A stretch of 64,000 nt of DNA from Entomortierella parvispora E1425. Lineage: Eukaryota; Fungi; Mortierellomycota. Of this stretch, positions 1-64,000 are shown one piece after another. Every line of letters starts with the position of its first letter. The stretch's first letter is position 1. The position numbers and the translations under genes were made by a program. The stretch spans positions 868,001-932,000 of the forward strand of contig BQFW01000006.1 in assembly GCA_020891255.1 (NCBI GenBank), read 5' to 3'. A model generated the notes under the pieces. That model searched no databases. It saw nothing but the letters and a program-made list of their open reading frames with translations, and was not told the origin of the DNA.

Positions 1-260
1 GGTTCTTCAGGAACATGAACATCTACGATCCGAAACGATGGTATGCCATCAGAGCGTGAGCGATTAGTCCAGGTATATAAAGGAGATAGGTTCACTGGGG
101 GACTTGTCAGTTCGCGCTCTCTTTTAACGACATCCCCTTCACTCACAACCCCACATGCACTATACCCTTGAAAGGGAAGCTTCCACTCTTTTGTTTCCTC
201 TTCTCTCTTAACGAACCCCCAAACTCACGACAACCCATCATAACATCCATTACTCCTATC

Positions 261-2029
261 ATGAAGATCTTTTTCGCTCTTGTAGCGCTGGCGTCGGTCG
301 CCTCTGTAGACAGTAAGAAATCAAGCAGATAACACGCCCAGCGTACTTCCATTCACCCGATGCCAATTCCCAACCTCCCAGTGGCTGATGTCGGAATTTT
401 TTGCTCTTTTTCTTTTTCCGTTGAAGTCAAATTCAACGTTGTCGGATACCCATCATCAAGCAGCGGCTCTTTCGGCGTAAAGATTGCGGAGACTGTTCAC
501 AAGTTGTCAACCAGCGAAAGTACTTTTCCTGTTTGGTCTGGCTCCGTTCCTGGTACCAAAAGCCAGGTTCAATACTCATATGTGGAGTTGTCCTCCTCCG
601 GAACCGCAGTCAAGAGTGAGTCTTTCACCAGTCAAGAGTGAGTCTTTCACTCGCGGCTTGGTTGATCCCACTAAAGATACTGAAATCTTGAATGAATTCT
701 TCGAACGTCCCCAAGCTGTCTGGGACCTTCCCAAGATTCCTTACACTTACTTGGCCACGTACCCCTCAAAGACCAAGGCGTTTAAGCACAAACAGATCGC
801 CACAATCCACATCACAGCCCCTCAAGCATCCATTGACGAGATGAACCAGAACCCTTACAACAGTCGCGATTACAGAGTTGATTTCCGCTTCATCAAATCA
901 AAGACGATCCACTGTGTGCGCAATATCACCATGAAGACTTCGGGCAAGTCCTTATCTGATGGTTGACGACATTGCCAAGTCGTTCTTTAAACAGACCGTG
1001 CACGGCGCAGATGGCAAGATCGAGCGGGGCTCTCTTGTGCAGATGAACGCTTGGAGCGGAGACAGAGCCGATCTTGAATACAAGGGCTCCACCTCATCCA
1101 GCTGTAATCAGGTGGTCTCTTATGTCAACAAGAACTTGGGCTCCAGCCCCGAATCCGACCCACTCATGGAATTGATCGGGTTCATGAAGGACTCCAATCC
1201 TTTGATCCTTACTCGACCCCCAGCCCTGTCCAATACTTCAACTCAAGTCGTATGGAACTCGACGGATTTTTGCGTAACATGGCATTGGAATACTTGGGAG
1301 GTGCTTTCGACAACTACTGGATCCCGGCCTCCAATTATTTCATGTACAAGAACCCAACCTTGGGACCTAACGGCGGAAAATGGTAATGGTTACCTACTAA
1401 TTTCGATGGCACCTTCGGAAACGGCGCCCCTACCTCCAAGTTGCCAGCCTACAAAAACAATTATGACTTCACCACCGGGGGTGACCCCCCCTGCCGTTCA
1501 CAGATTGATCATCAAGAACAAGGAGATCAATGTGCTCTTCGAGCAGATCCTGAAGGAGATTGTTAGCACTGCCTTCAAGACCGAAGCCCTCAAGCCCAGA
1601 ATCGAGATATACAACAAGATGCTTTCTCTGGATGCCGCCTGGGACATTGGTATTACGCGCAAGAGCCCGGGAACTAATAACGGGTTCACATTCAAGGACT
1701 TTAACGACAACTTGTACGACAACTTGTACACTCGTACCAAGGATATGACAACTGGATTGCTTCCTTGGATTGAGCAGATGTCAAACATTGTGACCGCAGA
1801 CTTGAACTTCCGGATCCCCGCCGGGTTGGAGGACAGAGATCCCCCACCACCTAGAGGAAAGGGTTCCCTCGACAATGACGACAGTGATGACGATGACAGT
1901 GAACTCTCAGAGGACAACGAGAAGGGCGGTTCTAAGGTCGAGACCAACGGAGCTGGCTCCACCAAGGGCATGCTCAGTCAAGGGATTTTGGTGGTAGCAA
2001 TGTTGTCGAGTGCAACCTTGATGGCTTAA
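261..2029 (+). pseudogene. cotH: CotH-family secreted kinase (spore coat protein H-like, predicted GPI-type tail), multiply disabled
   Basis: ATG 261 gives a signal peptide (MKIFFALVALASVASVD); intron 313-426 joins to IKFNVVGYP. CotH motifs YLMVDD, GFLRNMALEYLGGAFDNYW and FDGTFG are readable only by switching frames. Lesions: exact 22-nt tandem duplication 607-628/629-650, a deletion at ~950 (KTSGKS joined to YLMVDD), a frameshift at ~1192, in-frame TAA at 1384-1386, and a frameshift at ~1485-1500. Hydrophobic C-terminal tail. Confidence 0.85.
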
Positions 2030-2383
2030 GCCGTCCTACATGATGAAGCCCTATTCCCATTGCACTCCTCCTTTCATACTTTTCCACTTGCAACACCACA
2101 ACATCCCTGCATGCACAAGTTCACGGCAACAAAACAAAACGCCCAGCGGCCCAAGCGCCCAAGCGCCACCAATAATTTCAAGTGCCCCTTAAAACTGTTC
2201 CCACCGTTCTTTTTTGTCAAAAAGCATGTGGACAAATGACCTCTTCCACTGCACATTCGACACACGACCGGTCAGACGCGACATCAGTAAGAAGACCTCA
2301 GCCCTGCACGATTGCAGCATCAGCAGACCTTAACACAGGCTTTCGAGAACTGCGCATACCCTCGAAATCACTTCATCGTAATC

Positions 2384-5313
2384 ATGGAGCCATCACAACC
2401 CCCTCGGCTTCTGGGCCAGCGGAAACGGAGCTATTCGACTACAGCGTATTCTTCTCAAGAAGAAGAGGCTGCATTGGGTCATACAAACATGAAAGCCGGT
2501 GTCTCTTCCTCCTCAATTGGAAATGGTTTCAGTAGTAGTAATGCACAGCCGACATGTCTCCTCGCAGCAGCAGTCGGTCCTCATGTCATTAGCTATGAAT
2601 TCATAAACACAGGCTCCGTTTTACCCACGGCGGCGCCTGCAGGAGCGAAACAGCAGCCGCCAATTGCAGTGCCTGGCCAGTATGAGGGAATACAAATGTC
2701 AAACGAGCTTACAGGATACACTACCGCCAGTCTAAAGTGGAGTCCCGACAGTAAGCTGTTCTTTTATGTCACTTGTGGTTTGTTCAGTGTTAGCAAGGAA
2801 TAGTCCGTCTCCCTCAAACTGACTATCTCCAACATTTGTGCTTCATCAACAGACTCAATATTGGCGATTGAAACGCTGGATGGGAGGACATTATTGCATG
2901 ACAACAGAGGACGGTTCAAGGAATCTCTCATTACCGAGGCTGCTACAACGGTAGTGTGCAGGGTCTGGGAACCTGCTAGAGCATTGTTATTTCCAGTGAA
3001 TGTATAGCTCACGCATATCAATTTTGCTGATTAGGCCTCTCGGGCAGGAATTCATCGATGCGCTATGTCATGGGCGCCGAAGCCTATGCGGCTATACTTT
3101 GCTAATGGACCAAAAGTTTTGACTTGGGACTCTACTCTCAAGAGGGTCTCGGAAACATTCGAGGTATGGTGCAAGGTTGTTTAAAACATTTGGTTTCTCA
3201 CGAATAATCGCGACTGGAAATAGCTGGAAGAGCCTCATTAACAAATTGACCCCTGTGCTTACTTAGACTGGCTCAAGGATCTGCTCACTCGCCATCAATA
3301 CCGACGATATCTTACTTGCCGTTGGCCAAAACACAGGAAGCTTGGACGTTGTCAACAGATCAACGGGTATCAGTCAGAAAATGGACAAGCCCAATACATT
3401 GGTAACGACCAGAGGACCCCTGCTATTGGTTGCACATCCGATCTCAACATGTATTAACGATTGACCATATCCTGGAAATTTAGGTGATGGCAAAGCTTGA
3501 GTACTCCGCATTCAACAAGTCAATACTTGGAGGCGTTGGAAATGACGGCGTACTGCGGCTATGGGACTCGGGATCATCAGGAACATCATCAATATACCAT
3601 AGCTTCAACACGACTCACGAGGGTTCCATCAGCGGGATGGCATTCAGTCCATTTAACCGATACCTCATTTGCACCACTGGAATGGACAAGTCCTACGCAC
3701 TGTATGACGTAGAAAAGAAGAATGTGGTCAAGACGACAGTAACCGACTACTCACTTACGTCTGTCTCGTTCAAAAATGACGGTATTTCCATGGCTTTTGG
3801 AACGGCAGAAGGCAAGGTACTCCTTTACGATTTGAGATCAGCCAGCAAGCCCATTACTATTGTGGATACAAAGATCAAAAGCCCTGTTTCCGCAATTCAT
3901 TTCCAAGGAAAGCATGCTTCTACAGGCATGAGGAGACATCAGACCATCAATGGACATGCTCTTAAACGACAAAATTCCGAAGGGTCGAAGCCATCGATTC
4001 TCTCAAAAGAATCCCCACTCATCTCGCAGAGTCAACCAGCCATGTCGACACCTCTCAGTATATTGTCAACAGCAGGGACGACGGGCACAGAGGAACAGTC
4101 AAAATATACGAAGCCAACATTTACTCGACCAGGACCCATCAAAACATCCACCAATATGCCAGCTTCATCCAGCCATCCAGCCTTGAGTCGACTTTCAGCA
4201 AATAGTGCCAAGCCGACTCGGGAAATCCAGTCTGCAGGAGTTTCAGGCAGGGGCTTCTCGGAGTTTTTTTCCGTGTCGAAAAAGCCAGCTATTTCAGTTG
4301 ATTCGGATAGGGCACCATTGCGACCAAGGAGGCCAACAGCCCCTTCATCTACTGTGGCTCCAGAAATAGCGGCAGCGCCATCAGCAAATACAGTACCAGC
4401 AGTTACAACCCGCACGCATGGATCGGTGCCCACCACGCCCAAGCGGGAAGGATCTGGGACGCAAACCGGCGGCAGCTACCCCAACTCTAGAACAGTCTCA
4501 CCATTCTCCTTTCAGGTCATGCAATCCCGGTCGCCCTCTGGAGAAAGTTCTTCCTCATCCTCGTCTGTAAATACCCCGCCTGGCTCGCCAGGTCATGCAG
4601 CTGCGCAGTCGAGCCAAGGCGAGAGCCATCGAAGCCACCACCACTATCAGTACCCTTCAGCCAGCTCACTCTCTAGAGCGTCACCATCACAATCATCGCG
4701 GGCCAAGCGGAGAAAGTCGCTGGGAACGTTGTTGGCTTCAGGAGGGGCTGTTTCACCGGCGCCTACTGTACTGGACCCTATGGCAGACGAAAAGATGGAG
4801 ATTCTGAAGGGACAGATTGTGGAAAAAGTAAGGGATGTGTTCTTGGATCATGAGTCGCTGCAGGGTTCAAAAAAGCATGGATCAGAGCCACCACACACGT
4901 CCCTGTCTGCGCAGTCCATCAGAGCGCCCCCTGTAAAGGACCTTTGGATGCGAATAGGATTGGAGAACCCAGGGGAACATGATTCCGCTACTACTTCAAG
5001 ATCAAAATCCAAACCAGATACACTAGGGCAGTCTGTCTTACCTGCAACATCGTCTTCCTTGGACGTGGTGCCACCACCTACTTCGTCCTTCTCGTCCAAG
5101 ATTTTAGAAGGAGTAATCGAAGGCTGCCTTATGGACTTTCGAGCAGGGATCCGAAGCGACATTCAGAACATGCACCTGGAGTTGCTTCGACAGTTTCAAA
5201 TCCAAAAGATGGAGATTGAGGGTTTGCTGAAGGAGTATACAGACTTGAAGGATGTACGGGAAGAGAATGAGCGACTGATAGAGGAGAATCGAAGACTACG
5301 CCTAAATTATTGA
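2384..5313 (+). CDS. NEDD1: NEDD1/GCP-WD-like WD40 protein (gamma-tubulin ring complex targeting factor), multi-exon
   Basis: ATG 2384, then GT-AG spliced exons into ORF 3484-5313. N-terminal WD40 repeats, Ser/Pro-rich linker, and C-terminal coiled coil DIQNMHLELLRQFQIQ...ENRRLRLNY typical of NEDD1. Confidence 0.8.
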
Positions 5314-5785
5314 GTCCTCTAGGGGCGAGATGCTGGTAACGGCGCGACTCTAATGAGAAAAAGCGCGCGGCAAAACTCTTTGGCTGAGCCACACCCAAAT
5401 AAAGGTCCACCGAGTCACTTCCCAAAAAAAAGATTGATTGATTGCATGTTGACATGTGTGTTCTGCTGCGCTTTCTGTGGGATGCTTCATAGAAATGTCC
5501 GTCTTTGTCTAATTGTGTTACTGGACAGATGTGCACAGATCGCTTGGTTCCACCGAGTTGCAACAACGAAAAAAAAAAAAAAAAAAGGAAGGTGGCCAGA
5601 AACGAGGGTCCGCTTCGGACAATGAATATTTTCCTTTCTGATCAGACATGAAAGCGGCCGTTTGTCGTATGCTTTAAAAGCATTCTTTTTCTTTTTCTTT
5701 TTTACATCTCTTTCATTCCTTTCATTCGTTCATTACCTGCCACCCCTCTTTCTCCCCGGTCCCCGACCATTTTCTTCTCTCCACA

Positions 5786-7125
5786 ATGGTGTCCGCCGCC
5801 TTCGATGGATTCCTTGCTCGAATGAAGGGTCAACGCTACGACCCCTCAAAGCTTAAGCAGACTCCACAGCCACCGTCCCGCATTGCAGTCCTACTCTCGT
5901 CCTTCATTGGTTCCTTTGTTGGAATCGCCATTGTCGCATCCTTAAGTTACAATGCCCAATGGTTCGTCGAGAGGAATACACCTGTCATAGCTGGCTCCTT
6001 CGGCGCCTCGGCCGTCCTGATTTACGGAGCAATCGAGGCCCCTCTTTCGCAACCTCGAAACGTTAGTAAGTCTATCCTTTTTTTTTGTGTTGTACCCTAA
6101 AATCTCTTATATGAGCATTGTGCAAAGATCTCGCAAATATTGACCATATGTTTGCTCATACATCTTGTGCCTCTCTCTTTTCTCTTCCTCCTTCTCTCTC
6201 ACCTATTCTTTTAGTTGGCGGACACATCATGTCCTCATTGATTGGTGTCAGTCTTTACAAGTTGTTCAACTTACTTTCGGATGAGATGTTTGTTAAGCTG
6301 CACTGGCTTCTCTGCTCTTTGGCAGTATCCATCTCGCTCTTCTTGATGCAATTGACCCACACCGTTCACCCACCTGCCTCGGCCTCGGCCTTAATTGCGG
6401 TGACAGGGGGATCAGCAATCTATGATCTGGGATACTGGTATGTGCTCTGCCCAATTGCCTTGGGTGTTGCTTTGATGATGACCGTCGCCATGTTGGTGAA
6501 CAATGTCGCAAGACGGTACCCGACCCACTGGTGGAAGCCCAAAGACCGCAAGATCACAGTCGTGGATCAGGACATGTCGACAGCTTTGGCTGATTTCACC
6601 AGCCCAGAGGACGAAGAGGAGGACAATTGTACGAATGTGGGAGATGAGCAGCAAAAACCTGAAGAGATGGGCACGGCTGCGGAGGATGCACAGCCGGTGG
6701 ATGGAGTGAGTCACTCGAAGGAGGAAATCCTCGTCAATCCATCTATTGAGCATTTTCAGCAACAGCAACAGGTCCAGTCGCCCCACTCGTCAAGCCATTC
6801 TCACGCACAGCATCTTCATCCACATCAACATCATGGACAGCTTGCAGTGTACTATGGAGGCGATAGAAACGAGGCCTTGAGGGAGGGTGAGAGGCTGCAG
6901 CAAAGTCCTCGCGCAAGAGCTCAAGCATCCCCGGATCTGGAGCACGGACATGGCCCATACAGCCCACGACCCACCTCGATCGTTATGGAAGTCCGTGGAT
7001 CGCCCCATCCTTCTCACCCTTCCGTATCTCTATCTGCTGTGGCGGAGGAAGAGTACCGAGCAACCATTGAACAGCTTCGTCTACGCATCCGTGAGCTCGA
7101 AAGCCAGATTCCCGCCTCCAATTAG
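5786..7125 (+). CDS. HPP family integral membrane protein, 2 exons (5786-6065, 6215-7125)
   Basis: GSFGASAVLIYG...SQPRNVIGGH across the intron and the THTVHPPASA signature; low-complexity cytosolic tail. Confidence 0.9.
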
Positions 7126-7360
7126 AGCCATGTGCCTGGCATTTACACACTCTCATATACCTACACTCTACTCCATAATAAAAAGATATATACAAAAAAA
7201 AAAAGATGTGCTGTTGGCCACCCTTTGTTACATCGCTATACCCTTAAGTCATTTTATCTTGAACTTTTTGAGTGGTAATTGACCTTTTCTCCATCATTTA
7301 CACATACTCAAACGGCACCGAGGGCTCCATTTGCTGACAGGAAACACGACCTTAGATACA

Positions 7361-8859
7361 ATGATGGCCAGCAGGATCCCCGCCAGCTCACATACGTTGG
7401 TTTCAAACTCCAAGCTAATTTCCGGAGCACACTGCCATGTTGCTCATTGTAAGGAAACATTCATTTTCTTCACTGAATCGGCATGAGGACAATGGACCAG
7501 GGTATCATGTGGACGTTTAGACTTGACTGTTCTTTGAAAGAACAACAAACATGGAAGACAGCATGAGTTTCAGTGGACCCCATGTTTCCTTTGCAGGGAT
7601 GCTTTTGCTGATTGCATGAAGGCGCTATGGTGGTCATCGCGCTAATGCTATTTCCGACTTTTCCTTTTTTGTCTCAGGTACACGCGCAAGGGCAGCTTCG
7701 AGCCGTGTTTACTCCACCACCACCACCACTACACATATTTACTCCTCTCCGATGGCGCCACGCTCCAAACACCCACAGATTTCGTCGCGATCATCCGTGT
7801 TACCGTTTGCAGGACCGACATCGTCCTCGATGCTTTCGCTTAGCCGACCCCACTTTCTGTTTACAAAGAATCAGTCGATGACGGGTCTGGAGGATGCTCT
7901 TTGTCAAAGTCAGATCCGGCCTTTCTCAGTCTCGGGAAGTCAGTTGGATGCAGATGGGGGAAGTGGACATCACTTTGATACCCATCGTTTCGTGGAGAAG
8001 TTGGAGCGCGACGGATTCTCGCGACAACAGTCAGAGGCGATTATGAATGCTCTGGACGAGGTCGTTACGGAGAGGTAAAGAGAGATCCAGGTTGTCTCAT
8101 TATGAGGTCGGGATTGGACGACAAAAGTGGTTCTTGTTCCACTATGGGGTGAAGGAGAATGAGACTGAAAAATAACCAGTTTTTCTCGCTCTCTGATCAC
8201 TTTTTCTCTATTGCTCATTAGCATGGAGAACCTGACCAAGAACATGGTCACGAAAGCCGATCAGGATAAGGTAAGGAAGCTTTATTCATCCTAATCTGAA
8301 AGCACCGGACGCGTTTGCGTATATATTGAACTGTCAGTTGATCATTTATTCCTTTTCTAGACCGTTTACACGTACAAGGTCGATTTCGCCGCACTCAAGT
8401 CCGAGTTGCAGATGCTCGAGAAGAACGATTTTTCACTCACCAATACCAACAATGAACGCCTGGTGTCTGAAATTGAAAAATTGCGTCAACGTCTTCGGGA
8501 GGAGGTGGCAAGGACCCAAGCAGGAGTTCGATTGGACCTGAACTTGGAAAAGGGTCGTATCCGCGATGAAGCCGCGACCCAGGAATTGAAGGTGAGGGCG
8601 ACCGAGGAGAGAATCGAGCAGGAAATCGCGGCATTGAGGACACAGATGGAGACAATCAAGTTGCAGACGTTACAATATATGATCGGAACTATTACCGGTG
8701 CTGGAGCGTTGATTCTGGGTAAGGAATATTCGTCTTTTCTGTCGCGGGAAGAAGTACGAGTGTACTTTGCATGTGAAGTAGCCAAACACTATACTGATCA
8801 ATGTTCTCCCTCCTTGTTGTATTGTCATCTTCACAGCATACCTGCGCATGTTCAAGTAG
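7361..8859 (+). CDS. DUF1640 / CCDC90-MCUR1-Fmp32-like mitochondrial coiled-coil protein, multi-exon
   Basis: HHFDTHRFVEKLERDGFS, KVDFAALKSE and LDLNLEKGRIRDE motifs plus C-terminal TM ending ILAYLRMFK* after splicing. Start 7361 is inferred from frame and splice compatibility (less certain). Confidence 0.85.
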
Positions 8860-9148
8860 AGGATCGATGGCTGTATACATAGAGTCTACGACTCCACTCA
8901 GAAAATAAAAATAAATAATAAAAAAAAGTGTCTGCAGTATCTATGTACCCCAGGGGTTATCTGACATCACCTTTCGCGTCGGCGTTTTCCCATGCGACTC
9001 TGGAGGTGGCGTTCGAGACAGCAAACGTGCTTCAACACAGCAAACGTACATACCACTTTCGCCTTGTAACATGAAATTGGTGGCGTAAATGGACACGTCA
9101 CCGGACCTACTCCAAGCGGAGATTATCGCACATGCTGCAGGAGTGTTA

Positions 9149-9160
9149 TGAAATTTTTTT
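9149..9160 (+). promoter_or_regulatory. RRPE-like element (TGAAATTTT) upstream of PAB1
   Basis: tgaaattttttt about 300 nt before the PAB1 ATG; resembles the yeast RRPE motif but is short and could be chance. Confidence 0.25.
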
Positions 9161-9310
9161 TTTTCCTTCCAGCTCAGGTGCACCGTCTCAGATATTTTGC
9201 AGCGTGGTGCAAAGATGCGATTCTCCTCTCTTTCTTCCCTCCATCCACAAAAAAAATCCTTTTTTTTTTTAATCCCTTCTTTTTCGATTCGCCATTGCCC
9301 AGCGCATCCT

Positions 9311-12112
<2,802 letters not shown>

Positions 12113-12663
12113 AGGAAATCAATCGGCTTTGGAAACGATTAATTTTTTTGGAGGGGAAGTCCGAGGATGAGAAGAAAAAATGGAACAGGAGAAACTCAAG
12201 GCAAGGAGGAAGAGTAAGGCAATGATGTTCAGGAACGAGACCAAGGAACGGGATGAAAGAAAAAAAAAAGTCTGGATGTTTAAGGGAAGAGGCAGGAGGT
12301 GTTTTCATATGGAAACCCGCGTGCCTGTTTTCTATTATTTCTTTTGTTTTTTTATTTTGAAGTTCTTTTTATCTTTTTTGTGCATTGTTTTCTCTCTTTC
12401 TTTCTTCCTTACCTTCTCTTGTTTCTTTTTTGTTGACGAACATCGTAAGCAAAACAAAAGGAAAAAAGATTAGGAAATTCCGAATGATTTATTATTCTCA
12501 TTATTGAACCATCAAAAAATAAATTTTTACGCCTGGGCAAAGGTTTCTCGAAAGAGAGAAAAAAAAATCATCGTTTCCTCACTCTTGGAATTTGATCCGC
12601 TTTCTAAAGATGAATACCACCCATGGGAAAGGGAGTTTTCTACGTTTTGTAGAGTGATCTGCA

Positions 12664-14496
12664 TTAGACGTCAAAATTTTCGTAAATGTTGCCAAACTTG
12701 CAGAAGCGAGCATAGGCGTCTGTGCCATAGCCATGCATCGTGTACACCTTGAGATCTCCTCCCCAGTATTCTGCATAGACGCGACTCATGGGCAGTCCAA
12801 TTCCGAGATGCATCGACTGATCGTGTTGTCGCTCTGCAGCCTCTCTCGTTTCTCTATCGAGATGACCCCGTTTCTTGGAAGGTCCCCCAGTCTTTCCAGT
12901 ATCGATCACTGTACGGGGCGAAGAGGAGGAGGAGGATGAAGAAGAAGATTGTCCAGGTGGGGTCGAGTTGGATGATGTCGTCGGTCTAGATTCGGATGAA
13001 GCTGTCGAGGCCATTGTGCTCAAGGCGAGGTCCCGCATTCGATCCTCAGCATGGCGATCCAGACGTAGATGTGCCTCATCATCACTGCCGACGATGGGTT
13101 TATGGTTAGGAGGTGGTGGTGGCAGCAACTCGTCTTCCATAATGGCCTCCCCAACCTTGATGCCGCCGGTTGCTGTGCCTCCTACTCCTGCTAAAATCGG
13201 TTCATTCTCTGCCGCGTTGATAGATCGACTGGGCGAAACCATTTGTTCCTGGACCGTGGCCGCCATCTTTGAGATCTTTTCGAAATTCGCGAACCGGGCC
13301 GTGATGGGCGACTGAGAGTAGGACCATAAGTGGGATTCCACCTCGGGTGGGATCCCACCTCCTCGATCTGAAACTCTGAAGGTGATGTCCTCCTTGCCCT
13401 CACAGACCGTGATCTGGATCGGTGGAAGCTCGCCCGTAATAGGATCCACTTTTCCGTTCAGCATCACGAACCGCATCGAGTTCTTCAACAGCTCGTACAA
13501 GATGTACTCGATGTGATCTGGAATGTACGCAAATTCAGCATCGATGCTCCCGTCCAAGATCACTTTTGGCGGTTCCTTGACCAATGACTCTCCTTCGACG
13601 CCTGGTCCAGTCGTGGAATCTGCTGCCTGACAAGAGTGTATAAAGTCCTGTTGTTGCCTCCGACATGTCTCTGCAGCCAAATGGGCTGTCCGCTCCACAA
13701 TCTCTCTTGGATTGCAGTGTGTGTAAATGATGCCGATGTAGCCCCGATCGGTCATCATATGGTTTGGACTGTTGAAGTTGGCGGTCAAGGAAATGTGCTG
13801 TTCAGCCAGGACTCTGCGTGAGATGCGGGATCGTAGCATCTTGTTCATGAACTGATCCACGACTGCCCTCTCTATATGTTTGGAGCTCTCCATGATGCCC
13901 AGCGCCAACTGCGGGATCACCACCAGATGATCGTTCAACAGTCCCTTGACCAGCCCACAAAACTTGTCGTTGGCTTCCAGTGTCTTGATCTCAGGGACCT
14001 GTCGTAACCGGTCAAAGGCCTGCCAGTACAAATCATACACTTGTTCGATGTGGGGGTTCGTGCCCACAATAAAAGGCAGGTTTTGGAAATCCCGAATCCG
14101 ATGCGCGAGTCGAACGGGGAGCTCTGTGCGGACGTAATTGGCGGATTTGAGAAGCTTTTCCTCCTGCATGTTTCGACCAAAAAAGACCAGTTGACGCAGC
14201 GTGATCGGGGTCACGGTCTGGTTCACATAGGGGTCCAGGATCCGGTTCTGATAAAAGTGAGGCTTGGGTGGAGTGTAGTGCCGAATCTGTTCGTGTTGTG
14301 GTCGGTGTGCTTGTTGCTGCGGGGGTTGTTTTTGTTTTTGGAGTGGACTGGATCGAAGGGGTGTGACAGAGGCTGGGACGAGGATCCTGGATCGGGAGGT
14401 CGCGACCGTAGTTAGAGTGCGACGGGCTGTCCTTGACAACCGAGTCGAGGGACAAGTCCTGTTGAAGTTGTTTAGTAGCAGGTGCGTCGAGGCCAT
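12664..14496 (-). CDS. Mitochondrial alpha-ketoacid dehydrogenase kinase (PDK/BCKDK family), single exon, 610 aa
   Basis: ATG at 14496 (MASTHLL...) with presequence-like N-terminus; ELPVRLAHRI, ELLKNSMR, RVSDRGGG and LGIGLPMSRVYAEYWGG GHKL motifs. Confidence 0.92.
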   Translation of the reverse strand: MASTHLLLNNFNRTCPSTRLSRTARRTLTTVATSRSRILVPASVTPLRSSPLQKQKQPPQQQAHRPQHEQIRHYTPPKPHFYQNRILDPYVNQTVTPITLRQLVFFGRNMQEEKLLKSANYVRTELPVRLAHRIRDFQNLPFIVGTNPHIEQVYDLYWQAFDRLRQVPEIKTLEANDKFCGLVKGLLNDHLVVIPQLALGIMESSKHIERAVVDQFMNKMLRSRISRRVLAEQHISLTANFNSPNHMMTDRGYIGIIYTHCNPREIVERTAHLAAETCRRQQQDFIHSCQAADSTTGPGVEGESLVKEPPKVILDGSIDAEFAYIPDHIEYILYELLKNSMRFVMLNGKVDPITGELPPIQITVCEGKEDITFRVSDRGGGIPPEVESHLWSYSQSPITARFANFEKISKMAATVQEQMVSPSRSINAAENEPILAGVGGTATGGIKVGEAIMEDELLPPPPPNHKPIVGSDDEAHLRLDRHAEDRMRDLALSTMASTASSESRPTTSSNSTPPGQSSSSSSSSSSPRTVIDTGKTGGPSKKRGHLDRETREAAERQHDQSMHLGIGLPMSRVYAEYWGGDLKVYTMHGYGTDAYARFCKFGNIYENFDV

Positions 14497-16090
14497 GGTG
14501 GTTGGATTGTGGTCGTGCTGTGATGCGGTTCCGTGTCCATGAAATGATTCCTGCAAACGAGAGATGGAGGTGAAATGGGAAGAAGGAAGAAATGAAGAGA
14601 AGGAAGGAAAAGAAAAAATGGAGGAAGGGAAAGAGGGAAGGGGATCAGAATGGATGGAGACGAGACAAAACAGTTCGAGAGGAAAGAACAGAGGAGAGAA
14701 TAAGGAAGGAAGGGTATGGGAACAGAATGTTGCAGGGCAGAGACAGAGTTGAAGGAGAGAGAGAAGAAAGAGACAAGACAAAGGGGATCAGGAGGGTGTG
14801 CAGGTGCGCCAGAAGGACGCGATACGAAGACGGAGCGACACACGTCAAATCAAGCAACACGACACGAAAAGAGAAAGGGCACCGGTGTAATTTAGTCCAT
14901 CCCAGGGCAGGGCAGCACAAAGGTGATGATGACATGCCGCGTTTTCCGGTTTCCTAGGCTGAAGAGCAGCGAGAGAACCTTGCTGGAATGAATGGCTCCA
15001 TTGCGTAGACGAGCAGACCATAGTTCGTTGGCACCTGATTGTTTGCCCTCTGTTGCTGCTGTTGCTGTTGTTGCTCGTTAGTCCATCTTCCTTCCTCCGA
15101 ATTGCTCCCTTGTTGGTCTACAACGGTAGACACCCTTGTCTGTCAACAGTGTCGCCTCTCCTACACACGAAAGTCTCCGTAACCTTTGCTCTCTGTTCGA
15201 GAAAATGAATTACACCCTGCAAAGAATCAAAAGAGCAGGTGGAGCAAAAAAGAGTCATATTCTCCCCACAACCCCACAACGGACGCGTCCTTCCTTCTCT
15301 AGAAATGAGAAGTATCCAGCCCCACATACAGCCAACTTCACACGGAATGCTGTTCCCACACACCCACAGTTCAGTCAGTCAAACTACGCGCCTTAAACTT
15401 TGTCCCCTTCTTCCCCCACAGAAAACGAATAAGAGTCAGAGATCTTTCTGTGGACGCTCACATTGTCCACCCAAACTGAATACTGTATGAGGGAACATAA
15501 ACAGGTTGACTCGATCGAGAAAACGATAATAACATCAGGGTCGATGGTGGAGAGAGTTTTCAAGTCAGGAGGACAAAAGCTGAACAAGAATAGGAACAAG
15601 AACAGACACAGAGCAACCTGAATCCAGCAGAGCAAGAATCCCGGCCCGAGTCCAGTCAACGGGAAATAGACGAGCGGATACACCGAAAGAAGGCAAAAGA
15701 CTCGACAGCAGAAACCGCGCAGCTGCATGGATGGCGGTGGGGCCAAGGAAGGAAGAACGAGAAGAGAGAAAGAGAAAGAGAGACATCCGCCCAGGGCGGA
15801 GAACCGACTCTTGCAGCAATATGTCTGCAGGTGAGTCTCTGTGCCTGTCTTTGTCAGTGTTGTCAGTCATTCAGTCAGTTCGTCTCTCTCTCTCTCGCTC
15901 TCTCTCTCTCTCTGACCCCCTTTCTTTTTTTCTTTCTTTCTTTCTTTCTTTTTGTCCCTCTTTCTTTCTTTTTTCTCTTCTCTCATTCGTTCCTTTGCTT
16001 CTTCTTGTCTTCTCATTCACTCTCATTCTTCCTCATTCTCAACTCTTGACCTCTCTTTTCTACCCTTCTACCCCCATATACACAACAAAC

Positions 16091-18517
16091 ATGGTCAAAG
16101 GTAACAACAACTTGGCCGTAATATCTGGACTTCGGAGATTTTTTTCTCTGAAAAAGATCGACCTCGCTGGTCCTTCGGGCTTTGATACTGCCACGTTCTC
16201 GACCTCTGTCTTTTAATACTTACCCTAATCCTGGCTCTTTTCTTCTTATCTTATAAAGTCGTCATTTGCGGTGCTGCCGGCGGTATCGGACAGCCTCTCT
16301 CGTTGTTGTTGAAGCAATCGGATCTGATCTCCCATTTGGCCCTTTTCGATGTCGTGAACGCGCCTGGTGTTGCTACTGATCTCTCTCATATCAATACCGG
16401 CTCAAGAGTCACAGGACATGGCAAGGAAGGTATGAACGAGGCCATGAAGGGCGCCCATACTGTCGTCATCCCTGCCGGAGTTCCTCGCAAGCCTGGTATG
16501 ACCCGTGATGATCTTTTCAAGGTACGTCCAGTAATCAATCAAGATAGCGGACTTTTTTTCATTTTCTCTTTTTATTTCACAGTGCGAATCTGAAAGAGAG
16601 AGAAAAGAAAAGTAATGGGGTGAATGCATTCCTTCATTTCTTGACTGGGGAAGAAAAAAAAAAGTTGGAATCTGCAAGAAGAAGACACATAGCAAAAAAA
16701 AGGGCGTTGCAAGGCGACTTAGAAGTTCAAAAGTTCATGCAAGGCATGCAAAAGTATCCAAGGCCAGCAAGCAGCGGCAAGCCGGTGCACACGCGCATGC
16801 GTGTGTCATTCTTCCTCAACTGCGGTTGTTGTTCACCCTTTCGGCGCGTGCTGGTTTGAATGGATGCAGTCTGTGGTTTTCCTTTCTTTGTGTGCCCATT
16901 CTTTTTTTTTTTCTCTTCATTTTTGTTGTTTGGTGTCATTTCTGTTATCGGGCGCCGAATCTTTTGTTCTTTATCTCTGCAACCAGAGACACTCAGACAA
17001 ACCCTACTTCAACCCAACCCAGCACAGGGCCACTCAGTGAGACGACGGGGTACTAAAGGCGAACGCGTGATGGGGTGTGGAATGGGGAGCCGACGTTATC
17101 TTGTGTTATCATCATCATAACATCATACAAAAGTCCATGGGGACAAAACTCGACCGAATGATTGACCTCCGCACTCCTGCCCCACTAAAACTAATCTTTT
17201 GCATCATGCCCTCCTGTGCTGTAATAGATCAACGCTGGCATCATCCGCGATCTGGCTGAGGGTGTTGCCAAGAACTGCCCCGGTGCCTTTGTCCTCGTCA
17301 TCTCCAACCCTGTCAACTCGACTGTGCCCATTGTCTGTGAAGTTCTTAAGCAGCACGGTGTCTTCAACCCCAAAAAGTAAGTTTCCTCAGTTTCTCTTTT
17401 ACTCTACAGAAACAGGAACAGGGAGAGAGACAATCACATTTGCAAAACTGGTATCGAGATTACCTACGACAGGACGAGGTGGGTAGGGATGGGAACAACG
17501 GAGCAATTTTCCGTGGGCCCAGGGAGAAGCGTTGTGGAGAAGATCCACCTTTTTTTCGCTATCGTTAAAGTTGAGCGGATTTATGGTTTATGATTGTGAC
17601 CAGCCAACCCAACGACTGAGCGCCAGTGGGGCAGGGACAGGCACACGGACAGGGACCAGCGGGACACCAAAGTGAAAACTGGATTCGCGTCTTTGCCGAT
17701 TATCTGGCTCTCATCTCCCAGAGGGGCAGGGGAGATAAGAACTTGGGCGGTCTTCCTTTGAGCCTTCACTATCAATGCACAGCCTAGGAGGGTTGATTTT
17801 TGAGGCGAAAACAACCTGCCACAGAAAACTAACTGCAGACAACTGCAGGCGGCTAGCCGACTGGAAGGGCGCTAGTTGGAGCCCATGCGCATTCGCTGCC
17901 CTTGGATCTGTTATTAACTGCTGGTTATCTTTTGTATTGTTTTTTTTCTTAGGGTCTTTGGCATCAGCACATTGGACGTTGTCCGCTCCTCCCGTTTCGT
18001 ATCCGAGATCGACAGCTCGATGGATCCAAGGGCCACCCGCGTTACCGTTATCGGAGGTCATAGTGGAGTGACGATCGTCCCCGTTCTCTCCCAAATCCCC
18101 GGTCAAAAGTTTACCAAGGAACAGCTCGACACATTGACACACAGAATCCAATACGGAGGAGATGAAGTCGTCAAGGCCAAGGACGGTGCCGGATCCGCTA
18201 CGTTGTCCATGGCCTTTGCTGGTGCTCGCTTCACAAACGCCATTTTGGAGGCCACAGTGGCAGGCAAGACAGGACTGGTCGAGTCCACCTATGTCAACTT
18301 GAGCGCAGATCCCGAGAGCACGGCCGCTTTCAGAGCCAAGACCGGACTGGATTACTTTGCACAGGATGTCGAGTTTGGACGGGAGGGTGTGGCCCATATC
18401 CGTCCCTTGCCCCATCTTTCCGACTATGAGCAAGCACTCTTGGACGCCGCCCTCCCAGAGCTCAAGGTCAACATCGCAAAGGGAACCGCCTTCATCACGG
18501 ACAACTCCAAGATCTAG
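16091..18517 (+). CDS. MDH: NAD-dependent malate dehydrogenase, no mitochondrial presequence, C-terminal PTS1-like SKI (peroxisomal type); 4 exons
   Basis: MVK|[46 protein letters not shown] and AGSATLSMA motifs. Introns include 16522-17227 and 17377-17952. Confidence 0.95.
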
Positions 18518-18839
18518 ACAAGACCTAACATACCATCCTCCTTGCAATGTCAAGTACAATATCGCACCAAGATACTCTTTCTTCTTTCTTGCAGTCACTT
18601 TGTAAATAAATACAACACACAACGATCCATCATGTAAAGGCCAGGTGTATGGGGTCAAAGAAGTGCCAAGTTTATATAAGGACTATCGACTGTGGGATTA
18701 GAAACAGAATAGGCCAAAGTTGTTTTTGCTTGCACCATGAGCCAAAAAAGAAGAAAAAAAAATAGAAAAAAAAATTCAAAAAAAAGGGATGCATTGCAAT
18801 GTAAAGATGGGGGTGTTGTTGCGCAAGTTCTAATATAAT

Positions 18840-21800
18840 CTATCGTTTCCAAGATCTCTCTCCATCCTCGTCGTCACTTTCCTCATGATACGCAGTGTCT
18901 ACCGGGTCTGAGATGGCAGCCACGGCTGGTGAGGATATCGTGGGTGCGGCCTTAAATCCTGCAGAGGCGTTGTATGATGAAGTGGCCGGTGCATTTGAGG
19001 TAGTTGGTGCTGGGTCTGAGATCCATCCAAGTTTCAATGGTGCAGGTGCATTCGCTACTTGACTACCCTGTTGCATCGCCAATTCGGCATCCTTGCGGTT
19101 CTTGTACTGCACAGTTGCTGAAGCACCATCCGCACCTAATGAAAACGATTCGAGTTCACCGAACGACTGCAAAAAATAGACAATCATAGAAACAATAGAT
19201 GTCAGTATGGGACGCATGAGCAAAATAGTGGCTATCAGAAAGAATCAATGTCCTTTGTTTTTATCCATACCTCAAAATGCTCCTTGAGCCCATTCTTGGA
19301 TGTCTCGTCCACATTTTGGACTGACAGTTTTGTTGACCGATTGTCGATTCGGAATGTCCGGTTGTAAGAAGTTGTTGCACCACCTCGGGCACCGTGTGCG
19401 CCTCCGCGAGTCCAAATGTTGCCAGGAGCCCCACGGCCACGGCCCCGGGGAACATATCCGCCGCGACCTCTTCCAGCATATCCGCCATGGCTCTCAAGAC
19501 CCATTGCAGCGGCCTGAAGTTTGTGCAATAGAACATTGGTTAGTCTTATAAAAGAAAGAAAGCATCATCCAGATGACGGCATTAAGAACATGCTCATACC
19601 TGCGCTTGCAAAGCGGCCAATTTCGCTTTGAGGGCCGCGGTAGTCTGAGCAGCCTCAGAGGCAGGCGCGGCAGCAGGGGCAGCACCTGTGCTGTCCTGCT
19701 CTGGAACTCCGTTCAGGTTCTCCAATTCACGATCCAGTCGAACCTTCTCCAGACGCTCAATCTCCTTTTGATGCTCGAGTTGCTTCTGAGCTTCAGCGGC
19801 GGCGATGGCTGCTTGTGCCTGAGCCAACTGGTTCACGGGCTCCTTGGTCACTTCGATGGCAACGTTCTTCAAACCCTTCAGAATCTCGTCCTTGTCCTCC
19901 TGGGACATATTCTTGTTAGCGAACATCTTTTGAAGCAATAACTTCTGCTCCTCCTGTTGACGTTGAATAAGAGCATCTTTTTGCCGCTGGATCTCCATCA
20001 TTGTCTTCTTGTTCTCTGCTAACTTTGCGGCGGCGGCAGCTCTTTCAGCAGCAAGCTCGGCAGCGCGCTCAGGTGTCATGAGGACACTGGTTGTAGGAGG
20101 TTGTTGAGAGAATGGCTGGTGACGGGGTGCTCCTGCAGAGGAGGTCTCTGGGCGCACTTGGCCAGCTGGTTTAGGCTGGGGGACTCCAAAAGTATCTGCG
20201 TTCACATCATCCGGCTGCCAGTAGACCTTGACAAAGCGGTTTCCAAAGATGACTTCAGGCGAGTTGTAGGCAGCCTTGGCTTCTTCGTTGGTGCTATACT
20301 GGAGAAGAGCCTTATGGGCGGGCTGGTCCACTTGAATGTTGGTCAAGCTTCCAAACTGCTTGAAGAAGTCATTCACTTTGTCGATCGTGTTGAATTCGTC
20401 AGGAATATGCTCGACAACGAGTGAAGTCTTTGAAGCAGATGCGCTACCAAAACGACCGCCAGAGTATGGGTGTGATGAGCCGCCACGTCCACGACCGCCA
20501 CGGACACCTCGAAGGCTGCCTCGACCGCCGCGCATACCGCCTCGACCAGATTCCTGGAAGCGTCCCGACTCTTGACCAAATCCTTCCGATCCACTCCTTG
20601 AGCCATCTGCAGACAAGGCACCAGTAGCAGAATCGAATCCTGGCTGACCCATCATCCCTCCTCCATTAGCTCCTCCTGGGAAGAAGGGTGGCCTGTTTGG
20701 GTTCATACCCATCATCATGTTGGGAGGCATTCCTTGGGGTCCTCCCATCATGTTGAATGGCACGCCTTGCACATCGTCTACAACAATCTTGTCCTCGCCG
20801 TGATCATAGGGGCATGCATCTCCACGCAGGCAAAATCCTTTCTCTAATGGGTTTGTTCAAATCAATGAAATGAATAAGCATGACATGTTGCGTAAAGAGT
20901 TAAACAATAGTTTCCCGTGGGATGAGATGGTTGGTTCATCAAGACGTACCGTCATAGTCGCGACACCGTTGGCGTCTGGGCCGATCATGACCAAATCCTT
21001 GGCCTTGAGAATGCATACCGCCGCGACCGCCACGCATGTTTGAGTTGCCACGCCAGGATCCATTGCTTTGGCCTTGCTGGTCCTGAAAGTTGTTGCCACC
21101 AAAGTTGTTGCGAGATCCGTTCCATTGGCTACCATTGCTGCCATTGTTGAATCCGCTTTCAGGGAACTGACGGTTGTTGAAGCCGGATGTGGTAATGCCT
21201 TGCCTTGAGGGGCCAAAGCGATCTCCTCGGCGATCGTTCTCCATGTTTCCGTTCGATCCGCTGTGCTCGTTCGATCTCCGGTTGTATCGGTCGTTGCCAT
21301 AGCTCCTGTCATCGCTGGGCCGCGATGGACTGTAATCTCTGCGACGGTCATTCTCACGGCTATCATCCCGACGGGCGTGCTTGTAACTTCTGTCCTCATC
21401 ATCAGAGCCATCACTATCTCCACGACGATGCTTCTCTGTCCCTCTCGAGGAGGATTCATGTCGCTGTTCATGGCGCTCTGCAGCTGGTCCCGTAGGGATC
21501 GACTCCTCTTCCACAGCAGCCGCATCACCGCGGGCAGATTCCGTAGTCAAGTACGACTTTGATTCAAGAACAACGAAAAGTGAATCCACAAACCGTTCCG
21601 TCTCTATTAAAGTAAGAGGGATGGGTTCAAATGGCATTAGTTAGTTGTGAAGATTAGGCAAAAGCAAAGGTATTAAAATGAGAAAAAGTGAAAATTAAAA
21701 TACTAGCATACCTTGCTGCAAGAAATCTGCGAGTTGCGAGAGACAAAGAGCCTTGAGCTCTGCAGTGTCCTTGTCATGTCGCAAAAGAGCAATGGTATAG

Positions 21801-22014
21801 TCGGCCAGCATTCCAGGGTCAGCATCCGAACTATAGGAAGGAAAGGAGGGGGGGCAAGTTTGGAAATGGTCCGTTAGAGCTGTGTTTCCAACCTAAAGCA
21901 TTCCAATTGTTTACTCTGCGGCAACTGCATGGATTTGAAAGTTATGTACATTAACGCCAGCTCGGTAGAAAGGTAAGCCTTCAGGGCATTATGCTGAGCA
22001 TCGTCCAGGTGCAT
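18840..22014 (-). CDS. RBM26: RBM26/RBM27-like RNA-binding protein (PWI + CCCH zinc finger + 2 RRM), 6 exons
   Basis: SDADPGMLADYTIALL (PWI), RCRDYDEKGFCLRGDACPYDHG (CCCH) after splicing, RRM ending VIFGNRFVKVYW, second RRM at the C-terminus. Confidence 0.88.
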
Positions 22015-23302
22015 GGTGCGAGTTTGGGGAGAGATGCGGTCAAGTGCTGTTGGTGGCAAAGTGCGAAAAGAAGGCAAGGAGATGGAAGGAGGCGCTGGAC
22101 GTGTCTAGTTAAGAAACGGTCGCGCGTATGATACTGTTGTGAGGCAGTTGATAGGGAGTGGTCGTCAGGGGAGGGTTGTATCGACTATGAGAAGATAGGG
22201 ACGCAAGCCTGCAAGGAAGGAGAGGGGTTGAGGTTGAGAGCAAGGGCAGGAGAGAGAAGAAAGAGAGAAAAGAGGAATGGACACCATGGAACTTTGAGCA
22301 TGCAATGACCGCACTCTGTCTGTGTTGTGGGCAAGGTAAGGCAGGCAGGTGCTAAGCCACCGCTGGTAGTCGATTGTTCTGGCCAATCAGAGAGTGGCCC
22401 TTGGGCTGCCTTTCACTGTCCCTTCGCCTTGAAGGCGGGCCTGTGAGCGCACCATGCTATTGAGAAGGAGTCCCAGCTCCAATGACTGCAGCAAGACAGA
22501 GAGGAGCCACAGACAACAGTCGTGTTACAACGCAACGGCGTATGTGTGTGTGCACACAACAGGGCATGATAAAAAAACGGCGGCCACAAATCGCTGTGGT
22601 GGAGCGCACAGTCCTTTCTCGTGCTCAACGGTGCAGTGGGCGCCTTCGCTGTAGGCCTGATATTGATACATTGATCTTTGGATGTCTGGTTCGTTGCTGG
22701 GATGGTCATTGGGAGTACAGATATTCTCGGAATGCTTGCAAAGCAACCGACCAGCCGACCGACCCACCAGGCGACTGAGCAGTGAGTAGGTCATTTGGTG
22801 GCAACAGACCAGAGAGACACAGAACAGACACACAGAACACATCTAGAGCTAAGCCACAAACACCTTCTTGCCACACTCTCCACTTCCTCCATCCCTCGGA
22901 CATTCGCTTTGCTCCGTCTCGGACTTCCCTCATAACCATCCGCTCCTTGCTGCATCTCTCCCCTCTCCTTCTCCCTTTGTCCATCCCTCATTCTCTGTCT
23001 CCTAAAGTCGTTTTCTTTCATGTGCCATCCCTCTGCGGCCTGAATTCGATTCATCCGTCCTTCCTTCTTTGCTCTTTTGTTTCTTTGCTCATCCCATTCA
23101 AGCAATGCAACATTCATAACCGCACTCAGAAACCATACTACATCTATCTTTCGCACTTCTTGGACGCTTTCAGCCCCTTACGCGCGACAAAGCAGGTACC
23201 ATCCCTCTTTCATCCCCTGAACTAAAACACGTCCATTGCCTCATTCAGGAACTTACCCATTCCGACCTTTTCCCTTGTTGATTCCAACTTTCTAGTCTTG
23301 AA

Positions 23303-26299
23303 ATGCTCAGGAGGAAAGGCCAGGTGTATAGAAGAGTCCTGGCCTTGACCCCCTTCCCAGGGCAAGCCCAAGGGTCCGGTGACAACGTTTTAAAGAAAAT
23401 GCCACACGCTGCCACTCTGTGCTCTATAGCCCACGTTCATGCCCGCTCATCCATAAAAGCAGGACCTACACTGGCGTGCCCATCGTTATCCTCAACATCT
23501 CTCGCGACCTCAACAACTATAACAAAACAGATCGGCCGATCATTACCCCACGGATCTTGCAGAAACATACCTCATCACCGCCATCACCGTCAAAGTCACT
23601 ATCAAGCGTTTTCAGGCACCCATAATACTTCAACGCGACACCACCCCCGATCATCCTATGTGGGATCCTCCCATCCTTCTTACGACCCTCAATTGGCTGC
23701 CTACATGGATCGGTGGGTCCGTGTTGTATTCTCAGGACACCGCCGTATGCACTCAAGTCTCGCCAAACCGATTCCGACATCAGTTTCTACTTCTTATACC
23801 GTCATCGACATCCCAACACAACAAATTCCTCTGGACTGTGAAGGCTCGACAACCTTAGATCCATTACCAACGGATCGTCGCGGTGGATCCACAGTCACTT
23901 CCAATGACAAGGAAGGAGGTTCCATGTCGCTATCAGAGTTTCGACAATGTTTGGACGCACTTCCAGTAGACGATCACGGCCTTGTTTTCGAGTTCAGGTC
24001 TCTCAAAAAAAGAAAACCAAATCAACAGCCAAAGCCATACATGTCAAAGCAAGATCAGGAAAAGATCGACCAATATTGGCAAGAATACCTGGCCATTGCC
24101 GAGCAAGACCGCATGGAGAGAGAAGCAGGCATCGCAAGAGAAGACGGAAATCAGTTGTCCAGGAGCGATTATACCCGGCTCATGCAGATCGTGCGCTATG
24201 GCCAACACCCCAAGGAAGCAATGCATAGGATTCTGGTCTTGAAAGACGCCATGGACAAGAGAGGGTTTCGTTTGACTCGTAAAATGGGCGAAATTGTGGC
24301 TCGAACCTATCTAAATCTCGGTTCCATTGAAAAGTCTATTCAGATCCATGATTGCATAGTGGAGCGAGTGGGCCGTGGCTCATGGGAGCATAAGAAGCTG
24401 CTATGGGCTATGGTCGATGGTTTTGCCGTCAACAGATTTTTCCAGCAAGGAGTCACCTTTTTGGATTCTCATGTTGTGGAGAGCGATCAGGATAGAGATC
24501 TTTATCTGGCGCTGCACCGGCGACTTTTAGCCTATAGACTGGATACTTCAAGCCCATCGGCCTTCTCTCAGTCTCGATTGAATGCGCTTCACGTATTCTA
24601 CAATCGCAAGTTCCCCCTCAGACTCAGCGACCTGACGCAAGCACTTGAGGTGATCAATAGCCAAACGGAAAAGGTTGAATCCCTGCTCGACTTTTCTACG
24701 ACCTCGGCTGGCACCTTGGTGAAAAGCGGGAACTCTGCGCTATTGACACCACTATTGGTCAGCTTGCTTCGGGCATACCAGTTACCTGAGGCAGCGCGCG
24801 TTCGATCTCTGATGTTACAGCAGAATGTTCCTCTGGATCGTGATGCTATTCGTCTGGAGTTCCTTCGATCTCTGGAGTCCTGTCCTGAGCGGGAGGAGCG
24901 TATCGGCGTCATGGAGCAGTGGGATCGTATGACATCAGACAATCCTCTATCGCTGGACGTAGAATACTCAGCTCTTCTTCGCTCCCGTTTCTACGAACTG
25001 GATCTTTCGGGAGCGCTTGCAGCGGCTCAGTACATGGCTGAGCAGGACTTGGCCGCGCACAAGATGGATTTCCGCAACCTTAATAGCCATATCATCAACT
25101 TTGGGTCACCAAAAGAGTTCCCGCTCTACCTTCAGATTCGCTATACCCTCCCAAAAGTGGCCGGACCTAATCTTCGTACCTATCGCCGATTGGTCTATGC
25201 AGCCTGTCGTCGTTCAGATCTTCATTCTGCCATGGATCTTTTCAAATTGATTCGCATTCGTCACCAGTCCTGGACCTTGGATACCCCCTTTTACAATGCC
25301 ATTATTTCCACCGCAGCGGCGATAGGTCATATCAACGTCGCCGAAAAGATGTTTCGATGCCTGCTGGAAAGTGGACTGGAGCCAGACCACTATTCGTTCG
25401 AGGGTTTGTTGAATGGCTATGGTCAAGTGGGCGATCTGGAGGCGGCGTTGATGATTCCCGAGCAGATGATCAAGCGCAAGCTTAGCCCAACGACGAAGAC
25501 TTTTAATTTGGTGATGAAGGCCTATCTGGGTGCCAGGAGAGACCTGTCAACGTCCCGCAAGTTGTTGAAGGTCATGCAGTTATCGCAAGGATCCGTTGCT
25601 CCAGATCTGGTGACATTCAATCAATTGCTGGAGGGATATAGACGCGTTGCGAATACGACGTGGTTTGACGACTATTTCGATCAATTTTTCGGAGAGCGAA
25701 GCCGTTGTCGGCGAGAACGACAGCGTCTTATTGGTATTGTCGGGTCCGATAAGAGTTTGGTCAAGGTCGACAAGGAGACTGCGAGGCTGATATGGCAGAG
25801 AAAAAGAGACGCTGGGTTGCTAGGACCCGAGAAAACAGATGACTGGACGTTGCTTATCCAACTCAAGCACTCTCTGTCACTCCCCAGCGTTGACCTGACG
25901 ACCGTTCAAGAGCTTTGGCAGGCTATCGAGCCTAAACTTGAGGGATTGCCCTGTTCCTCATCCCCTTCGCCTTCGCCGTCTCCCTCTTTCGCAGAAGATA
26001 CCGCATCCCGGGACTTGGAGAAAGGCACCAGTAAGATTGAGTCTCCCTTACCGGCGACCTATGTGCCATTCAAGAGACGCCTTGGACGGGAAACCTTTCT
26101 GCCTGCCACAGATCAGGAGCTCTTCCGTTTCACGACCCTGAGTCTTTTTCGGGACGCCTTCCATTCCCGTGGCCATCCTCGGGGCGTCAAACATATCGAT
26201 CGACTCTTGCGCAAACATTTTCCAACTCATCCTGAAGTGATGGCTCGATCAAATTCAAGGCCATCTGCCCCCAAGCTCCGTGTCGATACCCTCTCCTAG
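23303..26299 (+). CDS. Pentatricopeptide-repeat (PPR) protein, probably mitochondrial, single exon, 998 aa
   Basis: Tandem 35-aa PPR motifs (TPFYNAIISTAAAIG, PDHYSFEGLLNGYGQVG, PTTKTFNLVMKAY, PDLVTFNQLLEGY). Confidence 0.88.
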   Translation: MLRRKGQVYRRVLALTPFPGQAQGSGDNVLKKMPHAATLCSIAHVHARSSIKAGPTLACPSLSSTSLATSTTITKQIGRSLPHGSCRNIPHHRHHRQSHYQAFSGTHNTSTRHHPRSSYVGSSHPSYDPQLAAYMDRWVRVVFSGHRRMHSSLAKPIPTSVSTSYTVIDIPTQQIPLDCEGSTTLDPLPTDRRGGSTVTSNDKEGGSMSLSEFRQCLDALPVDDHGLVFEFRSLKKRKPNQQPKPYMSKQDQEKIDQYWQEYLAIAEQDRMEREAGIAREDGNQLSRSDYTRLMQIVRYGQHPKEAMHRILVLKDAMDKRGFRLTRKMGEIVARTYLNLGSIEKSIQIHDCIVERVGRGSWEHKKLLWAMVDGFAVNRFFQQGVTFLDSHVVESDQDRDLYLALHRRLLAYRLDTSSPSAFSQSRLNALHVFYNRKFPLRLSDLTQALEVINSQTEKVESLLDFSTTSAGTLVKSGNSALLTPLLVSLLRAYQLPEAARVRSLMLQQNVPLDRDAIRLEFLRSLESCPEREERIGVMEQWDRMTSDNPLSLDVEYSALLRSRFYELDLSGALAAAQYMAEQDLAAHKMDFRNLNSHIINFGSPKEFPLYLQIRYTLPKVAGPNLRTYRRLVYAACRRSDLHSAMDLFKLIRIRHQSWTLDTPFYNAIISTAAAIGHINVAEKMFRCLLESGLEPDHYSFEGLLNGYGQVGDLEAALMIPEQMIKRKLSPTTKTFNLVMKAYLGARRDLSTSRKLLKVMQLSQGSVAPDLVTFNQLLEGYRRVANTTWFDDYFDQFFGERSRCRRERQRLIGIVGSDKSLVKVDKETARLIWQRKRDAGLLGPEKTDDWTLLIQLKHSLSLPSVDLTTVQELWQAIEPKLEGLPCSSSPSPSPSPSFAEDTASRDLEKGTSKIESPLPATYVPFKRRLGRETFLPATDQELFRFTTLSLFRDAFHSRGHPRGVKHIDRLLRKHFPTHPEVMARSNSRPSAPKLRVDTLS

Positions 26300-26456
26300 G
26301 ACCAGGATTAGGGTCGCCGTCGCAGTCGCCAGACTCTTCTTTTTTAGAAAATAAAACATAGAGCCGCTTTTGCGTCTTCATAGAGTATATTCTTTATTGC
26401 TGCCCATGCAGAAGAAGGGGATAGGCGAAAACTTTTTTGTTCCTGATTTGAGCGTT

Positions 26457-26636
26457 TTAATTCAAATTGGGGCAGACTACGGCTGTGCAGAAGCAATCGG
26501 TCGCGCGGATGGTCTTGTGGCAAACAACGACGCCACGGCTAATATCGCAGCAACAGCATTGACTTGGCCCTGGCAAGGTAACGGCAAGTGCGCTTAGTAA
26601 AGTCATGGCAGTGCAAAAGATGGAGGCGAGCAGCAT
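26457..26636 (-). CDS. Small secreted cysteine-rich peptide, 59 aa (MLLASIFCTAMTLLSALAVTLPGPSQCCCCDISRGVVVCHKTIRATDCFCTAVVCPNLN); below the ORF-track cutoff
   Basis: Hand translation. ATG at 26636 in an aaaATG context after a CT-rich leader; hydrophobic signal-like N-terminus ending ALA; 8 Cys in the mature part; TAA at 26457-26459; AATAAA on the minus strand near 26395. Confidence 0.75.
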   Translation of the reverse strand: MLLASIFCTAMTLLSALAVTLPGPSQCCCCDISRGVVVCHKTIRATDCFCTAVVCPNLN

Positions 26637-27423
26637 TTTCTCTTCTTCTCCCCTTGAAAGCTTGAGAGTTATGTAGAGTGGAGTACAGGGAGATAGGGAG
26701 ACAGACAGAGAGAGACAGAGAGGATGGCAGAAAGACGAGAGACGTAGTAGATCAGCAGGACTGTATTTACACTACTATTTATGAGATCGAATAAGAGGAG
26801 AGGATAAGAGTTGATGAGATGTTTCGGGCAATTAGCAGAGCTCAACAAAATAGGCAAGGAGGTCATCATGATGAATATACTCTGATTCTGGATTTGAGGC
26901 AGACTGCATTGCCTATGATGAGGATTCACCGCTCTTTTGTCTAGATGGTGAGCCTGGAGCGCAAGCATCCTTTACTATCCTCTCCTCTCTCCGCTTATTA
27001 GACTTTATTCCAGTGCAAGGAAGGTAACGGCCAGGACAGGGCGAAGACCTCTGTGCTTTGAAGGCGGCCACCATTCGCTAGCATTCCTTGATGCACGGAC
27101 CAAGCGCGGTGGAAACCTACCTTTTTTTTTCTTTTCAATCGAATGTACACAGGCCTCAACGACTATCCCTGGAAGGTAGATCCTTTGCATCTTATATTCA
27201 AACCCATTGCAATGTAGCTCCCTCTCAATTCGCCAAATGACAACAACAACAACAAAAAAAAAGGGTGCTGGACGCTAGACAACAAAGCACGATGCAAAAT
27301 TTATTGCTGAAAGACAGAACGATCATCCATGATCTCTGGAGATAGGCAAGGTTTGATTGAAAGTCAAGGCAATGGTCGAGGATATGAAGAGCTACCAACT
27401 TCACCAGGCTCTGCTCCCTTCCA

Positions 27424-27972
27424 TCAGACTCTTGTGTATTCAAGGCCATCGTGCAAAGCCAAATGGAACTCGATCCGGTCCAAGGTGACCTTTGCAAACC
27501 GTGCCAAGGATTTCAATACGTCCAACTTTTTGTCGCGTACCATCTCCTCGCAGATCTCATCCTCTCCGTAATCGTTGCTGCTGCTGTCGCCGTTTTTGAT
27601 CTTGGAAAGGACGCGTTCAACAGTCAAGGGCTCTCCTTGACGAATAACCGCGATAGAGCGCAATTGTGATCTGACATAGCTATTCTCGTGATCAAGTCTG
27701 ATATCAAGCTCGATGACGTGACGACGATCCGCCTCATCCAGAAGCAGAGCCGAAGACATGTTCTGAAGGACGATGGCCTGTGTGATCACTCGCTGAACTA
27801 TGCCCAACACCCTGTCGCGCTCCTGTGGAAGATCATTGAAAAGATCTTCATACTCCAAGACTTGTATCATCCTTCTGAGAGGGTGTTGCTCGGGAAGGTG
27901 GGGCTGAATTTTGAGATCCAAAGGGCAGGCCCTGTATTTGATGGTTCTAGACACTGACATGGAACGAAACAT
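27424..27972 (-). CDS. Orphan hypothetical protein, 182 aa from ATG 27972, predicted mostly helical
   Basis: Open frame with globular, amphipathic-helix composition (MFRSMSVSRTIKY...LEYTRV); no family recognised. A possible upstream intron at 28022-28121 could extend or lead into it. Confidence 0.55.
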   Translation of the reverse strand: MFRSMSVSRTIKYRACPLDLKIQPHLPEQHPLRRMIQVLEYEDLFNDLPQERDRVLGIVQRVITQAIVLQNMSSALLLDEADRRHVIELDIRLDHENSYVRSQLRSIAVIRQGEPLTVERVLSKIKNGDSSSNDYGEDEICEEMVRDKKLDVLKSLARFAKVTLDRIEFHLALHDGLEYTRV

Positions 27973-28105
27973 GGTGAAGACGACGCTTGGGTTCTTGGTC
28001 TTGTTGATTTCAAAAAGCCATCTGAAAAGGGTGAAAATGAAAACGGACAAGAGTAGGAAGAACAAGATGGACCCTTGTGAGGTAGGGTCAGCAAGTTGCC
28101 AGATC

Positions 28106-28724
28106 AAATCACCTGATTTACAGAACGATAGTGTGCTAGATGGATCTGACGATCGGCAGTTTCTTGACGAGTTGGGCGAAAAACACAAATCCTTGAGAAA
28201 ATGACATGCACCGACGCTCCTTGATGAGAAAATCACAGCGCACTAGGTTTCGCATGCAGCCATTGACCTTTTACTAATCGACATTGCTGTTCAAAGTCAG
28301 GATCACCTGACACTAAGAGCAGCTTTCCTCGCAGATGGGTCTGAAGATCGGCAGTTTCTTGACGAGTTGGGCGAAAAACACAAATCCTTGAGAAAATGAC
28401 ATGAATCGACGCTCCTTGATAAGAAAATCACAGCGCGCCAGGTTTCGCATGCAGTCGATGACCTTTTACTAGTGGACATTGCTGTTCAAAGTCGGGATCA
28501 CCTGATTACATGAAAGGAACGACAAGAGATAACGATCGGCAATGTCCACTAGTAAAAGGTCATCGACTGCATGCGAAACCTGGCGCGCTGTGATTTTCTC
28601 ATCAAGGAGCGTCGATTCATGTCATTTTCTCAAGGATTTGTGTTTTTCGCCCAACTCGTCAAGAAACTGCCGATCGTCAGATCCATCTCGCACACGATCG
28701 TTTTTTTCTAGAGTCAGGTGATTT
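28106..28724. repeat. Triplicated ~170-bp segment: direct copies A (28138-28310) and B (28333-28505), period 195 nt, plus inverted copy C (28539-28702); B/C form a 150-bp inverted repeat with a 56-nt spacer
   Basis: Manual alignment: B 28333-28482 vs reverse complement of 28539-28688 differs at 3 positions; A vs B about 92% identical. Confidence 0.95.
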
Positions 28725-28849
28725 TGGCTTTAGAACATACAGGAGATGAAAGAAACCATGGTAAATGAGACAGAAGGGATAGGGCGAAGAGAAAGGTTAC
28801 TGATGAAAACTCAAAAGTGAAGGGGACGAAAGACCCCAGGGGGCAGGCA

Positions 28850-29221
28850 AGAGATGTTCTTACGCAAGCTGAAATGGCTCTCGTTTTCCCTCCTGCTGGC
28901 CACTGTATTCTTGTCAAAGTTCATCCACGTGAGGTCGTCACTGAGGCGCGTCCATTACCTTTTTTGCTGGCGGAATTGCTGGAAAGCCTCCACCGTGCCC
29001 CAAGCATCACAGAATGAAGAAAAAAAACAATCAGGCCTATTTGCAAGTCGTGCGCTCTTTTTTTTCGCTGTCTTCGGACAGTCCAGGCAGTAGGGAGTTA
29101 CTACATCTGCAAGCGGCAGAGAACCATCCACCTTGCTTTTTGCAAAATACAAATCAAGAGGGCTATTGGAGTCGAACCTCTTTTCGATGACGAGTATCCT
29201 CCTACTACACTTGATGGGCAA
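28850..29221 (-). pseudogene. Possible decayed coding fragment of unknown family
   Basis: ORF 28955-29221 continues in frame past a TAA with protein-like composition (VEAFQQFRQQKR*WTRLSDDLTWMNFDKNTV); no family recognised. Confidence 0.2.
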
Positions 29222-29840
29222 CGCCCTGAGTTATTCTAAGCCTGGTCTTCGTCATCTCTGCATATCCTGCGGATCGGTATTTGCTGTAGAACGTGTGCAC
29301 AGACAGATACAAGGGCACGGAGAGATATATGTTTGCATTAAGTCTACCAATTGGTCCTTCCAATGGTCTAAACGCGGTGCAATCAATCTTGACCCTGGCG
29401 CAAATCGGGGCTGTGGAGTGCATCGCTGACTGCTATATACTCAGGGCATTACGATTCACAGTCCATCGAAATACCTACCTCCATCCTTTCTTTTTGATGA
29501 AGAACATATATTCAAATAAGTGCAACGGCAGTTGACCAATAACCGAGGTTCCCTCCAAACGACTGGCAAGATCATAATGAGGTCCACCATCCGAGCATGG
29601 ACCAGTATTGCGGACGGTCGTGCCTGCTTGAAGAACCTCTTCTTCCTTTGCCATACCCTTCTCTGCCTGCATCCAACACATTCAAACCAAATCAAAGTGG
29701 CTTCCGTATCCTTGTTTCTAAAATGTGCAAGCCAGTATTACATCACTTTTTGAAAAAAAAAAAAGGGAGTACTTTGTGCTGTGGAGGGGTTTTTTTATTT
29801 CTTTCCCAATCTCTTCTCCACTTTCGCCTCCTCTTTTATC

Positions 29841-30620
29841 ATGGAGTCGATCCCATCGTTAGTGGACCTCTGTCTTTCTCAAAGTCGCCCTAGCTCTCCT
29901 GACGCCGGTTGCAACATTTCAAACTTCAGTTTTACAGACTCGGATTCTAATCGACCACTCAGCTTTGGCCTCGACCTGTCCGACCCTGTTGCCCACAGCA
30001 TGGTCAAACACAACCAGCCCAAGGCATCGCCCCTTCGTCCCGTTATGGTCCCTTCCGATAGTGGCGGCCCTGCTCAGGAGATTTCCTCCGACGAAGGCAT
30101 CCGTCAGGTCCAGACCAACAGAAGTCCTATGGCCAGAGACAATCAGAACCAGCCCAATCCCTTGCCTCCACTATTTAGTGAGGCCTGCGCCCATCCCGAT
30201 GGATCCATGGCTCAAGAGCAGATCCAAGCCAGAGCCTCGCCAGTTTCTGCGATGATAGTCTACTCCAGGAGTGACCATGAAACTCGAGCTTTCAGGAGTA
30301 GAGCCAGCAACCCCAGCACCCCCACTGCCACTGCATTGGGCTCGGCAGATCCTGTGCGAGTCTATCCGGGTACAGGTTCGTTGCGTCAGTTGCAAGATTG
30401 GACTAAATCTGCGCTGTCGAGCCTGGAGAACGAGATTCAAATGAGCACAGGTCTGACAAAGTTGAAAATGGATGCGATTCAAACGACCGTCCGTCTGAAC
30501 GAGGCCATTGCAATGGCTCTGGAGCTGGACAGCGAGCTGAAGCAGCAACGGAAGAAAATCGAGGAATTGGAGGAGGCTCTGGAGGCTCTTCCAAGTACGA
30601 ATTCAGGACGGAAGCGCTAA
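29841..30620 (+). CDS. Orphan hypothetical protein, 259 aa, disordered N-terminus and C-terminal coiled coil
   Basis: ATG 29841 after a pyrimidine-rich leader; heptad-like LDSELKQQRKKIEELEEALEAL. Confidence 0.6.
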   Translation: MESIPSLVDLCLSQSRPSSPDAGCNISNFSFTDSDSNRPLSFGLDLSDPVAHSMVKHNQPKASPLRPVMVPSDSGGPAQEISSDEGIRQVQTNRSPMARDNQNQPNPLPPLFSEACAHPDGSMAQEQIQARASPVSAMIVYSRSDHETRAFRSRASNPSTPTATALGSADPVRVYPGTGSLRQLQDWTKSALSSLENEIQMSTGLTKLKMDAIQTTVRLNEAIAMALELDSELKQQRKKIEELEEALEALPSTNSGRKR

Positions 30621-30936
30621 GGAATGACAAGGACTTGGGTTCGGGGTGGAAAAACAAGCACGTTCCCTGGTAAAAAAGAGGCCTATACTATATGTCCCTT
30701 CCCTCCCTGCGGTTCAATATACAGCTGCAGCTGTAGCACCACATCAACATGGCTCATCAACTTGTTCAGTTCCAATCCAAAAACAAGTATCCTTTCCATG
30801 GATCAAAATGAATAATTGACTATTTCTTGGTTTTAATATGTTGCTGAAAATGTGAATGATCCGTTCTCTTTCTGCTGCTGTTGTAGTTGCTGTTTGTCGG
30901 AAACGACATTCCTTCTTATCGGCTTGTGTTTTTGAT

Positions 30937-31345
30937 TTATGATGATGCTGATGGTGCTGATGACTCGGCGTTGGTCTGATGGTCGGTAACATGGCTAGGC
31001 AGCTTGATATCTGAAAAGTCGTCCTGACGAACAGCCATGATGGAGTAGGCATCTATTACACAAGAAAGTAGCAAAAAATATTAGTCTACCTGGTTGCAAT
31101 GTTCCTACTTGCTCATCCAAACTCTGCTTCAGGGTTGTCATCTCGACATGTCTCCAGGACATATCAGAGGAAAAGAAGTAGGAAGGCAAAAAAAAAGTAA
31201 GTTGCGTACAAACGGTGCCACAGAAGGCAATGAGACCGAGACCGGTGAGTGTGTTCCTGACTCGGAATGGGGCGGTGGCACGTTCAAGGGCGGACGAACG
31301 CTTGAAGCCCTTCTCGTAGTATGATGTTGGCTTGGGGAAGATCAT
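30937..31345 (-). CDS. COA3: Cytochrome c oxidase assembly factor 3, 2 exons
   Basis: SALERATAPFRVRNTLTGLGL...GTV|YAYSIMAVRQDDFSDI, the COA3 pattern, after one GT-AG splice. Confidence 0.88.
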
Positions 31346-31629
31346 TTATGATGTAATGGATTGTTGGCTGGGTCGGGAGAAGTGATCAAAAAGGAAAGGC
31401 GGGAATTGCCTTCCATGAAAGAGATCCCGATCAAGAATGCATGTTGCCCAGCTTAAGGGTTTAACCCCGAGCGCCACGACCGTTGCATGCATCGCTTGCA
31501 TGCGAGCTTTGTCGTTCTTCTTTTCCGCCCTCATTCCTTCCATCGGCCCCTCGTACCATCATTCTCACTCACCTTCAGGTCCAACCGGAGCAAAACCAAT
31601 ATATTTGACCAGAAAGCATTTCTCCTCCA

Positions 31630-32114
31630 ATGCCCATTGGCAACTCAATACCCATCGACGTCTCCCTTCTGGAAGATATCGAACAGTCGGCCCACCAACT
31701 TTCGTCTCAACTCGAAGCCCTCCTTTCCAGTCTCCAATCACAATTACGTCTCGTAAGAAGCATACCTCCGCCCTTCTCTTCACCGCCATTCCATGGTTTA
31801 GGACCCTTTCACTTCCTGCATCTATTGTCGCGTTAATTGCCCTCTCCTACTTCTGACGTGTCCCTTTATTTTCAATCTTTGATCTGAATCGCGTGCACCA
31901 GGCTGCACAAGCAACCCTAGGCTCTGTCAAGGTCTATGAGACCAGTCTGGTCGACGGAGTATGTGGCCAGATTGAGCATTGCGTTCAGCAGACGACAGAA
32001 TTGATCTCTAGGTGCGATGAGATGGACAAGGATATGGCGGCAGTAGCCACGATAGCCCATCAAATACGTGCTATCAAACAAGCCGTTGATCTCCTCGGTA
32101 GTACAATCAAGTAG
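31630..32114 (+). CDS. BORCS6: BLOC-1-related complex subunit 6 (BORCS6/lyspersin) C-terminal-domain protein, 2 exons
   Basis: LLEDIEQSAHQLSSQLEALLSSLQSQL|...ELISRCDEMDKDMAAVATIAHQIRAIKQAVDLL matches the BORCS6 helical pattern as I recall it. Confidence 0.65.
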
Positions 32115-32245
32115 AAAAAAGGGCAGTTCCTAGACGCCTCTGCTACCACCACCACAACGACAATGTAATATTATTATACCCCAGTTTTTTTTTTCATGGA
32201 TGGGTTTAGGAAATAGACAATAAGTATATATGTATTTGTTGTACA

Positions 32246-34210
32246 TTAGCAATCCATGCCCTCATTCTCCAAAGGCGCTCCTGGAGCGACTGCATCATCC
32301 GTAGAAGAAGGCAGAGAAGGGGCCCAGGCACCAAGGTGCTCGTATCCAACCTTGCGATAAACAAAGAAGTGGTGATTCAGGTTGGGATGACTATTGATCT
32401 TGTGCGCACTGCCCAGTCCTCCAGATTTTGTCATGGGGACTGTGTAAAAGACACGTCCAACTCTGGAGTGCACCAACGCCATCGAACACATCACACAGGG
32501 TTCATGGGTCAAATATACATCGTATCCTGTGCACAAATAGGCCTTAGATCGTGACCGTGTCGAATCCTGCTCCTCTGAAGGGGATGTTGATATCTCATCT
32601 GAAGCGGATTCCTTTCCGCCAAGTGATTTCCGTTTTTGAGATCCTTCTGCAGTGGATGGGGATGAGTCTGCCTTTCGTTTCTCGCCAGGATTTGGTGATG
32701 GCACTGTTGCCGCGGTTGCTGTTGATGTCTCTTTTGTAGCTTCCGTTCCTGAGGATGAAGCCAGGGATGATGTTGCTCCGGCGGCGTTAGCTAGGTCATG
32801 AAAGTGCTCGTGGTGATGCTGAGGAGGATGACTCAGGCAGGCATCCCGTTCCCGCTTCGCTACCGCCTCTATACAGTTCATAACTGCGTGGTTCAAGACA
32901 TGCTTTGTGCTCGTTCGGGTATCGCTCGCAGTCGCCAGTACGGTTTGGGTCTTTGGATCTACCATCATGGCCATAATGGGGAGTTCACCTCTCGAGACGG
33001 CGTCATGGGTCAACTTCCAGGCTGATTGGATATGCCCCAATATGATGATCTCTTCTTCCTCTGTGATTTCCGGATGTCTAGAGGTTTCCCAAGAATGTGC
33101 CATTCATAGAGCGAGGGTTAGTTTGCGGACCAAACTCTTTCTCTCTCGATCGTCATTTTCCCTCTTGAATTAAACTGCTCAAAACTAGGGGGACATGGGG
33201 TCGGTTTCTCACCTGTTAGCATCCTCTCTGAATGTGACAGGCCAAGCAGCTCTCCAGATTTCAAACTGATCGCGTGTCAGAGGTGGGAACCGTGGGATTC
33301 CATGGAGAGTGGGGTGGATGATATCAGAGAGCTCTGAGGTCGAGAGTTTTGAAGTGAGGTCCTGCAATGAGAGGGCAGATTCCTGACAGAGAATGATGTC
33401 CAACTTTGCACCTAGTATGTTGACACTGGAGTTAGTGTTATGGCTCCTCAATGGCTCCTCAATGGCGTCTTTGGTAGATGTGAAAGGGGAAGAAAGTGGC
33501 ATGAGCAGGTTGTCAACGCACGCTACAACTGGGCTTTACCTTTGCTCTCTTCTGATTTTCGGATCTGTTTGACGTGATCGAGTCCCTGCGTTGGCGGCAA
33601 CTGTCCACGGATGAATCTGTGGGGTAAAGAAGGAACCCAGGACACAAAAAGGGAAAGAGCGGGTCAGCTCACACAGGTTACGTTCTTTTTTAGAGTTGGG
33701 TCCTTTGCAGACACTTGAGCTTTGACTCTCTGTGCCCCCCTCTCCCTGATCAGGACGTGCACCCTTGCGAACTTTGCAATCGATCAAGATAGCCCAGGAA
33801 AAGAGCCAGGGAGAGAGAGAGAGAAAACAGACAACAAACATAAACATAAACATGACCATGAACATAAACAGGAAATTAAGTACATACTTTAGCACCTGGC
33901 TCGTCTGTTTGGGCTCAATGGTTGCGATATAAACGTTCTCTAAAACAGGAAGAAGCGATCCGCCAGAGGAGGCAGGAAAGGGAAACCAAAAGGGAAACAA
34001 ATAATCATGATAAAACAAAACAAAAACACGCGAGTGATTCCAGGGAAAAAGTTAGGCGGGGATGAAAACAAAAAAAAAATATAGTATGGAGGTAAGAACG
34101 GATGATGCATGACCAATGAGAATCACGCGCCAGGGTGTCCATGAGAGATGCATGGTCGTACCAGTCTCGAGAGCACGGGTCTCCGCATCGGGAAGGACCT
34201 GGTCCAGCAT
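32246..34210 (-). CDS. TAD3: tRNA-specific adenosine deaminase non-catalytic subunit (A34-to-I), 5 exons
   Basis: [16 protein letters not shown]|[37 protein letters not shown] (V in place of the catalytic E) and [26 protein letters not shown]. Confidence 0.92.
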
Positions 34211-34524
34211 GGCGTCGAGTCGAGAAAAAGAGTTGAGAGGGGTGGCGTGATGGAATGAAGAGTTGGCAATGAGATGCCCATTCAATACAATACAGAAAAA
34301 AAAAAAAAAAAAAGTCCCAGAACGGCCAAAGCCCGGCTGTCCCCGCCCGTCCGCCCGCCAGCCCACAAGAGCAAACAAGCAAGGGCCAACCAGACAGACG
34401 CCCTCAGGAACACAAAGTTGTTGATCCACCTCCGACTGTCGTATCCGGATAACGGTACATGTATGTCATTCTTCCCTGCAGACATAAATACCTGACGTTG
34501 TGTCTCCCACGACCATTGCCTCCC

Positions 34525-34571
34525 TCTTCTTCTTCTTCTTCTTCTTCTTCTTCTTCTTCTTCTTCTTCTTC
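34525..34571. repeat. (CTT)n microsatellite, ~15 units, between TAD3 and GAL7
   Basis: Direct reading. Confidence 0.95.
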
Positions 34572-34665
34572 GTTGCATGCATTCCCATTCCACTCTCTTC
34601 TCTCCACTCTTTCATTTCTTCAATTCACTGGTTCACCCATTCATTTATACCTCATGCCTGTCCCA

Positions 34666-36181
<1,516 letters not shown>

Positions 36182-36547
36182 AAACATATCCTCTCATCCA
36201 GTCATTCCTTGTTTCGGAAATGAACAATAATATCGACAAACATAAACATTCCACTTCAGAGAAATTCTGTTCTTGTTATTGATGTTATTGATGTGAAAAG
36301 TAAAAAAAAAAAAAAGTATATACAGCTGTTGATGCTACAAAAAAAAAAAAAAAAAAAAAAAATACAATTGAATCGGGGGAGTAAAGGAACGGCAAAGCAC
36401 TAGAGCAGGGATAGAAAGAGGGTGTTTTGATACAAAAAGAAAAAAAGGAGAATATAGACGAAATGAGCAAGTGCAAGAGATGGAGAAAATGATGGTGAAG
36501 CTTGGAGTGGTTGGAATGCCAGTCCGATCGATTAGGTGCCGTTCTGC

Positions 36548-39500
36548 TCATAGAGCTTCGCTGGCTGAGGCATCTGCAATCGGACGTTGATTCGAGTGGT
36601 TGTTCGCCTGCACCTCGGGGATGTGGAGCTTCTCGACAGCGGCCTCGCGCTGTTGTGCTTTCAACACAGAAGCATAGCTGAAAATGGGTGGTGTCGAGTT
36701 GACAATCATCTTCTGCGCCAAAGCTGTCTTCTCCAGAAGATTGGGACCGTCCACTCTAGACAGTTCGGTAGCACTTTTCCCAACCTGAGTCGTGGTTTGA
36801 TGATGGTATAGTTGAGGTGGAGATCTTACTTCCTGGATCACCTCTTGTTCTTTGTTGAGAGCAGGCAAAGTCGAGACATCCACCCCAATTGAAGAGTCTG
36901 CGCTCAATACATTGACCGGCGGTATTTGTTTCGACGGCCCCCAGCCCATACTGGAAGTGGTACCTATTACGAGGTAGTATCTAATAAGCACATACAGTCG
37001 TCTCTAATGTCGCGTCATTCACTGCATGTCAAAGGAATACCTTCAGCACCAGCATTTTTCAACCCAGAGGCTGAGCTAGTTGCAGCCGGAAGAGGCGGGA
37101 AACTTTCGTTTCTGAGAGATACATCGTCGCCAGAAGGAGTGGAAGACGAGGTATTGACTAAGTCGATCAAGATAAACTGCGGTTAAGACGGTGTGTAGAA
37201 TTGAGATACAGCGCAACGTTACATTTGACAATGAGGAAGGATGCAGTGCCATACCTTTGCTCTTGGTTCCTTTCTCGACGTTTCGCTTGGGGGTGCTTTG
37301 GGTGCGATTCTCTGGACTAGCTGGCTTTGATAATCTGCTGCTTACTCTGTCGCTAGTGGAGGCCCGATTGGGGGTTTCTCCTGTTAAAAAGGATTCCGGG
37401 CCAGTTTTGATCACATTGACTTCAGGAAGCAAATGTGTTTGCTCTGGTTTCTCGCAATCAACAGAAGGACCGATGGCTTCTCTCGATCTTGGCATGCCTG
37501 AAGAAAGCTCGGACTGTAATTCTTGCGGCGGGTGTTGCTGAAGAAATTGCTTTTGTGTCTGTGGGTGAAGCGATCGTTGATCATGTACTTCATGAAGTTG
37601 GGTCGGTCGTTGTTGTTGCTGGCCGGGTTGCGTTGGCTTTTGATGGTTGAGAGTCTGCTTGTTCTTCTTCTTGGACGCTCTTCTCCCCGACTTGTCATTC
37701 GCATCAATTGCTGGAGTGTTAAAGGTGGTGGGCCCTGAATGGTTGTTCCCCGCCTGTCCTTGCCGCACTCGCCGCTGTAAAGAAACTGGAGACTCGTGTC
37801 GCTGAGCATGCCTTTGCCCCCTGGATTGGTGGTTAGAGTGTCCACTTAAAGAGTAATCGCAATACTCGACACTTTGAAGCTCCTGTTGATACTGACTTGA
37901 ATGGTTGACTGAGACATCATGGACATGGACTGGGGAGACATACTCTGTTGGTACCCAAACTTGTCCATTGTAGCCTAACCAAGCAAGTGGCGTGCGCAAT
38001 GCCCCCGTCGTCTTATGTGATAGGATCGAATGACCTTCGGCAACTTGACCTTGGACAGCAGCAATAGCGGTGTATCCGGGCATATCGCTTGTCGCTATTG
38101 GCAACGAATACTGAGACTCGGCAACCATGTACGATGTGTAACCAGTTCGCGTGCTTGGTGCCGGATGCACAGACCTGCTGAATGCCGGACTTGCACCAGG
38201 GTGGCTGTATGGGCCGTGAGCTACATATCCTTGCGAGTATAAGGAACTCCTGTTGTCTTGTGACAGAGTCTCGTCATCCATCGGGAATCGACGATATGGC
38301 GCCGACATCCTGTGCATGGGCTCGTCATAAATCGATTCGGACTCGGATGACCAACTTCGAGGAGGAGAGTGCTCGGGTTTTGAGGAGTAGTCGGACTTGG
38401 GAAGGATACCAGGGACGTCTACAGCGCCAAGCACAGGAGGAGCCAGGGATGAGGACGAAGGCGTAGCAGCAGGCAAAGTTATCGAAAACGAGGCAGAGAC
38501 AGATGAAGCCTGAATAGCTGGGGATACAGACGGGTACTGAGGCGAAGAGGGCTTATAAGATCTACATATATACAGCAACACGATTAGGAAATTGCTGACG
38601 AGTTCAAATACAGGGTTATTCAGACTTACTCTCTGCTGGTATGTAATATCGTCGATTTGAGGCGTGCTGCAATAGGAACGCTTCGTAGATATCGGCCTCG
38701 AGTATGGTAGAGCATCTTCAATGCCTGGTCGGCAGTTTCGAATTCCACAAACCACAAATTTCCTATAACTTCCTTAGTAATCGACTTTGCCGGACATTCT
38801 GCCTCCTCAAATATGGCCCCAATTTCCTAATTGCAATGATAGTTGTAGAAGGTGAATCATAAAAACCGTGTTGCAGCGGGTAAAGCAATAAGCAATTATA
38901 TATCCAAAGGTGAAACGTGTTCATACCTGGCGCTCCGTGTCGTCCGGTAACTCGCGAATGATGAGCGTGGTCCTGGGTCTATTTGTAAGGATGGGTCTCA
39001 CCATAGTTCCGTCACTGTCGACTTCGACAACAGTCGATCTTCGCAATGCCTCCACAACATCTTCCATTCTGTCCGTCATCGACTTCACCTTCTTGAATTG
39101 AGCAATAATTGGAATGGGGACCCACTTGTCCTTGTCCATTTTTGATGCTAATAAAGCCAAACCAAAAAACAAACGTTACTTAGAAGCATGGCCAAGCTCC
39201 CCCTTGCGAATATACACCACGCGCCGCAGAGTGCCTACCTAAATATGCATCAGTTGCCAAGTTTTGTGGTGAAAAGTACCACTCCAGCTGTCCCTGCAGC
39301 CGATTCATGGCTGGGGCTAAGTCAAACATAGAACAGGTTTGTTAGTGAGGAACTACTGACATGCACTCCTTGGACATTAGATGCCCTACCTTGACTACCA
39401 AATGAGCCTATATCGTCGTTAGCCGGAAGAAGAATCGTGTTGAGGCTAGCTGAACTTTCCGAAGCCCTCAAAGTCGGGCTGAGTGAGGACGTTGACGGAC

Positions 39501-40413
39501 TGTATTGTCCGGAGGTGTTGTGCATGGTACCAATGTTTCCATGGGTCTCATATGCCTGGAGATACGTCGGATACGACGGCATTGGGTAATACACTGGTGG
39601 AGGCATGACCTGGTGCATTGAGTGACCCCATGATACAACGTATTCCTGTCCTGCGGGAGAAGCCTGGGCATATGTTGATGTTGAATAATGAGGTCTTGAC
39701 CTGTGAGAGCCAAATGACTTTTTTGATTGATAAGATGAATCCATGGGGATATTCCCTGAACGATTATGGTGATTGGATTTGTAGCCGGTAGCAGCTGGTT
39801 CAAAAGATGATCTCCTGTTCATTTGTGGCCCATTTGAATGAGAAGGTTCTCCTGGCTTGTTGTGTCTCCATGATTCCGGCATTGCTGATTTGGGCAGTGA
39901 TTGACCATAGTGATCCAAATGTGCGACCATCGCTCCAGGAGCATCCTGGTGTTCAGTGGGTGAAATACTGGCGCCTGCGCCAGCTGCGTGTTTTCGTGCG
40001 TTGAAGTTGTTCGCTGGACTGTAAGAGACAGGATAGCTCTGCGCCTGGAATTGTTCAGATCGACCAGGAAAAGGCCTTTGGTAGTCATGACGGCCCGACG
40101 CGATCATTCCCGGGTGATGATTGCCAGAGCTGCTAAAGGTGTGTGTATTGGAGCGTCTGTTGTCGTTGCGACGGCCACCAGAGGCAGTTGAGTACTGATA
40201 TCCATTGCTATCGAAGGTTACAGTTTGGCTGCCCGGAAGGAAGCGACTGCCGGTACTTTTGACTCTGTGAGTACTATCGCGCTGCCAATTTTCCATATTG
40301 TGTTCATTTCCTGAACAGACAGGCACTTCTGTTTCCTGACTTGTATCAGTGTGGAACATATTGGAAGAGTTGGCTGCTAGTCGCTGCGTTGACAATGGAT
40401 CGCCCTGCAGCAT
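36548..40413 (-). CDS. LARP4: La-related protein with La motif followed directly by an RRM, LARP4-like; multi-exon
   Basis: Spliced RLQGQLEWYFSPQNLATDAYL|ASKMDKDKWVPIPIIAQFKKVK (La motif), RPILTNRPRTTLIIRELP...LWFVEFET...PIAARLKS (LARP4-type RRM), and ESFPPLP; long disordered flanks. Subfamily assignment is inferred. Confidence 0.7.
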
Positions 40414-41841
40414 GTTGGTGAAGTGCCTTGACAATAGCAGGGAAAACCGCGGTTGGTTTGGGGAGGCTGGAAATCAACAGTTCTGGTGAAACACAGGACA
40501 CAGGACACAGGACGACGACGCTCTGTCTCCTGCCTCAAAAGAAAAACAGAGAGGTGGGCTGGTGTTTGCTGTTCTTGAAGCGCACTGGATCCTGTTTAAG
40601 AGAAAGATGAGTGAGTTCAAGACGAAGGAGTCCTAAAGGCGGATTCAAATGGGGGTCAGCGCAGGCTCTGCTTTTTTATTCTATTCTCAGAACGCGACAG
40701 ATTAAGACCTCTGCCCACGGACCAAGGGCAGGGCCTCAGCATAAACCAAGCTGGTGTATTTCCAAAGGGTGCATGCACAATACAATACTTACGGCGAATG
40801 AGAGGAATGGACTCGGAGGGCAGTCAATGAGGCTGAATGCACTTGTCTGTCGAGTGAATGCAGGGGCAGGGGGAAAGGAATGAGAGTCGACAGGGGCGAG
40901 AAGGCAAAGTTAGTTTACACAGTCGGTGGTGGGGAGAGCGAGTGGCAGTGACGGAGGAAGGCAAAGAGAGAAAGAGAGAAAGAGAGAGAGAGGGAGAGAG
41001 AGAGAGAGACAGAGAGAGGGAAGTCAGGGAGAGAAAGGAGGAAGAAGCAAGGAGGGAGGAAGAAAAGAAGGAACAAAGGAAGGAACAACAAAAAAGGGAG
41101 TGGGGATGATTTCCATACAACCCAAGGCGCGTCGCCCCCCCTCCGTGCAACGCCTTTTGTACGCACAAAAGTGATGGTCGAGCGCGATGGCTGATCCGCT
41201 TTCGGCCAATGGCAGAGAGTCGGAAGGTGTGGGCAGAAAGACACCCACTCCTTGGGTCAAAGAAGGGGGTAAAGAGCGCGCCGACAAAAGGGGAATGTGG
41301 TGTCAAGCCGTTCTGTTCTGTTCAGGACCGAGAATGGTCAAAGAGAGTAGACTCGAGAGACTGGCTGTGAGGTATCGGATGACCGACAGGCCTGCTTGCT
41401 GTGGCCGGAATGCCCAGATCGCAAGTAACAACGAAAAAATGACCCCCCTTCCCAGAACAAAAGGAAGCTGACCAGCACATATTGGGCGATGGGACATCCT
41501 TGAGCAAGCAAGAGGCAATGTTTGTGGATTCTGCACTTTGCATCAGCACCGCACATCTCTTTGATTGGGCATCTTGGTCACGAAGTAATGGAATAATGGG
41601 GCGGGTTCAATGCCTCTCTATATCCTGTGCAAATTGAGTAACAGAAACGCAGTGTACATTGTCCCAGTGTTGAAGGAATAAGATTTTATTATCGAAACAG
41701 TGAAAGGAAGATGAAGATAAAGCTTGTAGGGAGAGAACATACGCAAATCACGCACGCCCACATCTGTCTGCAAAGTTCTCAGTCAGATATTGGGTGAAAG
41801 ACGACCTGCAAGAGGGCGGGGTATCGGTTGAGCGCTCGTAC

Positions 41842-43782
41842 TTAGCAAGCACATCCCGACTCTTTGGTGTCGCGGGTCAAGTCCACTCCTCGGCCGTTCA
41901 GTCCGGTGCCTCGGGGGCGGGGGTTGGCGAGCATGTCCAAGGGCATTTTCTTGGCTATAGGTGTTTGAGCAGATTTGAGCAAGTAAGAGTCAATTTGCAG
42001 CTGGTGTCACAAAAGGGATGAGAGAAAGCGATGCATTACCTATGCATGTGAACAACTCGTTCACGTTCTCTGCAGTCTTGGCCGAAGTCTCGAAGAAGAG
42101 AAGTCCAGCCTCCTCTGCGTACTCTTTAGCCACCTGTATTGACAACAAGCAAAACAATGGTTAAACTTGGGTCGGAATCCTTTGTTATGGTAAGCAAAGC
42201 TTTAGTCAAGATGTCAACCGACCTCGGTTTCAATAACACGGCGGGCACTCAAATCACTCTTGTTTCCAGCAAGGGCGATGACAATGTTAGGGTCCGCTTG
42301 ACGTTGGAGCTCTTTGACCCAAGACTTGGCCTTATCCAGTGAGGACTAGATATTGGCAAAAAAAGCGGTAGTACATATTAGCCTAAGCCCTTTTCTCTTT
42401 GGAGAGAACCATTCAGATCCTTGGCTAAATCTTCCTTACGCTTTGAGTGATATCGTAGACAACAACGGCACAGTTCGCATTACGGTAGTACATGGGGGCC
42501 AAACTCTATTAACATGAAAAAGCAGAAAACAAGAAAAAAAAACATCGTTAGTCATTGCGTTGTTTCTAAAATGCAAAGGGAAACATGCTTTGAAGCATCT
42601 AAAGTCGCCATGTGCTATGCCTCGTTGGCCAGGAGCTGTAGTAAAAGATTGGTCCTGTATGCTCTACCGCATATCCAGTACGTGTATGCCTCATTCTGTT
42701 CAGCGGCAATTGACCGTGTCCAGCCGCGCCTCAAATCTCTGTTCTTTGAAAGGGTCGCACACGGGATATCCCTGACTCCCCATTGCTCCAAAGTTCCGCC
42801 GATAATCTGGCTCCCGTCTGAATGTGAAAGGAAGAAGGGAAGAGGAATGTTGCGCACGTGCCTTGTATCGCTCTTGTCCCGCAGTGTCCCTATTTTCCAG
42901 CAGAGGTTGATCAAATTGCCACATTGAACACAAGAGGAATAGGGGAGAGAGATAGCAAGGGAGTTCAGGTGAGGGTTAGAAGCTGTTTGAGAGTGAAGTA
43001 TGGTTCCACAGGTGAGGAACCGTAGCGGGGATCGGCGCCTTACCAGATCTCAAACTTGACCGTTGTAGCATCATCGAGACTGATCGTCTGTGTCAAGAAT
43101 GCAGCTACAAAGAGAAGATCATAGCCAGTTAATGTCTGCTAAGTGATCGGTTATGCAAAGGATCATGGTGACAGCATTTATTCCTCAGTCGTCGTCCCGT
43201 TCACGCAGGTCCTTACCTCCGATGGTGCTCTCTCTGTAGTCATCGAACTGGTCTTTCACAAAGCGGAGAACAAGACTATGGGAGAAAAATACAAAAGTTT
43301 GTTAGATGTCACTCCCACACAACATTCACACCTGGACAAACACATGACATGATGACTCGAAAGGGGCACGATTTCAAGTGCAAACGGCGGTTGACAGCTC
43401 CCACTAAGATGGTGCATGGCACAGCATTCTGATTCTTCAACGAATAGCAATAGAAACTTGCCTCGACTTGCCAACAGCGGATTCACCTAGAGAAGCGCAT
43501 TAAAAAGGGAGAAGCCAGTGAGTACAAACTGCGGCTTCGATTAGCAGGGCCTAGGATGAGTTGAGTTGCATTTCTGTCCACGGTCGTGCCAAGACAAGAC
43601 AAAAGGGCGAAGGACCAACAGCCACCACAAAAAGGAGGTATGGTCACAGCCCATAGCCATTGGTGATAGAGCAGCACAAGAAGAAAGAAGGACGGCGTCT
43701 ACGCACCAAGAAGAACGAGTTTGAACTGGAAGAGCTTGCCGGCGGGCTGTGGCTGTTGGGAAGCTTGGCGAGAGTTGGACAT
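41842..43782 (-). CDS. RAB5: Rab5/Ypt5-family small GTPase, 8 exons, C-terminal CAC prenylation motif
   Basis: FKLVLLG|ESAVGKSS|[10 protein letters not shown]...STIG|AAFLTQT...FEIW|DTAGQERYK|[15 protein letters not shown] and ETSAKT. Two of the seven introns have GC donors. Confidence 0.95.
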
Positions 43783-43986
43783 TGTATTTGACTGTTTGGC
43801 GGTGAGTAAATACGGAAAGAAATGAGGTAGTTATGAGGAAGAAATGAAGGGAGGTGTGGAAAGGGAAGGGAATAGAGACGAGTGGATGTGTGGTTCTGAG
43901 TGAAGAGAGAGAATGGCAGCGAAAAAAAGAAAAAGAAAACGGGTCATTCATGCACAGATGGACGACATGGTGTCGACTTCTGCACA

Positions 43987-44029
43987 CACGTGATGAGAGT
44001 ACTGCAGGCGCGTGAATTTATCACGTGAT
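43987..44029. promoter_or_regulatory. Two CACGTG E-boxes (one is the perfect palindrome ATCACGTGAT) upstream of RAB5
   Basis: cacgtg at 43987-43992 and atcacgtgat at 44020-44029, 205-247 bp upstream of the RAB5 ATG. Confidence 0.4.
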
Positions 44030-44059
44030 TTATTGACTCCTTCTTTCTTCCAGGCCGAG

Positions 44060-44620
44060 TTATGCCTCCAGACGGGGTATCGGTTCTGAGTTCCACTGGA
44101 TCCGTTGACAGTGCACAGTTGGGTTGAATAGTTCAAACATCTCGGCCTCATCATTGACCTGTCGACTTAAGTCTGTGTCTTGCTCCTCCAGCAACATTTG
44201 CAGCTTTTGGTTGTTCTCCTTCACATAGAGAAAGGCCCAGGTGATGAGTCGACCCCAGAATCCATGGTGAGCTAGGGTTCGAGCCAAGTCCAGGAAGGGT
44301 CCAGGGCCGAGTTGTTTGTAGGCCTGGGCGAGGTATGTTTGTGCTGTGAATTGGTTGTTTGCCAAGACCGAGATCATGGTATTGAAGGCGTGATCTTCCT
44401 TGTCCTGTGCCTTCTCTGTCTTTGAGGTATCGTCATGGTCTCCGTTGGTCCTTTCGTCTTTAACATCGAAATTATGGCTGGTGATCGGAACCAGGGATCG
44501 ACATATCCGGGCAGCCTTGAGAAAGTGTCTATATTCCTTGGAGACGTGTCCGTTGAGAGAGGGTGAGGGAGCGCTGCACGGGGTTGCCTCGAAGCAGCCA
44601 GTACAAGATTCGCAGGACAT
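44060..44620 (-). CDS. Orphan hypothetical protein, 186 aa, N-terminal CxxCxxC motif
   Basis: Intronless ORF with ATG, coding-like codon usage and a helical C-terminal domain; no family recognised. Confidence 0.65.
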   Translation of the reverse strand: MSCESCTGCFEATPCSAPSPSLNGHVSKEYRHFLKAARICRSLVPITSHNFDVKDERTNGDHDDTSKTEKAQDKEDHAFNTMISVLANNQFTAQTYLAQAYKQLGPGPFLDLARTLAHHGFWGRLITWAFLYVKENNQKLQMLLEEQDTDLSRQVNDEAEMFELFNPTVHCQRIQWNSEPIPRLEA

Positions 44621-45765
44621 GAGTGTATTCAGAGCTGCGTCTTGATATGTCCAGTATTAAAAGCAGGTGGCAAGTCCAAGAGTGATGAATTGATTGTCCA
44701 GTCCGGGGATGAATGCCGAGGTCTCTTGATGAATAAAGAATGTGGAGGAACAAAAAAAAAAAAAAAAAAAAAAAATGGTGGCAACAAAAGAAAAAGAAAC
44801 AAGTCGCCGCCCCTTAAGCACCGCCTGACTGACTGAGTGAACTGAACTGCCCTCAGATCTCTTTTTTTCCCTTTGTCTGTCTGTCTGGTCCATCCATCCT
44901 TCCATCCATCCATCCTTCCATCAATCCCCCCCCTTTCATCCCTTCCAATCCACATTCCTTCATCACACCATCCCACCATCCCATTAGCCTCTCGCTGCAT
45001 CTTCCAGCTGCCTTGCCCATCTTCCCATCCCCTGCATCTGGTCCCTTCTTTAGTTCTCGTTCTTTTGTTCGTTCAGCTTCAGCTTCTTTCCTTTTGACTT
45101 CATTTGCTCGCTCCTTTGCTTGAGTCTTTCCTCCCCTGCCAGTGTATGTTTTTTGTTTGTTGAAACTCTCTTTGCTCTAGCTCAGTCTCCCATTGTTATC
45201 TTGTTCTTTGGATCCCTTCTTGACCATGTCCGCCCAAGCTCCTCCTCAAAGTCGTACATCTTGTCCGACCCCGAGTAGGGCTGGACGTTGACCAGGCAGG
45301 ACTTGGGTCTGACGTACTTTCTCCATCCTCAGCTATCTTTTCTTGGCTGCTCTGCCTCCTTCTCCTTCCCAGAGAGTGATTGGTTCCTCGCCCCTTGTGT
45401 GTTTCCTGCAAGGGCTGGTCGCATCTTTGTTTCCCCTGGGCTTCCTTCATACATGTTCTATTGTTATTTGCAACGTTAAACCCTCAACCTACTCCACCAC
45501 TCTACTACTTTGCTACTCTTGCTGCGTTGCGTTCTCCTTTATTTACATGTCAACCTCTTTCTTTGTTTTCTCTATCTCTCTGTGCGTCTCTGTCTGCCTG
45601 CCCGTGCTTCGTATCGCCTTCTAGTTCTTTGTTGCATCTTTCAGTTCTCGCGGGCCAACATCCTTCAGCACCTTTTCAGTCGTCGACCTCCAGTATAATC
45701 CATTGCCGACAGTTTTTATCTTCTTTCTTTTTTCTCGAACTTTTCAACACCCCGTTTGATCTATC

Positions 45766-47550
45766 ATGAAGAGAAGCAACGATTACCAGAGCCATGATGC
45801 TTTCAAGAAGCCCCGTGTCGCCCACGGATACAACAACAATAGCAATAACAGCAATAACAACAACTACCCCACGCACGGCGGTATGGCCGGAGGCATGGGG
45901 TCTATGGGTGGTGCCCCAGGCGACATGTACGGTGCATATGGCTCCAGCCAAATGATGATGGGAAATTACGGTCAGATGCCAAACCCTGGTCAGTACGGCA
46001 CTCAGTTTGGAGGAGAACATGCCATGGCCATGGCACCCTACCAGGCATACCCTGCCCCTGCCTTTGGGACCCCATACGCCAACGTCCCTTTTCAGATGTC
46101 ATTCCCTCCAAACGGCGCTCCAGGATTGAACACAGGAATCCGCACTCTTTATATTGGCAATCTGCCTCAAGGTACCACTGTTGAAGAGGTTCTCAGCCTG
46201 GTGCGGACTGGAATTGTCGAGAGTGCCCGTATCTTGCCCGAGAAGAACTGCGCCTTCGTCGCATTTATGGAACCCTCCTCAGCAGCGGCTTTCCATCAGG
46301 AGGCCAGCTCGCGCAAGCCCTCCATCAACGGTCAGGAGGTTCGCGTTGGCTGGGGCAAGGCCTCAGTGCCACCCCCCAACATCGTCCAGGCGGTCCAGCA
46401 GGGAGCAACTCGCAATGTCTTTATCGGCAACGTGGACGACTCGATCACGGAGCAAAGTCTGCATGAGGATTGTATGAAGTACGGAGTCATTGACTCTATC
46501 AAGATTCTGCGGGAGAAGAATATTGCTTTTGTTCATTTTGCCAGTATTAGCTCTGCTATGAAGGCTGTTGCCGGCTTGCCTTTGGAAGCTACATATGCTG
46601 GTCGCAGAGTCAACTATGGCAAGGATAGATGTGCAAAGTCTGGCCCTAACAATCAAGGTGGCGCCGGGGCTGGTGGTGCATTCACTTTTGGTGCACCCCA
46701 GTTCCCCCAGTACGGGTCGGCGATGCCCTTGTCTTTCAACCCCAACTTTGATCGTTTCCCTCCAGGAGGGCGCCAGAATGGAGGAGGACCCGCCAGTGTC
46801 GGTGGAGGTAACTCGGAGAGCAGTGCAGTTCCAATGGAGACATTGTTTGCCGAGCGGAAGAGGACCGTTTACTTGGGCTCGATTGGTCCCGAGACAACGT
46901 GCGAGGATCTCTGCAACTCGATCCGAGGGGGCATCCTGAGCAACATTCGCTTCTTCCCTCAAAAGCACATGGCGTTTGTGACTTTTGTGGATCCTCAAGC
47001 GGCCGAGACGTTCGTGAACCAGGCAAACCAGTTGGGGCTTATGATCAAGTCGCGTCGATTGAAGGTTGGCTGGGGTCAGAACGCTCACTCATTGACCCCA
47101 CCAGTTATTCAGGCAATTCGGTCCGGCGCAACACGCAATGTCTACTTGGGTGGTTTGTCAGCCATGGTGACAGAGGAGACCCTTCGACGAGACTTTTCCG
47201 AATTTGGCGAGATCGAGTTGGTGAATTTGCTCAAGGAGAAGAACTGCGGCTTTGTCAACTTTACAAACATCCTCTCTGCCGTCCAAGCAATCGAGGGCAT
47301 TCGTCGCAACCCCGAGTACGCAACTGTGAAAATCAACTATGGCAAGGACCGCTGTGGCAATGCTCCCAAACCTAACCGCATCAACTTGAACGCCAACAAC
47401 AACAATGGCGGTCACGGTGCCAATGGAGGCAACAACACCGGCAACAGTAGCAACAATGGCAGCAGTGGTGGCCACAGTATCAAGGCGGAATCATCAGATG
47501 CAGAGGATATCAAGAACTTTGACCTCGATGATGAGATGTTCCAAGTTTAG
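45766..47550 (+). CDS. nrd1: Four-RRM RNA-binding protein, S. pombe Nrd1 / S. cerevisiae Mrn1 type, single exon
   Basis: RTLYIGNL...RVGWGK, GATRNVFIGN...VNYGKDRCA, RTVYLG...LKVGWG and ATRNVYLG...INYGKDRCG: the paired RRM architecture of this family. Confidence 0.88.
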   Translation: MKRSNDYQSHDAFKKPRVAHGYNNNSNNSNNNNYPTHGGMAGGMGSMGGAPGDMYGAYGSSQMMMGNYGQMPNPGQYGTQFGGEHAMAMAPYQAYPAPAFGTPYANVPFQMSFPPNGAPGLNTGIRTLYIGNLPQGTTVEEVLSLVRTGIVESARILPEKNCAFVAFMEPSSAAAFHQEASSRKPSINGQEVRVGWGKASVPPPNIVQAVQQGATRNVFIGNVDDSITEQSLHEDCMKYGVIDSIKILREKNIAFVHFASISSAMKAVAGLPLEATYAGRRVNYGKDRCAKSGPNNQGGAGAGGAFTFGAPQFPQYGSAMPLSFNPNFDRFPPGGRQNGGGPASVGGGNSESSAVPMETLFAERKRTVYLGSIGPETTCEDLCNSIRGGILSNIRFFPQKHMAFVTFVDPQAAETFVNQANQLGLMIKSRRLKVGWGQNAHSLTPPVIQAIRSGATRNVYLGGLSAMVTEETLRRDFSEFGEIELVNLLKEKNCGFVNFTNILSAVQAIEGIRRNPEYATVKINYGKDRCGNAPKPNRINLNANNNNGGHGANGGNNTGNSSNNGSSGGHSIKAESSDAEDIKNFDLDDEMFQV

Positions 47551-48913
47551 ACACAGAAGCCGATTTCAAAGTTGCCCCTCGAATCCCAAGGAGGAAGTCG
47601 ATCCGTGATCTTCACTATCTATTTCTGTTACCCTGCCACACAAAGACGGCGACTCGGATTCGACTATTTTTTCCTTCTTTGTTTTTTGCTGGTTTTGTGA
47701 ACGACTTGAACGCACTTGCACTGCCGCTTGCTTCCGGCGCCCTTTTATGCTGAAATAAAACCCCCTTGTATATTTCCATCCGAATCAAACCCCACTCGCA
47801 TACAAGGTTTCTCTCACAGGGGATAAAAACTTCCACGAAGAGACGCATTAATTAACCTTGGGAAGGCAGGCCAAGACGGTGTAGGTACGCAGCTGCAGGT
47901 ACCTGCAGGACGCGACAGTTGGCCCAGTCGCGCGTGGATTGTTAGAATTTTTTGTGTGAGGGTCGAAAAGAAGAGACCAGGAAGGAGAAGAGGCCAAGTG
48001 GCAGTGCAGGTTTGGTGCACGCGTCTCCAGAATTACAGAAAGAAAAAAAAAGAGCGGTGGCACGAGTGCAAATGATGAAAGGAAGGGAGGCGTGAACAAA
48101 AACGGCCAATTGGAGGGTCGATCCCAATTTCTTGCCCCTGTCACAAGGGCCAAAGGAGCAAATCCCCCACCATGTGCATGCTCTTCTTTCCATATCTTCC
48201 TTTCCTTCATGACCAGGTGAGGGACAAGTTTAAGGTCAAGAGAGCAACAGATCACGGCAAACCTTCAAGAATAGATTTCGATCCTTATAGCGATGGGGGA
48301 CCTTTGTCCTATTTGCGCTGCCTCACGAACAACCTTCTTCCCCTCTCCATGGCTCTTGACCCAAAGAATTTGAAGGTAACACGAAGAAAAAAGAAGAAAG
48401 CAGCAAGGCCTAACTTGTGCTGCTCCACCGTTGTTGGCATCCCGGGTCAAAGAGGAAAGGGCCAAACGAACAGGTTTGCACTGCCTCCTGCGTGCAATGA
48501 TCTAGGTTCTTTTTCATTGTTGCTGTTGACCTGCGTTGGTAGTCTACGCATTGCATTCTTTTTGTGATCCATCAAACAAAAAAAAATCAAACCAAACTGA
48601 ACACCAAACAAACAACATCAACAAAAAGAGACAGCCTCTGAATATAAAAGCGCATCGACTCTGTTGCTCAGTTCCCATGCCCCAACTCTTTTTCAACTCT
48701 CCCAGCACTTTCATTTTTACTTTGCCACACTTCACTCCTTCGCTTTGCCAACTTTCCAGCAAACCTTTTTATATTTTCCGTCCTTTCTCTACGCCAGAGT
48801 TGACCCTTCTCCCTCTTTCTCTTTCTTGTGCTCAAACATCTCTAGCAATCGATCCCACCTTTCCACCCACACCCATTTCCATCTTTTCCCTGGCTCGACT
48901 GTCTCTGAAGACG

Positions 48914-49315
48914 ATGCGCGGTCCGTTCTTCAAGAAGAGTTCTAAGGATGATCTCCGTAGCAACCCCATTTTGTACAACAGACCCGGTCACGACAATGAT
49001 TCGATGCTCAGGAAACCGACACTGTTCTCAAAGGCCTCACAAGCGGTCTCGGGGCCATTGATGGAGCTCTGGAGGTTCTTGCGACGACGGACCAACCTGA
49101 CATTTTGGATTGTGGTCGGAGTGGTGGTCGGGATCTTGATTGGAAAGTTTGCGCCTGAATTTGCGGTCAAGATCGGCCCTCTTGGAGCAGTGTTCATTCG
49201 ACTGATTCAATGTGTGGAGGTATGTGCAGGAACTCTCTTCACCTTCTTTTATTGCTTTTTTTTTCAAACTCAAGACCGCCTTAAACAGGAAGGGTCGTGT
49301 GGAAATGTTTATGTG

Positions 49316-49350
<35 letters not shown>

Positions 49351-50978
49351 TGCGGCAAGGATGGCTCACATGGTAGTTGAAGGACCTGCAGGAAATGAAC
49401 CGTTGCACGGAAAGAAAATGAAAAATTAATCACGCTCGTGCCTTCTTTTTCTTTGTTTTCTGATGCAAATAGGGCCCTCTCATCTTCAGCACTCTGGTAG
49501 TGGGTATCGCCGGTCATGGCGATGATCTTGCGCGCATTGGTCGCCTTGCTTTGAAATCCGTAGTCTTCTTTGAGATCGTCACGACTCTGGCCCTGATTCT
49601 CGGCTTGATCGCCGTCAACATTGTCAAGCCCGGGGAGGGCTCTAGCATGGCCGGGCTCCATTACGATGATGCGAACACGACCGAGATTAGTTGGGTGACA
49701 GAGATGAACCTCATCGTCCCCACGTCCTTCTTCCTCGCTCTTACTGATCACACGGCTGTCCTGGCCATCGTGTTCTGCGCCATCATGTTCGCGGTCGCTA
49801 TTACCCACCTGGATGAAAAGTCCAAAGGGTTCCTCCTCGACTTCAACCTTTCGCTTTCCAATGCCATGTTCAAGATTGTCGATATGATCATGAACTATGC
49901 TCCCATCGGTGTCGCCTGTTCCCTCGCCTCCACCGTTGGCGAATATGGACTGGATGCCTTGGAATCCGCAGGGAAACTGGTTGGCACTCTTTATATCACT
50001 TTAATCATTTTTGTGCTCTTCGTCCTAGTACCCATTGTCCTCCTGATGCGCTTCCCCCTCCGGGAATTCGCCTCGGCTGTCTTGCAACCATTCCTGATGG
50101 CCTTTGCCACCTCATCGTCCGAGTCTGCCCTTCCCAAGGCGATGGAGAACATGGTCGAGTTTGGTGTTCCTCTCGAGATTGCCGCCTTTGTGATTCCCAC
50201 GGGCTATTCTTTTAATCTGGATGGCTCCACTTTGTACCTGGCGATAGCGACCATCTTTTGTGCGCAGGTGGCAGGGATTCCCAAGACACCCGGGGAACAG
50301 ATTGTCATTGTCCTGACTCTGATGTTGACCTCCAAGGGTGTGGCAGCTGTGCCCCGTGCCAGTTACATTGTCCTGGCTTCGACCTTGTCCAGCGCCAACA
50401 TTCCGTGGCAACCTCTGGGGTTGATTTTGGCCGTGGATGCATTCATGGACATGGCTCGGTCTGGTGTGAATGTCTTGGGCAATATGACGGCCTGTGCCGT
50501 GGTCGCGAAATGGGAGGGCGAGTTCCGGAACCTGAGTTGGAGAGCGAGAATGCAGAGTCAACAACCCGAAACTCTGGTCATGGACGATATGGATCGGGAT
50601 CTTGGAGGTGCTGGTGGTTACGAGTTGTCTCATCGACAGGGACGCCAACATGGTCACACCACCTCAATCTTACCTTTGCACTCTGGTGTAGTGGGTCATG
50701 ACATGTACGGCAACCCTTTCGATCCAGCCATGGGAGGCAATGCAGGATCAGGCGTCGGCGGAGGCTTGCATGGCCGCGGAGGCGGTGGCAATACTGGATT
50801 CAATGCCGAAAAGATATCGATCCATTCTGTCCAATCCGTCCAGTCTGTGGATTCGATCCCCGAACAACAACCCCAGCACGCGATGAATTACAATGCTGGG
50901 CCTTCTTCCTCGAATTATCAGCAAGGCGCCGGTTACAACAACCAGTTCGCCGGTATGATTAACGATCGCTATGTCTAG
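48914..50978 (+). CDS. Dicarboxylate/amino acid:cation symporter (DAACS/SDF), bacterial GltP/DctA-like; 2 exons (48914-49219, 49473-50978), 603 aa
   Basis: PLIFSTLVVGIAG, FEIVTTLAL, FATSSSESALP, IPTGYSFNLDGSTLY, TSKGVAAVP and MDMARSGVNVLGN motifs. Confidence 0.93.
49316..49344. repeat. (GT)n microsatellite in the symporter intron
   Basis: Direct reading. Confidence 0.9.
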
Positions 50979-51958
50979 AGGAGCAACTCGTCTGATGGAG
51001 TCCTCCAAGTTTTTTTTCTTCCCCTTTTTCGTTTTCAGCGCTATCACGGAAGATACTCTTCATCTCGTCTTTTTTTCTTTATCTTTTCTCATTCCTGTAA
51101 ATAATCCAATGTATTTCATGTGTATATACCATTAAAATCACCAAACAATAAAAAAGGAAGGGCCTGAACAGCAACACAATCACCTACCTGCATGAGGTGA
51201 TCTTGGAAGATGGTTGCCATCGTGGCGAGACTTGGTTTGGTGGAAAAAAAAATGCTCTTTTCAGTTTATCCATCAGCCCATGGCGCGTCGTTGGGCTTTT
51301 GCCTGGTGCAGGAGATCAGATCCTACCAATCTCAATCTACATTGTCCGATTCGCGAGAGTTTTCTTGTTCAAAAATTTATTTCAAGATCTGCCAATGTTC
51401 GCAGACAGTGCTCCAAGTTGCATCACTGTCAACGTCAGCGATGGGATTGACATGCGCAAAGAGTGAGCAGCATCTGAGTGCTTCGGCAGCTCTCTGATCT
51501 CATACATCTCGACCAGGCCGGCGATGAGCAAACTCCCCGTAGGATTCTCTTGTTCCTGCCTGCCTTCGCGAATTCATCGACCTCCGCTAAAAAGACCCCT
51601 TATTGACAGTGTGAAGAAGGATGTTGAGCGTGATTTCACTCTACAAGACCGCTCGATTGAGGATGATAAGCAGGAGCAAAGCGCTTTGCTCTACTAGCCC
51701 ACGTGTATCAACTTCAAATGTTGCACGACGGAGTCGAATGGAGAACAATCTCCCCGTGACATCCTCTGGCTCCATCCAGGAGCGCAAGTTTCAACAGTTG
51801 TCCAAGCTCGGCTCTGTTTGACTTTCCATATAGTCGCTGTAGTCAGATTTGGTCTCACGACTCTGTTGGACGTCTCGTCGCGGAAAAAAACGGCTCCAGA
51901 GATAAGGCCAAGACAGACAAGACAAGACAAGACATGGCGCGCGAGAGTCCTCCTGAGA

Positions 51959-52990
51959 CTACGATTGACTGATCAAAAACTGCTGTGCAGATGCTTCATC
52001 GGGCGGATAAGCGCGTTTAAGACGATCTTGATGAACTAGGTCCGTCTTCAACTCACCATCTCCCCAGCGGAGCTGATAAGTCGACAAGGGTGTAGCGCGG
52101 ACCACTTCTAAAGGACCGTAAAAATGAGGTTGAAGTTTTGTACAGACCGAAGTTCTTGACCAGGACAAAGTCTCCAGTTGCAAACTTGCTTTCTGTAACA
52201 GTATGCTTTTCCTCATGATGGGCCACCATATCCTCTGCAGCAGTCTGCTGAGCCTGCAGATGTTGCTCTCGAAGAGCATCGATCTCTCGAAAAGTCTTGC
52301 GACGGTGTTCTGCAAAATCGTTTTGATCTTGAAAATCAAACAAAAATGGACGAACTGGGCCTTGCGGTAAACGCGGCTCAAGTCCATAAACAAGTTGAAA
52401 TGGGCTGACTTTGGTTCGCGGAGAGATGTGTACGCGACAAGCGAACAGACTCTGGTGCAGGTACTGATCCCAGCTGTGGATGTGTGTACCGATATACTTG
52501 CTCAACATGTGTCCGATAACACCATTGAGACGCTCACACTTTCCATTCGACCTTGGATGGTAAGCAGACGTAGCCTTGTGTTTGATGTGCAGCTTCTCCA
52601 AATAGCGTTGAAGAACGTCAGACATGAAGTTGGCTCCTCGGCCGCTAACAATCTCGCTAGGGCAGCCAAACTGCAAGACGATCTCTTCATAGAGAAAAGT
52701 GGCGACGGCTTCGGCTGTGGCTTCAGGCAATGCTCTTGCAATCGGCCAATTCGTGGCATGATCAATTGCGGTTATGGTCCAACGATTTCCGTTCTTGGTT
52801 GTTGGCATGCGACCAATGAAGTCAATTCCCCGACGTTTAAAAGGGTGGGCTGGTGCTAATGGATGTAATGGTGTAATAGATCGGTCACCCCCGGGCTTGA
52901 TTAACTGACAAGGTTTGCACTCGCGGACTACTGCCTTGATATCTGCTCGAAGACTGGGCCAACACAAAAAAAGTTGTGGTAATATGGTTT
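51959..52990 (-). mobile_element. Ty3/Gypsy LTR-retrotransposon remnant (integrase only, frameshifted, inactive)
   Basis: WPSLRADIKAVVRECKPCQ (Zn-binding C-half), GIDFIG, SGRG (second catalytic D replaced by G), AYHPRSNGKCERLN, then GPY/F-type HFYGPLEV and VHQDRLK in another frame. No RT/RNaseH or paired LTRs seen. Confidence 0.88.
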
Positions 52991-55021
52991 GTCACCCTCT
53001 CGGGTCTATTCGGTTCTGGAAAAAAAAAGAGGAAAGCGATTGAGCAAGGCTCTAGCTACCCTCTGAATATAGTCTGCGACGCGCGCAAAGTAGTTCCAGA
53101 AGTTGTCCACTGTAGTGTCTGTACGTATCGGATTCGACATACTCAAAGCGTCTTTGAAGAGTCTGTACGAAAGAGCCAAGGAGTTGGACATATGGTACAA
53201 GGGCCGGGGGCGGCGTGTGGCTGGTTGGCATCAAACAACGACGTTCTGTCGCGGCGATCGCTTCTGACAGGACATGGATTCCTTCTTTGACCGTGACTTG
53301 AAAACTCTTAGCTCCTCCTCCTCTATCTCATATAATAATAGCAGCTCCTGTGGGTATGATTGCCTGTATCTAAAAAAATACGCGTCGAGAGAAAGTAAAG
53401 TGTGAGAAGGCAAGGGCCGTGTTAAGGAGAGTGGCAGGGAGATTGGTATGACTAATATTTACAGGCGTGAGCAAAAGCATACCCAAATCTGGTTGTTCTC
53501 GTCACCGCGACCTGGTTCTGTTCTGGAGGTTTATACGACTGCCTTGTCACTCCAAGGATGTCGCATGCCTCAGGAACAATTGCCCAGGCTGGTCTATTGC
53601 CAATAAGACAACTCCCGGGCAATCTACAACTCCGAAGGCATTCTCAACGATCGCCTCGAGTGTCACGGACCTCAGGGGGCAGCCACCTCCCGCTCGTACC
53701 TGAGAACGAGAGACCACAAAACGATGTCGCGTCTGTTTCGGGTCAAAAAAAAAGATACATTAGCACATCAGGAGGCCAAAAAAAGACATCGTCATCGCTA
53801 CTCTCCATGTCTACCCCTGAGGAATGACATTCGAGAGAAATTAACATGCTTTTTTTTCATAATGAGGAATTACCGGAAAAAAAAAGAGGTATCGTGTTGT
53901 TGAAGGGGAACGACGAAACCCCTGCTCATTTTTTGTTTGAATATTTATTCCAGTGGTGGCCACAAAAAGGTCACGCACCACATGCAAGTCGGGCGTTGTT
54001 TCCTTGTCAAAAATAAAAATAAGAAGTTCCACTGCCTCGTCTCGAGGCAGAAGGAACCAATGGTATATGGGGTTTCTCTTGCTTGAAAAAACCAAAAAAG
54101 ATCGGTTGACGTACTCGACACTGCGTCTGACAATGTCAAATGCCCATCCTCTTTCTATGTTTCTCGCTCCAGGTTGAAATTTGCTGCAGATATCTTCAAC
54201 ACAACAGGGACTCCCTATCCGAATGAAGAGACACAAGGAAGAAGAAAAAAGTAGTTAGTGTTCCAATTCCCAACTGCACAAATGTCCAGGCACAAGTTCT
54301 TTATCCTGTTCAAGGAGAATATCATGATATGGCTTGAGAATCAACTTACATTTAAGAAAAAAAAAAAAAAAATTTAAAAAAAAGAAAAAAAAAAACCACC
54401 TCGGCGGGTGCCAACTTTCGATCAGGTTGTTGACCGTAATGACATCGCACCTCGACGAGGGTAAGTGGAAGTATCGTCGCCAGTGGGGGATATTCGAATT
54501 TCGCTATTCCCGGGTCTCCCGCCGGCCCGCGGCGAGGGGAGGAAGAGAGAAATGGGATACCCAGGCCACGGAGGGGAGTGGGGGATTCAAAGAACGTGAG
54601 AAATTAAGGAGAAAGGAAGAGAAGAGAAGAAAAGAAAGGAAAAGAAAAAGAAAAGACGAAACAAAAGGAAAAGAGCATGGTAACTCGCCATCTTTCGATG
54701 AGGGTCGCACAGAGGAGAGACACAGGGACGGTGAGCCGCCCCAAAGCAGGACGGGGGTCAACAGCGGTGGGGAAGGAAGAAAGGCAAAGAGGGAATCAAA
54801 GAAAGAGCCGTCACAGTGGCTTGGCGTTGTTTGTCTCTTTCCTCCCTCGTCGCCAAAAAAAAAAAAAAAAAAAAAAAGAAAAGAGACGCCTCACTCACCT
54901 GCGTAGAAAGACATAACAGCCATCCATCCATCCCGTCTTGTCATTCCCTTTGCTGGTCATCCTCCCCTCCCTTTTCATTCCCCTTTCCCTCACTTCCCCC
55001 CTACCCCCTTACATAACAGCC

Positions 55022-57304
55022 ATGGTCAAGCCCGCGGCCGCAAAGACTAGCTTCGGCACTCTCCAGAACCCGGACCATGTCTCGAACGCAGTCGTTATTC
55101 ACTCTTCATTCTCGCCCGATGGCGGCAGCAACTACTGCATCGTCACCCCCGGAGCTGATCACCATCGTCTCCGCATCTTCGACACCACTACTGGCACCAT
55201 CAAGAACGACTATGAGCAGAAGGAAGGCGACGGCAAGTGGACTTGTGTCCGCTGGGGCTCTCTCAACGAGGCTTCTGCCAACGGCGTATGTTTATCTTTT
55301 ATTCTTCCTTGTTTGTCCTGGATCGCAAGCCCACAAGCTCAACAGTCGACTAACTAATCCCCTCTCGTCCTTCGCTCCCACAATGCATAACTTTGTCTTT
55401 TATATAGGCATCGAAGAAGAAGAGGAGATCATCGCTTGGCAACAGCAGCCCAGTTCTTGCACTTGGACACACCAATGGACATATTTCAATCTACTCGCTT
55501 GCTCATGGCCGTGTGATCCACGAGCTCTCGGGATCACACACAGCCAAGGTCAATGACTTTTGTTTCAGCAAGAGTGGCACTCGGGGCTTCTCTGCAGGCG
55601 AGGATGGTGTGATCTGCGAATGGGACATCACTCAGGGCACCATGATGAGCAAGTTCAATGCCGATACCAAGGCTGTGAAGAAGATCCAGATCAGCCACGA
55701 TGAGACTATGATCTTGACTGCAGGACACAGCATGAAGCTTTGGGATATGGAGTCCAGAGAAATTATCAAGAACTTCACAGGACATGCCAGCGCTATTACC
55801 AATGTTGTCTTTTCCGCCAATGACAAGTTCTTGGCCTCGACGGCTGAGCAGGATCGTTTCATCAACCTCTGGGATTGCTCACGCGATAACCAACAGGAGG
55901 GCAACATCACAGGTGAGGAATTCTCTGCTCTGATGTCCACCATATCCACTGACCCAGAAGGAACACGTTTTCGATTCATTCAATGGACATTAACATTTTC
56001 TCTTTTTTATCGTTTGACTCTATCTTTTGCTAGCATTGACCTTGGACAACACTGTGACACACGTCGATATTTCAGCAAACAACTCTGTTTTGGCCATCTC
56101 AGAAGAAGGTACTGCTGGTCTCTGGCAGAACGCTCAAAGCCCCAGCGGAACTTCCAGCACCAGCACCAAGGCCAGCAAGAAGAAGAGATTTACTACCCGT
56201 GCTTGCGATTGCCTCGTCAAGATCGAGTCATCCCGTGGTGAAAAGACAGTTATCCCTCTCTTGGCTGGTATCTTTACCCCCCAGTCTTCGGGCCAGATGA
56301 TCCTTGCTCGTGGATCGACCATCAAGCCAGTATTCGAGAAGGTCGAGTTCCAGAACGAGGATGGATCATTAAAGGAGAAGGAGCTGATCATGACCCGCGC
56401 CCCCGTCACTGGATTCTTGATGGATGAGGCTGCTCAAACTGCCAGCAACGTCAAGGCTACTAAGAAGGCATATAACGAGAGCGCGGTCACCGTGGTCGGA
56501 GCTGCCGATTTCGCCATTGCAACACCAGGCATGGAGAAGGACAGCGACAATGACGATAGCGATGATGAGGAGAAAGACGCAGCCGAGTTGGAGGGACGCA
56601 CCATGGAGGAGAAGCTTCAGGATTTGGCAGTCGAGGACACTGGATCAAAAAAGAAGTCAACAAAGCAATCCAAGAACAAGTACTCGACACCCAAGGCCAA
56701 CTCTTTGCAACAAATGTTGATCCAGGCTTTGCACTCGAACGACTTGCAGCTGTTGGAGGCCTGTTTGACATTCAACAATGTGGAGGTGATCCGGAACACT
56801 GTCCGTCGTCTGCCCACGGCCTATGTGATCCCCTTCCTGACCCAGGTGATCCACAAGTTCCAACAAAAGCCCAACCGTGGTGAGGCTTTGCTCGAGTGGA
56901 TCAAGGCCGTGTTGTTGATCCATACTGCCTACTTGATGACCGTTCCAGATCTGATCAAGAAGCTGTCCAACTTTTACCAGACCTTGGATTCGCGCGTATC
57001 TGTTTTCCAAAAGTTGTTGAACTTGCATGGACGTTTGGACTTGGTCATGAGCCAGATCGAGATGCGCCAGCAATACGAAGCCGAGGACACCTCGAACGAG
57101 GCATCGACTGTGTATGTGGAGGATGAGGACGAGGAGGAGGATTTGGAGATGGATATGGAGGATGAGGACGATGAGGACGACGATCTTGTCGGTGATGCTG
57201 ACGGTTTCGAGGATGAGGAAGGTGACGATACGGATGAGGAGGATCTCGAGTCTGAGATGTCGGATGATGACGATGATGAGGAGGACTCTGAGGATGAGGA
57301 ATAG
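55022..57304 (+). CDS. UTP5: U3 snoRNA-associated protein 5 / WDR43 (WD40 + Utp12/Dip2 domain, acidic tail), 3 exons
   Basis: WD40 repeats, SLQQMLIQALHSNDLQLLEACL...WIKAVLLIHTAYL...LHGRLDL and a D/E-rich C-terminus. Confidence 0.9.
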
Positions 57305-58339
57305 ACGGTCTATTCCTTCCCTTAAACCCCTGCCGACAGACGAAACGAACGACGCAAGCATATACACCCATTCGCCCAGCACCCCTGCACACCTACACCA
57401 CCACAAACACACGCCACCATTTCGCACAACCCATTTTCCTTTCTTTTCTGCATGTAATCAATAAACCTTTTGAGAAAAAAAAGGTCATCTCCCATTGACG
57501 GCGTCCTATCCTGATGACACAGGGCAAAGCCAGGACATAAATAAGGTCGACAGAGGTGAAGTCGATATTGCTGCCTTTCTTCCCTCCTTCCTTCCTTCTA
57601 TTCCATTTCTCTATGTGATCTTGGCCTTGCAGCCGTGATTTCTCGGTAGCCTCGGCAGAGGCCAATTGGTCCAGTTGGCCGGTCCTGTCTTTGTCATTTT
57701 GAGATTGCCAACCATCTCATGTTTTTAACCCTACTCGTTGCCTCGGCCACCTATTTTCGGACTAGGGAAGATCGCCTTGCTGTCTCTAATGACACTCCTC
57801 GATACGGCGCCTGTTACGAAGCAAAGGTGAATACCAATGAGGTGTAGAGTGATTATCCAGGCTAAAGTTCTTTGAAAGAAATGGGGTTGTGGGCTTGCAC
57901 AATGGGTTCAAAGATGATCTGCTCTCAGTCGAGCGCCTTTCAATACGCATTGCCCGAAACACGACGATTCCAACAAAGTGAATTTTATTGTTTTCTGACT
58001 TGTAGTCTTGGAAATAGGCAGAGGCAGAGATGACTGTCTTGCTGAAGAAGAGTGACGATGGGACGTTATCCAGAGAGATACGATGGGCTTTGCGTGGGTT
58101 GATGTATTAACGCGTAGGCTCGAGTGCATGTACCACTCAATGACGCATGGGTTCAAGACCTCTTTTGATATGCCGCTTACGACCCACTCTTCGCCGGTAT
58201 AAAATGCAGCAGCATACCAGAGTATAGATGCCCCCCGCTCTTCCTTTTTTTTCCTCTTCCACTTTTTTTTTTTTCGTTTTTAGAAGACTTTGCTTGCATT
58301 CTTGCGTATCTCACTCTCGCGCTCTCGCCATTCTTCAGC

Positions 58340-59686
58340 ATGAAGTCACTCATATCTTCTAAGGAGTCTCTCGACAGTTCGAACACAGGAACTGCAGGAT
58401 GTGCCCAAGCAAACACCAACATTAGATTGAACACAGGCATAAGTTTCACCAATAGTCAGCTCTTCCAGAGCACTCGAGGCAGCGACGGTGCCAGCGTGGA
58501 GTTTGTGGAAGTTATCCCAGATCTGAAGGCAACAGGGAAGCAAGAAGAACCGCAGGGCAGTGAAGTAGACAGCGGCGGCGAAGAGGATGAGATGGAGAGT
58601 GACAGCCAGGAGGAGTTTGAGGAAGTTGAGAACCCCAGCTGCATCAATCCCGACTATCTCTGTCGGCCTGACACTTTATCGACTGCCAGGAGCACAAGAG
58701 ACGAGACGAGCCCTGCCAGTCCTACTCCTGAAGCCGGCATCCGCGCTCAAAACAAGGAAAGCTCTGTTGTCCATGAGACCCCAGATGTCCACTCGGATAG
58801 TAGTCTGCACAATGATAGCAGCCCTCTTGCTCGCCGCTCGCAGCGCATGGTAGTGAGTTCCGGTTCTATGCCTAATGATAGAGTATCTATGACAGAGAGC
58901 CCTGCCATCGAAGCTATCCCCTTCAACCAACTGGCCTTTAATGCTAGTAGCAGAACATCAATTCGAGCCAGGGCTGTCACTCCTGGAAACATCAATGTTG
59001 GCACCAGTCATCGTTCTCAAGGTCAGTCTGGAGATCTCGCCTCAAATGCAACTCAAGCTGACGATTGGGGCAGACCTCTCAATACCAACCCGGGTCAAAA
59101 GGGTCACACGCGGACCTTTACTTCTGTATGTCCCGTTGAGAACCGACCAATCGCCCGACTTGTCAGCGTTCCTCGATATATATCCTCAGAGTTAGGCAGA
59201 GGACGTGCCGATGATAGCCCAAGCAATATCCCAAGACTCATTGCCCCTCAGCCAGTCAGTAGCGCAGGCAATGCTGCTTTTGGCACTACTCGAAATCGTC
59301 GAAGACGCCTTCCTGCTGCATCCAGCATTCAAGGCAACCAAATTGTCATTGCCACTGCCGCAACGGGACCTTCAACATCGACCGCAACTTCTCCCGTACG
59401 TGGGGTTACATCGATCCCGATTGACCAGAATTTGGCACCAAGACTACGGTCCTTGCAACGTTGGTCCAACAGAGTCAGTATGGAGTTAACTTCGAGGAGC
59501 CATGTTCAAGAGCATTTGGCGGACCAGAGATTGAGGGCCTCGGATATGTTGTATCATCTTGGGCAGCAGCTTGGAGAGATTTCAGATCTATCGCGACGTC
59601 TGCAACGACAACAGAGGGAGATTCGAGAACGGGAAGACTCCATCCGAAAGGCCCTGGAAAGAAGAAGGGGCCGAAGACAGGAGTAA
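58340..59686 (+). CDS. Orphan hypothetical protein, 448 aa, intronless, largely disordered with C-terminal coiled coil
   Basis: Long ATG-initiated ORF, Ser/Pro/Arg-rich, ending LQRQQREIREREDSIRKALERRRGRRQE; no family recognised. Confidence 0.6.
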   Translation: MKSLISSKESLDSSNTGTAGCAQANTNIRLNTGISFTNSQLFQSTRGSDGASVEFVEVIPDLKATGKQEEPQGSEVDSGGEEDEMESDSQEEFEEVENPSCINPDYLCRPDTLSTARSTRDETSPASPTPEAGIRAQNKESSVVHETPDVHSDSSLHNDSSPLARRSQRMVVSSGSMPNDRVSMTESPAIEAIPFNQLAFNASSRTSIRARAVTPGNINVGTSHRSQGQSGDLASNATQADDWGRPLNTNPGQKGHTRTFTSVCPVENRPIARLVSVPRYISSELGRGRADDSPSNIPRLIAPQPVSSAGNAAFGTTRNRRRRLPAASSIQGNQIVIATAATGPSTSTATSPVRGVTSIPIDQNLAPRLRSLQRWSNRVSMELTSRSHVQEHLADQRLRASDMLYHLGQQLGEISDLSRRLQRQQREIREREDSIRKALERRRGRRQE

Positions 59687-60045
59687 ATGCGGGCACTCTT
59701 GTCGGTCTTTACCCTCTCCACATTTACATCGATTCGTGCCGTTTCTACCATCATCTTCTATGATTCCCAAAGATATGACATGTATATGCCATGACCATCG
59801 ACGCTAACAATGAGATCAATGAGATCAAAAATAAAAGCAGGCATGAAGCTCTTTCAAAAACCGTCTTTCTAAAAGTTGTGTGGCAATGGACTCTATACCG
59901 TTGACTCCAAATCTTCTGCACCAAAGAGCCAAAGGGAGATAGGGCACGTCGATCGACATGGCACTGTTGCAGCAATTTACTTTTTTTGAGTATTTGATCT
60001 GGTTGATTTATATTATGGTACAATTTCTCTTCTCCTTCATGTCTA

Positions 60046-60957
60046 CTATGCCATGTTGAGTTCTCCGGGTCTTTCCTTCCGAATGAGCTCAATGATGGCT
60101 GCACGGGTCTTCTTCTCAAGCTTGAGCAAACTTGGCTCGATATCACGTTTCAAATCCCAGTTTGGTTTTTTAGGTGCCAGGGAGAAAATGTCCTGTAGGA
60201 AGAAGGAGCAATTACGAAAAAGAGACTGTAAATAAAGGACCCATGTATAATGTAAAAAAGAAGCCAAGATCAAACAGGAGACTTACTACATCCTTGGCCC
60301 GCTTCTCATCCTCTTCCTGGATTACTTTCTCGACCACACCCTCCATCTTTTTCTCGACGGTGTCGCCAATATCTTTGGGGGTGGTGATCTTGGAGTCTTC
60401 TGCCTTCAATTCAGCATTGAGTGGTGTGTAGTTGCGGAACGACAGGCTATTTGAGAAGGAAATCAAGTTGAGAGATCAGTAAATCGATTCTATGATTCTT
60501 TATAGAGATGCTACGGTTGGAGCAGCAACCGCCGTTATCATTCCCAAGATTATTGCAACTCAATGCCGCTGCCGCGCACTACGCAGATTTTGAAGTCCTT
60601 CCTTTCCGCTAGGTATATCCATATGCACTTTAACGCGAAAGTCATAGAGTGGAGGCAAGTAGTCGTCATGTACTCGCTGGTAAGCATGCCTGCCCTCCTG
60701 TTCCTCTCGCTGGCCAGCACTTAATTTGGTTTGTTAGACCTTGTCTTCCTATTTGTTTTGTTGTCTTTCCCTATCCATGACCTTGGGTACGGTGGCAACA
60801 GTAACATGGCCCACCATCCCTGGTTCCTGCACTCAGATGTCATTACAAGAGCCAAGCAGTACCTGACATCCTTTTGGTCTCCGTTGCCCATCGACTCTGC
60901 TTTCCTCTTCTTGAGCTGCTCCAGTCTCTCCTTGCGCTTCCTGCTAGCTTCGTCCAT
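60046..60957 (-). CDS. cwf18: mRNA splicing factor Cwf18 / CCDC12, 3 exons
   Basis: MDEASRKRKERLEQLKKRK, LSFRNYTP and DIFSLAPKKPNWDLKRD...TRAAIIELIR. Confidence 0.9.
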
Positions 60958-60978
60958 GATGTATTTGAGGAGTGTGTA

Positions 60979-61002
60979 TGTGTGTGTGTGTGTGTGTGTG
61001 TG
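60979..61002. repeat. (TG)n microsatellite in the CWF18/MAK5 divergent region
   Basis: Direct reading. Confidence 0.9.
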
Positions 61003-61279
61003 GGTGATGCGATGAAGCAGCCAGGGCCTGCATGCATGCAAGGAGGGAGATCAAAGGCAGTCACGATTTTGTACAAGCCACCCATTCTTGTTGTGTGCCT
61101 TTCTCTTTTTTTTTTTTTTCTTTTTTTTTCCTTGCCTTGAACGCACGCACGCTTTCCTTTTCTTCTCTACGCATCGTCTCGTCAGCATTCTCCTCCGTTG
61201 ACATTCACTCACCTCCCATCCCCTTCGACTCTCTTCCTTCTCTCCCCCATTTCCATCCTCCATCCCTTTCTCCACAGCA

Positions 61280-64000
61280 ATGTCCTGGATTGTTCAAGAC
61301 GCCCCGGCCGCAGAGCCTGTGAAGCGTTCAAACGCAAAGAGGAAAAAGGGCTCCTTTGCCGCTGCCAACGCCACCACCGACAGTACACCCGACCTTGTCG
61401 CCAACAATGAAGACCACGCCTCCACTGGCAAGGCCGCCAAGGAGGAGGAAAAGAAGGAACCCTCGAAATCACAACGCAAACGTGCCCGCCACCAAGGATC
61501 CACTGCCAACATGACCGAGGATGAAAAGAACTGGAGCCAGATCTCGCTTATGAACGTTCCCGCCATGCCTCCCTCGCCTGAACTTACTCCTTTCACCGGA
61601 TCCAAGAAGGCCAAGACTGCCGACAACAACAAGACCACTGCCAGCAACAACAACAAGCCGGCCGCCAAAAAGCAATCAAATACCAAGAACAACAAGAAGG
61701 GAGGAAAGAAGGGCGACAACGGTCAGATTGTGGTCGCAGACTATGGCAAGATTGATGATTGGGGCTGGACCCCAGTTCAAACCGAAGGCATGCTCATGGA
61801 CGACATGGAGGGCTTTTTGTGTCTCGAGGAATTGGACGATGTCGAGGTTGCATATGAGGGTACCGAAGCCACCGGAAAGACTGTTATCTTTAAGGTAAAA
61901 AAACGTGAAGATTGAAAAAAAGACTCTCCCCCCTCCATCCATATAGAACTTGTGTAGACTAACATTAAGGTGGATATTCTCTCTAGCATGACCCAACTGC
62001 CGCTGCCAAAAAGAAGGGAAAGAACACTAAGCACTCAGAGCCATTGTCAGTTGACGATACCGAGGTCTATTATGATATCGATACTTTTGACGAGGATGAA
62101 TTGATCAAGCAGCAACAGGAGCAAGCAGCAAATGGAGATCAGGATACCATCATGAGCGAGCCTACGGGTACAAATGAAGAAAAGGACGCGACCATGAGCA
62201 TGGATGTCGATGAGAAGGTTGAGGAGGTCGCCAAGAAGCCTGTTAAGGAGCAAAAAAAGAAGGAAAAGAAGGAGCAACCCAAGAAGGAGGTCGCCGCCGT
62301 AGAAACCGCCACAGAGGAGAACAAGACTGAGGAAGCAACCACCACCGGGGAGGCCAAGGAACCTAAGGAGAAGAAATTGTCCAAGAAGGAGAAGCAGGCT
62401 TTGAAGGCTGCTGAGTATAAGGCCAAGCGTGAGGCGATCAAGGCAGAGAAGGCCGCATTGAAGAAGCCTGAGGAGCCAAAAGTCCCATACAACCCCATGG
62501 ATGGTGTTGACATCAGTAAGTTACTTTGTTTTACCAAGGCTCTTTGAGGAATACAGTATGGACAGCGTGACTAATCGGCTTTTCTTTGTTCTAGACTTTG
62601 ATATTTCCGCTTGGAAGGACTACAAGTTCTCGCCAATGATTGAGAATGCCCTCAAAAAGGCCAAGTTCACAAAGCCATCCCCTATCCAGGCAGAAGCCCT
62701 TCCTCTAGGCCTTGCTGGTCGCGACGTTGTTGGTGTTGCCGAGACTGGTTCAGGAAAGACTTTGGCCTTTGGATTGCCTATAGTGGAGTGCCTGGCCAAG
62801 CAAGCAATGATGGCCGCTGAGAGCAATGGTCCTTTGAGCGAGTCTTTGACGGCCTTGATCTTGACCCCCACCCGTGAGTTGGCTATTCAGGTTAAGGAGC
62901 ATTTGGTGGCGTTTACACAGTTCACAGGACACCACGTCGTCCCCATTGTTGGAGGTATGTCGATCCAGAAACAGACTCGTCAGCTGGACCGCAACCCAGC
63001 CATCATTGTCGCCACCCCCGGACGTCTCTGGGAATTGATTTCGACCAACCCTACCTATTCCGAGCGTTTGGTTCATACTCGTTTCTTGGTTCTCGATGAG
63101 GCCGATCGCATGTTGGAATCAGGCCATTTCCAGGAATTGACCAACATCTTGAAACTGTTGGAGCGTAAGCGCGAGAAGACCAGTGACTGGGACCAGCACA
63201 CCAAGACCGCTGCCGCCGCTGCTGCTCAGGAGGAGGCCCTTACTGAGGAGGGTGCCGTTGTCGAGGCTGAGGACTTGAAGAAGAAGAGACAGGCTAACTT
63301 TGCGGCCACATCCATTGCCAGAGACGACTATGAGTGGAACCGTCAAACTTTCATCTTCACCGCTACTCTTAGCAAGGAGCTGAGCTTGAACTTGTCCAAG
63401 AAGAAGAACCGTGCCAAGAGCATGGAGCATCAGACTGCCGAGGGCACAATGGAGGATTTGATGGAGCGTCTCGAGTTCCATGACGAGACTCCTGCTTTTG
63501 TCAACATCCGCACGGATAAGATTGTGGCGTCAACCCTGTTGGAGGCCAAGATTGACTGCTTGACGGCAGAGAAGGATTTGTACTTGTACTACTTTGCGAT
63601 GAAGTACCCCGGTCGCACCTTGGTATTTGTCAACTCTATCGATGCAATCCGTCACTTGGTGCCCATGATGCAGTTGTTGGGTGTGGATGCTTTGGGAATG
63701 CACGCCCAGATGCAGCAGCGTCAACGTCTCAAGAACTTGGATCGATTCAAGTCGAACCCAAGAGCATTTATGATTGCCTCAGATGTGGCAGCCCGTGGAT
63801 TGGATATTCCACTGGTGGACCATGTCATCCACTATCAGGTGCCTCGCTCTGGTGACATCTATGTCCATCGCAGTGGTCGTACCGCTCGTGCTCAGAACGA
63901 GGGTATCTCTCTTTTGATCTGCGGACCTGATGAGGTCAATCTGTACAAGAAGATTTGCGTGACACTCAAGAAGGAGAATGGTATCCCCGAGTTCCCTGTG
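61280..64000 (+). CDS. MAK5: DEAD-box RNA helicase MAK5/DDX24, 5' part; runs off the window end
   Basis: After two introns: FTKPSPIQ (Q motif), AETGSGKTLAF, PTRELA, DEADRM, FIFTATL, SDVAARGLDIP and HRSGRTARA; N-terminal acidic segment (GFLCLEELDDV) typical of Mak5/DDX24. Confidence 0.92.

Follow-up and report, generated by a model that had tools for sequence, protein, structure and literature searches.

An overlooked 59-codon gene of Entomortierella parvispora encodes a predicted secreted, single-module member of an uncharacterised CCCC-module protein family

The window analysed here is a 64,000-nucleotide stretch of the Entomortierella parvispora E1425 genome, and positions 26457–26636 on its minus strand hold an intact reading frame of 59 codons followed by TAA, with the ATG at 26636–26634 and the stop codon at 26459–26457. 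The coordinates, the strand and the 59-residue sequence are exactly those quoted in the original prediction, and the cysteine spacing claimed there, CCCC-x8-C-x8-CxC-x4-C, is likewise right: the CCCC run occupies residues 27–30 and is followed by Cys39, Cys48, Cys50 and Cys55. The product reads MLLASIFCTAMTLLSALA-VTLPGPSQ-CCCCDISRGVVVCHKTIRATDCFCTAVVC-PNLN. Residues 1–18, MLLASIFCTAMTLLSALA (26583–26636, minus strand), form a predicted signal peptide which lines up with the hydrophobic N-termini of the homologs, in keeping with the signal-like N-terminus described earlier; cleavage would follow the sequence ALA, with small residues at positions −3 and −1 of the putative cleavage point, and a ninth cysteine, residue 8, lies within this hydrophobic segment. 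On the basis of alignment A1 and of the AF2 model described below, the predicted mature peptide comprises residues 19–59 (26460–26582, minus strand), which amount to 41 amino acids with eight cysteines. The Cys module proper, CCCCDISRGVVVCHKTIRATDCFCTAVVC, covers residues 27–55 (26472–26558, minus strand) and is the single match to the module regular expression in the window.

Immediately 5′ of the ATG lies a block, TTTCAAGGGGAGAAGAAGAGAAA (26637–26659, minus strand), with an A at −3, which is largely kept in the ortholog on metagenome contig L014 and is probably the 5′ untranslated region together with the start context. It is preceded by a CT-rich tract at about 26661–26745 on the same strand, a putative core promoter or leader, the equivalent of which in L014 is likewise CT-rich. 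Downstream, an AATAAA at 26393–26398 (minus strand), about 60 nt past the stop codon, is a candidate poly(A) signal; the 3′ flank around it has 38% identity to L014 and is therefore not conserved. The CT-rich leader and the downstream AATAAA of the original prediction are thus both located in the sequence. The convergent neighbour of the peptide gene is a pentatricopeptide-repeat (PPR) gene of 998 codons at 23303–26299 on the plus strand, the best named match of which is from Gryganskiella cystojenkinii (53% identity) and the close matches of which are all from Mortierellaceae, so that it marks the host as a member of that family. Upstream, on the same strand as the peptide gene, an orphan ORF at 27424–28236 has no Pfam family, is conserved in L014 (643–1194, plus strand) with 76% amino-acid identity, and is probably a real lineage-restricted gene.

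Two ways of attaching the 59-codon frame to a larger gene were considered and rejected. It is not the last exon of the orphan gene, since it starts with an ATG of its own and with a leader that is homologous to those of the family, and the orphan ORF stops about 790 nt upstream in both species. There is also no room for a downstream exon, since the PPR coding sequence ends at 26299, only 158 nt from the peptide stop. The frame at 26457–26636 is accordingly described as a complete single-exon coding sequence, on the evidence of the ORF itself, its homologs, its dN/dS and its collinearity with family members from Met1. It is also unannotated, as had been stated: neither the word-index nor the phmmer protein searches gave a self match, and the 59-residue product is absent from the protein collection in which the neighbouring PPR protein of the same genome is present (P0001).

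A lineage-specific insert of 4.7 kb (26300–30975), recognised by comparison with the loci of other Mortierellaceae, separates the PPR gene from Coa3 and contains the peptide gene together with the orphan gene and a dispersed repeat of about 150 bp. In M. alpina, Linnemannia elongata and Mortierella sp. GBA30 the gap between the PPR gene and Coa3 is only about 200–260 bp, and the order past the PPR gene is Coa3, BORCS6, deaminase, GalT and La, with which the window resumes collinearly at 30976. At least the PPR-adjacent part of the insert is common to L014, and the CCCC module is absent from the loci of four other Mortierellaceae, namely Gryganskiella cystojenkinii, M. alpina, L. elongata and Mortierella sp. 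GBA30. The placement of the gene at the edge of an accessory island holds in so far as the segment whose edge it occupies is specific to the lineage, but that segment is small. In G. cystojenkinii (L002, 9862–19862), the nearest named relative, the PPR ortholog is followed by five small genes that match no Pfam family and, after them, by a PEP mutase gene, and this region matches neither the window nor the Coa3–BORCS6–GalT block, the locus being rearranged.

The repeat is found at about 28140–28740 of the window in direct and inverted copies, and it recurs at 68–81% identity at no fewer than 75 other sites, often in arrays, on contigs C1, C3, C4, C5, C6, C9 and C12; it is a dispersed MITE-like or satellite-like element and not a hairpin specific to the locus. 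The peptide gene itself is single-copy. A reciprocal six-frame search of the whole genome (a 38.9-Mb assembly in 20 contigs) with Hypocreales members of the family returned only the peptide locus, with an E-value of 9.1e-11, and the search for paralogs suggested with the original prediction thus found none in its own genome.

The CCCC run alone is weak evidence for a gene, because TGY repeats are abundant in this genome. A relaxed TGY DNA pattern gave 2,617 matches compared with 218 in the control, the thousands of matches apparently stemming from long TGY-repeat tracts, and two junk ORFs near the peptide gene likewise read CCCC or CCCCC. The case for a gene therefore had to stand on homology and selection. 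If the frame were a chance ORF without a product, made of a TGY run and a hydrophobic stretch in DNA that is intergenic or antisense to the 3′ region of the PPR gene, the plentiful repeats, the CCCC runs in nearby junk ORFs, the shortness of the frame, its lack of annotation and the word-index protein search, which gave no candidate for the 59-residue query, would all be accounted for. The word-index result, however, was a failure of sensitivity and not an absence, since a protein of 70 residues with 58% identity (P0059), which shares several five-residue words with the query, is in the collection; for short Cys-rich queries, blanks of this kind are a poor guide to absence. An exhaustive phmmer search against 1.84 billion representative proteins gave 40 matches at E ≤ 1e-3 and seven at E ≤ 1e-10, the best with an E-value of 4.5e-18, and many contained two or three matched stretches. 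All eight cysteines, an Asp after the CCCC run and a Pro after the last Cys are conserved, and the homologs are annotated genes at a conserved pacC-adjacent locus rather than translation artefacts of a DNA repeat. Together with the low dN/dS and three-base periodicity of the substitutions described next, and with a steep drop in conservation at the stop codon, these results leave a chance origin scarcely credible, and they confirm that the 59-codon ORF is a real, selectively maintained gene.

The evidence for selection comes from a back-translated scan of JGI metagenome contigs, which yielded one close relative, L014 (Ga0302182_10014635, 3,587 bp). On this contig the orphan ORF is followed by the peptide gene and then by the C-terminal 371 codons of the PPR gene, an arrangement identical in order and orientation to that in the window. 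Nucleotide identity between the two is 76.5% over the ORF, 38% over the next 100 nt downstream and 55% upstream, so that conservation climbs just ahead of the ATG and collapses past the stop codon. A Nei–Gojobori count over 56 codons, with codons 9–11 left out and the L014 frame unrepaired, gave a pS of 0.61, a pN of 0.10 and a dN/dS of 0.087. The substitutions fall 8, 7 and 22 times at the three codon positions, and among the eight Cys codons of the module five show only synonymous differences (TGC/TGT). For the same pair of species the dN/dS is 0.138 for the PPR gene and 0.107 for the orphan ORF, values so similar to that of the peptide gene that the small ORF evolves as an ordinary constrained gene. 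Purifying selection, which had been named beforehand as a test of the prediction, is thus found against a syntenic ortholog and, on this sequence comparison, has acted on the peptide gene since before the split from the relative represented by L014.

The L014 copy (1919–2111) differs from that of the window in a 15-nt in-frame insertion ahead of the CCCC run and in the loss of 1 nt at codon 11, within the signal-peptide region, which puts the ATG out of frame with the Cys module; this deletion reflects either a fault of assembly or an inactivation that happened recently in the L014 lineage. It might be taken, along with the missing C-terminal xxAPT tail of the window peptide described below, as a sign that the gene is a decaying relic, acquired and once selected and now silent or being lost. 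The window copy, however, is intact from ATG to stop and has a good start context, and one missing nucleotide in a contig assembled from a metagenome may simply reflect faulty assembly. The protein is 76–80% conserved although synonymous sites are close to saturation, which requires purifying selection to have acted for a long time in both lineages, and decay is improbable as an account of the gene.

The homologs share one architecture, in which a hydrophobic leader (typically MRF…) and a short spacer precede from one to three copies of the module CCCC[DN]-x7/8-C-x4-11-CxC-x4-CP-xxAPT, joined by linkers rich in Pro, Thr and Ala. Altogether 90 modules were extracted from the homologs, 84 of which make up alignment A1. 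Seven Cys columns of this alignment (C10, C11, C12, C21, C30, C32 and C37) are invariant, while the eighth Cys (C9) and Pro38 are present in at least 90% of the modules, and the window peptide has them all; conserved Cys spacing in homologs, an outcome that the prediction had been staked on, is thereby established. The window product is collinear with family members from Met1 to its end in a full-length alignment, the hydrophobic signal-like leader standing directly ahead of the first module, and the similarity extends over the whole module, as seen both in the phmmer result and in the reciprocal match with P0059 (E 9.1e-11). The one departure is at the C-terminus, where the xxAPT(V/I) sequence after CP is lacking: the window peptide ends in CPNLN* four residues past CP, as does that of L014, and among the homologs only P0075 is similarly short. 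This tail is present in nearly all other modules and is a consensus feature rather than an invariant one. By sequence, the window gene belongs to an uncharacterised CCCC-module family, of which it is a single-module representative.

The named members, about 25 in number, are all from Hypocreales and are all filed as 'hypothetical protein'. They come from Metarhizium, Purpureocillium, Conoideocrella, Claviceps, Hirsutella, Escovopsis and Trichoderma, as well as from Sarocladium, Paramyrothecium, Cosmosporella, Thelonectria, Ilyonectria, Cylindrodendrum and many Fusarium. Most members are 130–320 residues long and have two or three modules, so that the description as a mini-protein family fits the 59-residue window product but not the bulk of its relatives. 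In six members (P0048, P0049, P0065, P0067, P0072 and P0086; one from Cosmosporella and one from Fusarium nematophilum) a Lys-Arg pair is located two residues before the first CCCC run, and this Kex2-like site suggests, by analogy with other fungal secreted peptides, that a propeptide may be removed ahead of module 1.

The family appears not to have been described by anyone. A profile search gave 27 matches, 18 of them new to the set and none with a precomputed Pfam domain; Pfam gave no family for the window peptide at E ≤ 10 and nothing relevant for 17 of its homologs, for which the E-value limit was 1 or 10. The family profile had no match among PDB sequences, the AF2 model had no fold match in the PDB by Foldseek or in a wide VIA-align comparison, searches of the ESM Atlas by features and by shape gave no usable match, and no paper on CCCC-module proteins was found in the literature. 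The claim that the cysteine framework is unlike those of known families is borne out by these searches. The claim of an undescribed family stands as regards a Pfam model, a structure or a paper, although dozens of Hypocreales entries named 'hypothetical protein' are already in the databases. The AF2 model of the 41 mature residues, which was built with alignment A1, has a mean pLDDT of 77 and predicts a β-hairpin formed by mature residues 9–13 and 18–22, in which the strand containing CCCCD would pair with the strand containing VVVCH.

In each of the six ascomycete loci that were fetched (L012, L013, L018, L019, L020 and L021), pacC is followed directly, after 0.4–2.1 kb and on its own strand, by a CCCC-module gene. 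These loci represent several hypocrealean families and include the most divergent family member. In Hypocreales the CCCC-module gene is one orthologous locus with a varying number of modules. The window gene has no such neighbour, being situated between the PPR gene and Coa3, and adjacency to pacC is a feature of orthology within Hypocreales and not a trait of the protein family. GCCARG, the PacC site, is more frequent than in shuffled sequences in three of five ascomycete upstream regions (8 compared with 2.8, 7 compared with 2.3, and 3 compared with 1.1), with no excess in the other two loci or in the window. The linkage to pacC and the GCCARG excess in three of the five loci each offer no more than a lead towards pH-dependent regulation.

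These distributions bear on how the gene came to be in a mortierellomycete. The restriction of the named members to a single ascomycete order, the absence of the module at the orthologous sites of other Mortierellaceae and the position within an insert that splits a conserved gene pair favour a transfer from an ascomycete into this Mortierellaceae lineage, a reading that we regard as somewhat better than an even bet and that draws on annotated proteomes, in which small ORFs of other Mucoromycota are easily missed. Any such transfer predates the split of the window and L014 species, between which synonymous sites are nearly saturated, and the base composition of the ORF now resembles that of the host. 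The alternative is ancient vertical inheritance, in which the gene predates the split of Mucoromycota and Dikarya and has been lost or left unannotated nearly everywhere, with no transfer involved. The window gene itself shows that such ORFs escape annotation, and its composition (GC 0.53, GC3 0.60) is like that of host genes and carries no trace of transfer, which speaks for vertical descent. The module tree, built on 41 columns and unrooted, places the window, L014 and unplaced P0075 sequences in one group (SH-aLRT 99), nested in a clade of first modules with an SH-aLRT of 98 on these weak data. A tree that cannot be rooted is compatible with descent accompanied by many losses and allows a root on the Mortierellaceae branch; its topology as it stands, however, has the Mortierellaceae sequences inside the module 1 clade and not outside the ascomycete modules. 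Descent would moreover have to explain why collections spanning the fungi gave about 25 named members from one order, why the module is missing at orthologous positions in four other Mortierellaceae genomes and why the gene is inside a 4.7-kb insert breaking a conserved gene pair. Vertical inheritance is thus the less probable history, though one to be taken seriously. The contig encoding P0075, the nearest relative outside Mortierellaceae (L011), has a GC content of 55%, lacks recognisable genes and does not match the genome of the window.

Taking the evidence together, the best explanation, to which we assign a probability of roughly 0.8, is that the locus holds an unannotated, intron-less, single-copy gene for a secreted CCCC-module mini-protein with four disulfides, which was likely acquired by transfer. 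The 59-residue product would enter the endoplasmic reticulum co-translationally by means of its 18-residue signal peptide, which would be cut near Ala18; the eight cysteines would then form four intramolecular disulfides around a β-hairpin core, and a stable mini-protein of about 41 residues would be secreted. The same gene could instead encode a metal-binding peptide in which the eight cysteines hold Cu(I) or Zn as thiolates in the manner of a metallothionein, so that the product would be a secreted or vesicular chelator or carrier, a possibility also raised in the original prediction. CCCC and CxC are typical metallothionein motifs, about 20% of the mature residues are Cys, and acidic or amide residues are conserved beside the Cys clusters. 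Metallothionein-like peptides, however, are normally cytosolic and without a signal peptide, whereas every member of the CCCC-module family starts with a hydrophobic signal-like leader, and the Pro/Thr-rich linkers of the multi-module members typify extracellular proteins. Cysteines in proteins that pass through the endoplasmic reticulum are normally oxidised, their number here is even and invariant at eight per module, and the AF2 model predicts an ordered hairpin and not a metal-dependent coil. Metal binding is for these reasons unlikely, with the disulfide-linked form of the peptide preferred.

As to what a secreted, disulfide-linked CCCC peptide might do, the arrangement of modules in tandem, joined by Pro/Thr linkers, suggests a module that binds something outside the cell, and a tentative best guess is a stable binding or antagonistic peptide with an antimicrobial, inhibitory or wall-binding role. 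A broader proposal, which is speculative and less likely than not, is that the module represents a new disulfide-rich mini-fold, with the four cysteines of the CCCC run on one β-strand and each bonded elsewhere in a 29-residue core; that it belongs to a pacC-linked and possibly pH-regulated secreted protein found across Hypocreales; and that one copy crossed between phyla and was kept as a free bioactive peptide of 41 residues. Were this so, the window peptide would amount to a 'minimal' version of the domain that occurs in nature and lends itself at once to synthesis and structural work.

The locus shows that a gene just below the usual 60-residue cutoff has been overlooked although selection acts on it no less strongly than on the genes beside it, and it leads to an eight-Cys framework that is strictly conserved across a fungal order and has no Pfam model, structure or publication. 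That order is rich in pathogens of insects, nematodes, plants and fungi and in biocontrol agents, with carriers in Metarhizium, Hirsutella, Purpureocillium, Claviceps, Fusarium, Trichoderma and Escovopsis. With a single module of 41 residues, the copy in Mortierellaceae is the shortest form found in nature and hence the easiest one with which to begin chemical synthesis, mapping of the disulfides, structure determination and screens for activity. Because it lies in a small insert that separates two otherwise adjacent conserved genes, it is also a clean candidate for gene transfer from one fungal phylum to another.

Among known systems, the CS-αβ defensins (such as plectasin), PAF/AFP proteins, hydrophobins and knottins are likewise short, secreted and even in Cys number, presumably disulfide-locked and protease-stable, and the genes of fungal small disulfide-rich secreted peptides are small and often overlooked in annotation, as here. 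The Cys framework of the window peptide is different from all four, and Pfam, PDB and fold comparisons, together with Cys spacing by inspection, place it outside the hydrophobins, CS-αβ defensins and PAF/AFP proteins. CFEM (PF05730) is also a fungal extracellular domain with eight cysteines after a signal peptide; it is about 60 residues long and has its cysteines spaced out, with no CCCC run. The CFEM HMM matched neither the window peptide (E ≤ 10) nor any of the 17 members searched (E ≤ 1 or ≤ 10), and the name CFEM automatically given to a few members in UniRef is therefore unsupported. Granulin/epithelin modules carry adjacent cysteines on β-hairpin strands and occur as tandem modules in one precursor, an analogy that serves only as a lead; their 12 cysteines, however, are arranged with CC pairs and not a CCCC run, and neither the profile search of the PDB nor VIA-align gave any sequence or structure match. 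The multi-module members resemble Kex2-processed repeat proteins (KEPs) and other polyprotein precursors in having a signal peptide followed by repeats, but most members have no dibasic site and their linkers are rich in Pro, Thr and Ala instead of being delimited by KR, and the window peptide, a single module without KR, does not belong with them.

The closest counterparts are the Hypocreales proteins themselves, which include that of Hirsutella rhossiliensis (XP_044723403.1; 70 residues, 58% identical to the window peptide), the three-module protein of Metarhizium rileyi (OAA38884.1) and those of Purpureocillium takamizusanense (XP_047837562.1), Fusarium oxysporum (BFJ69_g6171) and Trichoderma sp. 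(HDV62DRAFT_384972). The window protein differs from them in having one module without the xxAPT tail or a linker, in being encoded away from pacC and in belonging to another phylum, whereas it shares with them the signal-like leader, the spacer, the arrangement CCCC[DN]-x7/8-C-x4-11-CxC-x4-CP and identical Cys positions.
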